IMG/VR virus record: IMGVR_UViG_2870609773_000001
Coordinates: 1-64,000 of that record
From: a virus
Lineage: Duplodnaviria > Caudoviricetes
Length of the DNA stretch: 64,000 bases
Reading direction: 5' to 3' (one strand)
Numbering within the stretch: position 1 is the first letter of the stretch; the number at the start of each line of letters is the position of its first letter. Below are positions 1-64,000 of this stretch, piece after piece. The notes under the pieces were generated by a model that was not told the DNA's origin, searched no databases, and saw only the letters and a list, made by a program, of their open reading frames with translations. Made by a program: the position numbers and the translations under genes.

Positions 1-209
1 CCCCACCGACCCCCCGGCTGCCTGTCCCTCCACGGCCCACGGCAGCCGGGGCTCTACTCCCGTCCAGGAGCCGCGCTCTCATCCCACCGCGCAGCCGCTC
101 GGCTCCTGGACGGGATCTCCCAGACTCCCCCGCCCGCGGACGTGGTCCGGAATCCACCCACACCGCTCCGGGGCGGGGGCTCACCACCACAGCACCGAAG
201 GAGATCGAC

Positions 210-395
210 ATGAAGGACACCCTCCGCTACCGCAACAAGGGCGGAGTGTTCGTGATCTGGAACAAGACGGGCACCACTGGCTGCCAGCTCAACTACGCGG
301 TCGGCGACTGGTCGTGCGAGGGGTGCGGCGCATCCCTCAAGGATGTGGCCGCCGTCCTTGCTGAGCGGCACGCCGACAGTTGCAAAGCCTGCTGA
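210..395 (+). CDS. small Cys/His (putative Zn-binding) hypothetical protein
   Basis: GGAGATCGAC-ATG start; CxxC...HxxxC pattern. Confidence 0.65.
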   Translation: MKDTLRYRNKGGVFVIWNKTGTTGCQLNYAVGDWSCEGCGASLKDVAAVLAERHADSCKAC

Positions 396-483
396 CCCCC
401 AGCCCCCGTTCCGGTATCCACGCCGGCGCATCAGGGAGCAGGCCCTGAACGGGCACGACAGACCACCTCCAAAGGAGATCGCC

Positions 484-987
484 ATGTCCGACACCGCCGC
501 CGACCCGATGGCGCGATACGCCGACTTCCACCCCATGTACAGCGTGGAGAAGCTGCGCGAGACCCTGGCTGTCCTGGCCGACCTGCCCGGCGACACGCCG
601 GTCATCCTCGCCCTCAGCGACGGCAACGAGGCGGACCAGTACGCGCCCGCCACCGAGCTGCAGGTCACCCACTGGAACGGCTACGAGCGCTGCGCCGCCA
701 CCGACGAGGGTGCCGAGCTGGCGCCGTTCTTCATCTACCCCGCCCAGCACCCGGAAGGCGTAGCCGATGACGGCACCTTCCACCCGGTGGCCACCCTCGA
801 CGCCCTGCGGAACACGATCGCCGACCTCGCCATCCCGGACGACACGATCTTCCACCGGACCGAGGACGCCTCCAACGATGAGGACTCCTTCACTATCGCC
901 AGCGAACTCCAGGTCGCCTGGTGGGACGGTTCCGTCCAGGTCGACGAGCCCGGCGAGGGCGTCACGCAGGCCCTGTTCATCATCTGA
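484..987 (+). CDS. hypothetical protein with internal tandem domain duplication
   Basis: GGAGATCGCC-ATG start at 484; two related halves (FHP...ELQVTHWNG / FHP...ELQVAWWDG). Confidence 0.75.
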   Translation: MSDTAADPMARYADFHPMYSVEKLRETLAVLADLPGDTPVILALSDGNEADQYAPATELQVTHWNGYERCAATDEGAELAPFFIYPAQHPEGVADDGTFHPVATLDALRNTIADLAIPDDTIFHRTEDASNDEDSFTIASELQVAWWDGSVQVDEPGEGVTQALFII

Positions 988-1003
988 CCCCAAGGAGATC
1001 GAC

Positions 1004-1186
1004 ATGTCGAAGAACGAGCAAGCACGGCAGCGCAGCAACGACCGGAGGGCTGCCCGCCAGAGGCTGCGGGACGCCCGCGAGAACCTCGCCGACCTGCCGG
1101 AGACCAGCGCAGACGACCCGGAGTACCTGCGCCGCAACAGCGAGGTCCTCAACGCCGAGAAGGACGTCCCCTGGATCTTCCGCTGA
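1004..1186 (+). CDS. small hypothetical protein
   Basis: GGAGATCGAC-ATG start; follows the previous stop closely. Confidence 0.7.
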   Translation: MSKNEQARQRSNDRRAARQRLRDARENLADLPETSADDPEYLRRNSEVLNAEKDVPWIFR

Positions 1187-1220
1187 CCCCCGCACACCAC
1201 GACTGAACGGACCCCCTGCC

Positions 1221-1484
1221 ATGAAGCCGCCCGTCACCGTCTCCCCTGAGGAGGCGGTCCCCAGCCCGACAGTCCCGCCAGCCGTCCGCAAGCGCCTCCT
1301 TGAGATCGCTAAGAACGGCATCTCAACGACGGACGCCGCCGACACGCTCGGCCTGACCGTGCGCGAGGTGTGGAGGTACCTGGAGCTGCTGCGCGTCGCT
1401 GGCGTCGTGCATCTGCAGGCCAGCGACGAGGGCGGGCGGGGCGCGGAGTGGAAGACCGGCCGACCGCCCCGGAGGAGCGCCTGA
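1221..1484 (+). CDS. helix-turn-helix DNA-binding protein
   Basis: HTH-like ISTTDAADTLGLTVREVWRYLELL; stop overlaps next ATG (TGATG). Confidence 0.65.
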   Translation: MKPPVTVSPEEAVPSPTVPPAVRKRLLEIAKNGISTTDAADTLGLTVREVWRYLELLRVAGVVHLQASDEGGRGAEWKTGRPPRRSA

Positions 1485-2950
1485 TGGACTGGACCTCATA
1501 CCTGCCGCCTGACTGGGTCGTGTGGACCGTCGTCGGCGTCTGCTCGCTCATCGTCACCTGGTTCACCACGCGAGCCGTCGCCGACGGCCTCCGTCACGCT
1601 GCCCGCGCCCTGCGAGGACGCCAGCGCACCAGCAACAAGAGCGTCGATCGCAAGCCGCCCGAGCTCGAGGACATCCTCACGTGGGTCATGGCCGGCATCG
1701 CCACCGCCGTCTCTGCGTCGGGCATGTGGAAGTTCGCCGGGGACGTGCTGAAGCTTGAGGGCTTCTGGCGGGTGCTGTTCTTCGCGTTCATCGAGGGCGC
1801 CATCGTCATCTCCGCCCTGCGTGCCCGCCGCAGCATGCGGGAGAACTACACGGCCGGCCTCGACGGGATCGCCGTCTGGGTCCTCGCCGGACTCACCGCC
1901 GTGTTGGCCAGCTTGGACACAAAGAGCGCAGGCGAGGTCGTGTTCCGCCTAGCTGCCCCGCTGGTGGCGGCATGGCTGTGGGAGCGTGGCATGCGGCTCG
2001 AGCGGCGCAAGCTCCGCGGCCTGTCTGGCATCCACTGGCGCATCACCCCCGAGCGGGTCCTTGTGCGGCTCGGCCTGGCGGAGTCCAGCGACCGGACCGC
2101 GTCCGAGGTAGATGCCCACCGGCGCATCACGCGGGTCGCACTGGCCGCCAAGAAGCTCCACCTTTTGCGCGCCGCGGGCGCCTCCGCCAGGAAGATCCGT
2201 AGGGCGGCTGCCGCGCTGGACAAGCGACTGGACCAGGCGGTCGAACACACCGGACTTGCCCGCGACGACCGCATGAAGTGGGCGCTCCTCGACCAGGTCG
2301 GCACGCTGGGTGGCGCACAGACGCTGTGCGACCTACTCGAGACCGCCTCCGGGCCGTGGACCCAGACGGACCACCCGCTTGTCACCGGCGCCGCCAAGCA
2401 CCACGAGGCCGTCCAGCTCGCGGAGGCGATGAACGAGTGGAGCGAGGCGCTCCGCTCTCAACACGACCCCGAGGTGTCGGCGGCGGTGACGTCGATGGCC
2501 GCCTTTATCGCCGGCCGTCCAGTCGCGTCCGTGACCCCGGATGTGACCTCCTCCGTGGTCACGAACCTTGTCACGAGACGGGTCACGGAAGGAGTCACGG
2601 ACCCGGACTCTCCGCCCGCCGATCCGGCCTCAACCAACGGCTCCTATGTGACACCGCCCGTGACCCCTTATGTGACACCGCCCGTGACCACGAACCGAGT
2701 AACGGACGAGGTCACGCCGGCCCCCGAATCTGAGCCGGACCCCGAGCCGGATGAGCAGCCAAAAACCAAGGTCATGCGCGACTTCTGGGACGCCGAACGG
2801 CAGGAAGGTCGCTACCCGTCCGTCATGGAACTGGCCACGAAAGCGAGCGCACACCACACGCTGGCTTCCCGCCTACGGAAGACCTGGGTTTCAGAGCTGC
2901 CTTGGTACGAGCAGCGCAAGGCCGACCCGAAGAAGGTGACTGCATCATGA
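1484..2950 (+). CDS. multi-pass membrane protein, spread (Spd/DUF2637-like) type, with C-terminal putative HTH
   Basis: GGAGG RBS and ATG at 1484; about 4-5 TM segments, Val-Thr/Pro-rich linker, C-terminal YPSVMELATKASAHHTLASRLRKTW; upstream of TraB-like gene. Confidence 0.65.
   Translation: MDWTSYLPPDWVVWTVVGVCSLIVTWFTTRAVADGLRHAARALRGRQRTSNKSVDRKPPELEDILTWVMAGIATAVSASGMWKFAGDVLKLEGFWRVLFFAFIEGAIVISALRARRSMRENYTAGLDGIAVWVLAGLTAVLASLDTKSAGEVVFRLAAPLVAAWLWERGMRLERRKLRGLSGIHWRITPERVLVRLGLAESSDRTASEVDAHRRITRVALAAKKLHLLRAAGASARKIRRAAAALDKRLDQAVEHTGLARDDRMKWALLDQVGTLGGAQTLCDLLETASGPWTQTDHPLVTGAAKHHEAVQLAEAMNEWSEALRSQHDPEVSAAVTSMAAFIAGRPVASVTPDVTSSVVTNLVTRRVTEGVTDPDSPPADPASTNGSYVTPPVTPYVTPPVTTNRVTDEVTPAPESEPDPEPDEQPKTKVMRDFWDAERQEGRYPSVMELATKASAHHTLASRLRKTWVSELPWYEQRKADPKKVTAS
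2530..2715. repeat. cluster of GTGAC/GTCAC pentamers including a 21-bp direct repeat (2645-2665, 2669-2689)
   Basis: TATGTGACACCGCCCGTGACC occurs twice with a 24-bp period; the pentamers encode repeated Val-Thr. Confidence 0.8.
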
Positions 2951-3159
2951 CCAAGAACAACCAGCCGAAGAATCCCCGTGAGGTACTCGACGAGCTCGGC
3001 GCGAAGTGGTCGCCCGACCTGGACGCCTACCTGGGCGGCGAGACCGACGCCAGCAAGATCCGGTGCACTCTCTGTCTCGAAGCGCCATGCGCGTGCCCCG
3101 AGTTCGGCAGCGACGCCTACTTTGCCCTCATCAACAGAAGGCACGGGAGACGGTCATGA
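2947..3159 (+). CDS. small Cys-rich hypothetical protein
   Basis: ATGA overlaps at both ends; CTLCLEAPCAC motif. Confidence 0.7.
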   Translation: MTKNNQPKNPREVLDELGAKWSPDLDAYLGGETDASKIRCTLCLEAPCACPEFGSDAYFALINRRHGRRS

Positions 3160-3473
3160 GTCCTCTGATGACTTTCCTGCTTGTCATGCTCGCGCTGATC
3201 CTGGCGACCAATCGTCGCCAGGTCGGCAACGCCAAGACGCTGAGTGAGTTGTGGGAGCCGGCCCGCGCCAACGGGTGGGGCCGCGGCACAGCGCTGACGG
3301 TCGTCGGCGTGGTGGTGTTCGCGTTCAAGTTCACCGGCAGCGTCGCCCTGGTCGTGCTGACCGTGACTGCCAAGGCGATCGAGGTTCTGGGATTCATCGC
3401 CTCCGTGGTGCGGGAGCACCTGACCGACCTGCTCAACCCGCCTCTTCCGATCGGACGCGTGGAGGCAGCGTGA
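3156..3473 (+). CDS. small membrane protein
   Basis: Hydrophobic segments; coupled to both neighbours. Confidence 0.7.
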   Translation: MSPLMTFLLVMLALILATNRRQVGNAKTLSELWEPARANGWGRGTALTVVGVVVFAFKFTGSVALVVLTVTAKAIEVLGFIASVVREHLTDLLNPPLPIGRVEAA

Positions 3474-5659
3474 GCGAGAAGGCACGATCCGAGCACCTGC
3501 GGCTGATCCGCCACGGCGAGGACGCCCCCGACCTGCCCCTGTCCGAGGACGACGAGCACAAGGAGTTGGCTCTGCAAGGCGGCGGCGAGGTCGAGCAGGT
3601 CTACGAGGGCGAGATCGTCTCTGACGAGCCCGAACGCTCCCGGTTCCTGCCGTCCGTGGTCGTCGACAAGGTCACGGTGCTGCGGCCCAACCCTGCGGCC
3701 AAGAAGGTCGCACGCACTGCGGCCCAGCATGGCGCGCTGGTCCTGGCCGGCTGGCACTCCTGGATCGTCCGCCTGTGGAAGGGGCTGACGATCGGCCGGA
3801 TCCGCAAGCAGATTCGGATCGCGGACGCGACCGGCAACCTGGAGGCACTAGCCGTGTGGCTCGACAAGCTCGATGAGGCGAAGACCCGCCGCGGGGAGCG
3901 GCTGATGAAGCTGCCGCTGCTCGCGCTCAAGATGGCGATGCTGTCTGGTGGGGTCCTGCTCGGACTGCTGGTGCTACTGGTGCTGGTCGCGACACTCGTG
4001 TGGCTGACCGGCGCCGGCGAGTGGGTTGACGTGTGGTTGTGGCTCGGCGGCGTGCTCCGCTGGGTGATCGGCGCCCTGTCGGTCGCCTGGTCAGTGTTCG
4101 TGTTCGCCTGGCCGTTGCTGCTGGTGTGGGCCGGCCACCGTGCCGGGCGCGAGACCGAGGTAGCGCCAGCATGGGCCGTTGAGCCGGGCTCGGCCGATGA
4201 TAGCAGTGGCCGGGATCGGATCCCCGACGAGTCGGCGATCATCAACGCGCTCAAGCACCTGGGTATCGCCCCGCTGAACAAGGCGTTCAAGGCGGGCTGG
4301 AGACCGCGGATCGTGCTGCCGACCCAGCGTGACGGCGAAGGCTATCGGACCCAGTTGGAGCCGCCGCCCGGCGTCACCGTCGAGATGATCAACCAGAAGA
4401 AGTCCGTGCTCGCGCACAATCTCGTCCGCCTGCCGGTCGAGGTGTGGCCGACCGAGCCGAAGAAGCAGCCCGGCGTACTTGACCTGTGGGTGGCCGACCA
4501 GGGGTCGCTGACCGGCCCTCTGCCCGACTGGCCGCTGCTGAAGGACGGAACCGCCGACTACTTCGAGGGCGTCCCCGTGTCGCGGAACATTCGCGGCAAG
4601 ACCGTCATCGGGCTGCTGTTCCAGAAGAACTATGCGCTGGCGGGCATGATGGGCTCCGGCAAGTCCACGATGATCCTCACGCTGCTGCTGGGGGCCATCC
4701 TGGACTGGCTGGTCGAGGTGGACGTGTTCGTGTTCGCCACGAACGCCGATTACGACCCGCTCAAGCCCCGGCTGCGGACTCTGCTCACCGGCCCGGGTGA
4801 CGAGGTCGTCGAGGCGTGCCTGTTCCTGCTGCGCGACGCCTACGCCGAACTCAGCGTCCGCGGCAACGCGCTGAAGGAGCACGGCGCGCCCGCGGTGACC
4901 AGGGAACTCGCCGAGAAGGACGCACGGCTACGCCCGCGCATCATCGTCATCGACGAATGCCAGGCACTATTCCTCCACGAGGAGTATGGGGAGGAAGCCG
5001 AGGAACTGTGCGTGAAGCTGATGGGTGCCGCCCGCAAGTACGCCGTCACCTTGATCTTCGCCACTCCCGAGCCGTCGTCGGCGTCGCTGCCTCGCAAGCT
5101 GATGGCAGTCATCTCCAACAAGGCGTGCTTCGCCATCGGCGATCAGACGTCGAACGACGCGGTACTCGGCACCGGCTCATACAAGCAAGGCATCTCCGCC
5201 GTAGGGCTGGAACCGAAGACAGAGGAAGGGCCAGGCGACATCGGCACCTGCATGGCCACCGGTTTCCAGGCCAAGGCCGGCCTGCTGCGCACCTACTACG
5301 TGCCCTACGCCGAGATGGGCTCCGTCGTGGCACGGGCGATGGCGATACGCGAGAAGGCAATCCTCGGCGGCACCTCCTTCGACGATGAGAGGCGGGACCT
5401 GCTGGCGGACCTGCTTGACGTGATCGGCGCCGACCCAGTGCCGGCCGCTCAGGCGCTGGCCGCCCTGAAGTCCACGTACTCGCGGCATCGCCCCTACGCG
5501 CTGCTTCGCGACCGCCTGGAGCTGGTGCGCGAGCTCGATGCGCTCGGCGTCAAGGTGCCCTCGTCGAAGAACCGCCACCTCATCGATCCGATCACCATCC
5601 GTGGCCGCATGGCCGAGATTGCCGCAGCCGGAGCCGCCGACGAAGACGGCGCGGGTTAA
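3470..5659 (+). CDS. traB: FtsK/SpoIIIE-family conjugative DNA translocase (TraB-like)
   Basis: GTG start overlapping the upstream TGA; N-terminal TM block; Walker A GMMGSGKST; Walker B IIVIDECQ; small C-terminal domain. Confidence 0.88.
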   Translation: MSEKARSEHLRLIRHGEDAPDLPLSEDDEHKELALQGGGEVEQVYEGEIVSDEPERSRFLPSVVVDKVTVLRPNPAAKKVARTAAQHGALVLAGWHSWIVRLWKGLTIGRIRKQIRIADATGNLEALAVWLDKLDEAKTRRGERLMKLPLLALKMAMLSGGVLLGLLVLLVLVATLVWLTGAGEWVDVWLWLGGVLRWVIGALSVAWSVFVFAWPLLLVWAGHRAGRETEVAPAWAVEPGSADDSSGRDRIPDESAIINALKHLGIAPLNKAFKAGWRPRIVLPTQRDGEGYRTQLEPPPGVTVEMINQKKSVLAHNLVRLPVEVWPTEPKKQPGVLDLWVADQGSLTGPLPDWPLLKDGTADYFEGVPVSRNIRGKTVIGLLFQKNYALAGMMGSGKSTMILTLLLGAILDWLVEVDVFVFATNADYDPLKPRLRTLLTGPGDEVVEACLFLLRDAYAELSVRGNALKEHGAPAVTRELAEKDARLRPRIIVIDECQALFLHEEYGEEAEELCVKLMGAARKYAVTLIFATPEPSSASLPRKLMAVISNKACFAIGDQTSNDAVLGTGSYKQGISAVGLEPKTEEGPGDIGTCMATGFQAKAGLLRTYYVPYAEMGSVVARAMAIREKAILGGTSFDDERRDLLADLLDVIGADPVPAAQALAALKSTYSRHRPYALLRDRLELVRELDALGVKVPSSKNRHLIDPITIRGRMAEIAAAGAADEDGAG

Positions 5660-5820
5660 GCGGAGGCCGTTCAGCCATCGCCTTCCAAGCCCTTCATGTA
5701 GCCCTTCGCTTAACCCGCTTAACCCCGTACCGCGTTTAACTTCTCCCTGGTCAACGGCCTGATCGCCGGATTTAACCCAGGGACTAAAAATTTAACCTTC
5801 CTCAGCGCCCCTTAACCCTT
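5651..5820. repeat. clt-like cluster of (C/T)TTAACC(C) repeats directly downstream of traB
   Basis: Copies at 5709, 5718, 5735 (degenerate), 5771, 5791 and 5811, plus an inverted copy over the traB stop, in otherwise GC-rich DNA. Confidence 0.65.
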
Positions 5821-5913
5821 GCAGCGCACGAGACGCCCCCTCGACTGCACCTCCCAGACGGTCACTCGCGGTGGTTGCGGAGACCTCTCCCCCGATCTTC
5901 GGGAGGGGTGTCC

Positions 5914-5928
5914 GGAGCATCCCGCTCC
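5914..5928. promoter_or_regulatory. palindromic GGAGC-N5-GCTCC element after an imperfect hairpin, upstream of the HU gene
   Basis: Same motif and architecture at 6318 and 7253. Confidence 0.55.
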
Positions 5929-5952
5929 CCACACATCAGAAGGAACCAGATC

Positions 5953-6267
5953 ATGAACAAGACCGAACTGATCGCCGCCGTCGCCCGCCGGACCGGCCAC
6001 TCACGCCAGGCCGTCGCCGACGTCCTCGCCGGGATCACCGAGACCATCCAGGCCGAGGTGTCCGACGGCGGCGAGGTCGCCATCCAGTTCTTCGGCAGCT
6101 TCAAGCGCAAGCACACGCCGGCCCGTGACGGCCGCCACCCGCAGACCGGGCAGCCGATGCGGATCGGCGAGTCGTGGACGGTCAAGTTCGCGCCCGCTGC
6201 CGGGCTGAAGACCGCGGTCCGCGGGCGTGCCCGCTCCCAGCAGTCCCCGGTGTCCGCGGTGGCGTAG
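5953..6267 (+). CDS. HU/IHF-family nucleoid-associated protein
   Basis: MNKTELIAAVA...FGSFKRKHTPARDGRHPQTG...VKFAPAAGLK is the bacterial DNA-binding protein (HU) signature. Confidence 0.92.
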   Translation: MNKTELIAAVARRTGHSRQAVADVLAGITETIQAEVSDGGEVAIQFFGSFKRKHTPARDGRHPQTGQPMRIGESWTVKFAPAAGLKTAVRGRARSQQSPVSAVA

Positions 6268-6282
6268 CGGCGGCTGCAGGTG

Positions 6283-6331
6283 CACGCCCGACCGGCATCC
6301 GTGTCGGGCGTGGGCCTGGAGCATCCGCTCC
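6283..6331. promoter_or_regulatory. 10-bp hairpin plus GGAGCATCCGCTCC palindrome
   Basis: CACGCCCGAC/GTCGGGCGTG inverted repeat, then the palindrome at 6318-6331. Confidence 0.55.
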
Positions 6332-6352
6332 AATCAACCGATGGGAGGTCAC

Positions 6353-6538
6353 ATGGACCTCGTGAAGATCTTGGGATTGATCGTCGTAGCCGTGATCGGG
6401 ATGCCGTGCGCGCTGGTGCTGGCTGTCGCCAACCCAGCACTTCGCGTGCCGGTCCTGGTCGTGGTCGGCGTGCTGATCGTCGCAGGGGTCTGGTGCCTTA
6501 TCCGAGTCGCCAACTCGCCGTCCCGGCCGCCTGAGTAG
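6353..6538 (+). CDS. small two-TM membrane protein
   Basis: GGGAGG RBS; hydrophobic. Confidence 0.7.
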   Translation: MDLVKILGLIVVAVIGMPCALVLAVANPALRVPVLVVVGVLIVAGVWCLIRVANSPSRPPE

Positions 6539-6612
6539 ATCCCCCACGCTGCGTCCCCACCAGTTCACCCGCACCGCAATACCCGACTCAACCGATCAAG
6601 AAAGAAGGAATC

Positions 6613-6852
6613 ATGTTCGACAGGATGCCGCCCGAGAAGCTGGCCAAGGCCAAGGGACAGGCTCAGCAGGCCGGCGAAGCCAGCAAGCTCGCCAGGGCCG
6701 CCAACGGTCACGGCGTGACCGGCGCCGAGCGGCGCAAGGCCGAAGAGACGTTGGTCCGCACCTTCGGCAAGCGGAAGGCGGCCCAGCTCAAGGAGAACGA
6801 GCTCCTCCGTGCTGGCGCCCGCCCCAAGGGCCTACGGAAGTGGTTCGGCTGA
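6613..6852 (+). CDS. hypothetical protein
   Basis: AAGGA RBS; stop overlaps next ATG. Confidence 0.7.
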   Translation: MFDRMPPEKLAKAKGQAQQAGEASKLARAANGHGVTGAERRKAEETLVRTFGKRKAAQLKENELLRAGARPKGLRKWFG

Positions 6853-7025
6853 TGCCTCACCGAATCGATCTCCGCGCCGCTGCCGACGGGGCCGATAAGG
6901 CCGCCGAGTCCTTCACCAGGCAAGGCCGCCCACTGGAGGCGGCAATCAGTGCCTGCATGGCCGCCCACTACCGACCGGCACTCCCCTGCGGAGGCGCCTG
7001 CACCGACACCCAGGAGGGCCGATGA
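6852..7025 (+). CDS. small hypothetical protein
   Basis: TGATG coupling upstream, ATGA coupling downstream. Confidence 0.55.
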   Translation: MPHRIDLRAAADGADKAAESFTRQGRPLEAAISACMAAHYRPALPCGGACTDTQEGR

Positions 7026-7192
7026 GCAAGTCCGTTCCGCCTCTCGACCACCCTGTGCGGTGGGTCAACGGCGTGGCTCACGTCGCGATCCACTGCGGCG
7101 GCTGCGGCGAGACCGTCCGAGTGGTGGGCGTCACCACCACCGCAGGCGCTCTCGCCGAAATGAAGCGTCTCCGCATCCACCAGCACGACTGA
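7022..7192 (+). CDS. small CxxC hypothetical protein (56 aa, not in ORF track)
   Basis: GGAGG RBS; MSKSVPPLDHPVRWVNGVAHVAIHCGGCGE... Confidence 0.6.
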   Translation: MSKSVPPLDHPVRWVNGVAHVAIHCGGCGETVRVVGVTTTAGALAEMKRLRIHQHD

Positions 7193-7208
7193 GCGGCTGT
7201 TGCGGGTG

Positions 7209-7266
7209 CGCTCTCCTGACCCCCACTTCCCCGCGGGTCAGGAGAGCGGCCCGGAGCGTCCGCTCC
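7209..7266. promoter_or_regulatory. 14-bp perfect hairpin plus GGAGCGTCCGCTCC palindrome
   Basis: CGCTCTCCTGACCC/GGGTCAGGAGAGCG, then the palindrome at 7253-7266. Confidence 0.55.
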
Positions 7267-7298
7267 CTCAAGCCTCATCACACCGAAAGGACCTGATC

Positions 7299-7469
7299 AT
7301 GGGTCACGGTAAAGCCAAGAAGGTGGTCCTGTACGTCGCCGCCGGGTTCGCGCTGTTCTACCTGTTCTCTCGCCCCACCAGTGCTGCTGCTGCTGTGAAC
7401 GGCGTGTTTGACGGGATCCTCACGGGCGCCAACCAGTTGGCCGTGTTTTTCAACGCGTTCGTCGCCTGA
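7299..7469 (+). CDS. small membrane protein
   Basis: AAAGGA RBS; KKVVLYVAAGFALFYLFSRP hydrophobic pattern. Confidence 0.7.
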   Translation: MGHGKAKKVVLYVAAGFALFYLFSRPTSAAAAVNGVFDGILTGANQLAVFFNAFVA

Positions 7470-7583
7470 CGGGGGTGACTGTTGCGGGTGCTCGCCACCG
7501 CGGGGGCTGTGGCGGGCTTCCGGAGCAGTCAGCTCCACCTCGCCTCAAGGAGGCCAATCGTGGGTGATCGCGCGATCAGAAAC

Positions 7584-7766
7584 ATGCTGGTTCAGGAGTG
7601 CAGCGACGGCAGCTTTCTGGCTACGTTGCCCTGCCCAGTAGCGGGCTGCGGCGCGGACGCATCAATGACCAGCAGGAACAAGAACGGGCCCTACAACGGG
7701 GCGTGCGACAAGGGCCACACCATCGACGCGCCCTGGGCGAAGGAAGGCCCAGCGTCCGACCGCTGA
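7584..7766 (+). CDS. small Cys-containing hypothetical protein (start uncertain)
   Basis: CPVAGC...CDKGH; weak RBS. Confidence 0.45.
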   Translation: MLVQECSDGSFLATLPCPVAGCGADASMTSRNKNGPYNGACDKGHTIDAPWAKEGPASDR

Positions 7767-7833
7767 CCTTGCGAGCGCTCGCCACGACTTGGTGGGCGCC
7801 AGAGTAGCCACGCAACGAGAACGGAGACCTGTC

Positions 7834-8061
7834 ATGGGCTTGTTCAGCAACAAGAAGACTCCGAGCCCCGACCCGCCGCCGCTGCGGCGGAACCTGGTGC
7901 GCAACCTGCTCAAGCTCGGCATGACCTGGTACGGAGGCGACCCCGACGGCGACGACTTCGAAGCCAACCGAGACCGGTACTACCGGGCGCGGGCGAAGTG
8001 CACGAAAGCGGAGATCGACTACGTGGAGGATGCGCTTGAGCGGCACGGCTACCCGCCATGA
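7834..8061 (+). CDS. hypothetical protein
   Basis: GGAGA RBS. Confidence 0.65.
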   Translation: MGLFSNKKTPSPDPPPLRRNLVRNLLKLGMTWYGGDPDGDDFEANRDRYYRARAKCTKAEIDYVEDALERHGYPP

Positions 8062-8085
8062 GGCCACAACTCCGCACGCCAGGAC

Positions 8086-8217
8086 GTGACCGTGGCGGAA
8101 GCCCGCCCAGCAGCAGCCGTTGCCCTGACCGGGGTGGCCGCCCACATCACGGCCGAAACCGCCCGCCGCGTCGAGGAGTGGGCGGACGAGAAGTTCGGCG
8201 AGGAACCACCTCGTTGA
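8086..8217 (+). CDS. very small hypothetical protein
   Basis: 43-aa ORF filling the gap; AGGA upstream of GTG. Confidence 0.4.
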   Translation: MTVAEARPAAAVALTGVAAHITAETARRVEEWADEKFGEEPPR

Positions 8218-8280
8218 CCAGCACCCCTTGAGGGTGTCCACATATCGGCGCCCCCATCATCGACGAAAGGAGAAGAGCAC

Positions 8281-8430
8281 ATGTCGTCCGACTGGACCCA
8301 GGAAGCGGAAGAGAAGATCCGCGACGAAATCTCCAGATACCTGACGGCGCCCGATGCGCGCAGAGCGCAAGAGGCCATGGTGAGACTGCAGGAGATCAAG
8401 TCGGATCCGGCGTCACAGCAGCAGAGCTGA
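8281..8430 (+). CDS. small helical hypothetical protein (49 aa)
   Basis: AAAGGAGA RBS. Confidence 0.6.
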   Translation: MSSDWTQEAEEKIRDEISRYLTAPDARRAQEAMVRLQEIKSDPASQQQS

Positions 8431-8474
8431 CACCGGCCCGCACCCAGCACCGTTAGCGGTGTTCACATATCCAG

Positions 8475-8503
8475 CCCCGGCCGCCCGAACCTCGCGGCCG
8501 GGG
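8475..8503 (+). terminator. putative terminator closing the transfer operon
   Basis: CCCCGGCCGC/GCGGCCGGGG 10-bp stem followed by TCTTCT. Confidence 0.6.
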
Positions 8504-8631
8504 TCTTCTCATACGAACGCCCCGGCTTCCCCCTGCTAGCCGAGGCGTTCTGGTGGGTGGTCGATCCCATCGAACCCCATACCCGTAGGTCCGGATTGTA
8601 TTCGTTTGTCCGGTTTGCTTACTCTGTTGGC

Positions 8632-8841
8632 GTGACACGCTGGCGAGGACCCCGAGGCATCGAGATCGAGGTCATCGTGCTGAACGGCTACCAGCGCTTC
8701 AAGGTCACCCAAACCGTAGGGAAGCGCCGCTACCTGCTCGGCTACTACGGCAACCTGGCAGGCGTCCTCCACCACGTGGGCGACCTCGCAGACCTAGTCG
8801 AAGTGCTGGACTTCCCCGCCGACCGTCATGCCGCGTCCTGA
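8632..8841 (+). CDS. small hypothetical protein
   Basis: GTG start after a -10-like TACTCT; protein-like composition. Confidence 0.55.
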   Translation: MTRWRGPRGIEIEVIVLNGYQRFKVTQTVGKRRYLLGYYGNLAGVLHHVGDLADLVEVLDFPADRHAAS

Positions 8842-9122
8842 GGTCCGTCACCACGGGCCGCTTTCCTCAGTGCCATCTCCGCCTTCAGCACCGATTCCAC
8901 CTCGTCCCACCATGGCAGGTTTCGTAGCTCTTCCATGCGGTCCAGCCGGGCCATCCGTGCCCGGTGCAGCTCGTCTGCCAGGTCGTCTGGGATCTCCGCC
9001 TCGCCTGCGGCGACCGCACTCCCGGACGGCATGGAGGCGACGATGCGGTGCACTTCAGCGTCCGCTTCGTCGTACGCCCGCTGGGCAGCGATCACTTCTT
9101 CTGGGATGTCGAGGTCGGCCAT
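8826..9122 (-). CDS. helical hypothetical protein
   Basis: MADLDIPEEVIAAQRAYD...; possibly leaderless. Confidence 0.65.
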   Translation of the reverse strand: MADLDIPEEVIAAQRAYDEADAEVHRIVASMPSGSAVAAGEAEIPDDLADELHRARMARLDRMEELRNLPWWDEVESVLKAEMALRKAARGDGPQDAA

Positions 9123-9172
9123 AAACGGGATCCTACGGACACGCCTGCGGGTGATCACGTACTGGGGCCACG

Positions 9173-9322
9173 ATGTCGCTCATGGATCAACAGCAGGCCG
9201 ACGAGCTCATGGCAGGCGCGAGGCTCCGGGCCGCGCTGGTGGACCACATCCAGGAGACCGAGCCTGTACCACCTGAGGTGAGTGAGGCGGTGCGGGAGTT
9301 GTACGGGGAGCGGTCAGCATGA
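9173..9322 (+). CDS. small hypothetical protein (49 aa), divergent from the previous gene
   Basis: MSLMDQQQADELMAGARLRAALVDHIQE... read from the sequence. Confidence 0.45.
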   Translation: MSLMDQQQADELMAGARLRAALVDHIQETEPVPPEVSEAVRELYGERSA

Positions 9323-9624
9323 CGCAGCGTGAAAAGAATCATCAGAGCCGAAACGATCATTGAAGGCGAGCATCATCTACCAGATGCGCAGAGAATGCAG
9401 TGATTTGCATCACATATAAGCCATCAATTTTGTAACGATGATCTTCGGAAGGCGCTTGCTTGGTGTGCCTATCACTTTAGGTTCATCCATGAGAACCCTT
9501 CGCGTCTGGTGGTGAATCGCTACAGAGCGGCGTTGATTCATGCATCCTTGTGCCTCACGAGTCAGCGCGGTTCAGTGTGCGTTAACGGGAACGCCGCCGC
9601 GTCATGCTTCGGGGGAGGCGCGCG

Positions 9625-11508
9625 GTGAGCCGCCGTTTCAACCAATCCCAGAGGGCCGCCCTCTTCCTGGCTACGAACGGCCGCTGCGCACGCTGCGGTG
9701 AGGAGCTACAGCCAGGCTGGCACGGCGATCACGTCATGCCTCACTCCAGAGGCGGCGCTACGGACGTGACCAACGGTGAAGCGTTGTGCCCCGGATGCAA
9801 TCTCCAGAAAGGGGATCGCATGAGTCAGCTCAGGGCTTGGCAAGAGGACGCCCTCAGGGAGTACAGCCTCTGGACGCCTCGTGAGGGCAACGGCTTCCTC
9901 GTCGAGGCCACCCCTGGCGCGGGGAAGACAAGGCTGGCGATCGAAGTCGCCTGCCGGGCGCTGGCATCGGGGCGCGTCCAGCGCATCGTCATCGCCGTGC
10001 CGACCGCGCGTCTGGAAGGCCAGTGGGCCGAGGAGTTCGGCAAGCAGGGTGTCAGCATCAACCCGGGGTGGCAGGCCGCCGACGGACGTCTCGCCTCCGA
10101 CGAGCAAGGGTGCGCCGCCACATACGCGGAGATCGCCAAACAGCCGCAGATCTATCGCAAGCTCATCTCCGAGAAGCCAACCCTCGTCATCCTCGACGAG
10201 ATCCACCACTGCGGCGGAGACGATCGAGCATGGGGAGCTGGCGTCCGCACCGCCTTCCAGCCGGCCACCGCGAAGCTCCTCCTCTCGGGCACGCCCTTCC
10301 GGTCCGACAACGACGAGATCCCCTTCGTCAACTACGTGGATGGGGTCGGCGCCCCGGACTTCCGCTACGGCTACGACCGGGCACTGGCCGACGGCGTGGT
10401 CCGCGCGGTCTTCTTCCCGCGCCGCGGCGGCCTCATGGAATGGACCGCTCCGAACGGCGACTCCCGCAGAGCGACCTTCGAGGATCAACTCAACGACCGC
10501 GAGGCCGCCCACCGCCTGCGCACCGCGCTGTCGCCGACGGGCGACTGGCTGCCATCGGTGCTCAAGGAGGCCGACGCACAGTTGAGCGAGCTGCGAACGG
10601 TTGACCCGCAGGCCGGCGGCATCGTGTTCTGTGAAGACTCCTTCACCGCCCGCGAGGTCGTCAAGCTGCTCACCGCCCTCGGTCAATCACCGGTGCTCGC
10701 CATCACCGACGAGCCCGACGCGGATGAGAGGATCAAGACCTTCAAGTCCTCGACAGCAGCGTGGATCGTCACCATTCGCAAGGTCAGCGAAGGTGTCGAC
10801 ATCCCGCGGCTCCGCGTCGGCGTGTACGCCACCCCATGGATCACGGAGCTGTTCTTCCGCCAGGTGGTCGGCCGGCTCGTGCGAATCCGCCCCGGCGAAG
10901 ACGACCCGACCGCATACCTCTACATTCCTGACGACGCGAGACTCCGCGAGATGGCCGCGCAGATCAAGCAGCAGCGCGACCACATCCTCGACCAGCAGGA
11001 AGCAGAACTCCTCGGAGAGAGCGAAGCCAACGCCGGCCCCTCGGGAGAGCAGCCCTTGTTCTCCCTGTTCTCTCCGATCTCGGCCACACCCACCGACGAG
11101 GGCGTGATTGTCGACTCGGACACCATCACGCCGGTGGAACTGGCCAACGCCGAGCAGATCAAGCGCATGGACCCCACCACGGTAGCCATGCCGACGGCGC
11201 TCGTTGCCAAGCTGCTCCGCAATGCAGGCACAACCGCGCCGACCGCTCCAGCGCCCTCGTTCGAGACAACCGAAGCACCCTTCGAGCGCAAGGAGAAGCT
11301 GAAGAAGAGCAACAACACCGCCGCCCAGCGCATCGCCCGCGCCCTCGACATCCCCCACAGCAAAGTCAACGGGCACCTCAACAAGCTGGTCGGCGTGTCC
11401 GTATCGCGAGGCGTACGGCAGTGCAGCGAAGAGCAGCTCGAGCGTCGCCTGCGCTACGCGCAGCAGTGGCTCGCTACCGGCACTGCCCCCGGAAAGGAAG
11501 CCGAATGA
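9625..11508 (+). CDS. HNH endonuclease fused to SF2 (DEAD/DEAH, Res-like) helicase
   Basis: GGGGGAGG RBS and GTG; CARC...DHVMPHSRGGATDVTNGEALCPGCN (HNH); ATPGAGKT, DEIHH, SGTPFRSD, SEGVDIP, QVVGR helicase motifs. Confidence 0.9.
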   Translation: MSRRFNQSQRAALFLATNGRCARCGEELQPGWHGDHVMPHSRGGATDVTNGEALCPGCNLQKGDRMSQLRAWQEDALREYSLWTPREGNGFLVEATPGAGKTRLAIEVACRALASGRVQRIVIAVPTARLEGQWAEEFGKQGVSINPGWQAADGRLASDEQGCAATYAEIAKQPQIYRKLISEKPTLVILDEIHHCGGDDRAWGAGVRTAFQPATAKLLLSGTPFRSDNDEIPFVNYVDGVGAPDFRYGYDRALADGVVRAVFFPRRGGLMEWTAPNGDSRRATFEDQLNDREAAHRLRTALSPTGDWLPSVLKEADAQLSELRTVDPQAGGIVFCEDSFTAREVVKLLTALGQSPVLAITDEPDADERIKTFKSSTAAWIVTIRKVSEGVDIPRLRVGVYATPWITELFFRQVVGRLVRIRPGEDDPTAYLYIPDDARLREMAAQIKQQRDHILDQQEAELLGESEANAGPSGEQPLFSLFSPISATPTDEGVIVDSDTITPVELANAEQIKRMDPTTVAMPTALVAKLLRNAGTTAPTAPAPSFETTEAPFERKEKLKKSNNTAAQRIARALDIPHSKVNGHLNKLVGVSVSRGVRQCSEEQLERRLRYAQQWLATGTAPGKEAE

Positions 11509-12092
11509 CCGTGGATCTTCGTGTGGAGAACGACCACCTGATCACCGATCTCCGCGGCGCCGTCCACAACGGCGAATCCGGACTGGCCTACGTACCCCGC
11601 CTACTCAAGAAGGTGCTCGAGACCGAGGCGTGGCGGGAGCGATATGACGCCAAGTCTAGGAGCATCGTGGCGTTCAAGTCTTTCGGGGATTTCGTCACTA
11701 CCCCGGCTACCGAGGGCTTGGGAGCGTCGATGGATCTAATCGAGAGGATCGTTGGCACTGACGATCCGGAACTGCTGATTCTTTTGCGTACGGCCAAGGC
11801 CCGAGGTCGTGGGGCCCGCACCGACTTACTTGACGGTGAATCACCGTCAAGTCTGGCGGACGACACTACTGGTAGAGATGTTGCCCGCTTGGCTAGGGAA
11901 GCCCCTGAGGAACTTGCCGCGGTCCAGCGCGGCGAGAAGAGCGTCCACGCGGCCGCCATTGCGGCCGGCATTCGTCGACGCCGCATCCCTGTCCGCCTTG
12001 ATGATGCGTCATCAGCCCTCCGCAGCCTGCAGGCGAACAGTAGCCCGGAGTTCTGGGCCGAGTTCAAGCGGCTCGTGAAGGAATCCGAGTAG
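11505..12092 (+). CDS. helicase-coupled partner protein of unknown function
   Basis: ATGA overlap with the helicase; GRGARTDL and GEKSVHAAAIAAG motifs; more A/T-ending codons than neighbours. Confidence 0.8.
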   Translation: MTVDLRVENDHLITDLRGAVHNGESGLAYVPRLLKKVLETEAWRERYDAKSRSIVAFKSFGDFVTTPATEGLGASMDLIERIVGTDDPELLILLRTAKARGRGARTDLLDGESPSSLADDTTGRDVARLAREAPEELAAVQRGEKSVHAAAIAAGIRRRRIPVRLDDASSALRSLQANSSPEFWAEFKRLVKESE

Positions 12093-12112
12093 AGGCCGTA
12101 CAACACGAAGAA

Positions 12113-12148
12113 GCCCCCGCCCCGGTCCGTGAGGACCAGAGCGGGGGC
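12113..12148. terminator. hairpin between convergent helicase island and phage late genes
   Basis: GCCCCCGC/GCGGGGGC outer stem. Confidence 0.55.
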
Positions 12149-12254
12149 AAGGTCAGCCACCCAACAGGGGCCGATGCGTTGGTCGCGCACATCAAGTATG
12201 CGGCTGTTTGATTAGTTTGTTTCGCTGGCGCGCGGGCTACTCAAGTCCCGCAGA

Positions 12255-12545
12255 TCAGCCCTCTGAATGGGCATTTGATGGCTGCTCTACGTCTGGGTCA
12301 TCGAGCGGGATGCCGAGCAGCACGGCGACGTTGCGGGAGATGAGTGGCGGGTTGGCGGCCTTCGCTCTGGCCTCCAGATACATCCGGCCGATGTCCTCGA
12401 TGCTGTCCACCTTCAGCGGCTGGTTACGTCTCTCCTCTGCGCCGGCCCGCATGGCTTCGATCTCGTCCACGTAGAAGCGGTCTCCATTCGGATAGACGTA
12501 GACGTCTCGCCCGTCGTGCCACCTGACGATCTCGGGGTCGTCCAT
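12255..12545 (-). CDS. hypothetical protein
   Basis: GGGAGG RBS before ATG at 12545. Confidence 0.7.
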   Translation of the reverse strand: MDDPEIVRWHDGRDVYVYPNGDRFYVDEIEAMRAGAEERRNQPLKVDSIEDIGRMYLEARAKAANPPLISRNVAVLLGIPLDDPDVEQPSNAHSEG

Positions 12546-12599
12546 GCCACCTCCCGGTCTGCTCCCAGCATCTCCCAGTTCTGGGAGGTGGACGCGAAA

Positions 12600-12637
12600 G
12601 AGGGGCCGGGCCACCCCGAAGGATGACCCGGCCCCTC
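12600..12637 (-). terminator. hairpin downstream of holin
   Basis: GAGGGGCCGGG/CCCGGCCCCTC 11-bp stem. Confidence 0.55.
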
Positions 12638-12709
12638 ATGGCATGGCTCGCCGCCCGCAGCAGCAACGAGACGATGCCTCCAGACGGCGCTTCAGCGCCT
12701 CTGGCTGGC

Positions 12710-13060
12710 TCAGCGTACAGCCGGCTTCGGCGACACGTTCTGCCGCACGAACATGCTGGCCGCCATGGCGACGAACGCCATGATGGCCGCCGTCTGCTCA
12801 TCCGACAGGGCCAGACCGAACACCAGCGCCACCGTGATGGCCGCCTGAGCGAAGCCCAGCACCGCCGAATGGATGGAGCTGCCGCCGTCCGCGGCCCGGG
12901 TGACGATCGCGGTCCACACGCCGATCGCCGCAGCGAAGATGGCGTTCAGGGCGCCTACCTGCTCCTGCGTGAGAGGCAGCACGAACGCCGTCAGCATCTG
13001 CAGACCGGCGCTCAGGAAACCCAGGATGACCGCGGGCTCGCGACCAAAGATCGTAGGCAT
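12710..13060 (-). CDS. holin
   Basis: IFGREPAVILG N-terminus typical of actinophage holins; about 4 TM segments; downstream of the endolysin. Confidence 0.8.
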   Translation of the reverse strand: MPTIFGREPAVILGFLSAGLQMLTAFVLPLTQEQVGALNAIFAAAIGVWTAIVTRAADGGSSIHSAVLGFAQAAITVALVFGLALSDEQTAAIMAFVAMAASMFVRQNVSPKPAVR

Positions 13061-13070
13061 GAGGGCCTCC

Positions 13071-13613
13071 CTAGTTGACGGTGTAGCCGCCGTTCCAGTC
13101 CCACGACTTACTGGCCACCTGCGTGGCGCCCGAGGTCAGCCACACCGAGTCGGCGTCGTTGTTGAGGAAGTGGCCGGAAGCTCCGCAGTCGACGTCGCTC
13201 TTGGCGTACAGCCGGTACTCGGTGCCGTTCTTGTAGTTGCCGCCCCACCGGGAGCCGTTGAACACGGTGACGGTCTCGCCGGGCTGCAGCATCGCGGCTG
13301 AGCCCTGACCGGGCAGGCCGGTGACCGTGTACTTGTTGCAGGTGTGCGGGTTCGTGTTGTTCTTCGACCAGTTGTCCTGGACCACGAGACCGTCGACGTC
13401 GACCGGTGCACCGCCCGTGACCTTGAAGGTGACGAACTCGCGGTTCCGGTTGGCCCATGTGTCGCTGCCCATCGCGTCCGTGCCGACCTCGACGATCGTC
13501 AGGGCGCCCGCAGGCAGGTCCAGGGCGGACGTGGAGGCCGAGGCCGGGCTGCCTGCGAGGCCAGCAGCGGCGACGACGGCAGCGAACAGAAGCGCGCTCT
13601 TGTTGAGACGCAT
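13071..13613 (-). CDS. secreted lamin-tail-domain-like protein
   Basis: Signal peptide ending PASA; NREFVTFKVTGGAPVDVDGLVVQD and LQPGETVTVFNG resemble the LTD motif. Confidence 0.7.
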   Translation of the reverse strand: MRLNKSALLFAAVVAAAGLAGSPASASTSALDLPAGALTIVEVGTDAMGSDTWANRNREFVTFKVTGGAPVDVDGLVVQDNWSKNNTNPHTCNKYTVTGLPGQGSAAMLQPGETVTVFNGSRWGGNYKNGTEYRLYAKSDVDCGASGHFLNNDADSVWLTSGATQVASKSWDWNGGYTVN

Positions 13614-13823
13614 GAGGATGCTCTCCTTGAGAGGTGAATACAGAAGAAGCGCCCTCGCACCTGCGGGGACGCTTCACGTGAGCCTTGAATACGGCTCGTT
13701 AGTTGGCCTCGTCGATGAGGCTCGGAATGCGCCCGTCTCCGGGCTCGTTCTCCGCGGGCTCGGGATGCCGCGGAAGTAGGGATGGGTAGAGGGTGTGCCA
13801 CCAGCGCAGCCACAGGCCGTCGC

Positions 13824-14624
13824 TCACGACACCCTCGCCAAGGCGGCCCACGTCAGAGGACCGACCAGGCCGTCCGAGTCGAGCTTCTTCAGCTTCTGGA
13901 AGCCCTTGATGAGCTTGACGAACTCATCGTCGTACCCGGTGCGGTCCAGCCACTCCTTCAACCCCGCCGCGGCGTACACAGCCTCAGGCAGATAGCCGCG
14001 GGCGTTCAGCAGGCCGCGCGCCGTCTTGACGTCCCAGTTGTCGTCCCCGGGCCGCAGCAGGGGCAGATCCTTCACAAGCTTCTCCGTCCAGCTCAGGTCG
14101 TCGGCCGGCGCCGCGGGCTCGCCACGCAACAGCGCGGCGACGTCCCGGCGGAAGTTGTTCATGTTGATCGAGTGAGGGTCGGGCTTCGAGGCGTTGACCT
14201 CCTTGTGCCCCTTCACGGTGGACACCGGCAGACCGAACTCGCGGCACAACTCAGCGCACAGCCGCTTGTAGGCGTCGAGTTGCACCTTCGGCCATGGCGT
14301 CCGGCCGTCGTTCTCCGCCTCGATGCCGATGGACCGGCTGTTGGTGTGCCCCAACGACAGGCTTGGTGCGTTGTGCCAGCACCGGCCTGCGGCGACGATG
14401 AAGATCCGGCCGTCGCGCCTCAGCCAGATCTGGGAGAGCGGACCGTCCAAGCCTGGTCGTCCGTCTCGGACCACGTGCATGTCGTTCCAGCCCGCGGTGT
14501 GGTGGCAGACCACCCCATCGACCTCTTGAAGCGGACCGTGGCCGCGCGTCTTCCACCCCGCCACCTCTGTCACGGGGCAGCCCGTACGCCGGGCCACCTT
14601 GGCGAGTTGCGTCAGGTAGGGCAT
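13824..14624 (-). CDS. endolysin: N-acetylmuramoyl-L-alanine amidase with C-terminal peptidoglycan-binding domain
   Basis: VVCHHTAG, SIGIEAEN, VKGHKEV amidase motifs; C-terminal DGLVGPLTWAAL. Confidence 0.92.
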   Translation of the reverse strand: MPYLTQLAKVARRTGCPVTEVAGWKTRGHGPLQEVDGVVCHHTAGWNDMHVVRDGRPGLDGPLSQIWLRRDGRIFIVAAGRCWHNAPSLSLGHTNSRSIGIEAENDGRTPWPKVQLDAYKRLCAELCREFGLPVSTVKGHKEVNASKPDPHSINMNNFRRDVAALLRGEPAAPADDLSWTEKLVKDLPLLRPGDDNWDVKTARGLLNARGYLPEAVYAAAGLKEWLDRTGYDDEFVKLIKGFQKLKKLDSDGLVGPLTWAALARVS

Positions 14625-14944
14625 CACGCCTCCTTCCGCGTGTGCTCGCGGCGCTTCTCGCGCCAGGTCTTGAGGATGATGAGGAGCCGCCAGCCGAGCA
14701 CCACCGGTACGCCGGCGAACGCGATGGACCGCAGCGTCCGGATCAGGTCGCTGTCCGGGATCCACACCCGCAGCGCCCACAGCGCCAGGACGGCTGCCAG
14801 GACGGATTGGAACGCCATCACGTGCCTGCCGCCAGGCGTCTCCCACCAGCGGGCCAGCAGCGCCTGAGCGGCCACGCAGGCGAGCGCGAGCAGCGACGTC
14901 ACGATCAGGAGGACGCTGCCGATGAGGTACAGCTCGTCATGCAT
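14624..14944 (-). CDS. putative holin-like membrane protein
   Basis: About 3 TM segments; coupled to the endolysin start. Confidence 0.7.
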   Translation of the reverse strand: MHDELYLIGSVLLIVTSLLALACVAAQALLARWWETPGGRHVMAFQSVLAAVLALWALRVWIPDSDLIRTLRSIAFAGVPVVLGWRLLIILKTWREKRREHTRKEA

Positions 14945-15131
14945 GCCCGCCTCCGAACGCATCGTCGAGGAGGGCGCTGAACCCGTTCGCCTCGCGGAGT
15001 TCCCGCAGCCTCTGGGCGATGGAGCGGGCGCGTCCGGCTCGTTCACGCGCCTGCCGGAGGTCCTGCTGGGCGCGGAGTTTCGACTCGGCAGCCTCGCGTT
15101 CGGCGCGTCTGATCTCTTCCTCTGGCGTCAT
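14937..15131 (-). CDS. small coiled-coil lysis-cassette protein
   Basis: RLRELREANGFSALL motif; overlaps neighbours. Confidence 0.7.
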   Translation of the reverse strand: MTPEEEIRRAEREAAESKLRAQQDLRQARERAGRARSIAQRLRELREANGFSALLDDAFGGGHA

Positions 15132-15424
15132 CGCTGGGCCTCGCTCTGGCGCTTGCGGATCTCTTCCAGCAGCGCCATCGCTGTCTGGCTGCCTTCGGCC
15201 GCGGCTTGGAGCGCGGCGCGGGTCTCTTCGGCGTGGGCCTTCCTGGTGAGGTCGTGGGCGGCGCGTTCGGTGTCGTACAGCTTGCGCCACTGCTCGATCT
15301 CCTTGACCAGCCTGTCCACGGTGGGTTTCGGCGCTATCCAGCCCTTGAGAAACAGGATGAATGCGAGCCCGGCCAGACCGGCGTTGAGAAGGATGCCGAT
15401 GATGTTCGGGTCCTGCACACGCAC
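15128..15424 (-). CDS. single-TM plus coiled-coil lysis-cassette protein
   Basis: N-terminal TM followed by an amphipathic helix. Confidence 0.7.
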   Translation of the reverse strand: MRVQDPNIIGILLNAGLAGLAFILFLKGWIAPKPTVDRLVKEIEQWRKLYDTERAAHDLTRKAHAEETRAALQAAAEGSQTAMALLEEIRKRQSEAQR

Positions 15425-15452
15425 CTCGGATCGTTGAGCTGGGATGGGTGGA

Positions 15453-15491
15453 GGTGCCGCCCGGGAGCACCCTCAAGACCCGGGCGGCACC
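15453..15491. terminator. 13-bp perfect hairpin upstream of the lysis genes
   Basis: GGTGCCGCCCGGG/CCCGGGCGGCACC. Confidence 0.45.
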
Positions 15492-15541
15492 GATCAAGGA
15501 GATAGACCTCGCGGCTAAACTCCGCACGTGGGGATGAGATC

Positions 15542-15751
15542 TTGAAAAGGGCGCTGCGGTATGGGCTGGCCGCGCTGATCCTGGCTGCGGTCGCAGCGAT
15601 CGTGGCTGCTGCCCTGGCTGTGGTTCCGTTCCTCATCCACGGGGACATCTCCGACGCGTTGCTGACCGGTGCCGGCTCCGTTGCCGTCGTGGTTGTCGGA
15701 CTAACTTTTCGCGCCTGGCGGGAACGAAGAAGCAGCCGCTCTGACAAGTAA
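15542..15751 (+). CDS. two-TM membrane moron, opposite strand
   Basis: Hydrophobic ORF filling the gap between tail and lysis genes; TTG start. Confidence 0.6.
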   Translation: MKRALRYGLAALILAAVAAIVAAALAVVPFLIHGDISDALLTGAGSVAVVVVGLTFRAWRERRSSRSDK

Positions 15752-15845
15752 TGAGTGGCCGCCCGCGTTTCCCTCTACCGACGCCAGCCACCGTTCAGAG
15801 CTGAGGAGTCGATACGCGGGCGGCCACGTTCAAGGGGGGCGTCCG

Positions 15846-16259
15846 TCAGGAGTTGATGATGTTGGCGGCCCGCAGCGACTGAAGCAGCGTCACGAGGACA
15901 CCCCGCGCGAGCTGAGCATCATTGCGCAGGTCCTGGTAGACGGACACCGTCACCTCGGGCGGCGATGACGGGCTGGTGAAAACCGGCGGGCTCGCCACAG
16001 CAGCACCCGGAGTGAAGGGTGGCGATGGTTTGAGGGAGTAGACGGATCCGTCAGCGCCGCTCCACATCGGCTCGTCGCCGTTGGCGGTCAGGTGGCCGCC
16101 GCTGTCCGGTGTGGACGGCAGCGTCTGGTTGGGGATTTTCCACCCTTGGCTGGCCTCGGTGAATCCGCCCTGGTTGGTGACAGAGGAGCGGAGTTCTCTG
16201 ACCGCCTGCTCCAGGGCGCGGATGCGGTCCATGACGTCCTCAGGCTGCGGCAGCGGCAT
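15846..16259 (-). CDS. minor tail protein
   Basis: Position after the hub protein; N-terminal coiled coil DRIRALEQAVREL. Confidence 0.7.
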   Translation of the reverse strand: MPLPQPEDVMDRIRALEQAVRELRSSVTNQGGFTEASQGWKIPNQTLPSTPDSGGHLTANGDEPMWSGADGSVYSLKPSPPFTPGAAVASPPVFTSPSSPPEVTVSVYQDLRNDAQLARGVLVTLLQSLRAANIINS

Positions 16260-16262
16260 CGC

Positions 16263-18107
16263 TCAGATCTCCACTTCTTCCTCGAACACGAACGTCGCGG
16301 ACTCCTGGCTGCTGCGGTTGGTGGCGCGCACGGAGATGCCGATGACCCGCCACCTGTGGTTGAACGAGGCGCCGCCCGAGCGGATGGGCCACCAGTCGTT
16401 GACGAGGATCACGCGCGCGTAGTCGCCCAGGTTCTGCGGCGTCCAGTCGGTGTCATCCAGGCGGACGCTGATCTGGTGGACGCGCACCGCTCCGGGCCTC
16501 TCGCCAGCCCACCGCATCGCGTACGCGTTGAGGGTGCCGACCTCTTTGACCGTGCTGTAGTCCACGGTCTTGTCGATCCTCGGCCAGCCCGCCAGCAGGT
16601 GCGCCGTGGCGTTCTGCGGCGACGACATGAGCGGCTCAGAGCGGGTTGAGGCGTCCGTGGAGACGCTCTCGCCCCTGGCCCGGTACGACGTGGCGCCCCG
16701 GATCCCGTCGGTCTCCTGCGACCACGACAGGACGTTGCCGGGCTGCGCGAACACGTGATCTGTCTGTGTGCCGAGCTTCGGGTAGCCAAGCTTCAACTCA
16801 CGTACGCGGGTGCCCGTGCCAGGGTCTGATGTGGCGAGCAGCCATTCGAACCCGTCATCGACGTCAGCAAGCTCCTTGAGCCGCTGCCCGAACGTGCCGC
16901 CCTCGGACGCCAGGTAGGTCCTGTCCCGGTTGACGCCGGACGCCCCCACAGGGAGCGTCAGCCCGATGTCCGCCGACGACAGGGCCTGCATCTCCGAGAT
17001 CAGCCCGCGGGCGATCTCGAACTGATCCACGCTCTCGTACGAGTAGTCCTGCCGGATCTCCACGGCGTTCAGGTAGCTCTCCAAGGTGGACCCGTTGAGG
17101 GACACCTTGATGGCGCCGCGCCCATCGGATGCGACGGCGGCTCTCCAGATGACGTAGCTTCCCCACACGATCCCGTTGCGGTAGACGTGGCACAGGGTGC
17201 GGCCCGGCCCCGTCGAGAGGCTGTCCGGCTCTGTCGGGTCGTCCACCCAGCGCGGCACGACCTTGGCCACGGTGTCGGCGATGTCGGAGTTGACCACGTT
17301 CACGGTCGCCGAGAAAGTCCCCGGCTCCCCAATCACCCGCGTGTACGTGACGTCATCCAGGTCCAAGGTGGCCACGTAGTCATCGGTGAGGAGATCGCAG
17401 AACACGTACTTGTAGTGGATGTCCTGCGACGGCGGGATGCTCGGCGGTTCCGGCTGCGGGACGCTGCTGCCGCCCACGTCCACGGTGAACCCATGCGACT
17501 GCGTGAGCGTGATGTCGGAGACGTACGTGAAGCTGGCGGTTCCGGTCGACCCTGCGGTGGTGCGCGTCCGGGACGCAAGAGACGCCGTCGAATTATCCTG
17601 CCTGCGGTCAGCCTGCTCGGCATGGCCGGGTGGAGGCGTCCACGTGCCGCTGTTGTTCGCTGCGGCTGCCCAGCGCAGCGTCACACCCGGAGCGTTCGTC
17701 GCGGCGACACTGGGGCAGCCGACGTTGTTGTCGGCGCCGTTTTCCAGCGACGCGATCAGCGGTGTCGTGCCGTCCGCGTCCGAGATGGCGGCGATCGCGA
17801 CGACACCGCCGGAGAACAGGAATGGGAAATCGGGGTCCACGCCGCTCTGCGTGAACCGGTACGAGACGGGCTCGGACGGCCCGGCGACCTTCCACCAGAC
17901 ACGCGTCCCAGCCCACTCGATCTGACTGCGCTGCCCGAGCAACTGCCAGGTGGTGCCGCCGGTCGGCACCGACATGTCGCCGTCGCCGACAGCGTCACAC
18001 GTCTGGAAGGCGATCAGGACATCACCCTGCTGGACGCCGGGCGGTTTGGGGCAGGTGAAGACCGGGTTGCTGCTGCCGGTGGAGGAGACGGAGCGGAGGA
18101 TCGCCAC
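16263..18107 (-). CDS. tail hub/Tal-like minor tail protein with an N-terminal ~210-aa shared domain
   Basis: C-terminal part (YKYVFCDLLTD..., LKELADVDDGFEW) is typical of actinophage hub proteins; N-terminal domain carries WWKVAGPSEP. Confidence 0.8.
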   Translation of the reverse strand: MAILRSVSSTGSSNPVFTCPKPPGVQQGDVLIAFQTCDAVGDGDMSVPTGGTTWQLLGQRSQIEWAGTRVWWKVAGPSEPVSYRFTQSGVDPDFPFLFSGGVVAIAAISDADGTTPLIASLENGADNNVGCPSVAATNAPGVTLRWAAAANNSGTWTPPPGHAEQADRRQDNSTASLASRTRTTAGSTGTASFTYVSDITLTQSHGFTVDVGGSSVPQPEPPSIPPSQDIHYKYVFCDLLTDDYVATLDLDDVTYTRVIGEPGTFSATVNVVNSDIADTVAKVVPRWVDDPTEPDSLSTGPGRTLCHVYRNGIVWGSYVIWRAAVASDGRGAIKVSLNGSTLESYLNAVEIRQDYSYESVDQFEIARGLISEMQALSSADIGLTLPVGASGVNRDRTYLASEGGTFGQRLKELADVDDGFEWLLATSDPGTGTRVRELKLGYPKLGTQTDHVFAQPGNVLSWSQETDGIRGATSYRARGESVSTDASTRSEPLMSSPQNATAHLLAGWPRIDKTVDYSTVKEVGTLNAYAMRWAGERPGAVRVHQISVRLDDTDWTPQNLGDYARVILVNDWWPIRSGGASFNHRWRVIGISVRATNRSSQESATFVFEEEVEI

Positions 18108-18152
18108 AGCCCACCCCCGTCCCGTCGCCGCAGTTCAGAAGGTGTGAGGGGG

Positions 18153-20030
18153 TTATTCGTAGGCGTCGCGCCACAGGATCTCTACGCCTGCTGTGCCGCC
18201 GGAGTCGGTCTCGTAGCTGATGTCGTTGGATCCGACTTCGGCGAACCATTCCTTCAACGGGACCGAAATCGTGTCCGCCAGATCGTTCTCATGGTCGGCG
18301 TCGCCGATCGTCGCCTTGCCGAGCTGGGTGTCCACGACGAGGAGTTCGCCGGCGCCGAGCGTGATGTCGAAGGCGAGGATTCTGTCCAGCGTCTCGTTCA
18401 CGATCATCGGGTTCGTGGCCGGTCCCGTGAACCGCAAGGTGGGGTTCGTGTACAGGTCGCCGTCGTTGACGATCGCTGTGGGGCCGGACGCGTTCGCCGG
18501 GATTACTGCGGAGTGCTGGGCGAGGCTGTAGCGCCGCGGGTCCGGGCACTCGATCGTGATAACCGGCTCTGGAGCGCCGATCGACCAGTCCCGGTCCATC
18601 ACCCCGGTCCGGTCGATCGCCTTCCCGAACACCATCAGCGTCTCGGTGTAGCCGCGCACCACCAGCGTCCACAGCGTGTTGTCGCGCAACGTCCTCGTGT
18701 CGTAGCGGAGCTGAGCGAGCAGGCTGGACACCTGTGTCGGATCCGACAACGACTGCACCTGAAGCTTCACCGTGACGATCCGGCGCTGCAGGTAGGACCG
18801 GCCCGCGTACGCGCCATGCCTGCCGGCCTCTTCCGCCGTGAGCGAATCCACACGAGGTTTGGCGTCCCAGCCGGTGATTTCCAGCAGCGCGTACGAGGTG
18901 CCCGCACCCCACAGGGCGGTTCCGCCCCATTCGGCCTGCCCGTCAGCGGTGATCAGGTCGCCGGGCAGGATCGGCACGGACACGCCCGGAGACGGCACCA
19001 CACCCTGCGCCTGCACGACAGCGGGCGCCACCGTCACAGAAGCCGCCACCGCCGGAGCTGGCACGTCAGCCCCAGCATCCACAACGGCCGGGGAGGCGAC
19101 GGCGTTCTGGATCGCCGTGATCGACGGTGCCGGGATGTCGCCGGACGCCTCCACCACAGCAGGTTCGACGAGTTCAGCGTCCCCGGCGACAACGTTCGGG
19201 GCCAACACCTGGGCGGACGCTCCGACGACCGCAGGCGAGGCCGTCTGGTCGGCGTGGATGGCCGGCGCGGGGACCTGCGCCGTCGCGCCCACCACCGCGG
19301 GTGACGCCGTCTGCCCTGCCTGAATGGTCGGTGCCGGTACCTCGCCGGCAGCCGCCACCACGGCAGGCGTCGCGGTGGCGTCCACAGATCCCGTCGCCAG
19401 GGCGACGGTGAACCCGTGCCAGGCGAGCGGTGCCACGTCAGCAGCGAAGTTGACCGTGCCCGTAGCTGCGCCGGAGGCGAGCGTGCGGCGTGCGCCCGCC
19501 TGCATCGTGAAGCCGTTGCCCTGGGACGCCGCACCCAGGTTCGTGAACCCGGCCGGGGTAGCGATCGCGATGAACTGCTCGCCCGTGTTCACCGCGACGT
19601 AGCGGATCTCCAGGCTGGCCGCGTCCGGCGGCGTCACGCCCGGGGTGGCGATGTTGAGGCCCGCAAGCGTCGATACCCCCGCCGACACCGGCGTGCTCGT
19701 GGCGGCGTTCTGGATGGCGGCAATGGTGACGTTGGGGCCGAACGTGGACGCGTTGAACGCGAACCCATATGTGGATGGCTCCGACGCCCCGGCGACCTTC
19801 CACCAGATCTTCGTCCGGATATCGCTACCGGAGTTGGTGTCGCCGCGCGAGATGAGCAACGTCCACGCCGCGCCGCCGGTCGGCGTCGTCATGTCCGTCA
19901 ACGCGCCAGTGGTGTCGGACTGCCACGCCAGCAGGATGTCGCCCTGCACCGTGCCGGTCGGCCGCGAGCAGTTGACGCTCGGCCCGGACCCGTTGGCCGT
20001 GGACACAGACCGGACAGAAGGTGACGCCAC
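18153..20030 (-). CDS. distal-tail (Dit)-like protein with N-terminal shared domain and about six 22-aa repeats (alternative start 20066)
   Basis: C-terminal ~270 aa Dit-like (ITGWDAKP...RRIVTVKLQV...IECPDPRRY...WRDAYE); WWKVAGASEP domain; TASPAVV...VPAP repeats. Confidence 0.75.
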   Translation of the reverse strand: MASPSVRSVSTANGSGPSVNCSRPTGTVQGDILLAWQSDTTGALTDMTTPTGGAAWTLLISRGDTNSGSDIRTKIWWKVAGASEPSTYGFAFNASTFGPNVTIAAIQNAATSTPVSAGVSTLAGLNIATPGVTPPDAASLEIRYVAVNTGEQFIAIATPAGFTNLGAASQGNGFTMQAGARRTLASGAATGTVNFAADVAPLAWHGFTVALATGSVDATATPAVVAAAGEVPAPTIQAGQTASPAVVGATAQVPAPAIHADQTASPAVVGASAQVLAPNVVAGDAELVEPAVVEASGDIPAPSITAIQNAVASPAVVDAGADVPAPAVAASVTVAPAVVQAQGVVPSPGVSVPILPGDLITADGQAEWGGTALWGAGTSYALLEITGWDAKPRVDSLTAEEAGRHGAYAGRSYLQRRIVTVKLQVQSLSDPTQVSSLLAQLRYDTRTLRDNTLWTLVVRGYTETLMVFGKAIDRTGVMDRDWSIGAPEPVITIECPDPRRYSLAQHSAVIPANASGPTAIVNDGDLYTNPTLRFTGPATNPMIVNETLDRILAFDITLGAGELLVVDTQLGKATIGDADHENDLADTISVPLKEWFAEVGSNDISYETDSGGTAGVEILWRDAYE

Positions 20031-20118
20031 ACCCGCCCCCTTTTCGCTCACAGGACGGGCGGGCATGGAAAGGCCGCCCGCAGGCGGCGACTATGCGCAG
20101 GTCAGGTGGTTGACGTTG

Positions 20119-20568
20119 CTATGCGCTGATGACGTTCACGCGACCAATTCCGCTGGCGTTGAAGGCCACGAGCAGAGTGCCCGAGGCAGTTGTATAGGCG
20201 CTCCCGAAGTCGATCCCGAGAATCAACCTCTTCGGCGTCTCGCCATCCGCATAGGCGATACCACCCCTGACGCCGGTCAGCGTGCTGTCGGTCCACTGGA
20301 CGTCGTTGCCGTCCCACGTGGCGAACGTGCCTCCGCTGGTCGTGACGGTGAACGTGGCGGACGCGATCGCCAGGCCGCCGGCTGTGTAACCGGTGCCGGT
20401 GATTTCGCCGCTCGTGCTGTACGACTGGTCGGTCGCGAAGTTCGGGGTGACCGTGTTGTCGTACAGCGCCAGCTTGTGCGTGTCGTCGTCCAGGTCGAGC
20501 GTGAACTGGGCGACGCCGAGCGCGTCCACGATCGTGTCGGCGTACCAGCCGCTAGCGGTCCATGCCAT
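20119..20568 (-). CDS. ~150-aa beta-rich virion protein (paralogue of 43991-44452)
   Basis: KLALY...GEITGTGYTAGG...DFGSAYTTASGT shared with the second copy. Confidence 0.8.
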   Translation of the reverse strand: MAWTASGWYADTIVDALGVAQFTLDLDDDTHKLALYDNTVTPNFATDQSYSTSGEITGTGYTAGGLAIASATFTVTTSGGTFATWDGNDVQWTDSTLTGVRGGIAYADGETPKRLILGIDFGSAYTTASGTLLVAFNASGIGRVNVISA

Positions 20569-20833
20569 GGGAGACCGGCCCTCCGATCCTGATCGTCGCG
20601 TCCCTGCCGGGCACTCCCTCGGGCGGACGGCCGACCGTGCGCGCCCACTCCCGGAAGCCGCGCATCTCGGCCTTGGCCGTCTTCAGCGCGGCCACCGCCT
20701 CGGCCTGCTGCTCACCTGTGGCGTCCTTCACGGCCTGCTTGGCGGCGGCGAGACGCTGCTCGTAGCCCTCGCAGACGTCCAGGAACTCCAGGCCCCGCCG
20801 CGCGTGCATCGCCGCCACTCGTGCGCTGGTCAC
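20552..20833 (-). CDS. small helical protein (resembles 44455-44679)
   Basis: EQRLAAAK...EAVAALKTAKAE...RPPEG...GRDA versus ETRLLDAK...EAAEGLRAARAE...RPEG...GGDA. Confidence 0.7.
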   Translation of the reverse strand: MTSARVAAMHARRGLEFLDVCEGYEQRLAAAKQAVKDATGEQQAEAVAALKTAKAEMRGFREWARTVGRPPEGVPGRDATIRIGGPVSHGMDR

Positions 20834-21108
20834 TGGAACCTCTCCCAGTTCACGAGGTGGGCGGGGATCTGCCCGACCACGGTCTGCACGTTGAGGATCT
20901 TCACGTCCTGCGCTTCGCCCTCACGCCCGACCCGGCGGCGCCGCACCCGGTTACCGAGCTGGTCCGTCACCACCTGCACCAGACGGCCCCGCTCGTCGCG
21001 GAACTCGCGCCGCTGGTCCTGTGTGGCGGCGGTGCGACCGCCGCGGATGTGCTGGACCGACCTGAGCCGGGCCAGGTCCGCCGCCGTAGCGGCGATAAGT
21101 CCGGGCAT
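20830..21108 (-). CDS. basic hypothetical protein
   Basis: Fills the gap after the tape measure gene; GTGA overlap with the next gene. Confidence 0.6.
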   Translation of the reverse strand: MPGLIAATAADLARLRSVQHIRGGRTAATQDQRREFRDERGRLVQVVTDQLGNRVRRRRVGREGEAQDVKILNVQTVVGQIPAHLVNWERFQ

Positions 21109-21147
21109 GCCGAACCGCCTCCCTTGCTGAAAGGTGTGGGAAATGAC

Positions 21148-21178
21148 GAAGCCCCGGACCGCGCCGGGCCGGGGCTTC
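21148..21178 (-). terminator. hairpin between tape measure and tail-tip module
   Basis: GAAGCCCCGG/CCGGGGCTTC 10-bp stem. Confidence 0.55.
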
Positions 21179-21190
21179 CGAGATGAGGGG

Positions 21191-24100
21191 TTACGGGCCC
21201 TTGGAGCCGAGACGCGAGTACAGGCTGGCGGCCACCCGGTCGACGTCCGCTTGCTCCCTGACGACCATGTCGCCCAGGATCTGCACCAGCGAGCCGCCCT
21301 TGGAGACGGTGGACGAACCACCGCCCGCCGAGCTGCTGCCGCTGTTGGACGAGCCGCCGCCGTACGACGACGCCGGCATCTGCTGGGGAGCAGACACCCG
21401 AGAAGCGTTCACCGGCGTCCCGTAGCTGATCGCCGAGTAGGCGCCGGGCGTCCAATCCGGCGTGCCCGACGACCCATAGTCGCCCTCGATCATGTTGGAC
21501 GGCTTCTTCGACCCGGCCTTGCCGGTGATCTGCTGCGCCTTCTTCGCCAGCAGGTCCAGCGCCGACTTCACCGCCGACGACGGCTTACCCGACGATCCCG
21601 CCTTGCCGCCCGTCTGTGCAGCGGCAAGACCGAGGAGCAAGTCCTTCACGGACGCGGTCAGTCCATCCACTGAGGTGGACATGACCTCGACGCTGTCGGC
21701 CGTGACCGTGGCCACGTTGCTGATCGAGTCCTGCAAGACGTCCGAGCCCGCGATCCACGACTGGTTGAGCTGGTCCGCCGTGGAGCCGACCTTGGTAATC
21801 GACGACGTCAGCGAGCCCGTCTGACCCATCGTGGACTGCAGGGATCCCATGACGCCGGTGAGCCCGTCAGCGATCACAAGCCCTGAGTCGTCGATGGTGA
21901 CACGCAGGTCCGACAGCCCGCGGGCCGCCTCCTGGTTGTTGAGGCTGAGCCCGAAGTCGTTCGCCACCTGCGCCAGCAGGGCGATCGCCCGATCCCGGTA
22001 CTTGGTCTCGTACGGGATGAACGCCTCAATGTCCGCGCCCTCGCCATACAAGATCGTCGGCTGGCTGGCGATGTTCGGTGGCGTGCTCCTCCCGCCCGCA
22101 GCGAACTCCTGGAGACCGCCAGCGGCGTACTTGAAGATGCCGCCCGCTCGCGCCGGCTTCTCCTGCTTGGCTGTCAACGCGACAGCCAGGGAGCGGTTGC
22201 CGACCTTCTGCACGAACCGCTCGAACGCTGCGATGGCCTCATCCGTTTTCAGGCCCAGCTTCACGTAGATCTCGCGGTTCTTGAACTTGTCGAGCACCTC
22301 CTGGAAGTCCTTCGCGGACTTCATCGCCTTCTCCGCGTCAGACCTGGAGATCCCGTACGCCTCAGCCAGCTTGAGGACCCTCTCGCGCGCCTCGCCCGAC
22401 TTGCCCGCGAGTTCGCCCAGGCTCGGCAACTGGCGGAGGATGGCTTCCTTCGCCTCATCGCTCTTGACGGCGGCTTCGCCGGTCTTGCCCGCCATCTCAC
22501 CTGCAGCCTTGGCCGCCGCCTGCACCTTTTCGATGTAGCCAGCGAACTGGTCGCGCGCCTTGATGACGGCTTCCCTCTGCTTATCGGTCATCTGCGAGGT
22601 GAAGTCCAGCTTGCCGCCCGCTTCGGCGATCGCCGTCTTGGCCTCGTTGAAGGCGTCCTTCAGTTCGAGCGTCAGCCGGGCCGTGTCGGTCTTGGCGTTG
22701 TAGATGTCGAGCGACTCGTTCAACGCCTGCATCGCCACAGCGGTCGGATCCACCTCGACCTTGAGCGTGGACATGGCCGACGCCATCTCACCAGTGCGCG
22801 GGATCGTGCCGTCCAAGGTCGCCGCGTACTCGGGGAACAGCTCCCGGAGCTTGTCTATGGGCGTGCCGGCGGCAGCGGCCTGGCTGGCGAGCCGGTTGAA
22901 CGCGCTGGCCGCCTGGTCGCCCTGACCGTTCGCCACCATGGTCGCCAGCGCCTGGTCGATGTTTTCGATCGACTGTTTGCCGTTGTCCAAGGTGATGATG
23001 TCGAACGAGTCGATGAACCCCGCCACCTGGTTGCCGGCGATGTTGAACCAGTTGTCTGACGCCAGCCGGGCTGCCGAGTCGCCGAACGTCTCCATCGCTG
23101 AACTCAGGCCGGACATCTTCGGGCCGAGCTGGTCCAGCAGTTCCCCTGCCGGCGCGCCACCCTTCCCGAAGTCGGACAGCCCCTTCGAGAGCTTGTCCAG
23201 GTCAGGGTTTAGGCCGTAGATGGCGTCACCGAGCTGGTCCATGGCGACAGCGGTCCCTGCCACCGCCGCGGCGATGAGCCCGCCCTTGCCGAACACGCCA
23301 CCCAGCGCGGACAGTTTGCCCTGGGCGCCACCTGCGGACTTGCCGGCCTTGTCGATCCCTCCGGACAGGTTCTGGAAGAAGCCGACCGCTCCGCTGACGG
23401 CCTGGTAGCCCTTGACGGCGGCGATGGTGAGGCCGATGGCGACGGCGAGCGCCTCGATCTGCTCGGGCGACATCTTCGACAGGACGTCAGCCAGTAGCAC
23501 GAGCGCGCCCAGCTTGATGGTGGTGCCCAGCTTCGCCGCGGCGAAGATCAAGCCGACGCCCTTGGCGATGGCTTCGATCTGCGCCGGGTCCATGCCGGCG
23601 AGCCGCTCGGACAAGACGACCATGAAGTCCAGGACGCCTGGTCCGAGGTCCGCGCCGACGTCCACGATCTTGCCTGCGAACGTGGCCAGGTTGCCGAAGA
23701 TCTCGGCGACCTTGGGCCCGTTCTCCTGCACGTAGGCGATGAACTCCTCGAATTCCGGGCTTCCTTCGAGGTTCTCACCCCACGACTCGAACCGCTCCGT
23801 CAGCCGGACCACGATGTCCAGCAGGTCATCGCTGTACGGCAGCAGCGCCTCGAACACGCCTCTGAGGCCGTTGCCGACGTTGATCGCCGAGTCGCCCAGC
23901 CGGTCGATCGTGCCCGGCGCGGTCGCGGCCAGGTCGTCGAAGAAGGACCGCCACTCCTGCGTCTTCAGCTCGGAGTTGAGTTCCTTCAAGAAGCCGTTGA
24001 ACGCCTTCGAACTGGACTTGATGACCGGCGTGCTGAGTTCCATCCCGGTCCGCATCAGGTCCATGCCGGAGCGGATCACCGGGAACACGTCCGGCTGGAG

Positions 24101-25435
24101 TGACCTCTGCCATTTGACGTAGGAGTCCTGGAACGCCTTGACGTCCCTGGCGAGCGCCTGCTCAGCCTTGGACAGTTCGGCGAACTTGCTGGCCGCAGCG
24201 CCCGCCGCGCTCCCTGTCTGCTGCGTTGCGGCCTTCTGCTGAAGCTGCAGCACCGTGAGCTGCTTCTGCGCCTCGGCGAGGTCCTGCTGCGACTTGAGCA
24301 GCTTGTCCTGGGCCGCCCGAACCTGGGCGCTGCCTTCGATGCCCTTCTTGTCCGCTTCAGCCTTGTCCTCGCGGAGCCGCTTCGTGCGTACCTCTTGCTC
24401 GTCCAGCCGCGCGATCGCCTGCCGATGAGCCAGTTCGGCGCGGCGGATCTCCAGGTCGGTCGACTCGTCGTCGGCGCGCACCTCGGCCAGCCGCCTCGCC
24501 GCCTCCTCCACTGAGAGAGCCGCGTCCTCCTCAGCGAGAGCAGCGTCCCGGACAGAAAACGCGAGGTCCTCGTTGGCCCGCTTGGCGTCCTTGCGTGCCC
24601 TGGTCAGATCCTCTTGGGCCTGCTTGACGGCCTTCTGGGCGTCGGCGACACGGCGCTCGGCCTGCTCCAGTTGGAGGGCTCGAGACGCCGCCTCCGCAGC
24701 GGACTGGGCGGCGCTCTTGGTCGCACCGCCCGCGCTACCAGCGGCGGTCGCTTGCTGCTGGAGCGCCTCGTTGATGCGACCCAAACTGGGGACGGCCACG
24801 GCGGCGAACCCGGCCGCTCCTACGCCCGCCGCGGTGAAGGCGCCGCCGAGCGCGCCCACGCCGACCGCGAGAGTCGTCACCGCCGGCAAGCTGGCCAGCG
24901 CCGCGCCGACCATGGCAATGCCCGCGAGTGCCCCGCCGACATCCGCATCCACCTTGACACGGCCCGACCGGCTGGACACTGACGTCATCGACGCCTCCAG
25001 CGACCGCAGATCTCCCAGCGCCCGCGTCGTGTCCACTCGGACCTCGATGTCGGCTGAGGACCGGTTCAGATCCTCCAGGTCCCGCTGGATCGCAGCAATC
25101 TCGGTCTTGGCGGCGCCAGCGTCGAGGTCAACACCGATCGTGCGTGACGACAGGTCCGCCATACGACGCTGCAACTCAGCGAGGCTCGCCTGAGCCTGCG
25201 CGGTGTCGACGTCTGGCCGGATCGGGTCGCGGCGGTCCCGTAGCTTGGCTAGGTCCCGCTCAAGTTGCAGAATCTTCGCCTGAGCGCTGACCGCATCGAT
25301 GTTGACGGGCAGCGGTTTGCCGAGCGAGTCGCGGAACTTGCTCGCGGCGAGGGCAGCCTTGCTCATCTCGGTGACGAACGGCTTGACATCGCCCTTCAGA
25401 ACAACCGTTACGGACCTGTCGGCGATCGGGCTCAC
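21191..25435 (-). CDS. tape measure protein
   Basis: 1414 aa, Ala-rich helical, central hydrophobic block; follows the tail chaperones. Confidence 0.93.
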   Translation of the reverse strand: MSPIADRSVTVVLKGDVKPFVTEMSKAALAASKFRDSLGKPLPVNIDAVSAQAKILQLERDLAKLRDRRDPIRPDVDTAQAQASLAELQRRMADLSSRTIGVDLDAGAAKTEIAAIQRDLEDLNRSSADIEVRVDTTRALGDLRSLEASMTSVSSRSGRVKVDADVGGALAGIAMVGAALASLPAVTTLAVGVGALGGAFTAAGVGAAGFAAVAVPSLGRINEALQQQATAAGSAGGATKSAAQSAAEAASRALQLEQAERRVADAQKAVKQAQEDLTRARKDAKRANEDLAFSVRDAALAEEDAALSVEEAARRLAEVRADDESTDLEIRRAELAHRQAIARLDEQEVRTKRLREDKAEADKKGIEGSAQVRAAQDKLLKSQQDLAEAQKQLTVLQLQQKAATQQTGSAAGAAASKFAELSKAEQALARDVKAFQDSYVKWQRSLQPDVFPVIRSGMDLMRTGMELSTPVIKSSSKAFNGFLKELNSELKTQEWRSFFDDLAATAPGTIDRLGDSAINVGNGLRGVFEALLPYSDDLLDIVVRLTERFESWGENLEGSPEFEEFIAYVQENGPKVAEIFGNLATFAGKIVDVGADLGPGVLDFMVVLSERLAGMDPAQIEAIAKGVGLIFAAAKLGTTIKLGALVLLADVLSKMSPEQIEALAVAIGLTIAAVKGYQAVSGAVGFFQNLSGGIDKAGKSAGGAQGKLSALGGVFGKGGLIAAAVAGTAVAMDQLGDAIYGLNPDLDKLSKGLSDFGKGGAPAGELLDQLGPKMSGLSSAMETFGDSAARLASDNWFNIAGNQVAGFIDSFDIITLDNGKQSIENIDQALATMVANGQGDQAASAFNRLASQAAAAGTPIDKLRELFPEYAATLDGTIPRTGEMASAMSTLKVEVDPTAVAMQALNESLDIYNAKTDTARLTLELKDAFNEAKTAIAEAGGKLDFTSQMTDKQREAVIKARDQFAGYIEKVQAAAKAAGEMAGKTGEAAVKSDEAKEAILRQLPSLGELAGKSGEARERVLKLAEAYGISRSDAEKAMKSAKDFQEVLDKFKNREIYVKLGLKTDEAIAAFERFVQKVGNRSLAVALTAKQEKPARAGGIFKYAAGGLQEFAAGGRSTPPNIASQPTILYGEGADIEAFIPYETKYRDRAIALLAQVANDFGLSLNNQEAARGLSDLRVTIDDSGLVIADGLTGVMGSLQSTMGQTGSLTSSITKVGSTADQLNQSWIAGSDVLQDSISNVATVTADSVEVMSTSVDGLTASVKDLLLGLAAAQTGGKAGSSGKPSSAVKSALDLLAKKAQQITGKAGSKKPSNMIEGDYGSSGTPDWTPGAYSAISYGTPVNASRVSAPQQMPASSYGGGSSNSGSSSAGGGSSTVSKGGSLVQILGDMVVREQADVDRVAASLYSRLGSKGP

Positions 25436-25564
25436 CTCCGATCGAAGGGGCCCAATCCCAGCGGAATCAGTGGCCTACAGACGTTCCGTCGTGGCACGGT
25501 GCAAACCGCGTCACCTTCAGGCGCGTCTACTCCGCGCCTCCATCTACTTCCTCAGGAGCCACTC

Positions 25565-26038
25565 ATGCAGCCATGGCAGCAATCCGGCCCGCAGCAGCCC
25601 CCATCGCAGCCGTACGGGCCGCCACAGCAGCCGCCGAACCCGTACGGGCAGCAGTACACGCCGCAGCAGCAGCCGTCCTACGCGCCCGCCCCGGCGGGGC
25701 ACGCGGCGCCGCGGCGCGGCCAAGGGTTAGCGATCACGACAGTGGCGCTTGGCCTGGTGGCCGTGCTGCTGGCGCTGACTACGCTGCGAGGCGTCGGCCT
25801 CGCCGTAGCGCTCGTCACCGCCATCCTCGCCACGATCGCGTTGGCGGCGAAAAGCCAGGGCGGCACATGGTTCGCCGTCACCGGGCTCGTCCTGTCGATG
25901 CTGTCGCTGCCCGTCGCGTTCCTGGTGTGGACGCTTTCCGCCGAGCCTGCTCAGTCGGACGCGGAGCGGCAGAAGGCGTTGCAGGAGTGCATCGCGAAGA
26001 ACCCGGAGAAGGTCCTCGAATGCGCCGGCTGGGAATGA
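25565..26038 (+). CDS. Pro/Gln-rich membrane moron (DUF4190-like), opposite strand
   Basis: CAGGAG RBS; QPPY repeats followed by 2-3 TM segments. Confidence 0.75.
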   Translation: MQPWQQSGPQQPPSQPYGPPQQPPNPYGQQYTPQQQPSYAPAPAGHAAPRRGQGLAITTVALGLVAVLLALTTLRGVGLAVALVTAILATIALAAKSQGGTWFAVTGLVLSMLSLPVAFLVWTLSAEPAQSDAERQKALQECIAKNPEKVLECAGWE

Positions 26039-26461
26039 TCAGGTTCTGACCAGCGCCTTCTTCACCTTGAGGTACACGCGGAACAGCAGGCCGGGCGGAG
26101 ACTCCGTGTACTCCGACTTCCGGTGCTCCAAGGGCGTGCAGGCATGGCACCGCATCGGGGGCGGCGCCTCGTACCTTCCCTCGTTCTCCGGGTCGGTCGT
26201 CTCGCTGAGCGGCAGTCCGCACCCCGGACACTTGTCGAACTCGTTCCTCCGGTGCGCCTTCGCGTACCCGAGGTCCTCGTCCGTCCACTCCGGATCGTGA
26301 GTGGTGACGGCACGTACCAGCCGGCCGTCCTCGTACTCGTACACGGTGACCGAGCGGCGTTGCCGCCCCAGGAGCACCGACCGCGGCACCCGGTAGGCCG
26401 CGGCGAGCGCTACTTCTTCGGCGAGTTCTGGAGAGCTTCGGAGGCTCTCCTGGATTTTGGG
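26039..26461 (-). CDS. C-terminal segment of the long tail assembly chaperone, reached by -1 frameshift
   Basis: Frame is open from the CCCAAAA site into ORF 26039-26389 (PKIQESLRSSPELAEEVALAAAYRVPRSVLL...). Confidence 0.75.
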   Translation of the reverse strand, partial: PKIQESLRSSPELAEEVALAAAYRVPRSVLLGRQRRSVTVYEYEDGRLVRAVTTHDPEWTDEDLGYAKAHRRNEFDKCPGCGLPLSETTDPENEGRYEAPPPMRCHACTPLEHRKSEYTESPPGLLFRVYLKVKKALVRT

Positions 26462-26934
26462 ACGTCAACCCCGGACCGGTTGAGCCCCCACAGCGTCTGG
26501 AACAGGTCGTTCCACTGGCCCGTCGACATGGCGTCCACGAGTTTGCCGGCCTGCTCCTCGCTCATCGCCGGGTCGACCGCGCACGCCGCCAACAGACCCG
26601 GCCCGAACGTCTCGCTGTTGAAGGCGCCGTCGTTGTCGTTCCCCTCACGCGGCGGATACTTGGCCAGCAGGTCCATCCACGTCTTGTGAGTGACCGCACG
26701 AAGCTTGATCGCCACCGTGTGGGCGGCCATCTCCGCTTCCAACTCCTGAACACGGGACGCGAGCTGGCGCACTTCGCTGGAGTTGCCCGCGAGCGAATCC
26801 CGAGCCTGCAGTTCGGCGCGTGCGAGCTTCTGCTCTACCTGCTCCCACTCGCCCTGCAGGTCCGCCCGGGTGCACAGATTGAAGGTCCGCTCGGGCAGAC
26901 GCATCTGCCCGAGCAGGTCGTCGATCGACGTCAT
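26410..26934 (-). CDS. tail assembly chaperone
   Basis: Between tail tube and tape measure; slippery site near the 3' end. Confidence 0.85.
   Translation of the reverse strand: MTSIDDLLGQMRLPERTFNLCTRADLQGEWEQVEQKLARAELQARDSLAGNSSEVRQLASRVQELEAEMAAHTVAIKLRAVTHKTWMDLLAKYPPREGNDNDGAFNSETFGPGLLAACAVDPAMSEEQAGKLVDAMSTGQWNDLFQTLWGLNRSGVDVPKSRRASEALQNSPKK
26455..26461 (-). other. programmed -1 ribosomal frameshift site C-CCA-AAA
   Basis: XXXYYYZ heptamer in the expected position and phase. Confidence 0.75.
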
Positions 26935-27422
26935 CAGGCGGCAACCAGCGCGTCAGCGTCAGCGGTGGTGTGGTTGAACAGCTTCGACACGAACCGCTGA
27001 GCGGCATTCAGCTCAGGCGGCTGCATGTTCGGCCGACCGCACCGGACCGGGTACACCTCGACGTTCTGGCCCGCGGCGTACGCGGTCTCGTGCGCCATAT
27101 TGCGGCGCACCACCAGGTAGCCGAGTTGCCGGTCCACGAGCGTGTCCCAGCCGATGTCCTCGACCGCGACTTCCTTCCGCTTGACCGTCAGCTCGATCGA
27201 GTACTTGACGGTCCCCGCGTCCTCCGTCTCATCCCGGGAGGCCAGTGCGGTGTTGTCCACCGCGGCCTGCTCCGGGCTGATGCCGAGACCGTCCTTGGTG
27301 ATGAACTCCTGCAGGTCCACGCCCGCGTTCAGCTCGGCAGCGGTCGGGGCGGAAATGTTGGCGATGGTGAGGCAGAACGTCACCTTGACGTTGCCATCAC
27401 CGAGAAGGTCAGCGCCAGCCAT
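26934..27422 (-). CDS. major tail (tube) protein
   Basis: APTAAELNAGVDLQEFITKDGL motif typical of actinophage tail tubes; synteny. Confidence 0.85.
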   Translation of the reverse strand: MAGADLLGDGNVKVTFCLTIANISAPTAAELNAGVDLQEFITKDGLGISPEQAAVDNTALASRDETEDAGTVKYSIELTVKRKEVAVEDIGWDTLVDRQLGYLVVRRNMAHETAYAAGQNVEVYPVRCGRPNMQPPELNAAQRFVSKLFNHTTADADALVAA

Positions 27423-27425
27423 GGC

Positions 27426-27635
27426 CTACTCCTCATCCTTCGTGGCCGCGGCGCGGCGCGTAGCAGTGGTGGTCTTGGGGGTGTCCGCCTCGGCAGGCGA
27501 CGCAGGGGCGGGCGATGCCTGCTCAGGGGTGGCGTCGACCGGCTCGTAGTCGGGGAAGTGACGCAGCGCGTCCGGGGAGACCAGCGCGGTGTGGCCGGTC
27601 AGCTTGGAGCGGACGCGGACAGTGGGGCGGGCCAT
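27426..27635 (-). CDS. small virion-region hypothetical protein
   Basis: ATGA coupling; low-complexity C-terminus. Confidence 0.65.
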   Translation of the reverse strand: MARPTVRVRSKLTGHTALVSPDALRHFPDYEPVDATPEQASPAPASPAEADTPKTTTATRRAAATKDEE

Positions 27636-27967
27636 CAGATGCGCACCGCCGCGAACGTCACGCTCGTCACCGACGAGCAGATGAAGGTGACCAGGCGGCC
27701 ATCGCTTGGGTCGCCGAACTCCGGCAGCATTGGGATCCACATCTCGGCGCCGGTGCCGATCGTGTACGCCTTGTCCGGGTTGTCCACCAGGTAGGCGGTC
27801 TGGCCTGCGCCGGAGATGGTGCAGGTGATCGACCCGCCGGAGCCGTTCTTGACGTGGATGAACGTTCGTGAGTCGGCGAGGACCTTGTCCCCGGTGGTGG
27901 CGGTCGCAGCGTGGTAGGTCGGCGTGACGCCGGCCACCGTGACCGCCTGAGCTGTGCGGGTAGCCAC
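27635..27967 (-). CDS. putative structural protein
   Basis: GGAG RBS; beta-rich, FIHVKNGSGGSITCTI. Confidence 0.7.
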   Translation of the reverse strand: MATRTAQAVTVAGVTPTYHAATATTGDKVLADSRTFIHVKNGSGGSITCTISGAGQTAYLVDNPDKAYTIGTGAEMWIPMLPEFGDPSDGRLVTFICSSVTSVTFAAVRI

Positions 27968-28037
27968 TACGGGCTCCTTTCGGGCATGCCAAAGAGCCCG
28001 CACACCTCGGGTGCCGGGCTAAGTCAGGTGAAGTGGG

Positions 28038-28472
28038 TTAGGCGGGCTGCGAGCGGAACGCGATCTCAACAACCGCCATGAAGGTGGGTGGAGTCACGGA
28101 CTCGTCCCGTCTCACAGGTGGCCCGCCAGGGGTGCGGACCGGGTAAGTGGATCGGCTGGGCACAGTGAGGCGGCGGCCGATCAGGGCGGCACGTACGTCG
28201 TCGGCCGCGTCCTCGACCTGGGTGGCGTTCGCGCCGAACAGGTTGATCTGCGCCTGGTAGTCGAGGTACTCGTACGGCTCGGACACGTTGCCGTCCGGGA
28301 TGCCGCCGAACGGGTAGACGACGGCGTACCGGATGAAGGTGGACGTGCCGGGGCTCCCTTGCCAGCCTGCCCCGTCTGGCCGGCGCGCTCGGCCGACCAG
28401 CATGGGGATCGCCTGGATGGCGGCCACTACCGCGTCCGTGTGGGGTGTGGTCGCGGCGATGGGGATGGTCAT
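28038..28472 (-). CDS. tail terminator
   Basis: Synteny after HK97 gp10-like gene; YQAQINLFG...AADDVRAAL. Confidence 0.7.
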   Translation of the reverse strand: MTIPIAATTPHTDAVVAAIQAIPMLVGRARRPDGAGWQGSPGTSTFIRYAVVYPFGGIPDGNVSEPYEYLDYQAQINLFGANATQVEDAADDVRAALIGRRLTVPSRSTYPVRTPGGPPVRRDESVTPPTFMAVVEIAFRSQPA

Positions 28473-28903
28473 GTGATCGCCTTCTTCGCGATCTGCGCCA
28501 TCACCTTGTCCAGAGGCTCGGTGGCCTGGTCGAACGCGGGCCGCATGTACGGCTGCGGGTCTGTGCCTGGGTGCTGGATGCTCTTGACCGGGTGTTCTGC
28601 GCCTTCCCAGAAGAGGGCGCCAGCGTTGCGGGCTTTGATCTCGTGCGGCTCGGTGCCGTACTCGACGTCAGCTCCATACGCTGCCGTTGGGCCGGCTTCG
28701 AAGCCCATCCAGTCGTCGATCGGATCCACGCCGATCGAGTTCTTCAGGTTCCCGGTGTCGACTGGGGCCTTGTTCTGGCCGAGCGTGACCGTGTCGTGTC
28801 CGATCTTCTTCACGACTGTCCTGGTCAGCGCCTCGGTTCTCGGCGCCACTTCATCAAGGTCCTTGATTAGGCCGTCGAGTTCGGAGGTATCCCAGCCGTT
28901 CAT
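28469..28903 (-). CDS. HK97 gp10-like tail completion protein
   Basis: APVDTGNLKNSI...YGADVEYGT...PQPYMRPAF. Confidence 0.85.
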   Translation of the reverse strand: MNGWDTSELDGLIKDLDEVAPRTEALTRTVVKKIGHDTVTLGQNKAPVDTGNLKNSIGVDPIDDWMGFEAGPTAAYGADVEYGTEPHEIKARNAGALFWEGAEHPVKSIQHPGTDPQPYMRPAFDQATEPLDKVMAQIAKKAIT

Positions 28904-29334
28904 GACGCCTCCAGGTCGGTTAGATCCTGTTCGGCGATGAGGACGCGTTCCCACTGCTCGGACGCCATCCGGACATCGGTCACGCGTAGATCCACGCCAG
29001 CCAGGCGCGGATCGTGAGCGGTGTCGATGTGGATGTTGTCGTGCTCGCGGACCTCGGCTGCGTCCCATTCGATGGCGACCTCGTAGCCGCGGGTGGTGAC
29101 CCGCTGGTCGCCGGAGACGACGTACCTGGAGTCCGCAGGCTGCGGGGTGACCCGGCATGGGCCCTGGTAGACGACGGCCGCTTCTGGCGGATGCCAGACA
29201 TCGTCATCGTCCGTCGTCCCGTCTCCGCTGCCCGGCCGACTGATTGTGCACCTGCCGGTCTGGGTTCCTGTCGCTGTCGGCCGGTGGTGCTGCGACCATC
29301 TGCCGTGGATGGGGGTGTGTCCCGCGAGCGGCAT
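28900..29334 (-). CDS. head-tail stopper (DUF6093-like)
   Basis: VVYQGPCRV...; synteny. Confidence 0.7.
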   Translation of the reverse strand: MPLAGHTPIHGRWSQHHRPTATGTQTGRCTISRPGSGDGTTDDDDVWHPPEAAVVYQGPCRVTPQPADSRYVVSGDQRVTTRGYEVAIEWDAAEVREHDNIHIDTAHDPRLAGVDLRVTDVRMASEQWERVLIAEQDLTDLEAS

Positions 29335-29342
29335 CACACCCC

Positions 29343-29696
29343 CTACGGCTCGTATCTGGCGTAGCCAGCCCACCGGTCGAAGTCGACGACGTCGAACCCC
29401 ACAGTGTCGTCACCGACCCCGTCGTCCACCTGCTGGCGTAGTCCTGCCGCTCGGGCCCGGAGTTCAGCGGCGACCTTGGCGCCGTCCGTCTGCAGGTCCT
29501 GCGTCCGGATGACCTTGGACACCAGCACCTCGGAGGAGGCGATGACGTCCAAGGCTGCAGCAGCGGCGAGTTTGACCGAGCCCTCCATCGACAGAAACGC
29601 GTCGATCTGTGGGTCGATCAGCAGCAGGTTGTCCTCGTCCGTGTCCGGGATGAGAAGCCGGATCCGACCTCGGTCGGTGGAGTAGTCGATGGCCAT
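29343..29696 (-). CDS. head-tail adaptor
   Basis: RIRLLIPDTD...AAAAALDVIA...ELRARA; synteny. Confidence 0.75.
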   Translation of the reverse strand: MAIDYSTDRGRIRLLIPDTDEDNLLLIDPQIDAFLSMEGSVKLAAAAALDVIASSEVLVSKVIRTQDLQTDGAKVAAELRARAAGLRQQVDDGVGDDTVGFDVVDFDRWAGYARYEP

Positions 29697-29706
29697 CGCG
29701 CGTCTC

Positions 29707-30000
29707 CTAGGCGGGGATGACCGCGACACCCCACGTGGCCGAGCCCGGATCGATCGCGCCGGCGGTGCCGTTGATGATGCGGATCGTGACCGTGTTCGCT
29801 GCGGAGACGAACGCGCACACGACCAGGCCGGCGTTCAGATTGCCGGGCGGTGCCGCGATGGCGAAGTCGCCGGTGGCGGCGCCCGTCACGGTGGCGGTCA
29901 GCGTGCCGACTGCGCCTGCGGCGATGGACGCGAAGTCCAAGGTCGCGGTTGCCTTCAGGATCGTGTCCGGCTTGGTGCCGTAGTAGGCGGCGTTGGCCAT
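29707..30000 (-). CDS. small beta-rich virion protein (decoration or fibre-like)
   Basis: Ala/Gly/Thr-rich; follows the capsid genes. Confidence 0.6.
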   Translation of the reverse strand: MANAAYYGTKPDTILKATATLDFASIAAGAVGTLTATVTGAATGDFAIAAPPGNLNAGLVVCAFVSAANTVTIRIINGTAGAIDPGSATWGVAVIPA

Positions 30001-30287
30001 CAGGATGTCTCCTTGCTGGGCGACGCGCCCTTCGGAGTGGTCTTGCGAGTGCGGCGGGACGCCCCAGCCTTGCTCGGCGGCGCCGGCTTCGCTTCGATGT
30101 CCCGCTCTGGCGGTGCTACGGCGGGTTCGCGCAGTTCGACCGTGCCGTCATCCGCCTTCTCGGGCCGCTCGGGGAGACGGTCAAGAATGCGCGCCAGCAA
30201 GTCGTTCTGCGCGTCCAGCCGCCCGGCCAGCGCCACGAGAAGCTTGTGGTCTGTGGTGAGCGGCCGGGGAAGGTCGGGCGAGGTCAC
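30000..30287 (-). CDS. hypothetical protein downstream of the major capsid gene
   Basis: GTGA overlap with the capsid stop. Confidence 0.65.
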   Translation of the reverse strand: MTSPDLPRPLTTDHKLLVALAGRLDAQNDLLARILDRLPERPEKADDGTVELREPAVAPPERDIEAKPAPPSKAGASRRTRKTTPKGASPSKETS

Positions 30288-31423
30288 GCGCCCGCGCCGG
30301 TCGAGGCGATGCTCATCCGGCTGTCGACGAACGCGCCACCGTACACGTGCTTGATCTTCTTCTCGGCGCCTTCGGTGTCGAACGACACGGGCTCCTCGCC
30401 GCCGCCGATCCGGCGCATGTCCGGGATCTTCTCGTACAGGGCAGGCGCCTCGAAGCCGCGCAGCCGGCCGAACTCCATCGCGGGGCGAGGGCCGTTCGGG
30501 TTGGCGAACAGCCACCAGGAGGTGTCCGCGTTCGAGGAGGAGGCGACGGACGGGATCCAGTAGTTGACGCTGATGCGCAGGTTCGCGGCGACGCCGTTGC
30601 CGGAGATGATGCGGACGTTGCCGTTGGGGTCCACCGTCCGGTACTCGGTCGTGTCGATGATCTCCTGAGCCTGCAGGGCCAGGCCAGGGCCGACGACGAG
30701 CTCGACGGCCTTGACGACGATCGGGTTGCCGTTGTCGTCGGTTCGCTTCATCAGCGTGGTGATCGCCGACTGCAGGGAGTCGCGGTCCAGGGCGGCAGTG
30801 AGCAGGTTGCCGCCCGTGTAGACGCTGGTCAGGGGGCCGTTCGCGCCGCAGAACAGGCGGGTGACGAACTCCTCCTCCGAGTCGCGGGCGGAGTCGGCCA
30901 GGTCCTGCGGGAGCCGCATGAACGCGTTGAGGTCATCGTTGATCATGTTCTCCCAGGAGAGGGCGAACCCGGCCTCGTACTTGGCGACCGCGTAGCTGTA
31001 CTCGGTCTCGTCCATGCCGCGGCGCTCGTGCTCGGCGAGTTCGCCGACCTTGGACAGCAGGCCGCGCACGCCGGACGTGGCGAACCGCTTGACCTCGCGG
31101 AAGTCGTTGACGGTGGCGGCGCGGGCGTAGTTCTGCCAGGTGGGCACGGTCGCCTCGTAGGCGCCGTACAGCTGCCGGTCCAGCGAGTCCGCGAACAGCA
31201 GCGGGAAGTCGCTGGTGGACATGGCCTCGCGGAAGTGGTCGATCGGTCGGCGGCCGTACCGGATGTCCTGCACGAACGCTTCAGCTTCGAGCAGGGCCCG
31301 CTCCCACTGCGGGTCGCGGCGCGGCCGGGCGGAAGACACCTTGCGCTGGCCGCCGAACGACTCGCGGAGGCTGGCGGCGTTGGAGTCGATGCGCTCCACG
31401 GCCGCAGAGAACAGAGTGGTCAT
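30284..31423 (-). CDS. major capsid protein (Mu gpT-like, HK97 fold)
   Basis: 379 aa; STSDFPLLF, SWENMINDDL, ELVVGPGL motifs; synteny. Confidence 0.88.
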   Translation of the reverse strand: MTTLFSAAVERIDSNAASLRESFGGQRKVSSARPRRDPQWERALLEAEAFVQDIRYGRRPIDHFREAMSTSDFPLLFADSLDRQLYGAYEATVPTWQNYARAATVNDFREVKRFATSGVRGLLSKVGELAEHERRGMDETEYSYAVAKYEAGFALSWENMINDDLNAFMRLPQDLADSARDSEEEFVTRLFCGANGPLTSVYTGGNLLTAALDRDSLQSAITTLMKRTDDNGNPIVVKAVELVVGPGLALQAQEIIDTTEYRTVDPNGNVRIISGNGVAANLRISVNYWIPSVASSSNADTSWWLFANPNGPRPAMEFGRLRGFEAPALYEKIPDMRRIGGGEEPVSFDTEGAEKKIKHVYGGAFVDSRMSIASTGAGA

Positions 31424-31433
31424 GGAGAGGCTC

Positions 31434-31796
31434 CTAATAGCCGATCTTCACGGGGATGGTGCCGGTGGCGCCGTTGCCGACGCTGCCGAGCGCGTAGCCG
31501 AAGCGGACGTTGCCCGACGACGCGTTGTTGATCTTGTTGGCGTCGGCGGCGTCGAAATACAGCAGATCGCCCGGGTTCACCGCGGCGGACTCCGCGTCCA
31601 CCAGCAGATCCGCCACGCCGTTGCACTTCACGGTCGCGAAACCGTCCGAACCCTCGTCGGTCAGCGCCACGAACGGAAGCTGGCCCAGAACGCCCGGGTC
31701 GCCGGACACGATCACACCGGAGGCGCCAGAGCCGGTCACCCCAGACACGTTGACGCGAAGCTGGTCGCCGTCCTCGAACACGATGTTGGTAGCCAT
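31434..31796 (-). CDS. capsid cement/decoration protein (DUF2190-like)
   Basis: MATNIVFEDGDQL...GDLLYFD...RFGYAL...VKIG pattern. Confidence 0.8.
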   Translation of the reverse strand: MATNIVFEDGDQLRVNVSGVTGSGASGVIVSGDPGVLGQLPFVALTDEGSDGFATVKCNGVADLLVDAESAAVNPGDLLYFDAADANKINNASSGNVRFGYALGSVGNGATGTIPVKIGY

Positions 31797-31811
31797 GGGT
31801 CAGGTCCTCTC

Positions 31812-33338
31812 TTACGGCCGGCCTGCAGCGGCGAGCTTGGCGGCCTCGGGCGAAAGCCCGCGGGATCGGTACGTCTCCTCCAGCGCCGTCGAGGTCGCCG
31901 GGTCGGGCACGGACGGGGTGGTGGCGGACTCGCCCAGGCCGCGCACCTGGCCGGCGCCGTCGCCCTCGGCCAGGGATGCCAGGTAGGTGGCCTCAGTTTT
32001 CGCGGCCTCCTCGACGCTGGTCTTCAGTGCGGACTCGTCCAGCGTGTTCTCGGCGGTGAGCGGCACGGTCTCGGAGGTGAGCGTGGCCAGCAGCTTGGAC
32101 TGGGCGGCCGGCGGGAGGCTGGACTCGGCCAGCACCTGCGTGGCGATCGGCCGGGCAGCCTCCAGGGCGGTGAACCGGGCCAGCTTCAGCGCGGCCTCGG
32201 CCGCCTCCTGCCGCGCGGCCTCAGCCTCGGCAAGAGCTGCGGCCTTCTCGTTCTCGGCGACGGTGCGAGCCTCTTCGAGCTCGCGCGCCTGCGCCTCGGT
32301 CAGTTCGGGCATCTCGCCCTCCTTGTCGGTGTTGTCGGCGGGCGAGCTGCCCGGCTCGTTCTTGGGTGCCGCGGCCTCAGCGGGTGCGGCAGTCTCGGTG
32401 TCCGGCTCGTCGTCTGGGGCAACGGTCTCCACGACCTCAGCAGGCCGCTCGGGGGCGGGAGGCTCATCCCAGAGATCGCGCTCGTACAGGCCAGGGACCT
32501 TCTCGGCGACGACCTTGTTGAAGGCGTCCAGCCCTTCGCCGATCGCGCTGGAAAGGCTGATGCGTTCCTCGCGCGTCAGGCGCCCGTCGCCGAACATGTC
32601 GTCGCACATCTCGCTGAATGCGCGGTGGACGCGGCTTTCGAGCCAGTGGCCGACGTTGCGGGCCTCGGCCACCTTCTTCAGGAAGGGCGGCTTGTCGTCC
32701 TCGTCGTCCTGGTCTTCGGCGTCGCCCGGCTTGTCGCCGGCCTTGCTGGTGGCGTTCTCGTCGTCGTCCTTCTTCGTGAACGGCGGAGCCTTCGCCTCAG
32801 TCGCCTTGCGCAGCAGGTCGCCCTGCTCGCGGGCGGATTCCAGCAGGGCCACGATCTTTCCTCCAGCTCCGGCAGCGGTCACGAAATCGACGCTCGCGGC
32901 CTCGGTTAGCGCTGTGACGATGGGCCCGCGGATGTTCTCCTGCTGGGATGGCTCGACGGTCCCTGACGCGCGGATGCTCATGCCGATGTCGCCGGACATG
33001 GCCTCGATGACGGGCGCCCAGTGCTCGTACACCTCGACGTCGGCATACAGGCCGTCGCCTTCGTAGACCGCGGTGCTGGCCAGCTTTCCGGCCAGGTCCC
33101 TCACCGACCGCTCGGGGCGGTCGTAGGACTCGTTCACGCCGGGGTGATCCAAGAAGACGGGCAGGCCCTCCCTGAACACGCCGGCGTCTCGCTTCAGCAT
33201 CGTCGCCGGATAGAACCCGGAACTGCCTTGAACGTCTCCGGCGATGATGCGGGCTCGGAAGCGGCGGCCCTTCGGTGTCTGCCCGCCGGCTGCCTCAGCG
33301 AGCGGCACGCGCTCGGTGAGCGCCTGTGGTTCGGGCAT
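31812..33338 (-). CDS. capsid maturation protease/scaffold
   Basis: VFLDHP, IGMSIRASG, SVDFVTAAGAGG protease-like motifs; C-terminal coiled coil; probable nested start at 32312. Confidence 0.8.
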   Translation of the reverse strand: MPEPQALTERVPLAEAAGGQTPKGRRFRARIIAGDVQGSSGFYPATMLKRDAGVFREGLPVFLDHPGVNESYDRPERSVRDLAGKLASTAVYEGDGLYADVEVYEHWAPVIEAMSGDIGMSIRASGTVEPSQQENIRGPIVTALTEAASVDFVTAAGAGGKIVALLESAREQGDLLRKATEAKAPPFTKKDDDENATSKAGDKPGDAEDQDDEDDKPPFLKKVAEARNVGHWLESRVHRAFSEMCDDMFGDGRLTREERISLSSAIGEGLDAFNKVVAEKVPGLYERDLWDEPPAPERPAEVVETVAPDDEPDTETAAPAEAAAPKNEPGSSPADNTDKEGEMPELTEAQARELEEARTVAENEKAAALAEAEAARQEAAEAALKLARFTALEAARPIATQVLAESSLPPAAQSKLLATLTSETVPLTAENTLDESALKTSVEEAAKTEATYLASLAEGDGAGQVRGLGESATTPSVPDPATSTALEETYRSRGLSPEAAKLAAAGRP

Positions 33339-33350
33339 GGTTCCTCCAGG

Positions 33351-33503
33351 TCAGGTGATGTCAGGCAGGAAGCCGGCGAACAGGACGAGCGCGCCGGCCG
33401 TGCACACGAGGGTGGCGATCCACGCCTTGTGGACGGCGGCGTAGATGGCGGCACCGACCAGGCAGAGGGCGGCGATGACGATCAGCAGTTCAGGGACGGA
33501 CAT
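33351..33503 (-). CDS. small two-TM protein
   Basis: GGGAGA RBS; hydrophobic 50 aa. Confidence 0.6.
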   Translation of the reverse strand: MSVPELLIVIAALCLVGAAIYAAVHKAWIATLVCTAGALVLFAGFLPDIT

Positions 33504-33539
33504 TGAGGTCTCCCAGCGGTTGGGTGAGAGAATGGGCGG

Positions 33540-33824
33540 ATGAACGAGGCGCAGATGATCGACCGCCGCGTGTCTGACGAGGTCCACGACTGCATCCGCC
33601 CCGGCTGTGGCAAGCGGGCCCAGACGGCGTTCATTGCCCGCGAGTGCGGACGCTTCGCAGGGCGAGAGATGCAGCCGGGCGACTGGATCGATCTGTGTGC
33701 CGACGACGCCTCGGACGTCTACAAGGCGCAGCACCAGACGCGCGCCCAACTCCCCGAGTGGCTTCGGGTAGACGCCAAGCCGGACCCGTTTGACGAGCTG
33801 CTGGGCATCTCCGAAGGGTTCTGA
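33540..33824 (+). CDS. Cys-containing moron, opposite strand
   Basis: Fills the gap exactly; GAGAAT -10-like sequence just upstream. Confidence 0.55.
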   Translation: MNEAQMIDRRVSDEVHDCIRPGCGKRAQTAFIARECGRFAGREMQPGDWIDLCADDASDVYKAQHQTRAQLPEWLRVDAKPDPFDELLGISEGF

Positions 33825-33828
33825 GCGG

Positions 33829-34914
33829 TCAGGCAGCGCGGTGCGCCCGCTCTGCAGCGATGCGCTCCAGGTCCTTGACCGGCCTCACCCCGTAGCTGTC
33901 TCTCCAGTCAGGTGTGGTCCGGAGCTGCGGCAGGTCCTCCCACTCGATCTCTCCCGAGCGGAGCAGGTCGAGGCGGCGGCGGCCCATGATGGCGACCTGC
34001 TCGTCCTCGGGCAGCAAGTCGAACACCTCGCGGGCGTTCGGGATCAGGTCGGGAGGCTCGGGGACGTCGAATCCGAGATCCGCCCAGGACTTCGTCTTGG
34101 GTGTCCGTGAGCACCGGCCCTGCTGGTGGTCGATCGGGCCCGGCTCGGACAGCGGGTGCACCGTCCCGTGGAGAGCCCAGCACGCTGGACAGGTCCTGCC
34201 GCGGCTGGAGTTGAGCTCGCAGTGCCACACCCAGCCGGCAAGGACGTCCCCGTGCGCTTCCTGACCGGCCTCGGCGGCTGCGCGGTGGGAATCCAAGATC
34301 TCAGTCCGTGCCAGGTTGAGCGCCCGGCCGAGACCACCGTTGAACTCGCCTTCCAGGTTGCGGACCATCCTCGCAGCGGCCTCGCGCGGGTTGTCGCCCA
34401 CGACGACGCCGCGCACCAGCTCGTTCTTCATGCGGCGGGTCGCCTCGTCGGAGAGCGGCCAGTGCTTGGCGTTGATCCGCTCCGCCGTTCGGCGGGCGAT
34501 CGCGTCGATGGTGTCGGCCTGCTGCACGCCGTACTTGGCTGCGAGGGCGCGTGTGGAGCCGTACGGGAGCTGGGAGGCGACCAGGTCTCCCTGAGCTTCG
34601 ATCCCCAGGCGTGCCGCCTGTGCTGCGGCCACGGCAGTCTGGGCGAGCGTCGCCGTTGCGAGACGGTCCAGCGTCTGGCCGATCAGGTCCAGCGCGGAGA
34701 TGGTGCGCGCCGACCGGAAGATCTGCCGCCGAGTAGGCCACTTGCCGTCTCCGAGTTGGAGCAACTCGCCGATCGCGGCGATCACCTCGACAACAACCTG
34801 ATCCCACGCCCCCACCCAAGCCGCAGTGAGGCTCCTGGTGACGTCGTCCACGATGGAGCCGACCTGCCGGCGGAGACGCTCGGCGATGGCGAGGGTCTCT
34901 GCCGTGATGGCCAT
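33829..34914 (-). CDS. MuF-like minor capsid/head morphogenesis protein
   Basis: LARTEILDSH...TCPACWALHG...HQQGRCSRTP. Confidence 0.85.
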   Translation of the reverse strand: MAITAETLAIAERLRRQVGSIVDDVTRSLTAAWVGAWDQVVVEVIAAIGELLQLGDGKWPTRRQIFRSARTISALDLIGQTLDRLATATLAQTAVAAAQAARLGIEAQGDLVASQLPYGSTRALAAKYGVQQADTIDAIARRTAERINAKHWPLSDEATRRMKNELVRGVVVGDNPREAAARMVRNLEGEFNGGLGRALNLARTEILDSHRAAAEAGQEAHGDVLAGWVWHCELNSSRGRTCPACWALHGTVHPLSEPGPIDHQQGRCSRTPKTKSWADLGFDVPEPPDLIPNAREVFDLLPEDEQVAIMGRRRLDLLRSGEIEWEDLPQLRTTPDWRDSYGVRPVKDLERIAAERAHRAA

Positions 34915-34916
34915 GC

Positions 34917-36605
34917 CTACTCCTCTTCGTCGTCCGAGGGATTGGCGTCGTCTGGCCTGTCTTCAGGTTCAGGTGGTACGGGGTCGCCTCCGCCGAGCGC
35001 TGCTGCCGGGTCTTCGCCCCGTCTAAAGGCGTCCACGGCCGCCTGTCCGGCCCGTCCTGTCGCTCCTTCGGGTGGGACGAATTCGCCGTCCTCCCCCGTT
35101 AGTGAGTCGATGATGGAGTCCACGTCCCGCACGCCGAGCGCTTCGAGGAGAAGACGAACGATCACAAGCGGCGGCAGATAGCCGGTCTGGTCGGCCTTGG
35201 TGATGCTGTCGATGACCGAGGCCGGGTCTAGATCGTCGATGTCAGGCCAGGACACGTCGATGGTCTGATCGGCGTCCCCCTGGAGGCGGACGATCTCCTT
35301 GCCGTTGTCGTCTCGCGTGATCGTGCCCTTGAGTGGCCCTTCGGGGGCTCGGACGGATTCGAGGATGACGTGGGCGAGGATCGCCTGGTAGCAGTCGGTC
35401 CAGACGCCGCGCCGCATCTCCATGGCGCGCTCTGTGGGCGTGTCGAGCGTTTCGGCCGTCGCCCGCGCCCCGGTGGTACCCGGATCCCCGAGCAGCATCG
35501 TCACTGGCACGTCGAGACCGGCGGCGACCATGGCGGCGAGCGGCCGGCCGGACTCGGAGTCGATCGTGGCCCCGGTCTTGGGGACGGCTTCGAGCATCAT
35601 GTCCGGGGTGAGGAACGCCGCGGCGCCGGCATGCTGCGGCTCTCCCGAGTAGCGGTCGGTGGCAGGCCCGGTGGCCATGCGGGTCTTCGCCGCGGCCTGC
35701 TTGCTGCCCTTCGAGGTGAGTCTCCAGGCGAAGCGGCTGAGCGCCTTCACCAGGCGGGCCCAGTCGGTGAGGAACTCGCGGTAGGCGTTCGCCCAGTCCA
35801 CGGCGGCGTACGCGTCGGGGATGCCGAACTTCCAGCTCTTGAGCGCGCCGACTTTCACGTGGTAGGTGGGGGCGTCCCACAGCACCTCAGCGGCGCCGTA
35901 CGAGTCCTTGACCCGCTTCGGCTTGAGGACAGGCCGGTAGCCGAGCGCCGGATAGTAGGCGGTCCGGGTCACCGACGTGATGCCGCCGGTGATCTGGTCG
36001 GTGGACTGCTCCGTCCACTGCCGCTTGTAGTACCAAACCTCGGAGGCGTCCTGCGGGTTGGTGATGATGTCGGTGATCTCGTCGTATGGCAGCGACCGAA
36101 CCTGGACGCGGCCGGTGCGCGGGTTGGTGAAGCACGCGAAGAACAGGTTGCCGTCCGTGCCCAGGCTTCTCTCGTTCTCCTCCGCCGCCTGGGATCCGGT
36201 CAGCGTCTTACGGTTGCCGTCGTCGGCGAGGAACACCTGCACGACAGCGTTCACGTCCTGCGAGGTGCGGCCCTTACCGCGTTTGCCACCGGAGCGGGCG
36301 CTGATCTCGACGCCTTGTCCCCACACGTAAGCGGTCCGCAGGGCAAGCCCTCTTTTGATCAGGACGTTCTTGATGCCCATCACGCGACACACCGCGGTTA
36401 GGCGCTTCAAGCCTTCGCGGGAGAACTCCTGCTCAGCCAGAGCCGTCATCTGCTGCCAGCCCGGCTCGTACATGCGCCGCTCAAGGTCGGCGAGCGACTC
36501 CTGCAGATGCTCCACCGTCAACCGTTCGGCGCGGAGCGTCTCCGCCAGTTCGGCGCGGCCGGTCCACCGGTAGAACGACTCCTGAAGGCGGGAGGCGAAG
36601 CCCAC
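34917..36605 (-). CDS. portal protein
   Basis: 562 aa between terminase and MuF; GGGAGG RBS. Confidence 0.85.
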   Translation of the reverse strand: MGFASRLQESFYRWTGRAELAETLRAERLTVEHLQESLADLERRMYEPGWQQMTALAEQEFSREGLKRLTAVCRVMGIKNVLIKRGLALRTAYVWGQGVEISARSGGKRGKGRTSQDVNAVVQVFLADDGNRKTLTGSQAAEENERSLGTDGNLFFACFTNPRTGRVQVRSLPYDEITDIITNPQDASEVWYYKRQWTEQSTDQITGGITSVTRTAYYPALGYRPVLKPKRVKDSYGAAEVLWDAPTYHVKVGALKSWKFGIPDAYAAVDWANAYREFLTDWARLVKALSRFAWRLTSKGSKQAAAKTRMATGPATDRYSGEPQHAGAAAFLTPDMMLEAVPKTGATIDSESGRPLAAMVAAGLDVPVTMLLGDPGTTGARATAETLDTPTERAMEMRRGVWTDCYQAILAHVILESVRAPEGPLKGTITRDDNGKEIVRLQGDADQTIDVSWPDIDDLDPASVIDSITKADQTGYLPPLVIVRLLLEALGVRDVDSIIDSLTGEDGEFVPPEGATGRAGQAAVDAFRRGEDPAAALGGGDPVPPEPEDRPDDANPSDDEEE

Positions 36606-36624
36606 GAGCAGCCTCCCTCATGCG

Positions 36625-38190
36625 TCAATAGGAACTGATCTCGAACGCGTCCAACTCGTCGTCCAACTCGTCCGCCTCGACGATCAGATCTCCGGCGAGG
36701 ATCGGGGCGAGCAGCATCCGGTTGATCGCCTGGGTGCAAGCGTCAACCTGGTCATCGTGTGATCCGTTCGGGAACGCGGCGTGCTCGTCCCGGAAGCTGC
36801 CGACCCACGGGCACAGTTCCGGGGCCGGCAGGTAGACGGATCCGGCCTCGATGAACGGGGTGACCGCGCGAGCGCGAGCCTCCTTGCTGCCGTCCGGCTC
36901 GACCGGAACCAGGCCGGGCACCTGGCGGCGCAGCGAGTTGATGACCGCGGTGCCGTTTGCCTTGTCCTCGACGAGTTTGAGCGTGGCCTGGGGCCACTTC
37001 GCTGCCATCTCCCGAAGGGCGGCACACGTCGCGGTGAAGGACAGCCGTTCGTGCACTTGGTCCAGCAGGAACAGTTCGAGGCCGTACCGCGCCCACACCT
37101 GACCCACAACGTAGTCGGAGCCGTCCGTGTCCTTGAACGCCATGTCCCACGACATGGCGACCTCGTCAGCGCCTGGCGCCCAGCAGGAGCCGTCAGGGCG
37201 TTCGATCCACCGCGGCGATGTGTACTCCCGCCACCAGTCGCGCTGGAATATGTCGCCAGCGGCAGGTGTCGGCCGTCCCTGGTAGAGGGCCGCCCACACT
37301 CGGGAGCCGACAGCGACGCGCGTCTGTCTCCACTGTTCGAGGCTTCGACCACGGGCCGACACCATGAACTCGCCCGGCTCGCGGCCGAGCGGGTCGGTCT
37401 CGCCCTTATTCGGGTCGTGGTCAGCTTGCGCCGGGATGTTGAGGACCTTCCACCGATGGGCGTCTTCAGCGGCGAGGACCTTGCCGGCCAGGTCCTCTTC
37501 GTGCCAGCGCGTCAAGATGATGACCACTGGCGCACCTGGAGCGAGCCGGGTGTTCGCTACCGCCTGCCAGAACGACCAGACGACCTCGCGCCACGCCTTA
37601 CTGTCGGCGTCCCGCATGTCCTTGATCGGGTCGTCGATGTAGAGCATTTCGGCTGGCTTGCCGGTCAGGCCGGACGTGATTCCGACACTACGGACGCCGC
37701 CGCGGTGGCCGTCGATACGCCAGCGGCGAGCGGCGCCGTTGTCAGGGGCGATGCGCAGTCCGAGATCCAGCGTGTCGTCGGTGCCGTCGTTCGAGATGAT
37801 GTGGTTGCGGATGTTCCGCCCGAACTCGTCGGCGAGGTCTTGGGCGTAGCAGGCGATCGCGATCCGCAGGTCTGGGTTGCGGGTGAGCATCCACAGCGGG
37901 CCGATCGTCGTGACGCGGGTGGACTTGCCCTCCTGTGGCGGCATCGTGATGATGAGCCGATCGCAGCGGCCTTCGGCCACCTCGATGAGTGCCTGATCGA
38001 TGAGGGTCAGGGCCGGTGTTTGGATGGTCGTCGGTTCGATCGCTGCAGCGAGGTGCCCTGGCGTCTCCCACTGCGGCCTTGTGGTGACCTTGCGTTTGCG
38101 GGCGGCGGTGCGGAGTGTCTTCAGCAGCCGCTCCTGCGCAGGGAGCGGCCATGTCCGCCAGTCGGGCGGCAGCGTGGCGAGCGTGGTCAT
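36625..38190 (-). CDS. terminase large subunit
   Basis: MPPQEGKST Walker A; IDDPIKD; SWDMAFK; HDDQVDA nuclease motif. Confidence 0.95.
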   Translation of the reverse strand: MTTLATLPPDWRTWPLPAQERLLKTLRTAARKRKVTTRPQWETPGHLAAAIEPTTIQTPALTLIDQALIEVAEGRCDRLIITMPPQEGKSTRVTTIGPLWMLTRNPDLRIAIACYAQDLADEFGRNIRNHIISNDGTDDTLDLGLRIAPDNGAARRWRIDGHRGGVRSVGITSGLTGKPAEMLYIDDPIKDMRDADSKAWREVVWSFWQAVANTRLAPGAPVVIILTRWHEEDLAGKVLAAEDAHRWKVLNIPAQADHDPNKGETDPLGREPGEFMVSARGRSLEQWRQTRVAVGSRVWAALYQGRPTPAAGDIFQRDWWREYTSPRWIERPDGSCWAPGADEVAMSWDMAFKDTDGSDYVVGQVWARYGLELFLLDQVHERLSFTATCAALREMAAKWPQATLKLVEDKANGTAVINSLRRQVPGLVPVEPDGSKEARARAVTPFIEAGSVYLPAPELCPWVGSFRDEHAAFPNGSHDDQVDACTQAINRMLLAPILAGDLIVEADELDDELDAFEISSY

Positions 38191-38200
38191 GCTCACCTCG

Positions 38201-38719
38201 CTACGTACTGGTGGGCTCCGACTCTTCGGCCATGCCGAGTTGGGCGGCGAGCTGCTCGATCTCGGAGGTGATGGCGTCGGAGACGGTGACGTTCGTCTTC
38301 GCCGGCGCGTCCAAGCCGAGCAGCTTCGCGCGGCGTTCCTGGATCTTCAACAGCCGGTCCATTGCGGCAAGGACAGGCCCGTCATCCGCGAGCGGTGAGC
38401 CGCCCTCCTCCAGGTAGATGACCTTGCCGTGCGAGATGGCGTAATGCTCGGTCTCCAGCACTTTGAGCGCGGCTTGGTACATCCGGTCGAGGCGCTCCAG
38501 TTCGACCAGTCTGAGGTCGTCGGCCGCCTCTTGGACGGTCTCCTTGAGGATGCGTTGTACGGCCTCGTGCGCCTTGCCGGGTCCTGCCATGCCGAGTTCG
38601 TCGGCGATCTGCCGGTAGGTGAAACCGCGGACTCGCAGTCGTGCCGCTTCGGCGTCGCGGGCCGCGGTGTCCGGGTTGCGTTCGAAGCGTCCCCGGCCGC
38701 CTCTCGTTCCTTTCGTCAT
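38201..38719 (-). CDS. terminase small subunit (HTH)
   Basis: LRVRGFTYRQIADELG; ERRAKLLGLDAP; adjacent to the large subunit. Confidence 0.8.
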   Translation of the reverse strand: MTKGTRGGRGRFERNPDTAARDAEAARLRVRGFTYRQIADELGMAGPGKAHEAVQRILKETVQEAADDLRLVELERLDRMYQAALKVLETEHYAISHGKVIYLEEGGSPLADDGPVLAAMDRLLKIQERRAKLLGLDAPAKTNVTVSDAITSEIEQLAAQLGMAEESEPTST

Positions 38720-38825
38720 GGGCGTTCCCTTGGTGGCGCTGCGCTCTCCTCGTTGAACAGCGACCTGCGGCGTTCACTGACAGTAGGGGCAAAGCCCCGA
38801 ATTTCGGAGCCATTCTGCCGAACTC

Positions 38826-39089
38826 TCACGGAGCGTCACCGTTTTCCGGTGTTACCTGATGTCCGCTTGCTAGGTGCTTGACGGCTTCTATCCACAGTCC
38901 GGGAATGGTGGCCACCTGTACGACCTTGGGATCCGCTTGCCGATCACCTGGTGAGTTGTAGCAGGCGAGGGGCCGCCCACCGTCGAAGTGGTCGCGGCAG
39001 AGGAGTTCGACGCCTCCGTCTTCGTTGCCCATCAGATAGAGGCTCGGGTGGGTGAGGGCTGCTATGAGGGCGTCAGTTGAGGCCGTCAT
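38826..39089 (-). CDS. hypothetical protein, paralogous to the C-terminus of 39451-39939
   Basis: Shared LT(H/N)PxL...GG(G)V...C...GLW...HLA pattern. Confidence 0.65.
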   Translation of the reverse strand: MTASTDALIAALTHPSLYLMGNEDGGVELLCRDHFDGGRPLACYNSPGDRQADPKVVQVATIPGLWIEAVKHLASGHQVTPENGDAP

Positions 39090-39454
39090 GGTGTTGCGGC
39101 CTCCGCTCTGCATGTGACCACCCAGCGGTCTTGCTCAGCACTCCACGAGAGGCTGGGGTCGCACGGGCATCCGTGGAAGTGCTCGACGATGGCGCGGACC
39201 TGGTCCTCGCCCCAGTCGCAGGAGTCCCACCACTCGACGGCCTTCCAGACGCTGCGGAGCCGGGCGATACGGACCTCGGAGCGGATCTGCCACTGGCGGA
39301 GCATGACCAGGAGTTCTTCGGTCTCGCGTGCCGCGTCTTCTGCCCAGCCGAGCCCGGCGAGGCGAGCGGACATGCGCTCGAGCTCGCCGCGCTTGGCGAG
39401 GATGTCGTCGAGGTCCCAGGCGTGGCAAAGGTAGTCGTACGAACCTCCGCTCAT
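39086..39454 (-). CDS. hypothetical phage protein
   Basis: MSGGSYDYLC start; coupled to neighbours. Confidence 0.75.
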   Translation of the reverse strand: MSGGSYDYLCHAWDLDDILAKRGELERMSARLAGLGWAEDAARETEELLVMLRQWQIRSEVRIARLRSVWKAVEWWDSCDWGEDQVRAIVEHFHGCPCDPSLSWSAEQDRWVVTCRAEAATP

Positions 39455-39939
39455 TGATCACCTGCCGGATGGTGGATGGCGAGGTGGATGAGCGCCTGGC
39501 TCCACAGCCCGGACACAGACGTGGCGAAGGTGATGCCGGGAGCCGCCTGCTCGCCTTCCTTCGCTCCGAGGTAGGCGATCGTCTCGTGTGCGATCGGCGT
39601 GCAGGCCCGGCAGTACATGCCGACGCCTCCGCCCTTCTGCCCGAACAGAACCAGGTCAGGGTTGGTGAGGACGCGGTAGGCGAGCTCCCGGAGGTCGTAG
39701 CGCGAGTCCAGAGCGGGCGGCTCCTGTTGCTCTACAGCTGTTGGGAGTTCGGGCGAGGATGCCCTCAGATCTATCTGCTCGTCCGGGACGGTGATCGGCT
39801 CGCGGCAGGACGGGCATGTGACCTTGTCGCCTGGGATGTCAACGCCGTCGCCTCCGCAGGCGCACCACCAGTGCAGCTTTACCGGCGTAGTTGAGTCGCC
39901 CCAGTGCAGCCCGTAGGCGTAGACGACGCGTGCGGTCAC
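39451..39939 (-). CDS. Cys-rich two-domain hypothetical protein
   Basis: GTGA overlap; CAC...CPSC; CRAC. Confidence 0.65.
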   Translation of the reverse strand: MTARVVYAYGLHWGDSTTPVKLHWWCACGGDGVDIPGDKVTCPSCREPITVPDEQIDLRASSPELPTAVEQQEPPALDSRYDLRELAYRVLTNPDLVLFGQKGGGVGMYCRACTPIAHETIAYLGAKEGEQAAPGITFATSVSGLWSQALIHLAIHHPAGDQ

Positions 39940-40232
39940 CGCTTTCTCCCGCGAGAACGGCGCCGATACTCGGCCTTGACTGCGTCGGAGCGCGGGCAGG
40001 TGCGGCCGAACACCAGCCGGTAGCCGGACCAGAGCAGGCGGCCTCGCAGCTTGACCGTGTACGGGCCCGTTCGCTCCAGGAGCGACGCGGACACCACAAG
40101 AAACCGATGTGTCCTGGACAGCATGTCGATCGGCGCGGGCGGACCAGTGACGAACTCCAGGTCCGACACAGTCTCTCCGAGGTCGACAGGTTCGCCAGTC
40201 GAGGGAACCCAAGAGACGCGAACCGTGGTCAT
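39936..40232 (-). CDS. hypothetical protein
   Basis: Coupled overlaps on both sides. Confidence 0.6.
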   Translation of the reverse strand: MTTVRVSWVPSTGEPVDLGETVSDLEFVTGPPAPIDMLSRTHRFLVVSASLLERTGPYTVKLRGRLLWSGYRLVFGRTCPRSDAVKAEYRRRSRGRKR

Positions 40233-40549
40233 CGCTCACCTGCCGAAGGCCAGCCAGGACACGTGAAGTGGCCGGGAACGCGGACGTCTCCGTCCCACTC
40301 GTGCGGCGGGTGTTCCTTGCTCATCGACCAGTCGTTGCATGCGACGGTCGAGAAGGGAGGAGTCCAGCCGAGAGCGATCAGCGCCTGCTCGGCCTCCTTT
40401 CGGCGTTGTGCTGGGATGCCGGTGTCGCAGCATGCCTCACGCCGGAACAGGTTGTTGGCAGGGGGTTCGGTGGAGTCGCCGTGGTACCGGCATTGGGCGG
40501 GGAGCGATTCGAGTGCTGCACGAATGGCGGCAAGGCCGATGGCGTTCAT
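40229..40549 (-). CDS. hypothetical protein
   Basis: GGAGA RBS; CRYHG, ACCDTG. Confidence 0.65.
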   Translation of the reverse strand: MNAIGLAAIRAALESLPAQCRYHGDSTEPPANNLFRREACCDTGIPAQRRKEAEQALIALGWTPPFSTVACNDWSMSKEHPPHEWDGDVRVPGHFTCPGWPSAGER

Positions 40550-40659
40550 GGGGGTTCTCCCTGGAGTGGCGACGGCCCCGAGCCCAGGGAGGTCTCGGGG
40601 CCGTCTACCTGCGGTGTACGGGCCGCAGGGTTCTGGTGCGCTGGGTGCGCGTGTCTGGG

Positions 40660-40959
40660 TTAGCTGATCTGTACGGGTGCGCCTTCAACGACAGGCAGTT
40701 CTGGTGTGGCGTGGATGCGCACGTACGGCACGTAGGTGCCGGGCTCGTCGGAGAAGTCGAAGTCCGAGCCGGGACCGATCATGATCTGGGCTACGGTCTG
40801 CCCGTCCACGGTGTCCCAGCCTGCTGTCTTCCAGCCATCGTCTGCGGGGCGTACCGGGTAGAGGCACACCTGCATGTCGACGACGTGGCTGGTGAGTGTG
40901 CCTGGCCCGTCGATGGGGACGGGCAGGTACTCCTTCGACTCGCGGGGGTAGGACTCCAC
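40660..40959 (-). CDS. small BppU-like (Ig-like) virion adaptor
   Basis: GAGGAGG RBS and GTG; PRESKEYLPV...AQIMIGP...PGTYVPYVRIHATPELPV pattern. Confidence 0.6.
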   Translation of the reverse strand: MESYPRESKEYLPVPIDGPGTLTSHVVDMQVCLYPVRPADDGWKTAGWDTVDGQTVAQIMIGPGSDFDFSDEPGTYVPYVRIHATPELPVVEGAPVQIS

Positions 40960-40969
40960 GCCTGCCTCC

Positions 40970-43912
40970 TCATGGGCTGTCCCAGCGGCGAGCCGCGTTT
41001 GTGGGGGTGGTGTCCCACCGTCTTGGTGCGGGTTCGGCCGCCCATCGGCGTGGGAGTTCGGCACCGACACCGATCGGGGTGTCGTCCTCGGGTTCGCCCG
41101 TGGAGACGGACGGCCCGGGGATGCTGGCTACGGTGGCCACGACCAGAGGCCGGGCTGTGGTGGACAGCAGCGCCGCGGGGATGGTGGCGAACGCAGCGAT
41201 CGCAGCTGGTGTAGCAGCGACCAGGACCGTCGTGGTGGGTGTCGGTACCGCGGCGGTAGCGAGGACCACGATCGGGCTGGCGGTGGCGTCGCTGGCCGCT
41301 TCGACGGCCGGTGTGGGGATGGCCGCCGTGGCGTTGACCGTGGCGGGGGAAGCGGTGGCGTTCCCGCCGGCCTGAACGGTAGGCGTAGGGATGCTGGTGC
41401 TCGCCTGGACGGTGTCCGGGCTGGCGGTTGCTCCCGTGGTCGTGTCCGGGCCTGGGATCGTCGTAGAAGCGGCTACAGGGCTCGGTGAGGCGGTGGTGCT
41501 TGCCGAGACCTGAGGTGTGGCTATGGACGTCTCAGCGGCGACTACAGCGGCGCTCGCGGTCGCTCCTGCCGAGATGGTCGGGGCAGGGATCGCCGCCGCC
41601 GTGGAGACCGTTACAGAGCTCACCGTGGTGGACGAGCCCGACTGGACCGCAGGACTCGGGATCGTGGTAGCCGCGGTGACCGTGGCCGGTGTGGCGGTCT
41701 GATCGCAGGCAGCCGCGGGTGTTGGGATCGTGGCCGTTGCGGTGACGGTCGAGGGAGTGGCGACCTGGCCTGTAGCGACCGTGGCCGCGGGGATGGATGC
41801 TACGACTTGGACCGTGCTGGCCTGGACGGTGGCGCCCGCCGACACGACCGGCGCCGGGAACTGCGTGGCGGCAAGGACAGCGGAGGGGCTCGCCGTTGAG
41901 CCCGTCGCGGCGGTCGCCGCGGGGATGGTGGTGGCCGCCGAGACCACGGCCGGGCTAGCAGTCGCCCCTGAGGACGTGGTAGGCGCTGGGATCGTGGTCG
42001 TGGACTCGGCGAGGTTCGGGGTGGCTGTAGAGCCAGTGGAGACGCCCGGAGCGGGGATCGCGGTGGTGGCCGTGACGGTGCTCGGGGACGCCGTGGTGAC
42101 CGCAGTGACGGTCGGGGCGGGCAGCGTGGCCGACGCCTGCACCGTGGCCGGTGACGCGGTGGCACCAGCCGCCGTGGTCGGGCCTGGGATGGAGGTCGCG
42201 CAGGCGACGACCGCAGGGCTTGCGGTGGACCCCGCTGCGACGCCCGGGGCAGGGGTGGACGCCGCAGCGGAAACAGCGGGAGGGGACGCCGTCGAGCTGG
42301 TCGACGTGGACGGCGCCGGGATGGTGGTCGTCCGGTTCACGGTGGACGGTGTGGCGGTGGCGTCCTGCTGTGCTGCGGGGGTTGTGACGCCGATCGTGAA
42401 CCCGGCTGCGTACGCCTGCTGCGCGGACGCGGTGAACGTCTCCGTGCTGGTGTCTTCGCCGCTGGCGAGGAGGCGGGTGGCGAGCGTCGTGGAGGTGTAG
42501 CTGATGGACTGGGCGTCAAGCCGCTCCGTCAGCCCTTCCGGAGCTGTCCAGGACGTGTCCCCGGACGTGGAGGGGACGCCGGAGGCGATGCGGATTTCGG
42601 TGGCGCCGTCTCCTGGCGGGGTGATGCCGGGCGTGGCCACGCTCGTGGTGCCGGTGGACGCGGTGTGGGCGATCGTCGGCGCTGTGGTGGAGGCGTTGGA
42701 GTACGCCCACGTCAGCACGACACCGTCAGCGGTGTCAGCCTGGGTGAAGTTCCACTCGTCCGGCTCGCTGCTTCCGGCGATCTTCCACCAGACGCGCACC
42801 TGCAGCAGGTTGTCGCCCGCCGAGTACTCGTCCAGCAGCAGCCACTCGGCGCCGCCCGCCGGGGCGGGCATGCTGGCGAGGGCGCCGACGTCGGCGGCGT
42901 GGTGGGCGAGCAGCAGATCGCCCGCCTGCACCCCTTCCGGTTTGAACGCAGGCAGCGGGGTGGTGCGCCCGAACACGGCCTGCAGAGTGCCGCGCTCGTC
43001 CGGGAATTGGCCCGTGTACGTGGCCGGCGAGCCGATGGCCGCTGTGGCGGTGACGGTGGCAGGGGTGGCCGTGGACGACTGCTCCACCTGAACGGCCGGA
43101 ATCGACGCGGTAGCAGCCACCACCGTGGGTGCAGCCGTGCTGCCCGCCGACACGGAAGCGGCAGGAACCGTCGCGGCGGCCTGCACAGCCGAAGGTGTCG
43201 GCGAAGCACCCGCCGACAGCGTCGGGGACGGCACGATGGCCGCCGCCGACAGCACCGGCGGGGTGGCGGTCGCGTCCGTCGAGGTCGCCGCAGGGAGCAG
43301 CTCGACCGCCGCCCACGCCCAGTCCGCCGCGCTGGCCCCCGCAGCATCCAGGTTGAACGTGACATCCGACCCCGCCGAAGAAGTCGGGGCGGCCTTCAGG
43401 ATCGCCATCGCGCGCGTGCCGGAGTCCTCGTTGATGAGGACGGTCTCCACGTCCGTCGAGGTGGGCGTGCCCAGCACGTTCCAGTCCTGGGCGACAGCCA
43501 CACCGAACGAGCCGGCGGCTGTTGAGGTGTAGCCGGTGACGGTGGCGTTGTTCGTGGTGGTGGAGTTCGAGCCGGTAGCGCCGACAGCTGTGCTTGCGTG
43601 GGCGCCGGTGAACACGTACGCCTTGATCGCCCCGGCGTCTTCGCCGCTGCTGGGCGTCACCGTGATGCGGATGTTCGTCTGCGCGGTCGGGTTTTGCGCC
43701 GTGTAGATGCGGACCCCGGTGAACGTGGCGTGCGCTCGGGCGAGCGTCCACGTGCGGGCGACGCCCGTGTTGGAGATGGTCGGCGCGTCGAACAAGGCGA
43801 CGCACACGACCAGCAGCGAGTCAGCGGGAGGGCTGAACTGGGCCGTCTGGATGGGGGTGCCGAACCCGCCGGTCGCGGCTGCCGGGCTGGAGCCGTGCAG
43901 TGCGATCGCCAC
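40970..43912 (-). CDS. 980-aa fibre/scaffold-like protein: two ~200-aa beta domains and about 23 22-aa repeats
   Basis: Domain 2 carries WWKIAGSSEP as in the tail proteins; repeat consensus xTA(S/T)PxxVxAxxxIPAPxxxxG (4 + 19 copies counted by eye). Confidence 0.8.
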   Translation of the reverse strand: MAIALHGSSPAAATGGFGTPIQTAQFSPPADSLLVVCVALFDAPTISNTGVARTWTLARAHATFTGVRIYTAQNPTAQTNIRITVTPSSGEDAGAIKAYVFTGAHASTAVGATGSNSTTTNNATVTGYTSTAAGSFGVAVAQDWNVLGTPTSTDVETVLINEDSGTRAMAILKAAPTSSAGSDVTFNLDAAGASAADWAWAAVELLPAATSTDATATPPVLSAAAIVPSPTLSAGASPTPSAVQAAATVPAASVSAGSTAAPTVVAATASIPAVQVEQSSTATPATVTATAAIGSPATYTGQFPDERGTLQAVFGRTTPLPAFKPEGVQAGDLLLAHHAADVGALASMPAPAGGAEWLLLDEYSAGDNLLQVRVWWKIAGSSEPDEWNFTQADTADGVVLTWAYSNASTTAPTIAHTASTGTTSVATPGITPPGDGATEIRIASGVPSTSGDTSWTAPEGLTERLDAQSISYTSTTLATRLLASGEDTSTETFTASAQQAYAAGFTIGVTTPAAQQDATATPSTVNRTTTIPAPSTSTSSTASPPAVSAAASTPAPGVAAGSTASPAVVACATSIPGPTTAAGATASPATVQASATLPAPTVTAVTTASPSTVTATTAIPAPGVSTGSTATPNLAESTTTIPAPTTSSGATASPAVVSAATTIPAATAATGSTASPSAVLAATQFPAPVVSAGATVQASTVQVVASIPAATVATGQVATPSTVTATATIPTPAAACDQTATPATVTAATTIPSPAVQSGSSTTVSSVTVSTAAAIPAPTISAGATASAAVVAAETSIATPQVSASTTASPSPVAASTTIPGPDTTTGATASPDTVQASTSIPTPTVQAGGNATASPATVNATAAIPTPAVEAASDATASPIVVLATAAVPTPTTTVLVAATPAAIAAFATIPAALLSTTARPLVVATVASIPGPSVSTGEPEDDTPIGVGAELPRRWAAEPAPRRWDTTPTNAARRWDSP

Positions 43913-43990
43913 GAGCCGCCACCCTTCGGAAGGAAGCGGGCCAGCGAAAGCGGCCCACAGGCGGCGATGTTCAGCGACCGTTTATGCAGG

Positions 43991-44452
43991 TCAGGGAACC
44001 AAATCGACCTGGAACCAGCCGCTAGCCGAGACGGTGATCAGGAACGTGCCGTTGGAGGTGCTGTAGTCGGAGACCAGGTCCACCAGAAGGACGCCGCTCT
44101 TGGGGTTGAGGACGTTGTTGTAGATCAGCGCGCCTCGTGCGTTGGTGATCGTCGAAGACGCCCAGGACGGGTCAGCCGAGTCGAACGTCATCACACCCGA
44201 GGAGCCGGTCAGTGTCGTCGTGGTCAGGACCAGCCCGCCGGCGGTGTAGCCGGTGCCGGACACCTCGCCTGAGGCGTACGCGCCCGCACCGTAGGCGGCG
44301 TTGGCGGTGGACGCGTTGTAGTCGGGAGTGATCGAGTTCTGGAAGAGGGCGACCTTGATCTCGGTCTCCGACTCCAGGTCGATGTCCAGGTTGGTGGTTC
44401 CCAGGGCCGCGATGATGTTGTTGACGAAGATGCCGCTTCCGGAGATGGCCAC
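43991..44452 (-). CDS. ~150-aa beta-rich virion protein (paralogue of 20119-20568)
   Basis: IKVALF...GEVSGTGYTAGGL...DLVSDYSTSNGT. Confidence 0.85.
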   Translation of the reverse strand: MAISGSGIFVNNIIAALGTTNLDIDLESETEIKVALFQNSITPDYNASTANAAYGAGAYASGEVSGTGYTAGGLVLTTTTLTGSSGVMTFDSADPSWASSTITNARGALIYNNVLNPKSGVLLVDLVSDYSTSNGTFLITVSASGWFQVDLVP

Positions 44453-44454
44453 GG

Positions 44455-44679
44455 TCAGACCTCCTCGTCAGCGTTGGAGACGAACGCGTCGCCGCCCACC
44501 GCCATGCCTTCGGGGCGGGCTTCGGCTCGGGCGGCCCGCAGGCCCTCAGCCGCTTCACGGATCGCGTCCGGGTCACCGGACTGCTTGGCGTCGAGTAGGC
44601 GGGTTTCCAGGTCGGCCAGCGCGTCCAGAGCGTCAGCCTGTGCTCGTAGATCAGCAGCGCGGTCAGCGCTCGTGGACAT
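44455..44679 (-). CDS. small helical protein (resembles 20552-20833)
   Basis: GGAGGAGA RBS; motif similarity and the same relative position. Confidence 0.7.
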   Translation of the reverse strand: MSTSADRAADLRAQADALDALADLETRLLDAKQSGDPDAIREAAEGLRAARAEARPEGMAVGGDAFVSNADEEV

Positions 44680-44789
44680 GGCGGGATCTCCTCCGGACAT
44701 GCGGAAGGCCCGCCCGGTGGCAGGCCCTGAGTGGTTACGGTCCAGACACTTCGCTATCCACCTGGCGACTCCGCAGAGATGCTCAAGAC

Positions 44790-45377
44790 ATGGCGGACTG
44801 GGCGAAGCTGATTGAGGCAATCGCGGGGCTAGTCGGCGCAGTGGCATGGCCTGTCGCGGTAGTACTCGCGGTGTGGCTGATCATGCGAAGGCATCGGACA
44901 GCCTTTGAACGCTTGATCGACCGCGTGAAGTCCGTCAGCTACCCGGGAGGGCAGATCGACTTGGATGCGATCGAGAGCCGCCAGGCTGCTCACGTAGAAA
45001 CGCTGGTCGAGCAAGTCCTGGACCCAGACGCGAAGCGTGAGGACATTCAGCAGATAGCGCGTCAACTCGCCGAAGACGCCGAACATCTTGGCCGTGTACG
45101 GCAAGCGAAGGTCGACAACCTTGAGGCAGAGGCCATGAGCAGACTGATCGACGCCATGGCAGAGACGCCTTCGGCCGTGATGCGCGCGGGTCGCCTACTC
45201 GTCGTCAAGGAAGGAGGCCAGACCGCAGTAAGGCATCTCACGCCCGGCGAGGCGGCCTTCTTCGATCGCCATCCAGAGCTGCACAGAAGGCCCGCCGACA
45301 TCATGGCCTTACTCGCCCTCGGACAGTTCGAAGCGGGCAGCGAACCAGGCGAGGAAAACCCGCAAGAGGACGCCTAG
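44790..45377 (+). CDS. N-terminally membrane-anchored moron, opposite strand
   Basis: AVAWPVAVVLAVWLI TM followed by a helical soluble domain. Confidence 0.7.
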   Translation: MADWAKLIEAIAGLVGAVAWPVAVVLAVWLIMRRHRTAFERLIDRVKSVSYPGGQIDLDAIESRQAAHVETLVEQVLDPDAKREDIQQIARQLAEDAEHLGRVRQAKVDNLEAEAMSRLIDAMAETPSAVMRAGRLLVVKEGGQTAVRHLTPGEAAFFDRHPELHRRPADIMALLALGQFEAGSEPGEENPQEDA

Positions 45378-45601
45378 GTTCGGCTGCGCGGCACCTTGCT
45401 GTAGTCGACGCCTTTGATCGGTTCCACCTCGTACGCCTGCATCCACGACTCCTCAGGCTTCAGGCCGCCCCGATAGCCGGGCACTTCCAGCGTGTACGCC
45501 ACGAGCGCTTCCCACTGGCCCGTCTTGGTCTGCCTCCACTGGAGCAGCAGCCCGGCCTTTGCCGGGTGGTTCGGGAGGCGTACCGAGGGAGGGTCTTGCA
45601 T
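45374..45601 (-). CDS. small hypothetical protein, possibly SOS-regulated
   Basis: LexA-box-like site 22 bp upstream. Confidence 0.6.
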   Translation of the reverse strand: MQDPPSVRLPNHPAKAGLLLQWRQTKTGQWEALVAYTLEVPGYRGGLKPEESWMQAYEVEPIKGVDYSKVPRSRT

Positions 45602-45622
45602 GGTCCGACCCTACCCGCGAGG

Positions 45623-45638
45623 TCGAACGGTTATTCGA
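45623..45638. promoter_or_regulatory. putative actinobacterial LexA (SOS) box
   Basis: TCGAAC-GGTT-ATTCGA versus consensus TCGAAC-N4-GTTCGA (one mismatch). Confidence 0.55.
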
Positions 45639-46047
45639 GTGCATCCAGGTCATCCAATGGGACGAACTCAGCGCGAGGCGTCACGCCGAAGGCTCTCGTC
45701 AACGCAGCGCTCAGCTTCACTCTCTGCTCGGGAGCGATGAGATTGGTGATGTTCAGACCTTCGCGGACGGTGCCGTCGTGATCGCGGAACATGACGCGGG
45801 TCAGGTCGTCGGGTGAGCCTCGGAGCGTGAACGACACGTCCGTGGTCGGCGGTTCCAGGACCGGGATGTCCCGCACGAACGACACGGTCACCTCGTTGAG
45901 GCGCGCCCGGTCGTCCACGAAGTGGCCGCAGTCGAACCGCCTCCACGAGGGCATCGACAGGTCGAGGTTCTTTTCCATCGCGACCAGACGCCCGTCAGGG
46001 CACTCGGGACAACGGCGCTCGGGGAGGTCGCGGAGGTCATCGGGCAT
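45631..46047 (-). CDS. Zn-ribbon-containing hypothetical protein
   Basis: GGAGGAG RBS; CPEC...CGH. Confidence 0.6.
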   Translation of the reverse strand: MPDDLRDLPERRCPECPDGRLVAMEKNLDLSMPSWRRFDCGHFVDDRARLNEVTVSFVRDIPVLEPPTTDVSFTLRGSPDDLTRVMFRDHDGTVREGLNITNLIAPEQRVKLSAALTRAFGVTPRAEFVPLDDLDALE

Positions 46048-46325
46048 ACCGCTCCTCCACTCGCGTGGCCGCCCACAGAAGCACATCGCCTTCGATCGCC
46101 CGCCGCTGCCGATCGCTCTCGCTGAGCGTGTGGCTCTTGCTCTCCTCGCGGGCATGATGCCCTTCGGCGCGGAGTTCGAGGACGATCTCTTCCGCAACCC
46201 GTGCACGGAGGGTCGCCATCTCTTTCGTCTCGTACCGCCATGACGGCGTAGAGGACTTTGGTCACAGAGAGAGGGCCGCTCTCCCGGATCGCTGCGGCAT
46301 ACCGCTGGCGGAGGTTATCGGCCAT
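46037..46325 (-). pseudogene. hypothetical gene apparently split by a 1-nt frameshift at 46223-46225
   Basis: Removing one A from GACGAAAGAGATG joins MADNLRQRY...AVMAVRDE to EMATLRARVAEE... Confidence 0.5.
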
Positions 46326-46441
46326 GAGGGGTCTCCGAGGGGTAAGGGGTTGATGTCCGGGCGGGCGCGTGTCCCAAGCGAAGGCGCGCGGCTTGTCTGG
46401 TGAGAGAGGTTGCCTACCCGCCCGCCCGGAGGTTTACGGGG

Positions 46442-46606
46442 TCAGATCAGCCGGTAGTCAGGCGGCCCGCTCCCGTCGCAGAGGAGACAGGCTTGGGTCC
46501 TGTCCCCGTCAAGGAACCGCTTGAAGATCGGCAGGCCCTCCCCCTCGAACGTGCGCCCCTGCTCTGCGCAGAGACGGCACGGCTCGATGAGAGGTTGGAT
46601 GGTCAC
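46442..46606 (-). CDS. small double-CxxC protein
   Basis: CRLC...CLLC; GTGA overlap. Confidence 0.55.
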   Translation of the reverse strand: MTIQPLIEPCRLCAEQGRTFEGEGLPIFKRFLDGDRTQACLLCDGSGPPDYRLI

Positions 46607-46953
46607 AGGCGGACCCACTGCTGGTGCTCGCGGCTCCACACCAGTTCGCGATTCCCAGCGGCGATGAGCAGCCTGTTCAGGTCGTGCCTCGCCTCAGGAT
46701 GATCAGGATCGCATCGCACCCAGCCGCCCTCGCCGGGCCGCCAGATGCACCACCAGCCCTCACGTTCGCACTCGACCTCGCCAGGCCAGCGGCCCGTCCA
46801 GATCGAAAACACCTCAGCGAACTCGTGCTCGCGGCACTGAAGTTGCTGGATACCGCAGACGGGGCAGCATGCCACATCGCAGCCCAACTCGTGAGGAGTG
46901 CCGGGCTCAACCTGGCAGTCCGGGCAGTGGATGGCCGTGGCGGTGGAGGTCAT
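46603..46953 (-). CDS. Cys-rich hypothetical protein
   Basis: CPDC...CDVACCPVCG; ATGA overlap. Confidence 0.7.
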   Translation of the reverse strand: MTSTATAIHCPDCQVEPGTPHELGCDVACCPVCGIQQLQCREHEFAEVFSIWTGRWPGEVECEREGWWCIWRPGEGGWVRCDPDHPEARHDLNRLLIAAGNRELVWSREHQQWVRL

Positions 46954-47189
46954 GAACGGATCGCCTCCCGGTCCGTCAGCGGGGTACGGGTGATGACTCG
47001 CCACCCGAACCGCTTGTAGGTAGACCGGATCAGCATCTCCCCGAACGCGGCGTCAGCCCGTTCGCCCGCTGGCGACTTCCCCGGCTCGTCAACGAACGTC
47101 CGAGCGTAGTCGGGGCGGTCGAGGCGGTGGTCCTCTTCGGTGCGGTAGGCGGACACCTTGTATCCGGCTGGGCTCTGATCGGCGGTCAT
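46950..47189 (-). CDS. hypothetical protein
   Basis: ATGA overlap with the antirepressor stop. Confidence 0.6.
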   Translation of the reverse strand: MTADQSPAGYKVSAYRTEEDHRLDRPDYARTFVDEPGKSPAGERADAAFGEMLIRSTYKRFGWRVITRTPLTDREAIRS

Positions 47190-48118
47190 GGGCGGATCAC
47201 CTTGGGGTCTGCCGGGACGAGCGTCCCCTTGATGACGTCGAGGTCGAGGGTGCCGTGCTCGCCGATCGCGGCATAGATGCGCTTCCAGGCGTACTGCTCG
47301 CCCTTGGAGGTCAGCTTGCCGTACTTGACCTTGATGACGGTGCCGTCCGGCATCTCGACCTTCTTCGTCGAGTTCTTCGCCTTGCCGTCCTTGATCGCCT
47401 CGGCCGTCGCCTGGTCGTGCTCGCTCCCGGCGACGCGGATGATGAGCCCGATGTGCCCCAGGAAGTCGAACACCTGGCTCTGGAGCACCTTGATGCCGCG
47501 CTCCGTCGCCCACTGCTGGACGTCGCGAGCGAACGCGCGCTTCGGCGTCAGCCCATCGGCGGCAGCGTAGGTCTCAGCCTGAGCTGCGGCGGGCTCCAGT
47601 TCGGCATTGCGGGTCTCCGCGACGACGGCGCGAGCCTCCGCCTGATCGGCCCGGTCAGACTCAGCGAGGATCATCAGAGCCAGGTCGCGGTTGCTGACCT
47701 TCTTGATGTCGAAGCGCCCGTTCTTGCGCAGCGACGGCAGCAAATCATGAGTGACCCAGCGGCGGAACGCCTTTGCTGCCGGGAGGTGACTCCGGAGGAC
47801 GAGCGTGTACAGCCCCGACTCGTTGATCAGCGTGACCGACTGAATGCGCGGGTCCGAGAAGAGGTCAGGGAAGCTTAGGGCTTCTGAGCTGGCACGATCG
47901 ATCGTGCGCTTCTCGTCGTCGTCGAGGCCCTTCACTGCCATCGTCACGTTGGAGTGCTTGAGGATGGCGCAGGCGTCCGGCGCGACGAACCACGGCTCAT
48001 CGTCGATCATCGCGGCTCGGACCTGCTGCCCAGTGAACGGGAACTCAAAGGGCACCAACGCCCCTGAGGTGGGGACCTCGCTGTGTCCCCGCTGGTCGAA
48101 CAAGCTACCGTTGTCCAT
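47186..48118 (-). CDS. BRO-N domain antirepressor with ANT/KilAC-like C-terminus
   Basis: EPWFVAPDAC, INESGLYTLVLRSHLPAAKAFRRWVTHDLLPSLRKNG; C-terminal LTSKGEQY. Confidence 0.9.
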   Translation of the reverse strand: MDNGSLFDQRGHSEVPTSGALVPFEFPFTGQQVRAAMIDDEPWFVAPDACAILKHSNVTMAVKGLDDDEKRTIDRASSEALSFPDLFSDPRIQSVTLINESGLYTLVLRSHLPAAKAFRRWVTHDLLPSLRKNGRFDIKKVSNRDLALMILAESDRADQAEARAVVAETRNAELEPAAAQAETYAAADGLTPKRAFARDVQQWATERGIKVLQSQVFDFLGHIGLIIRVAGSEHDQATAEAIKDGKAKNSTKKVEMPDGTVIKVKYGKLTSKGEQYAWKRIYAAIGEHGTLDLDVIKGTLVPADPKVIRP

Positions 48119-48345
48119 GGTCGATCTCCTGGTTACGCAGGCGGTCGGCAAGCCCCGGCGGTCGTCGCAACACGACCGTTCGGGGCGCTCTCATTTTGAG
48201 AGCCCGAATTACTTGAATTCTACTATTCGATCTATCTAAGCGCCGGAATGAACGCATTTGCGATGATCGAATTAGTGGGCGTTTTGGCAGGTTAAACAGC
48301 GTGACGAACGCCACACTGAATTAGCCCCTTTTCTGGAGGATGCGT

Positions 48346-48609
48346 TTATTGCGGCGGCTCGGGACGGGCGTGCTCGACGCTCCCGAATATCCGCATGCAC
48401 TGGCATCCGTCCACCGGACCCCACGACGGGCAGACGGACGTCACGCCCGCCTTCTCACACCCGCACGGCTCGTTCCAGAACGGGCCAACGCACCCGCACC
48501 GATCGTCGTTGTGCCATGCGTTCACCAGGCGAAGACACTTGTCGCACGCCAGGAACGGGTTCGCGAATGTGACGTAGACGTGGGTTCTCGTGCACGTTGC
48601 GGTCAGCAT
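48346..48609 (-). CDS. Cys-rich hypothetical protein
   Basis: Multiple Cys pairs; TGATG coupling. Confidence 0.65.
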   Translation of the reverse strand: MLTATCTRTHVYVTFANPFLACDKCLRLVNAWHNDDRCGCVGPFWNEPCGCEKAGVTSVCPSWGPVDGCQCMRIFGSVEHARPEPPQ

Positions 48610-48917
48610 CAGTGATCCCCCTCGTTGCGTGATCGCCACTCCACGATTCGACCAGCCCCAGGGTTGGGCGTCACCACATGCTCGAACTTCGCGCGCTTCA
48701 GTTCGGCCCTCGCCGCGTCTCTCTCCCGTACGAACCACAGCGCCAAGTACCACGTCGCCACCTGAAGCAGCGTCGTCCCGGACAAGGCGGGCCACTCCTC
48801 GGGAGCGAACACCCGGTACAGCCATGCGGCCAACTCCAGCGGGATCATCACCTTCAGGAAGCCCGCCGCCTCGCTACTGGCAGGGTCGGCGTACACCCGC
48901 CAGGCTCGGCGGATCAC
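48609..48917 (-). CDS. putative membrane protein
   Basis: GTGA coupling; two hydrophobic stretches. Confidence 0.55.
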   Translation of the reverse strand: MIRRAWRVYADPASSEAAGFLKVMIPLELAAWLYRVFAPEEWPALSGTTLLQVATWYLALWFVRERDAARAELKRAKFEHVVTPNPGAGRIVEWRSRNEGDH

Positions 48918-49363
48918 TCGCCCCACTCCGGCTTGAACCCTGGACGGTGGCGGTAGCCGACCACGAGCATGTCTATCGCTTCCCGCATGCCCCACCAGAA
49001 GTCCGGCGTCGTCCCCGGCTCGTCCGGTCCTTCGCACCGGGCGATCAGCGCCAGTTCGGCTTCGCACCGGGCGATCGTGTCCCTGGGCTGCTGAAGCACG
49101 ATGTGGTCTGCGGCTTCCCGCTCCCACACTCCGCCACCGTCGTCGTAGTTGAGGGTGGCGACCCTGAGCAGGACGGGCACCTCGCCCTCCAGCTCGTAGT
49201 TCCACTCGGTCTCACCCGTGGGAGCGCCGTGGACCTGCCAGGCGTCGCCGTCGCCGTCCTGTCCGGTGTTCACCCACGGGCCGGGCGCGACCTCGTCGGC
49301 AGCCTTCGCAACTTCGAGTTCGGCATTGATCGTGGCTCTGAGCCACGAGAGCAGTTCGGTCAC
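48914..49363 (-). CDS. DUF6221-like protein
   Basis: ADHIVLQQPRDTIARCEAELAL...YRHRPGFKPEW pattern. Confidence 0.75.
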   Translation of the reverse strand: MTELLSWLRATINAELEVAKAADEVAPGPWVNTGQDGDGDAWQVHGAPTGETEWNYELEGEVPVLLRVATLNYDDGGGVWEREAADHIVLQQPRDTIARCEAELALIARCEGPDEPGTTPDFWWGMREAIDMLVVGYRHRPGFKPEWGE

Positions 49364-49677
49364 CAGCGCCACTGGTCCTTGTCACGCAGCCGCTCGAAGG
49401 CTGCCCGAAACGCTGCGCCGATCTTTGCGGCGTCGGGATCCTTGATCGTCATGTCCGAGATGTTGACCACCGGCGCAGGCTGCAGCTCAGCGTCCCGGTC
49501 CACGATCTCCACCGTCTGCGAAACGATGAGGTGCGTTCGTGAGCCGCACTGCTTCGCGAACTCGTACAGCAACTCCTTGTTGACGCCCTCTTCGGCCTGG
49601 TCGAAGACCAGCGCGAACGGCTCTTCCAAGTCGTCGCCGACCATCACGGCGGGGAGAGGAAGGATCTGGATACGCAT
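49360..49677 (-). CDS. hypothetical protein
   Basis: MRIQILPLP...PFALVFDQ; coupled to neighbours. Confidence 0.7.
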   Translation of the reverse strand: MRIQILPLPAVMVGDDLEEPFALVFDQAEEGVNKELLYEFAKQCGSRTHLIVSQTVEIVDRDAELQPAPVVNISDMTIKDPDAAKIGAAFRAAFERLRDKDQWRW

Positions 49678-50042
49678 CAGGCGTCCGCCTCATCCACGCG
49701 CGCCCACACGTTGTCGCACGCCTCATGGACGGCCCGCCACAACTCCTGCTGGCGCTCGCTCATCCTGTTGTGCCCTGGAAGTGCCGCTTCGGCCCACCCG
49801 TCGCGCATGAGTTCGACGGCTTCCACGAGGGCGCGCACCTCGATGGGCAGTGCGTCCAGCGCAGTCAGCTCGCCGCGCGCAGGATGCCGGAACAGGACGA
49901 GACTGCCTCCGGCTGCGAAGGTTTCGATCTGCTGGCGAAGCTCCTGGATTTGCGCGTCGTAGGCGATGGTGCAGTGGTCGTTGGACTCCATCGAGTCGAG
50001 GAGCGCCTTGACGTCGTCAGGGTTGAGGCTGAGGTACTTCAT
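49677..50042 (-). CDS. hypothetical protein
   Basis: TGATG coupling. Confidence 0.6.
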   Translation of the reverse strand: MKYLSLNPDDVKALLDSMESNDHCTIAYDAQIQELRQQIETFAAGGSLVLFRHPARGELTALDALPIEVRALVEAVELMRDGWAEAALPGHNRMSERQQELWRAVHEACDNVWARVDEADA

Positions 50043-50338
50043 CAGCGCGTCCCCCACGTCATCGAGGGAACCGGCTCGTACGTCTCGGCGAACACGTCCT
50101 CAGCGACCGGGTGGAACTTGCCCTTGGCGTCCCTGACGATCCACTGCCCGTCGTACACCTCCACCCACGTGCCGTGCACCGGGTGACGGACAGCGGCGGT
50201 CTGCTCGGGGTCGTCTCCCCGGTCCTCCGGATCTACGGCCTCAAAGTCGCTGCCCGCGAAGGCGACCAGCTCGGCCTCGTTGCTCCCCGTCCACTGGACG
50301 GCGGTGACCTCTACGGGCTTCTTCCTGAAGCGGCGCAT
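50042..50338 (-). CDS. conserved phage protein (RKKPVEVTAVQW family)
   Basis: FRKKPVEVTAVQW...GQWIVRD...FAETYEPV. Confidence 0.8.
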   Translation of the reverse strand: MRRFRKKPVEVTAVQWTGSNEAELVAFAGSDFEAVDPEDRGDDPEQTAAVRHPVHGTWVEVYDGQWIVRDAKGKFHPVAEDVFAETYEPVPSMTWGTR

Positions 50339-50589
50339 CACGGGTGCGCCAGGTGCCAGGTACCGCCACGGCACTCGTCCTGATCCTGGTGCACACCCCG
50401 GTTGAAGAACATGCCCTCGGGGTTAAGCACCGCGAGATTCACGTGGCCAACCCAGTGATCCTCGGTGGGTCCGTGCTGGTAGGTGTCCACATCGGTCACG
50501 ATGGCGGCCCGGCAGACGCTCGGGTACTCGCCTCCGGGTGTGCCGTACGACTGGTAGTGAACGATCTGCCCGATGTAGGGCTTCTTCAT
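50338..50589 (-). CDS. conserved phage protein (IGQIVHY...AAIVT family)
   Basis: GGAGATCGCC-ATG start; motif pattern. Confidence 0.8.
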   Translation of the reverse strand: MKKPYIGQIVHYQSYGTPGGEYPSVCRAAIVTDVDTYQHGPTEDHWVGHVNLAVLNPEGMFFNRGVHQDQDECRGGTWHLAHP

Positions 50590-50824
50590 GGCGATCTCCA
50601 CGGAGGGTTGTAGGGGGTCTTTGTGGTGCGGCCCGGCCAAGACCCCCCAGCCAGGCGGGGCCGCACGTTCGAGGGGGTGGGTGGTCCTGGCCCTTGCTTC
50701 CCTCGCCAGAGGACAAGGGCCAGGACACCTGGGTGGAGGCTCAACGCAGGACCATCGGGGCAAGTCCAGCGGAACCCGCGCGTCGCCCCTGGGGCACGCG
50801 CGCTCTTGGGGAATCTAAGGCTGT

Positions 50825-51070
50825 CTAGGCTGCGCGGTGGACGCGCTTGTCGCTGCCCGACGTGCGGACCGCAGCCTCATACGCGAGACGATCCGCCTCA
50901 TCCACATCCGCGACCTTGAACAGGCGCCGGCGAGGCGGACAGCCAGGGATCGGGGCGAGGTAGCCGATCCGCACCCACCGATCCACCGTCGCCGGCTTGA
51001 CGCCCTTCAGTACGGCAGCCTGCTGGCGGGTCACGCACGGTTCGCCGTCCGGGTCGTAGTGGAAGCGCAT
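50825..51070 (-). CDS. MerR-like HTH DNA-binding protein
   Basis: VTRQQAAVLKGVKPATVDRWVRIG. Confidence 0.7.
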   Translation of the reverse strand: MRFHYDPDGEPCVTRQQAAVLKGVKPATVDRWVRIGYLAPIPGCPPRRRLFKVADVDEADRLAYEAAVRTSGSDKRVHRAA

Positions 51071-51147
51071 CCGGGGCACCCCCAGACACGCGAAAGCCCC
51101 GGCGCTGAAAGCGTTCCGGGGCATAGATCGTCCGCTGTTTCCCAACG

Positions 51148-51348
51148 TTAGACCGCTCGCGATGGACTTGTCCAATTCTCGTCAGACGACTCGCCGCACA
51201 ACTGTTCACACAGGCGCTTGCGCTGCTGCGGCGTGAGCCGGACAGGCCACACCGCAGGCAGCAGCAGCACATCCCCGTTGGGCATGCGGACAACGTCGAG
51301 AGGAGAGTCAGGGGAGGCGTTCACAGTGGGGTCATCTTCCCACGTCAC
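51148..51348 (-). CDS. small hypothetical protein
   Basis: GTGA overlap. Confidence 0.45.
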   Translation of the reverse strand: MTWEDDPTVNASPDSPLDVVRMPNGDVLLLPAVWPVRLTPQQRKRLCEQLCGESSDENWTSPSRAV

Positions 51349-52130
51349 GATGCCTTGCGCGTCTTGCGAACCTCTTCTGCCATCTCCTGGTACTCCGACC
51401 ATTTCAAGACCCGTTCGCACGTTCGGCGGCGGCACGTCACCTTGTCCTCGCCGACCTTCCGTTCCAGCGTGAGGCCCTTGCATTCGGGGCAGCGCGCCGC
51501 CCGGAGAGGTTCGACGACGACGTCTGACGGGTCGTAGCGGACGAGCCTGCCGTACCAGCGGGCGATCTCCTCGCCGAACAACAGCGCCAGGTCGGCGTGT
51601 CCGAGGATGCGTTCGGCGCGGGCGACCAGCCACGAGGCGCCCAGCGTGATCGAGTCCGCGAGCATGCCCTGCCTAGCCATCGTCTCCGCTCCGAGATAGG
51701 ACGCCTTCCAATCCCGGAGCCAGCCGTCCAGCTCGTCGATGTCGTCGATCGTCGGCGACAGCGACGGCGGCTCGCTGCCCTTGCTCGACACCTTCGCCTG
51801 GTCGGTCTGGCCGCGGAACCCGTCCGCTTCCCGCAGGTACACGCACGCGGCGCCATCGAGTTTGGACAGCTTCGACTTGAGGCCGTACATGCAGTCCGGG
51901 CAGTAGACCGGCTCCCCCTCCACCCGGTACGGCAGGCGCGGCTCGTCGGGTTCGGCGGGCTCTTCGGGCCACACGAGCGGGGCGTGCCAGGCCGCGGCGT
52001 CCGATCGCCACTGTTGGTGGTCGGCCCGGTAGACGACGTAGGCGGCTTCGTAGGTGCGGACCTTGCGCCGGTAGCCGTTCATGCATGCGCCGGCACACAG
52101 GCGTTCGAGGTCGTAGGTGCGCTGGGACAT
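51345..52130 (-). CDS. Zn-finger protein, candidate late-gene regulator
   Basis: YCPDC, C-terminal CPEC...CRRRTC; position at the end of the early region. Confidence 0.6.
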   Translation of the reverse strand: MSQRTYDLERLCAGACMNGYRRKVRTYEAAYVVYRADHQQWRSDAAAWHAPLVWPEEPAEPDEPRLPYRVEGEPVYCPDCMYGLKSKLSKLDGAACVYLREADGFRGQTDQAKVSSKGSEPPSLSPTIDDIDELDGWLRDWKASYLGAETMARQGMLADSITLGASWLVARAERILGHADLALLFGEEIARWYGRLVRYDPSDVVVEPLRAARCPECKGLTLERKVGEDKVTCRRRTCERVLKWSEYQEMAEEVRKTRKAS

Positions 52131-52293
52131 TTCGGCCTCCCCCGAATGTACGCTTGCGGGTAGGCCACTGGTGGTGACGGTGGTGGGCGAGGGATTTCGT
52201 AGTGGGGTCGAGGCGGTCTCCTGTTCGTGGCAGGAGGCCGCTTTCGCGTTCAAGGTCAAATATGCCACGTTTCTGCAGGTGGCATCTCCCTGG

Positions 52294-52593
52294 TCAGTTT
52301 CCAGACTGGTGCTTGCCGCGGAGCCGCGTCCAACCCCACAGGCAGCCCCACGCGGCGAGGGCGCCCAATGTGAGAGCCACAGCCGCGGTCCGCATCCCGA
52401 TCGTCCAGAGGAAGGCGAAGACGGCGACGGCGCCGGCGATGCGTGCCGCCGTCTCGAGCCATCCAAGCCAGCGTCTCCAGCCCGGCGCGGCGACGGCAGC
52501 GGCTGGCAGGGGTTCCCACAGCGTGCCGCAGTCGGGGCAGCGCCATGGATCGGTGTTGTGGGTGTCGGGGCGGACACACTGGTGGCCGGTCAA
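52294..52593 (-). CDS. Zn-ribbon plus membrane hypothetical protein
   Basis: WRCPDCG followed by a hydrophobic C-terminus; TTG start. Confidence 0.5.
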   Translation of the reverse strand: MTGHQCVRPDTHNTDPWRCPDCGTLWEPLPAAAVAAPGWRRWLGWLETAARIAGAVAVFAFLWTIGMRTAAVALTLGALAAWGCLWGWTRLRGKHQSGN

Positions 52594-52619
52594 GGCGTCG
52601 TCCTTCCAGCCGCCGATCT

Positions 52620-52859
52620 CTACTGCAGCGCCCCTCTGATGTCGCAGCGGTAGAGGCACTTCCAGCGGCCGATGATGTACTTCGGAGTGCGGTCCCCCAG
52701 ATCCGGCGTGCTGATCCTGCTCACGTCGATAGTGGTGCCGCAGACCGGGCAGGCCGGCCACTCCTGGGCGTTCCACTCCTGGTCAGTGAAGGTGGTGGTG
52801 CCCCGGTCCTCCTCAGGGTCGAGGTTGAGCGTCTCGGGGTTGATGTGCCACCGCGTCAT
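52620..52859 (-). CDS. small Zn-finger protein
   Basis: CPVCG...C...C; ATGA overlap. Confidence 0.65.
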   Translation of the reverse strand: MTRWHINPETLNLDPEEDRGTTTFTDQEWNAQEWPACPVCGTTIDVSRISTPDLGDRTPKYIIGRWKCLYRCDIRGALQ

Positions 52860-53092
52860 GCCGTCTCCTCCAGCAGGTCCGTCTGGCCGTCAACGTCCCA
52901 TCCTGTCGGGACACCTGTGATGCGTACAGGCTTGCGGGAGACGATGCCGAGCGCCTTCCTGCAGTCCGGGCCTATCCCGTAGGCGAGGGACACAGGGTCT
53001 TGGAGCTTGTGGCGGCAGCAGCGGCAGCGGCCTACCGTGGGCGTCTCCCCCGCGGCTGGAGTGTCCGGCTCGTCGAGGTCCAGGAGGTTCAC
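52856..53092 (-). CDS. DUF6011-like protein
   Basis: CRCCRHKLQDPVSLAYGIGPDC. Confidence 0.75.
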   Translation of the reverse strand: MNLLDLDEPDTPAAGETPTVGRCRCCRHKLQDPVSLAYGIGPDCRKALGIVSRKPVRITGVPTGWDVDGQTDLLEETA

Positions 53093-53490
53093 GGCTCGTC
53101 CTCGCCCGCAGCGTCGAACAGCTCGTTGGCGAGCCCGTGAAGGATGTCGCCCATGTTGAGTGCCACCCTGGCGAGGATGGCCGGGTCGACGTCGGGGAGG
53201 CGGTGGCGTAGGGCTTCCACCATGGCGGCTCGTACGCGCCGTTCTGCTACCTGGGCGGGTGTTGGTGCGTCGATGAGCCCGGCCAAGGTGAGCGCCTCGT
53301 CCTTGTCCAAACCGAGCACGTCGGCGAGGCTCGTGACCGTCCTGGCGAGCGGAAGCGTCGGCTGGGTTGCTAACCGGTCGTAGGTGACGCGGCTGATGCC
53401 GGCCTTGTCGCACAGAGCCATCTTGGTCATTCCGAGTCGCGTCCGCTCCAGTTCGGCGCGGCGATGGAAGGCTGCTGCCACAGCGGTCAC
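53089..53490 (-). CDS. XRE-family HTH regulator
   Basis: RTRLGMTKMALCDKAGISRVTYDRL. Confidence 0.8.
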   Translation of the reverse strand: MTAVAAAFHRRAELERTRLGMTKMALCDKAGISRVTYDRLATQPTLPLARTVTSLADVLGLDKDEALTLAGLIDAPTPAQVAERRVRAAMVEALRHRLPDVDPAILARVALNMGDILHGLANELFDAAGEDEP

Positions 53491-53536
53491 GTGTTCTCCT
53501 CGGGGGCTGTCGTCTCAGGCGGCAGGCTAGAGCCGA

Positions 53537-53749
53537 TCACGGACGCCGCCTCTCGGCAATCTGCTTGTTGATCTCAGCAACCCTCTTCCAGTTCTGCTCA
53601 GCGGACTTCCATGACTCCTCAGCGCGCTTCCAGTTGGCGATCGTTTCCTTCGCGGACCGTCGTATCTGGATCAAGGTGTGGATGGAGAACACCAGCGCTG
53701 CGGCAGAGAATGCGAGCACGCCGTACGCGATCAAGGCAGCCGTGGTCAT
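53537..53749 (-). CDS. small TM plus coiled-coil protein
   Basis: N-terminal TM; NWKRAEESWK repeat-like helix. Confidence 0.6.
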   Translation of the reverse strand: MTTAALIAYGVLAFSAAALVFSIHTLIQIRRSAKETIANWKRAEESWKSAEQNWKRVAEINKQIAERRRP

Positions 53750-54072
53750 CGGTCCTCCTCTGGCGGCAGGCTAGCGGCCTCCGGGTCGTCGAGGGCGGCA
53801 CGGAGGCGGGCGACGAGTACAGAGTCGTCTGCGTCAAAGCGATGCATGGCGAACTGCTCGGCGCGATCAAGTACGTGGCGGCAGTCGGCCTCGGAGACGA
53901 CGACCAAGCCCGCCACTGTGAGGGCGTCTACGGCGATCCTGGCGGCGTCTTCAGCCTCTCTGCCGGACAGCGGGATGGCCTTGTCCAGCATGGCGTCGGT
54001 GAGGGCACGCTTCCCGAGGCGGAGCCTCAGGTGCTCACGGAGAGCCTTCTCGATCACCTCAGTGGGCGTCAT
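53746..54072 (-). CDS. hypothetical protein
   Basis: ATGA overlaps. Confidence 0.65.
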   Translation of the reverse strand: MTPTEVIEKALREHLRLRLGKRALTDAMLDKAIPLSGREAEDAARIAVDALTVAGLVVVSEADCRHVLDRAEQFAMHRFDADDSVLVARLRAALDDPEAASLPPEEDR

Positions 54073-54377
54073 TGGTCTCCCCCTCCGATCAGGTGCGCTG
54101 CGGCCTTGAGCGTGTCCCTCATGCGCGGGTGGTAGACGAGCCCGTACTCCTTCAGGAAGGCGTCGAAGCGTGCGGGGTCGTAGCCGGCGCGCTTCACGTC
54201 GGCGAGGGCCAGAAGCTCCTCGGCCACCTGCTGCCGTACCTGGGCGGCGAGGACAGGAGCAGCAACCGCCAGGATCTCTCTCGCGAACGGTTCCGCCCAG
54301 ATCTTGGACGGTGTGAGACGACGCTCCAAGAGAACGCCCATGACGGCCTGTACCGCTTCCTCAGGGATGTCAGGCAC
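54069..54377 (-). CDS. hypothetical protein
   Basis: GGAGG RBS; PDIPEEAVQA start. Confidence 0.65.
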   Translation of the reverse strand: MPDIPEEAVQAVMGVLLERRLTPSKIWAEPFAREILAVAAPVLAAQVRQQVAEELLALADVKRAGYDPARFDAFLKEYGLVYHPRMRDTLKAAAHLIGGGDQ

Positions 54378-54648
54378 GCTGAGCCTCCTGTACGAGGGTG
54401 AGCCGGTACCGCCACACGATCGCGTCCACGGGGCGCGTGTCGGGCAGGCGCTCGTCTCCACACGGGTCGCAGACGAGGGAGGTGTGCCGGCCGATCGTCG
54501 GCCAGTCCACGACGACGAGCTGGGCTGCGGGCATGTTGCGGCACCACTTGCAGGTGAGCGGGCTGGCCTTTGAGGCTTCTGACACTGTGGAGGGCTCCCC
54601 CAAAGGAGACTCAAAGGAGACGGCTTCTGCCGGGATGGGGTCAGGCAT
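54370..54648 (-). CDS. double-CxxC hypothetical protein
   Basis: CKWC...CDPC. Confidence 0.6.
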   Translation of the reverse strand: MPDPIPAEAVSFESPLGEPSTVSEASKASPLTCKWCRNMPAAQLVVVDWPTIGRHTSLVCDPCGDERLPDTRPVDAIVWRYRLTLVQEAQRA

Positions 54649-55150
54649 CGGCCACCTCTCCGAACACCTCAGGGTGGGCGGCCTTCCAGTCCGTCCAGTA
54701 CGTCCACGGCTCTTCGCCGACCGTGTGGATGCGGTCCATCACCTGCGCGAGCGTCAGCGGGCCGGGCGACTTCTCGCCCCGGATGCGCGGATGCTCCGGA
54801 ACGTATGTCGGCCCGTACTCCCAGGTGCGGCGGCGGTAACCCCAGTCGTCGTCGCCCCACTTGCGGAAGATGATGCCGTTCGCGCCGCCATCGATGTCGA
54901 ACGGGCGCTCAGCCATCTTCGCCTTCCACCGGTCGTTGTACCAGTGGTCGATGTACTGGTCCAGGAAGGAGGCGAGCATGCGCACCTCCTGGTCGGTGGG
55001 GCGATGCCGCTCATCGTCGAGGCGTCCGGAGTCGAACGCGACGATGTAAAACCAGCGCGGCCAGGCGTGCCCGACGACCGGGATGCGGAGCTTGGTGAGC
55101 GGATCGTGCTGGTCGGCGTCGTACGGCCAGTCGATCTCTGGAGAGGTCAC
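54641..55150 (-). CDS. Trp-rich hypothetical protein
   Basis: GAGGAG RBS; GTGA overlap. Confidence 0.75.
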   Translation of the reverse strand: MTSPEIDWPYDADQHDPLTKLRIPVVGHAWPRWFYIVAFDSGRLDDERHRPTDQEVRMLASFLDQYIDHWYNDRWKAKMAERPFDIDGGANGIIFRKWGDDDWGYRRRTWEYGPTYVPEHPRIRGEKSPGPLTLAQVMDRIHTVGEEPWTYWTDWKAAHPEVFGEVADA

Positions 55151-55374
55151 TTCTCCTCCTCCGTCCACTCAGAGATGGTCCGGTACACAACGGTGGCGTC
55201 TGCGGGCAGTCCGTGGTGCGGCTGCCAGGCTCGCGTCTGCCGGGCGAGGTGCTGCGCCGCTTCCTTGCCGGACTCGCCGGTGCCGGCGCGGTCGTACTTG
55301 ACGACCTGGCGGTCTCTGCCGTCCGTGTTGGTCCAGGCGGTCCAGCGGCAGGCGTACTCGATCACGGCAGCCAC
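55147..55374 (-). CDS. hypothetical protein
   Basis: GAGGAGG RBS. Confidence 0.65.
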   Translation of the reverse strand: MAAVIEYACRWTAWTNTDGRDRQVVKYDRAGTGESGKEAAQHLARQTRAWQPHHGLPADATVVYRTISEWTEEEK

Positions 55375-55377
55375 GGG

Positions 55378-55665
55378 TCAGTCCTCCTCGGGTTCGGTGA
55401 CGACCAGACGGGAGGCAACCACGGCGCGTCTATGCGCCACTGTCCAACCGTCACGCTCCAGGGCGGCGATCAGTTCCGCCGCAGCGGGCGACTCGGCGCG
55501 CGGGTCGTCGAACTTGTCGAGCAGATGGACGAGCACCTGCTTACGGCCGTCGTCCAACGACTCGGTGCCGCCCACCATGTGGACGATCTGCTTGGTCTTC
55601 GTCTCTCGAACGGCCTGCTCTACGCGGGTGCGGGACAGGCGGAGGCGGCGAGGCTTCGCGGGCAT
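55378..55665 (-). CDS. hypothetical protein
   Basis: GAGGAGG RBS. Confidence 0.65.
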   Translation of the reverse strand: MPAKPRRLRLSRTRVEQAVRETKTKQIVHMVGGTESLDDGRKQVLVHLLDKFDDPRAESPAAAELIAALERDGWTVAHRRAVVASRLVVTEPEED

Positions 55666-55669
55666 CGGG

Positions 55670-55975
55670 TCAGTCCTCCTCTCCGAGCGCCAGGAACGCG
55701 CACCGCAGGGCGTACTTGTCCGGGTAGTCGGAGTGACCCGCCGCGGACTGTTCGATGCGTCGCACCTGCTCCAACGTGGCGGGCTCCAGTCCGCGCTTCT
55801 CGCGGATCTCGTTGACGAGGGCGAGCATCCGTTCCGCCTCGTAGGCCACCCAGGCGCATTCCGGCCCGTACGGCCCTTCCACGATCTCGGACCTCTTGTG
55901 CCGCTGATGAGTGGCGAAGCGGAGCTTGGCGAGGAAAAGATCGCGGGTCTGTGCGCGAGTGATCACATCGGCCAT
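55670..55975 (-). CDS. hypothetical protein
   Basis: AAGGAGG RBS. Confidence 0.7.
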   Translation of the reverse strand: MADVITRAQTRDLFLAKLRFATHQRHKRSEIVEGPYGPECAWVAYEAERMLALVNEIREKRGLEPATLEQVRRIEQSAAGHSDYPDKYALRCAFLALGEED

Positions 55976-55978
55976 CGG

Positions 55979-56266
55979 TCAGTCCTCCTTCGGGGAGTCC
56001 GGGGAGGCGGCCTCGGTTGCCTTGTCGAACTCGGCGAAACGGTCGTCCGCAGGCGTCCACAGCCCGTAGTTCACGGTCTTCGTCCGCTCGGCGATCCTGC
56101 CGCCCTTGTCGCGGGCCTTGATCTCAGCGAGGCGGCGAGGGAACGGGCCCTCGACTACCAGCGTGCGATGCCTGACGTAGATGACCGCGAACTCTATGGT
56201 CATCTCCTCCGCGCCGGGCAGGGCATCGGACAGCGCCTCGTACTCGTTGTCGGTGAAGTCGTCCAT
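55979..56266 (-). CDS. hypothetical protein
   Basis: Duplicated AAGGAAGGCGAC leader before ATG. Confidence 0.65.
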   Translation of the reverse strand: MDDFTDNEYEALSDALPGAEEMTIEFAVIYVRHRTLVVEGPFPRRLAEIKARDKGGRIAERTKTVNYGLWTPADDRFAEFDKATEAASPDSPKED

Positions 56267-56381
56267 GTCGCCTTCCTTGTCGCCTTCCTTGGTCGTCTCA
56301 GGGTGTCTGGTCTTTGCGCTCTCTTCGCGTTCCGCGCGCTGTCCGGCCTGTATGCCGGGAAAAGAGAGCAGGGGTCGGGGG

Positions 56382-56582
56382 TCAGTCGGGCGGGAACAAA
56401 CTGGACAGCGGGTTGCCGCAGACAAGGCAGGACAGCGCGTCCGGGGCTGCCGGACGCCCCTCGGGAGGCTCGCCGCACAAGCGGCAACGGGAGGCGGGGC
56501 GAGGCCGGCGGAAGAGGGACCGCATGCCCTCGACGAACACGGCGGCGAACTCAGCGGGAGTGCGAGGCAGGTAGGCGAGCAC
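56382..56582 (-). CDS. small double-CxxC protein
   Basis: GAGGAG RBS; CRLC...CLVC. Confidence 0.55.
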   Translation of the reverse strand: MLAYLPRTPAEFAAVFVEGMRSLFRRPRPASRCRLCGEPPEGRPAAPDALSCLVCGNPLSSLFPPD

Positions 56583-56649
56583 GGGGGGCTCCTCAGGGGG
56601 TCGGGGTGGGTGTAGGTCTGGTCCGGCAGGAGAGCCGGACCAGAGGGGG

Positions 56650-57264
56650 TCAATCGCGGGCGTGAGCCTTGATGGCAGGCAGCACCGAGGTACGGAACCA
56701 GGCGGTCGCCTCGAACCCGCCCGAGCAGAGATCGATCAGCCGCTCGTAGCCCGAGTGGACTTCTCCCGTGAACTCGTTCTTCCACAGCCAGCGGACGCCG
56801 CGCTCGTCGAGCCACTGGCCCAGTTTGGCGACGAGTCGGGCGTGCAGGTCGCCGCAGCCTTCACCGTCGTCGCCCTTGTACCCGTAGGCGGTGTCGAACG
56901 AGATCTCCAGCCAGCACGCCGGACGGTGCCCGGAGCCGTCGCACGGCCCGTCCTCGGGGTCGTACCACGAGACACCCGGCATGTTGCAGATGTCTTCATC
57001 GTGGGCTGCCGCCTGCGCGGCGGATCGGTACGGCGCGGAGGGCCGGTAGTGCATATCCAACAGGGCGCATAACCCCTGGCCGGGCGCATTCCAGATCCAC
57101 CACGGGTTGCCGGGCTCCACGAAGCGCTCGCCATCCCGGTAGGTCTTCGTCTGCTCGTTGGTGAAGCGGGTGTTCTCGGTCGCCCCGATGAGCTGGTTGC
57201 ACTTCAGCCAGACGTCCTTGTAGGCGATCTCGTCGAGGACGTAGACGCGGGTGTCGAGGGTCAC
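56650..57264 (-). CDS. hypothetical phage protein
   Basis: AAGGAG RBS; aromatic-rich globular sequence. Confidence 0.75.
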   Translation of the reverse strand: MTLDTRVYVLDEIAYKDVWLKCNQLIGATENTRFTNEQTKTYRDGERFVEPGNPWWIWNAPGQGLCALLDMHYRPSAPYRSAAQAAAHDEDICNMPGVSWYDPEDGPCDGSGHRPACWLEISFDTAYGYKGDDGEGCGDLHARLVAKLGQWLDERGVRWLWKNEFTGEVHSGYERLIDLCSGGFEATAWFRTSVLPAIKAHARD

Positions 57265-57329
57265 GGTCGACTCCTTGCTCGTTGAGGGTCTTGGGTGTGG
57301 CCGGAGAGGTGTCCCTCTCGGGCCGGAGG

Positions 57330-57773
57330 TCAGCGATCCATCGGCAGGGCGTTGCCTGCCGTCATCTGGGCGTACTCCTCGGCCGTCTGGCCTGCCTCTG
57401 CCAGTCGCTTGCGGAAGACCGGGTCGTGAGTGGCCTCGCACGTCAGCACGGCCACCTCAACGTCGCGGGGCAGATGGTGGACGTAGGCGTTCTCTCGCTT
57501 CAGGCAGTCCCAGCACCAGCCGCGCGAGGAGATCTGGTGCATGCCGCCGCCGTGCGTGCCGGGCAGCCACCAGTAGGGCGAGGCGCCACAGTAGGACACC
57601 ACGTAGACGTCGTCTGCCATCACGTCGATGCTGCGGCCCAGCATGCTGGCGACGTGAAGCACGTCCGGCAGAGACATCTCCCGCTCAACGCGGAGGAACG
57701 GCAGGGCGCCGCCGTCACCTCCAAGTCCTGTTCGTTCGCGCAACTGGTAGTTAGCTTGCGTGGCCATGAGCAT
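57330..57773 (-). CDS. hypothetical protein
   Basis: AGGAGA RBS; lies between repeats. Confidence 0.7.
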   Translation of the reverse strand: MLMATQANYQLRERTGLGGDGGALPFLRVEREMSLPDVLHVASMLGRSIDVMADDVYVVSYCGASPYWWLPGTHGGGMHQISSRGWCWDCLKRENAYVHHLPRDVEVAVLTCEATHDPVFRKRLAEAGQTAEEYAQMTAGNALPMDR

Positions 57774-57855
57774 CAGGTCTCCTACGTCAGGGGCGGGCTT
57801 TCAAGATCGGCGGTGAGGGGTGGCCCGAGAGGTGTCCCTCTCGGACCGGAGGGCG

Positions 57856-58023
57856 TCAGGTGTCGTCGGGTTCATAGCGCTCCCACGTCTGGCCGCCGTC
57901 GTAGCTGACCATGACGGTGCCGTCGTGGGTCTTGGCGTACGCGAGCGCGCCAGCGAGGCTCAGGTCGAACCCTGTCCCGCGACCGCGCACGTCCACGTCG
58001 TAGATGGGCTCACGCTCGGTCAT
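57856..58023 (-). CDS. small hypothetical protein
   Basis: AAAGGAG RBS. Confidence 0.6.
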   Translation of the reverse strand: MTEREPIYDVDVRGRGTGFDLSLAGALAYAKTHDGTVMVSYDGGQTWERYEPDDT

Positions 58024-58025
58024 GG

Positions 58026-58508
58026 TCAGGACTCCTTTGTCTTGCCGTAGGTGCCGTTGACGGGCTCGCCCACGGCGTGGAGCCAGAAGCCTTCGCCGTG
58101 CTCGTCCACGTGGCGGGCGCCGATCTTCCAGCCGCTGAGGCGGGCGATCTCGTCCCACTTCCACAACTGCGCCGAGGATGACCAGCCCTGCTCGGGCTTG
58201 TTGACCGCCCAGGGCCGACCGCGCTCGTCGATGCGGATCAGGACGTCCGCGGTGAACGAGCGCAACTCGGTGGGCTCAGCATTGAAGATCGGGCAGGTGT
58301 CGCATCGGTTCTCGTTAATGCAGGCGGCGAAGCCGGGCCAGGAGGCGCGGCGCGTGTCCTGCGACTCGTACAACTTGCCGTAGGAGCGGGGCCGGAGAGC
58401 GCAGTGGGCCGCGTCCTGGCCCATGTGGGCGTTGAGGGAGAGCCGGTTCCAGCCGCGACCGTCAGGGCCGCCGGGCCTGCAGGCGGGCGGTTCGAGGTAG
58501 ATCGGCAT
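58026..58508 (-). CDS. Cys-containing hypothetical protein
   Basis: GAGGAGA RBS. Confidence 0.75.
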   Translation of the reverse strand: MPIYLEPPACRPGGPDGRGWNRLSLNAHMGQDAAHCALRPRSYGKLYESQDTRRASWPGFAACINENRCDTCPIFNAEPTELRSFTADVLIRIDERGRPWAVNKPEQGWSSSAQLWKWDEIARLSGWKIGARHVDEHGEGFWLHAVGEPVNGTYGKTKES

Positions 58509-58605
58509 CTCTTCTCCTCGGGCGGGGACAGGTCGGTCAAGATCAGTCGTTCAAGATCGTTCAGGGAGAGGGGTGGTGGCCCCCTCTCGGGCGCCTCGGG
58601 GTCGG

Positions 58606-59130
58606 TCAGGCGCAGTAGGGGCGGGCGTCCAGGTAGGTGGCGTTCTTGCGGGTGATCGACTGGCCGTCCTCCAGCACGAGCGTCACCTGCCGGTAGCGGA
58701 TCTGGCCGGTGGCGCGAAGCTTGGCCAGGTTGATGTGCTTGACGACCTCGACGATGCGCAGCCACGGCCCGCGCGGGGTGAGGCGGACGTGCCAGCCCTC
58801 GCGCACCGCGCCGGCCTGCCAGTCACCCTCGCGGCCGGGGCCGACATAGCGCAGGTCCTCGAACTCGCCCACCCGCCCGGACAGGCGGTCGGCGAGGTAG
58901 CGGGCGTTGTCCCATATGTGGTTGTTCGGGTTCAGGTCGCGGCGGTCGTTGGTGCCGTGGTCGGCGACGAACACGCCGTCGCGGCGCTCGACGAACACCC
59001 AGACGGGGCCGGAGAACGTGTTCGTCTCGGCTCGCTCGCGCAGCCGGGCGCCCTCCAGTTCGGGCAGGTCCATGATGCGCTCGACGGTGAGGGTGTGGCC
59101 GGTCAGCTTGGTCGCGATCGTGGCGGTCAT
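58606..59130 (-). CDS. hypothetical protein
   Basis: GGAGG RBS. Confidence 0.7.
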   Translation of the reverse strand: MTATIATKLTGHTLTVERIMDLPELEGARLRERAETNTFSGPVWVFVERRDGVFVADHGTNDRRDLNPNNHIWDNARYLADRLSGRVGEFEDLRYVGPGREGDWQAGAVREGWHVRLTPRGPWLRIVEVVKHINLAKLRATGQIRYRQVTLVLEDGQSITRKNATYLDARPYCA

Positions 59131-59214
59131 CTCATCCTCCGTGGCGGGTGGTCTGCTCAGGTCGTTCAAGATCGTTCAGGGAGAGGTGTGGCCCCCTTCC
59201 GGGGGCCCTGAGGT

Positions 59215-59484
59215 CTAGCCGGCGATCCAGATGAGGTGCTTGGCCTGTCCGCCGATCTCCACCGCCGCCGCCCTGTCCTGCTCAGTGAGCGTCTTCTGGT
59301 TCGACTCGGGGGCGATGCACACGTCCTCCAGGCGCTCCATCAGGCGGAGGGTGGTGTCCACCTGGGGGCGGGTCCAGCGGGTGAGGTGCTGGCGGATCTC
59401 GGTGAGGCTCGTCCACCGGCCGGGCGTTGCGTTGGCGGTGATGTAGCTGGCGATCACGGCCTCGGTGTCGGTGAAGGTGACCAT
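59215..59484 (-). CDS. putative winged-helix protein
   Basis: WTSLTEIRQHL...VDTTLRLM; first gene of the leftward cassette operon. Confidence 0.7.
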   Translation of the reverse strand: MVTFTDTEAVIASYITANATPGRWTSLTEIRQHLTRWTRPQVDTTLRLMERLEDVCIAPESNQKTLTEQDRAAAVEIGGQAKHLIWIAG

Positions 59485-59527
59485 CTCTCGTTCTCCCTGG
59501 TGTCTCGCCCCTTGCTGATGTCTCTAA

Positions 59528-59582
59528 TGTAGCCACACTGTAGCCACAGCACAAGACCTGTGAGAGACTTTTTGTGGCTACA
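59528..59582. promoter_or_regulatory. operator cluster: TGTAGCCACA x2 direct plus one inverted copy
   Basis: 59528-59537 and 59539-59548, with TGTGGCTACA at 59573-59582, in a divergent intergenic region. Confidence 0.75.
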
Positions 59583-59596
59583 AAGGAGGCACGCAT

Positions 59597-59797
59597 ATGG
59601 CGAACAAGGCGCCTACAGGGCTCAGGCGTTTCCGCACCACCGATGAGCTGTGGGAACGCTTCGGCGAAGCGGTCGAACGAGGTCCCGACCCTGAAGCTGA
59701 CATGTCCAAGGTCCTGCGTGCCTTCGTCCGGTGGTACGTCGGGGAGCCCGGCGCCAAACTGCCCGAACGTCCGCAGATCGCTGGCGATTCGGAGTAG
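59597..59797 (+). CDS. ribbon-helix-helix (Arc/CopG-like) regulator, opposite strand
   Basis: AAAGGAGG RBS; RRFRTTDELWERFGEAV...DMSKVLRAFVRWYV. Confidence 0.8.
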   Translation: MANKAPTGLRRFRTTDELWERFGEAVERGPDPEADMSKVLRAFVRWYVGEPGAKLPERPQIAGDSE

Positions 59798-59801
59798 CCG
59801 T

Positions 59802-59981
59802 TCACCGCTTCTCCCAGCGGACGATCAGCTCCTCGTCTGTGGCGACGACTTCAGCGGCGTCCTCGCCGAGAGCCTGGCGGGCCATCGCCACCAGGTCCGT
59901 CAGGTCTCCCCACACGCACGGGAGCGGCAGCGTGTACTCGATCCAGGTCTTCGTCACCTGGCGGTGAGAGACCCGGGTCAC
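59802..59981 (-). CDS. small hypothetical protein
   Basis: GGGGGAG RBS; GTGA overlap. Confidence 0.55.
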   Translation of the reverse strand: MTRVSHRQVTKTWIEYTLPLPCVWGDLTDLVAMARQALGEDAAEVVATDEELIVRWEKR

Positions 59982-60214
59982 TGGGACGTCTCCCCCGTCT
60001 GCTGGGAGGCGAGACGGCGGTTCGCTCTCCAGACCGTCCATGCCGGCCCGATCCGGGTCCTTGCCCGTCCTGACGCCAGCAGGCGAGCACCGGAATACGC
60101 CTGCCAGGTCCACGGACCCGAACCGATCACCTCGAAGTCAATACCGGGTTGCGTCGGCAGGGGCGCGGCAGGGGCCCATGCGCGGCTGTCGCACTGCTGC
60201 ACACGTGGCTTCAT
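59978..60214 (-). CDS. small hypothetical protein
   Basis: GAGAGG upstream; coupled to the next gene. Confidence 0.45.
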   Translation of the reverse strand: MKPRVQQCDSRAWAPAAPLPTQPGIDFEVIGSGPWTWQAYSGARLLASGRARTRIGPAWTVWRANRRLASQQTGETSQ

Positions 60215-60282
60215 CGTTCGATTCCTCTCTCGAACATGGATCTTGTAGCACAGTCTCTCGATCTTGCTTCGATCTGGAGTTC

Positions 60283-60321
60283 GTCTCGCGGGGCTGTAGA
60301 TGCCCTACAGCCCCGCGAGAC
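60283..60321 (-). terminator. 17-bp perfect hairpin downstream of the DUF397 gene
   Basis: GTCTCGCGGGGCTGTAG/CTACAGCCCCGCGAGAC. Confidence 0.7.
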
Positions 60322-60331
60322 GGGGCGGCTG

Positions 60332-60634
60332 CTACACGGAGACCCGAGACGGCTCTACGCCCGCCGTAGCGGCCTTCTGGGACTCGCTACGGCCATCACC
60401 GTCCGAGCCGTCCCCTACCGGAAGCGCCAGAGCCGCCTGATCGAACTCCCCAGCGCGGACTCCGGCCGTGAACGCAGCCCACTCGACGGCCGTGAAAACG
60501 AGCTGCCCTGCCCCCGGATCCTTGCCGTCCCGTACCGCCACTCCACCGTCAGGGAGGGGAGCCACCTCCACACAGGTGGCGGCGCCGTTGCAGAAGGAGG
60601 ACCTACGCCAGGCAGCGCTCGCGATGTCGGTCAT
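60332..60634 (-). CDS. DUF397 domain protein
   Basis: WRRSSFC...CVEVA...VAVRDGKDP...LVFTAVEWAAFTAGVRAGEFD. Confidence 0.92.
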   Translation of the reverse strand: MTDIASAAWRRSSFCNGAATCVEVAPLPDGGVAVRDGKDPGAGQLVFTAVEWAAFTAGVRAGEFDQAALALPVGDGSDGDGRSESQKAATAGVEPSRVSV

Positions 60635-60740
60635 TCGTCCTCCGTCGTCGATGAGGTGTTCCCATCGTCCGCAGAGTCGTCAGCGACCGCGCGGTCCGCG
60701 AGGGCGAGCGTCTTCAGCCACCAGGCGTGCGCAGAGTCAG
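60631..60740 (-). CDS. very small hypothetical protein
   Basis: GGAGG RBS; ATG coupled to the DUF5131 stop (MADSAHAWWLK...). Confidence 0.4.
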
Positions 60741-61615
60741 CCATGGAGAGCCACCTCCTGCGGGAACTCGCGGACCCGGAGATCCGCCGGCCAGTACGAC
60801 CAGTCACCGCCCTTGGAGTCGCCGTGAGCGCGAACCGTCTTCCCACCCACCGTCCGGTCGGACGCCCACACGGAGCCCATTTGCTTGACGAAGACGGCGA
60901 CATCCCCGTCCTTGCACTGCTCGACCAGCGACCGCGCCCACCACGGCTCCATCGGCCTCGCGCCGGGGCCGGACTCTCCGCCGACGATCACCCAGTCAAT
61001 TCCGCTGTGCCAGTACGGCTCCTCCAGCGCGGTGGCGGGAAGGTTGACCTCGCTCACCAGCGGCTCGCACGACAGGAACCGCACGGCAGCCGGAGTCTGG
61101 ATTAGGGCAGGGACGCGGATCTCGGCCCACTTCTGATCCTCGACACTGACGCCCAACCAAACGTTCGGCAGCGGCCACTCCGGGATGGGGCGGTCTGGCC
61201 CACTCAGGTCCATGACGCTCTCGTGGAGGTACATCGAGGACCGCCACGCGACGTTGTTCAGCAGCGACCGCATCCGGCCGTGCCGCTTCGTGAGGAGCTG
61301 GTAGGTGTGCTGCGGGGTCAACGCCATCACAGCGAAGACACGAGCAATGAACTCATCCGGCACCTTCTCGTGGAACAGGTCGGACATGGAGTTGACGAAG
61401 ATCCGGCGCGGCTTGCGCCACTTCAGCGGCTGGTCCAGCCGCTCCGGACGCAGAACCACGTCGAAGCCTTGCTCGAAGTGATGTCCGGGTGTGCCGCGCC
61501 ACCGCTCGGCGAACGTCTCGGCGTAGCAGTTGTCGCAGCCCGGCGACACCTTCGTGCACCCGGTGACGGGATTCCATGTGGCATCCGTCCACTCGATCTT
61601 GCTCTGGTCGCTCAT
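60737..61615 (-). CDS. phage Gp37/Gp68 (DUF5131) radical-SAM-like protein
   Basis: IEWTDATWNPVTGCTKVSPGCDNCYAE; FVNSMSDLFH; WVIVGGESG. Confidence 0.93.
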   Translation of the reverse strand: MSDQSKIEWTDATWNPVTGCTKVSPGCDNCYAETFAERWRGTPGHHFEQGFDVVLRPERLDQPLKWRKPRRIFVNSMSDLFHEKVPDEFIARVFAVMALTPQHTYQLLTKRHGRMRSLLNNVAWRSSMYLHESVMDLSGPDRPIPEWPLPNVWLGVSVEDQKWAEIRVPALIQTPAAVRFLSCEPLVSEVNLPATALEEPYWHSGIDWVIVGGESGPGARPMEPWWARSLVEQCKDGDVAVFVKQMGSVWASDRTVGGKTVRAHGDSKGGDWSYWPADLRVREFPQEVALHG

Positions 61616-62013
61616 CGGGAGAACACCTCGCCCCCGTGCCCCTCGCCGCGGGTCGCCCACCAGATGTCGTGCAACTCCTGGCGGCACAGAGCGCACCACT
61701 CGCCCTGGCTGGAGTCACCGCCGCATTCCCGGCACCGCTGGGCAGGCAGGGAACTGATCCCCTGCTCGCCCTCGGTGGCCGCCTTCACGCACACCGGGCA
61801 CATGCCCTCGGGCAGGCTCCCGGCCGCGATCTCGTCCAGGACGTCGCGCGGCGTGCTCTCGGCTACGACGGCCATCCTCCGGCAGCCGGTGACGGTCAGC
61901 ACTCCATGGTCGGGCACCGCGCCGAAGAACGCCGGGAACGCGTGCCTCAGGTTCAGGTCAGCGTTGGCGTACGGGCTGAACGGGTTCGGGGCGATCTTGG
62001 TGGTGTCACCCAT
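61612..62013 (-). CDS. Cys-rich hypothetical protein
   Basis: CPVC, CREC, CALC. Confidence 0.7.
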   Translation of the reverse strand: MGDTTKIAPNPFSPYANADLNLRHAFPAFFGAVPDHGVLTVTGCRRMAVVAESTPRDVLDEIAAGSLPEGMCPVCVKAATEGEQGISSLPAQRCRECGGDSSQGEWCALCRQELHDIWWATRGEGHGGEVFSR

Positions 62014-62434
62014 GGTTGGTCTCCAGGAGGTCTACGCCGTCGAGGGCGCGGATGGTCGGGCACGGGTACGGGTTGGCGCAGAAGCACTGGCCCGGCTTGT
62101 ACGGGATCTCGGCGTGGAGCTGGCGGACGCGATCGATGGCGTTGCGCGCTTCGTTGCAGGCGTCCGAAGTGGCCTTGAGGCGGGCGCGCAGGTCATCGCG
62201 GTCCCCCTTGATGGCCTGGAGTTCGTCGTCGCAGGCAGCCGCAAGGCTCGCGCACGCCTCACGCCAGCCTCGGGCCGCGTTGGCGACCACAGCGGACCGG
62301 ATTGCGTCGCCGTGCGCTGCCGCGAGCGCCACAGCGTGGAGGGCGTCGGGGTAGTCGGTCAGGAGCCAGTACAGGACGCTCTCGGCGTCCTCACGGTCGG
62401 CGGCCGTCGTCTCGATCTTGGCGGTGTCAGCCAT
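62006..62434 (-). CDS. coiled-coil hypothetical protein
   Basis: GGAGA RBS; C-terminal C..C...YPCPTIRALD motif. Confidence 0.7.
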   Translation of the reverse strand: MADTAKIETTAADREDAESVLYWLLTDYPDALHAVALAAAHGDAIRSAVVANAARGWREACASLAAACDDELQAIKGDRDDLRARLKATSDACNEARNAIDRVRQLHAEIPYKPGQCFCANPYPCPTIRALDGVDLLETNHG

Positions 62435-62708
62435 TCGAGGTCTCCTCACCGCTCGCGACCGGCAGGGCGAACTCCCGCTTGCTCAGCTCACCGGCGACCG
62501 GCAGGCCGGTCACCTCGGACAGCACCTGGCACATCGTCGTGGCCCGCTCGAACGACACTCCGTCTCCGAGCCGGTGAGCCTTTCTCTGTCCGTCCTTCAG
62601 GTAGACGACGACGGCCTGCCAGCCCTCCTGGTAGTGGTCGAACCAGCCCAGGTACGGCTTGTCGAGGTCGATGACGGTCGTCTCGATCGTGGTCTTGGTG
62701 TCAGCCAT
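62427..62708 (-). CDS. hypothetical protein
   Basis: GGAGA RBS. Confidence 0.7.
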   Translation of the reverse strand: MADTKTTIETTVIDLDKPYLGWFDHYQEGWQAVVVYLKDGQRKAHRLGDGVSFERATTMCQVLSEVTGLPVAGELSKREFALPVASGEETSNG

Positions 62709-62904
62709 GGTTGGTCTCCTCGGTGATCTCTGGGGTAGGTCGGTCAGGCGGTCCAGGGACGGGATCGGCAGGGGGCGGGTCAGAGAGCAGCCGGTCCAGC
62801 AGGCCGATCAGGTCCCGCAGCGGATTCGCCAACACTTCATCGCGGGAGGGGTGAAGACGCTCTGCTTCGAGGGCCTCCACCCGGGCCGCCAGATCGGGGC
62901 TCAC
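62701..62904 (-). CDS. small hypothetical protein
   Basis: GTGA overlap. Confidence 0.5.
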   Translation of the reverse strand: MSPDLAARVEALEAERLHPSRDEVLANPLRDLIGLLDRLLSDPPPADPVPGPPDRPTPEITEETNHG

Positions 62905-63173
62905 CAGGGGCCGTCCTTCTGGTTGTGCCGCGTCGGGCGAGGCAGGTTCGGGAGCTCGGCCCGTAACCGGCGCGGCGTCATGTCGCGGCGGCGAAGGTGC
63001 GCGGCCACCTCGGGACGGCAGGTGGGGCACGGGACGGCGTCGTCAGTGTCGTCGCGGTCCACCCAGCCGTTGGTGCAGCCGACATGCGTGCACTGGCAGG
63101 AGTTCCAGGGGCAGGGCTTGTACTCGTCGCGGATGTCTTGGGCCTGCTGAGGGTCTGGCGGGAAGCGCGTCAC
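62901..63173 (-). CDS. Cys-rich (Zn-binding) hypothetical protein
   Basis: CQCTH..C...GW...PCPTCRP; GTGA overlap. Confidence 0.65.
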   Translation of the reverse strand: MTRFPPDPQQAQDIRDEYKPCPWNSCQCTHVGCTNGWVDRDDTDDAVPCPTCRPEVAAHLRRRDMTPRRLRAELPNLPRPTRHNQKDGPW

Positions 63174-63799
63174 GATGGCCTCCGGCGGTCCGGACCGGTG
63201 AGTGGCACGAGCGTGCACATCTCGGCGAGGCGGGAGGCGCTGCGCTCCCCCACATGCTCGGCGAGCGAGCGTGGCGGCAGGTTCGATGTGACGATCAGCG
63301 GCAAGCAGCGGGAGTATCGCTCGTCGATGACCTCGTAGAGCTTCTCCTGCGTCCACTCGGACGGCTTCTCGGCGCCGATGTCGTCGATGAACAGGAGGCG
63401 GGCGTTCTGGCAGTCCTCGACGACCAGCCGGGCATCGTTGACTCCAGGCCTGAGCTGATCAAGCAGCGCCGTGGCGCGAACGGTGTGCACCGTGGGCCCG
63501 AAGCGGATCGTGTCCCACGTGTCGTAGCGGGCGGCTCGCGGAACGGTCTCCGTGTTGCGGCACCACTCCGCCAGAGCGGTGAATCCGAGGTGGGTCTTGC
63601 CCGTCCCGACAGGACCCGTCAGGTACAGCCCGCCGGCACGGCGGCCAGCTTTCGCCCAGGCCCGGACTTCCTCGGGGATCGGGATCTCAGCCTGGAAGCG
63701 CGGCGGGACGTAACCGCGGACGGCTTGTTCGAGCTGCCAGCGCTTGTATTCGTCCGGGTCGCTGTGGGGCCCGAACTCGGGGGTGTCACCAGCCTGCAC
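63170..63799 (-). CDS. DnaC/IstB-like ATPase (helicase loader)
   Basis: GPVGTGKT Walker A; LLFIDDIGAEKPSEW; LIVTSN; RSASRLAEM. Confidence 0.92.
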   Translation of the reverse strand: MQAGDTPEFGPHSDPDEYKRWQLEQAVRGYVPPRFQAEIPIPEEVRAWAKAGRRAGGLYLTGPVGTGKTHLGFTALAEWCRNTETVPRAARYDTWDTIRFGPTVHTVRATALLDQLRPGVNDARLVVEDCQNARLLFIDDIGAEKPSEWTQEKLYEVIDERYSRCLPLIVTSNLPPRSLAEHVGERSASRLAEMCTLVPLTGPDRRRPS

Positions 63800-63998
63800 G
63801 GTATTCCTCCTCGGTGAATTGCTGTGGGGTTGAGCCGGGGGACGGCGCGTCGTTTCGGACAAGAGCCAGTCGCGGGGCGGGCTCGTCGAGCCAGCACTCT
63901 TTGTTCAGCCACGTGGCCGGGTTTTTGATGTAGCCGCGCAACACGTGGGGGTCGGTGTCGGCGTAGAGCTTCGCTGCGTCGAAGAGGATCTGGACGTC
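63786..63998 (-). CDS. C-terminus of phage replication initiator (truncated by window)
   Basis: YIKNPATWLNKECWLDE motif; directly upstream of the DnaC-like gene. Confidence 0.75.
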   Translation of the reverse strand, partial: DVQILFDAAKLYADTDPHVLRGYIKNPATWLNKECWLDEPAPRLALVRNDAPSPGSTPQQFTEEEYRAGW

Positions 63999-64000
63999 TT

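Follow-up and report, generated by a model that had tools for sequence, protein, structure and literature searches.

What a helicase with a nuclease domain of its own and a small protein of no recognised family do together beside the lysis genes of a prophage is the question raised by the locus described here. The window analysed, which is the whole stretch of 64,000 nucleotides from which the lines above are taken, belongs to a Nonomuraea prophage, and the two-gene unit that it carries, an HNH-helicase with its small partner, is real, widespread and unstudied. We describe the unit and its local signals, compare both proteins with known families and systems, and weigh what the pair may do for the elements that carry it.

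Layout and setting of the unit

The helicase gene lies in an open frame (9586–11508) that is one uninterrupted HNH-helicase fusion frame, and its start codon is taken to be GTG 9625, preceded by GGGGGAGG at 9611–9618 (Table 1). The ATG at 9604 was also considered as a start and was dropped for GTG 9625 on comparison with a relative, L003; it is not conserved in frame, because L003 shows an indel of 1 nt shortly before the helicase start and an ATG at the position of GTG 9625. The helicase and partner genes overlap by ATGA at 11505–11508, with GGAAAGGAAG just before the overlap, and the atypical codon usage that the initial annotation had ascribed to this coupled 195-aa partner is confirmed by a GC3 of 0.70 against 0.867 ± 0.035 in 18 reference genes of the window, by 7.7 % rare codons against 2.3 % in the reference, and by one TTA codon.

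Table 1. Positions of the features of the two-gene unit in the window
Feature	Position	Strand	Remarks
A/T-rich upstream region, likely promoter and operator of the unit	9330..9560	+	GC 0.472; conserved in blocks with L003
Inverted repeat GTGAT-N4-ATCAC, candidate operator	9400..9413	.	Read from sequence
Ribosome-binding site GGGGGAGG	9611..9618	+	6 nt before GTG 9625; identical in L003
HNH-SF2 helicase fusion gene, GTG start	9625..11508	+	627 aa; Pfam HNH, ResIII, DEAD, Helicase_C; phrog_16
HNH nuclease domain, CxxC ... DH ... N ... CxxCN	9685..9819	+	PF01844, residues 28–72 of the 634-aa reading
SF2 motor core, RadD/XPB-like	9826..10947	+	Walker A ATPGAGKT, DEIHH, SGTPFR and QxxGRxxR invariant
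C-terminal helical domain of the helicase	10948..11505	+	Common to the chromosomal HNH-less paralogue
Partner gene, 195 aa	11505..12092	+	ATGA overlap with helicase; no family match
Bidirectional terminator hairpin between converging transcription units	12113..12148	.	16 pairs, 13 G-C

The A/T-rich region noticed upstream of the unit sits in the divergent intergenic space between a 110-aa gene on the minus strand (8826–9158) and the helicase gene, and has the lowest GC content of all 230-bp stretches in the 64 kb (mean 0.673, sd 0.033). Scans of 8400–12700 returned neither a sigma-70 consensus match nor an Rfam match. The arms of the candidate operator are kept in L003, where the spacer differs. 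The closing hairpin is also present as proposed, folding at −40.4 kcal/mol (z −4.08) with a T-rich tail on the minus strand.

The placement in an accessory slot next to the lysis genes is likewise correct. On the opposite strand a holin gene (12710–13060, phrog_9752) adjoins the pair, as does an endolysin gene (13824–14846) that is named by its likeness to endolysin-position genes of related prophages, and an FtsK/TraB-like gene (3251–5659) and an HU gene lie upstream of the pair on the same strand. A sister prophage, with a TraB-like protein 84 % identical and an endolysin 81–92 % identical to those of the window, is without the pair and fills the same 4.5-kb slot with other cargo that includes an XRE-ImmA regulator. 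The slot beside the lysis genes is variable in two distant prophage lineages, one represented by the window and L003 and the other by Microtetraspora L047, where the pair lies between the holin and the integrase arm. The genome has no YqaJ, ERF or RecT and the DnaC-like loader of the prophage (63170–63862) is about 50 kb from the pair, which therefore stands here outside any recombination or replication module; more than 50 kb also separates the pair from the prophage's two DNA methyltransferases. The pair is no core gene set of this prophage but an optional addition under regulation of its own.

The fused enzyme and its partner

The in-frame fusion of a complete HNH motif to an SF2 helicase, claimed in the initial annotation, is borne out by Pfam domains found in one frame. 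PF01844 matches at E 3.7e-11 (43.4 bits, cut-off 21.4), which places the N-terminal part in the HNH endonuclease superfamily, and the same part also matches endonuclease VII families (phrog_1035 at 1.1e-10, PF02945 at 0.0047). The motor matches ResIII at 7.4e-14 (52.4 bits, cut-off 22.5), DEAD (30.2 bits, cut-off 26) and Helicase_C, as well as the DNA helicase family phrog_16 at 7.4e-32; these domains, the invariant motifs and two RecA-like lobes in the AF2 model (pLDDT 83; helices 445–475 and 559–625) identify it as an SF2 helicase of the ResIII/DEAD type. The C-terminal domain has HTH matches only, all sub-threshold in Pfam. Across 36 aligned homologues, down to 40 % identity, C28, C31, D42, H43, C62, C65 and N66 are invariant and N57 is nearly so, and all HNH residues and SF2 motifs are invariant or nearly so; the motifs are therefore far beyond chance. 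Gene calls that start at an internal Met often omit the HNH part, as in the prophage's own genome (562 aa), Nonomuraea sp. PA05 (565 aa) and PIS_093.

Two other explanations of the HNH part were considered. We rejected, as a main reading, the insertion of an intein or homing HNH in a helicase gene: throughout the family the fusion is conserved, and so are its catalytic residues. An HNH associated with packaging was also rejected, the terminase gene (36625–38196) being 25 kb away and relatives keeping separate small HNH genes near their terminases.

The helicase had been likened to actinobacterial Rv2917-type enzymes, which normally lack a nuclease, and the same genome indeed has an HNH-less chromosomal paralogue (G000:C1:10560092-10561888) of this putative ‘Rv2917/SdrA’ kind, Rv2917 being entered as ‘SdrA, SF2 helicase’ (PMC2587704). 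The paralogue is 37 % identical over residues 75–622, that is, the motor and the whole C-terminal domain, but lacks an HNH domain and comes without a partner gene, and its GC3 of 0.96 is host-like and its neighbours are housekeeping genes. It is conserved on the chromosome and was found in every genome sampled from the class (15 of 15).

The partner has two helical domains, an acidic one (1–100) and a basic one (121–195, pI 10.2), separated by a disordered linker, and its AF2 model has a pLDDT of 84.6. We collected 96 homologues; the family comprises about 3,900 clusters at 50 % identity (3,865 representative clusters), and the Atlas clusters of the partner are 69–81 % viral. No match was obtained in Pfam (42 members scanned), PHROGs, NCBIfam or PADLOC, a profile search of the PDB gave only a chance annexin match (E 0.03), Foldseek gave nothing better than E above 2, and Z in VIA-align wide did not exceed 6, a level that is noise for helical proteins. 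No longer fused forms of the partner were found, which is weak evidence. The only lead to a ParB/KorB or DUF3102 likeness is a weak Atlas score of 0.84 to one cluster, 16 % of whose members carry DUF3102. The partner is only conjecturally the regulator or antitoxin of the initial annotation, with no match to a known antitoxin family or fold.

Relatives, neighbourhoods and known systems

That the two genes form a real, coupled and conserved unit is shown by their adjacency, the helicase gene immediately preceding the partner gene in about 26 of the 28 IMG/VR loci (GC 0.49–0.68), and the same order is found in phage PIS 136, in the large phage contigs L002, L049 and L051, as well as in three genomes from the same family. 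L048 and L050 have the HNH-helicase but not the partner. Identities to the window pair covary for the two proteins, with a Pearson r of 0.89 that is driven largely by the closest relatives and a Spearman coefficient of 0.48 (p 0.05). Among cellular genomes the partner is seldom found (3 of 401 in a phylum sample, 5 of 151 in a family sample). Two genera have in common a 2,559-bp cassette alone, at 83 % identity and between unrelated flanks, and the GC3 of the cassette is low against its surroundings (0.68 in L060, 0.65 in L061). Helicase and partner make up a single self-contained and horizontally mobile module, carried by actinobacterial phages and related mobile elements.

A census of three genes on each side of 19 viral loci finds recombination and replication genes as the nearest neighbours, with the families PDDEXK_1, DUF3799, DUF2800, ERF, RecT, Gp157, DUF669, DUF1376, DnaB and Prim-Pol. 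YqaJ exonuclease (9 loci), DUF3799/PDDEXK, ERF and DnaB recur beside the pair, which is followed by one gene and then DnaB in L008 and L023 and stands between a repressor and, further on, DnaB in L051. In phage contigs of 90–160 kb the family sits in long early operons, and in L002 a separate endonuclease VII gene lies beside the pair. DNA methyltransferases share the element with the pair in L001, L002, L049 and L051. Other contexts are island-like, with IS605, a Panacea-domain gene and an AAA_21 ATPase, and the partner-less homologue of L050 (48 % identical) lies among Mrr- and GmrSD-type restriction genes.

The nearest motor cores by both profile and fold are those of the repair translocases RadD (E. 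coli YejH) and archaeal XPB: the motor profile finds XPB at 6.9e-21 and RadD at 1.5e-13 in the PDB, and Foldseek with the motor model finds RadD at 1.5e-15 and XPB-Bax1 at 1e-12. XPB works with the Bax1 nuclease in a complex (PDB 6jde, 6p4f), but Bax1 stands as a protein of its own, with a different fold, whereas the nuclease of the unit is fused N-terminally. Identity to RadD and XPB is only 16–19 %, neither has an HNH domain, the C-terminal domain is different and the partner has no counterpart; with 36.9 bits against a cut-off of 720 for the RadD model (NF053632), the enzyme falls outside the RadD and XPB orthologues.

The best PADLOC match of the helicase, PbeA (1.8e-20), covers motor residues 71–434 only and is sub-threshold, TIGR04095 gives 50.8 bits where the cut-off is 600, and no PbeB, PbeC, PbeD or phosphorothioation genes were seen near the pair, the neighbours being the holin, endolysin, HU and TraB-like genes, so that the unit is not a phosphorothioate-dependent restriction system of the PbeABCD/Dnd type. 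It has the nuclease-then-motor order of nuclease-motor restriction enzymes (HsdR, Type ISP LlaBIII/LlaGI, SauUSI type), and its motor resembles 3h1t, 4xqk and 7clg, but it contains no methyltransferase or specificity gene and scores 36 bits with NF046051 against 550, outside Type I, III and ISP restriction. The partner is unrelated to PbeA-type and restriction systems. Against Hachiman, Gabija and the other two-gene nuclease-helicase systems of PADLOC 2.0.0, the helicase matched GajB at only 0.0027 and neither HamA nor HamB, and the partner matched nothing. Defence systems described after 2023, covered by text search only, gave no match to the pair, and a literature search found no description of it. 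As had been supposed, the unit matches no described system in PADLOC, Pfam, PHROGs or NCBIfam.

Proposed role and rival explanations

We tentatively regard a role in the element's own DNA metabolism, as a replication and recombination helper, as the most likely one. The RadD/XPB-like SF2 ATPase would translocate on DNA or remodel it, and the N-terminal zinc-finger HNH, like endonuclease VII, would nick or cut it. The ATGA overlap would let the partner be made in a fixed ratio to the enzyme, and we infer that the partner binds the enzyme or its DNA substrate through its basic C-terminal helical domain and thereby may direct or restrain the nuclease. The substrates would be branched intermediates of recombination-dependent replication, such as stalled or regressed forks, D-loops and junctions. 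Pairings of an SF2 motor and a structure-specific nuclease are familiar from phage replication and repair, among them SNF2/DEAD helicases with VRR-NUC, T4 UvsW with endonuclease VII, and lambda Rap/NinG, and the role proposed here parallels that of the helicase pairs with VRR-NUC or endonuclease VII. Like the unit, such pairs are found among exonuclease, annealase, SSB-like and DnaB genes; sequence kinship is seen only in generic domains, and the unit differs in having the nuclease fused to the motor and in its additional conserved partner of no recognised fold. P1 Ref, which belongs to the same comparison, is described in PMC4713147 as an HNH nuclease acting on recombination intermediates.

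The invariant motifs, the adjacency of the two genes, the recombination and replication neighbours, the RadD/XPB kinship, the endonuclease VII likeness, the chromosomal paralogue and the viral distribution together lean towards this helper role. Weighing against it, and keeping our preference a guarded one, are the lack of a recombination module here, the sister prophage without the pair, the transfer of the lone cassette and its low GC3; the Mrr/GmrSD setting of L050 and the endonuclease VII that L002 already has reduce its likelihood further.

A defence or anti-competitor system of mobile elements, the role put forward in the initial annotation, is possible but less probable; the HNH-motor would be an ATP-dependent restriction enzyme destroying incoming phage or plasmid DNA, the partner a sensor, specificity subunit or inhibitor, and modification or the partner would protect the element's own DNA. 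The variable slot by the lysis genes in two distant lineages, filled with other cargo in the sister prophage, the unit's own A/T-rich upstream region, conserved inverted repeat and terminator, its movement as a 2.56-kb cassette and its sporadic distribution in the family sample would all suit such a system, as would the island-like contexts, the L050 homologue in its restriction island, the weak motor similarity to PbeA, HsdR and Type ISP enzymes and the methyltransferases on the same elements. The census, however, gave this role no support, with no defence family among the 113 immediate neighbours in the three-gene flanks of 19 viral contigs; the family is mostly viral and placed in early operons, the PADLOC matches are confined to the generic motor, and the island homologue has no partner. 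An undescribed defence or anti-competitor system borne by mobile elements and carried mainly by phages, in which a partner of new fold steers or restrains the HNH-motor against rival phages and plasmids, is likewise possible but less probable.

Less likely still is an offensive or selfish phage function, either an early nuclease-motor turned on host DNA or host defences and held in check by the partner, acting in lytic growth, or an HNH cassette of the homing type, spread through the cutting of genomes without it. Phage HNH nucleases are often mobile, and early-operon positions by repressor or switch genes, cassette-sized transfer and nearby methyltransferases fit such a function, but homing as a rule leads back to one and the same site in related genomes, whereas here the contexts vary, it does not require a strictly conserved large motor and partner, and there is no sign of host DNA degradation. 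It is very improbable that the pair serves the adjacent TraB-like DNA-transfer operon (3251–5659 and downstream genes) in conjugation-type transfer of the element. The pair does lie downstream of the FtsK/TraB-like gene and HU on the same strand, and in L059 it adjoins a DUF2637 protein, of a family common on actinomycete conjugative elements; yet between it and the operon lie a divergent gene and a promoter region of 466 bp, the sister prophage has both the TraB-like gene and HU without the pair, and most relatives have no TraB-like gene nearby.

Routine annotation, by beginning the gene at an internal Met, conceals the nuclease of this enzyme, which appears to be kin to a chromosomal helicase that is conserved in actinomycetes and has barely been studied; biochemistry on one would inform the other. 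The partner family counts some 3,900 clusters without a database model or recognisable fold, and its constant companion is a nuclease-motor that has kept all its catalytic residues. Resolving the role of the pair would annotate thousands of phage genes, and the outcome would be either an added component of phage recombination-dependent replication or a phage-borne weapon for the defence catalogue.

The prophage and the position of the pair

The window (G000:C1:11777150-11841149) belongs to a prophage-like element, over 90 kb long, within a 12.9-Mb Nonomuraea chromosome, and close homologues bear the name Nonomuraea. Host genes have a GC3 of 0.92-0.97 versus 0.75-0.90 in genes of the element. 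The element begins approximately 5.5 kb before the window and extends at least 20 kb beyond the window's right end. The HNH-helicase gene and its partner are located at the convergence of the two arms. The arm of TraB/FtsK-like, HU and 110-aa genes, all conserved with a sister Nonomuraea prophage, converges on the lysis genes, which places a conjugation-type translocase within a tailed-phage-like element. Two adjacent DNA methyltransferases are found 3.5-7 kb right of the window.

Features of the prophage and of the host chromosome (window coordinates unless a genome or locus is named)
Feature	Position	Strand	Remark
FtsK/TraB-like gene	3251-5659	+	
HU gene	5875-6267	+	
Small genes		+	arm with TraB-like gene and HU
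110-aa coiled-coil-like gene	8826-9158		
Holin	12710-13060	-	
Endolysin	13824-14846	-	inferred from close homologues that adjoin the lysis genes of related prophages, not from a family scan
Tail genes		-	minus-strand arm
TerL	36625-38196	-	
Ant-like gene			further right than TerL
DnaC-like loader	63170-63862		further right than TerL
N6/N4 DNA methyltransferase	G000:C1:11844631-11846277		~600 aa
C5 DNA methyltransferase	G000:C1:11847046-11848167		~394 aa
HNH-less paralogue	G000:C1:10560092-10561888 (L035:9090-10889)	-	599 aa

The cassette and its two products

The fusion frame, ATGA coupling, partner codon usage, A/T-rich upstream stretch and hairpin described in the initial annotation were all confirmed. 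A single frame encodes an HNH domain (PF01844, 3.7e-11) followed by ResIII, DEAD and Helicase_C. Translation starts at GTG 9625, preceded by GGGGGAGG, where the related locus L003 (87% identical) has ATG; an ATG further upstream was rejected as the start, its frame being broken by a 1-nt indel in L003. The helicase stop overlaps the partner ATG (ATGA, 11505-11508), and the partner gene has a GC3 of 0.70 versus 0.867 ± 0.035 in reference genes of the window, with rare codons (7.7%) three times commoner than in those genes. Upstream, 9330-9560 is the GC minimum of the window (0.472) and contains an inverted repeat (GTGAT-N4-ATCAC) with both arms kept in L003, and a strong hairpin follows the pair at 12113-12148. 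One TTA codon is present in the partner gene (...GAC TTA CTT GAC...); in Streptomyces-type actinomycetes such codons can link expression to the bldA tRNA. Public gene calls begin the helicase at an internal Met, both in annotated proteins of 562-565 aa (P0001, P0003, P0004) and in PIS_093 of phage PIS 136 (from 67475), and it is for this reason that these proteins lack the HNH domain, although the frame is open and conserved (window 9604-9819).

An alignment of 36 homologues, the most distant at 40% identity, shows no or almost no variation in the zinc ligands C28, C31, C62 and C65, in the residues D42-H43, N57 and N66, or in the motor motifs ATPGAGKT (Walker A), DEIHH, SGTPFR, VSEGVDIPR and FRQxxGRxxR; both activities are therefore under selection. 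The best solved-structure matches to the family profile are archaeal XPB (6.9e-21), Rad25 and RadD, and the AF2 model of the enzyme (pLDDT 83) matches RadD (1.5e-15) and XPB-Bax1 first, followed by SNF2, Type ISP and HsdR motors. PADLOC returned only PbeA, over the motor (1.8e-20), and NCBIfam scores fall far under the cut-offs. A divergent 860-aa enzyme (L013:7347-9929) combines HNH and ResIII with an insert weakly matching the YbcO nuclease.

The partner has 96 homologues of 170-217 aa by word search, and when 1.84 billion representatives were searched by profile, 3,865 clusters matched at E <= 1e-3, of which 1,683 also passed E <= 1e-10; among the matches listed, nearly all are ~190-210 aa, and no longer fused forms were found. 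It matched no family in any library searched, DUF3102 being a weak Atlas lead (0.84), and its Atlas clusters are 69-81% viral. The AF2 model (pLDDT 84.6) has helical domains at 1-100 and 121-195, the latter basic (pI 10.2), joined by a disordered linker (103-118); Foldseek and VIA-align returned nothing beyond noise.

The two genes form one unit. The helicase gene is immediately upstream of the partner in ~26 of 28 IMG/VR loci (GC 0.49-0.68), and the same order occurs in phage PIS 136 (PIS_093, PIS_094), in contigs L002, L049, L051 and L052, and in three genomes belonging to the same family. The partner is retained even with the divergent 860-aa enzyme, here as a 260-aa homologue trailed by ERF and YqaJ genes. 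Between two genera of one family, only a segment of exactly 2,559 bp is shared, at 83% identity and with unrelated flanks (L059:9903-12451, L060:8082-10638), comprising both genes and ~120 bp upstream, with a cassette GC3 in L060 of 0.68 versus 0.85-0.96 in its surroundings. The exceptions are L048 and L050, which have the enzyme but lack this partner, and L058, which has a partner-like gene alone. At the protein level, the predicted mechanism is well founded: an HNH nuclease fused to a RadD/XPB-like motor driven by ATP, and a stoichiometric helical partner bearing a basic domain.

A chromosomal relative and the role of the pair

The initial annotation noted a likeness to Rv2917-type helicases, which fits: the host chromosome itself carries a conserved paralogue, putatively of the Rv2917 kind. 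PMC2587704 lists Rv2917 under 'SdrA, SF2 helicase'. The paralogue is 37% identical to the window helicase across the motor and entire C-terminal domain, has neither HNH domain nor partner, and shows a GC3 of 0.96 among housekeeping neighbours. All 15 genomes sampled from the class have it, as do 34 of the 201 in the phylum sample. In a quick tree with midpoint rooting only, the HNH-less clade (support 100) is nested among HNH-bearing mobile forms, and the chromosomal protein may, tentatively, be a domesticated mobile-element helicase.

An undescribed two-gene defence or anti-competitor system was originally proposed, and our literature search found no paper on such an HNH-helicase/partner pair. 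This role is possible, at about one chance in three, and is favoured by a variable slot, cassette mobility, the pair's own regulation and island contexts. Several contexts mark the pair as accessory cargo. It is absent from the sister prophage (G558), whose TraB-like protein shows 84% and whose endolysin 81-92% identity to those of the window; HU and the 110-aa flanking gene are conserved there. The swap site lies between the endolysin and the 110-aa gene (~7150-11650 of L072, G558:C14:112000-131900, versus window 9317-13790), the 4.5-kb interval in G558 containing, among others, an XRE-HTH and ImmA/M78-like gene (L072 10133-11476). The partner is sporadic across genomes (3/401 and 5/151), G000 contains no YqaJ, ERF or RecT, and in Microtetraspora fusca the pair sits between a holin and the integrase arm. 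Cellular contexts include an IS605/Panacea island and AAA_21 ATPase or DUF2637 neighbours, a Mrr/GmrSD island holds a partner-less enzyme homologue, and the two methyltransferases of the prophage also count as accessory-cargo contexts.

Other contexts point to a role in the element's own DNA metabolism. In the viral loci, YqaJ exonuclease recurs at nine loci and DUF3799/PDDEXK, ERF and DnaB at three each. A census of 113 proteins encoded within three genes on each side at 19 viral loci found no defence families, the families named being PDDEXK_1, DUF3799, DUF2800, ERF, RecT, Gp157, DUF669, DUF1376, DnaB, AAA_25 and Prim-Pol, and the remainder being repressors, an integrase, one methyltransferase and lysis genes. 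In L051, a large phage contig, a repressor gene precedes the pair, which two further genes separate from DnaB. Offensive, selfish or transfer-linked roles take what weight is left. Because of this census, together with the viral bias and the relatives among repair proteins, we lean, at slightly below even odds, towards the pair being a replication and recombination helper that would process branched DNA.
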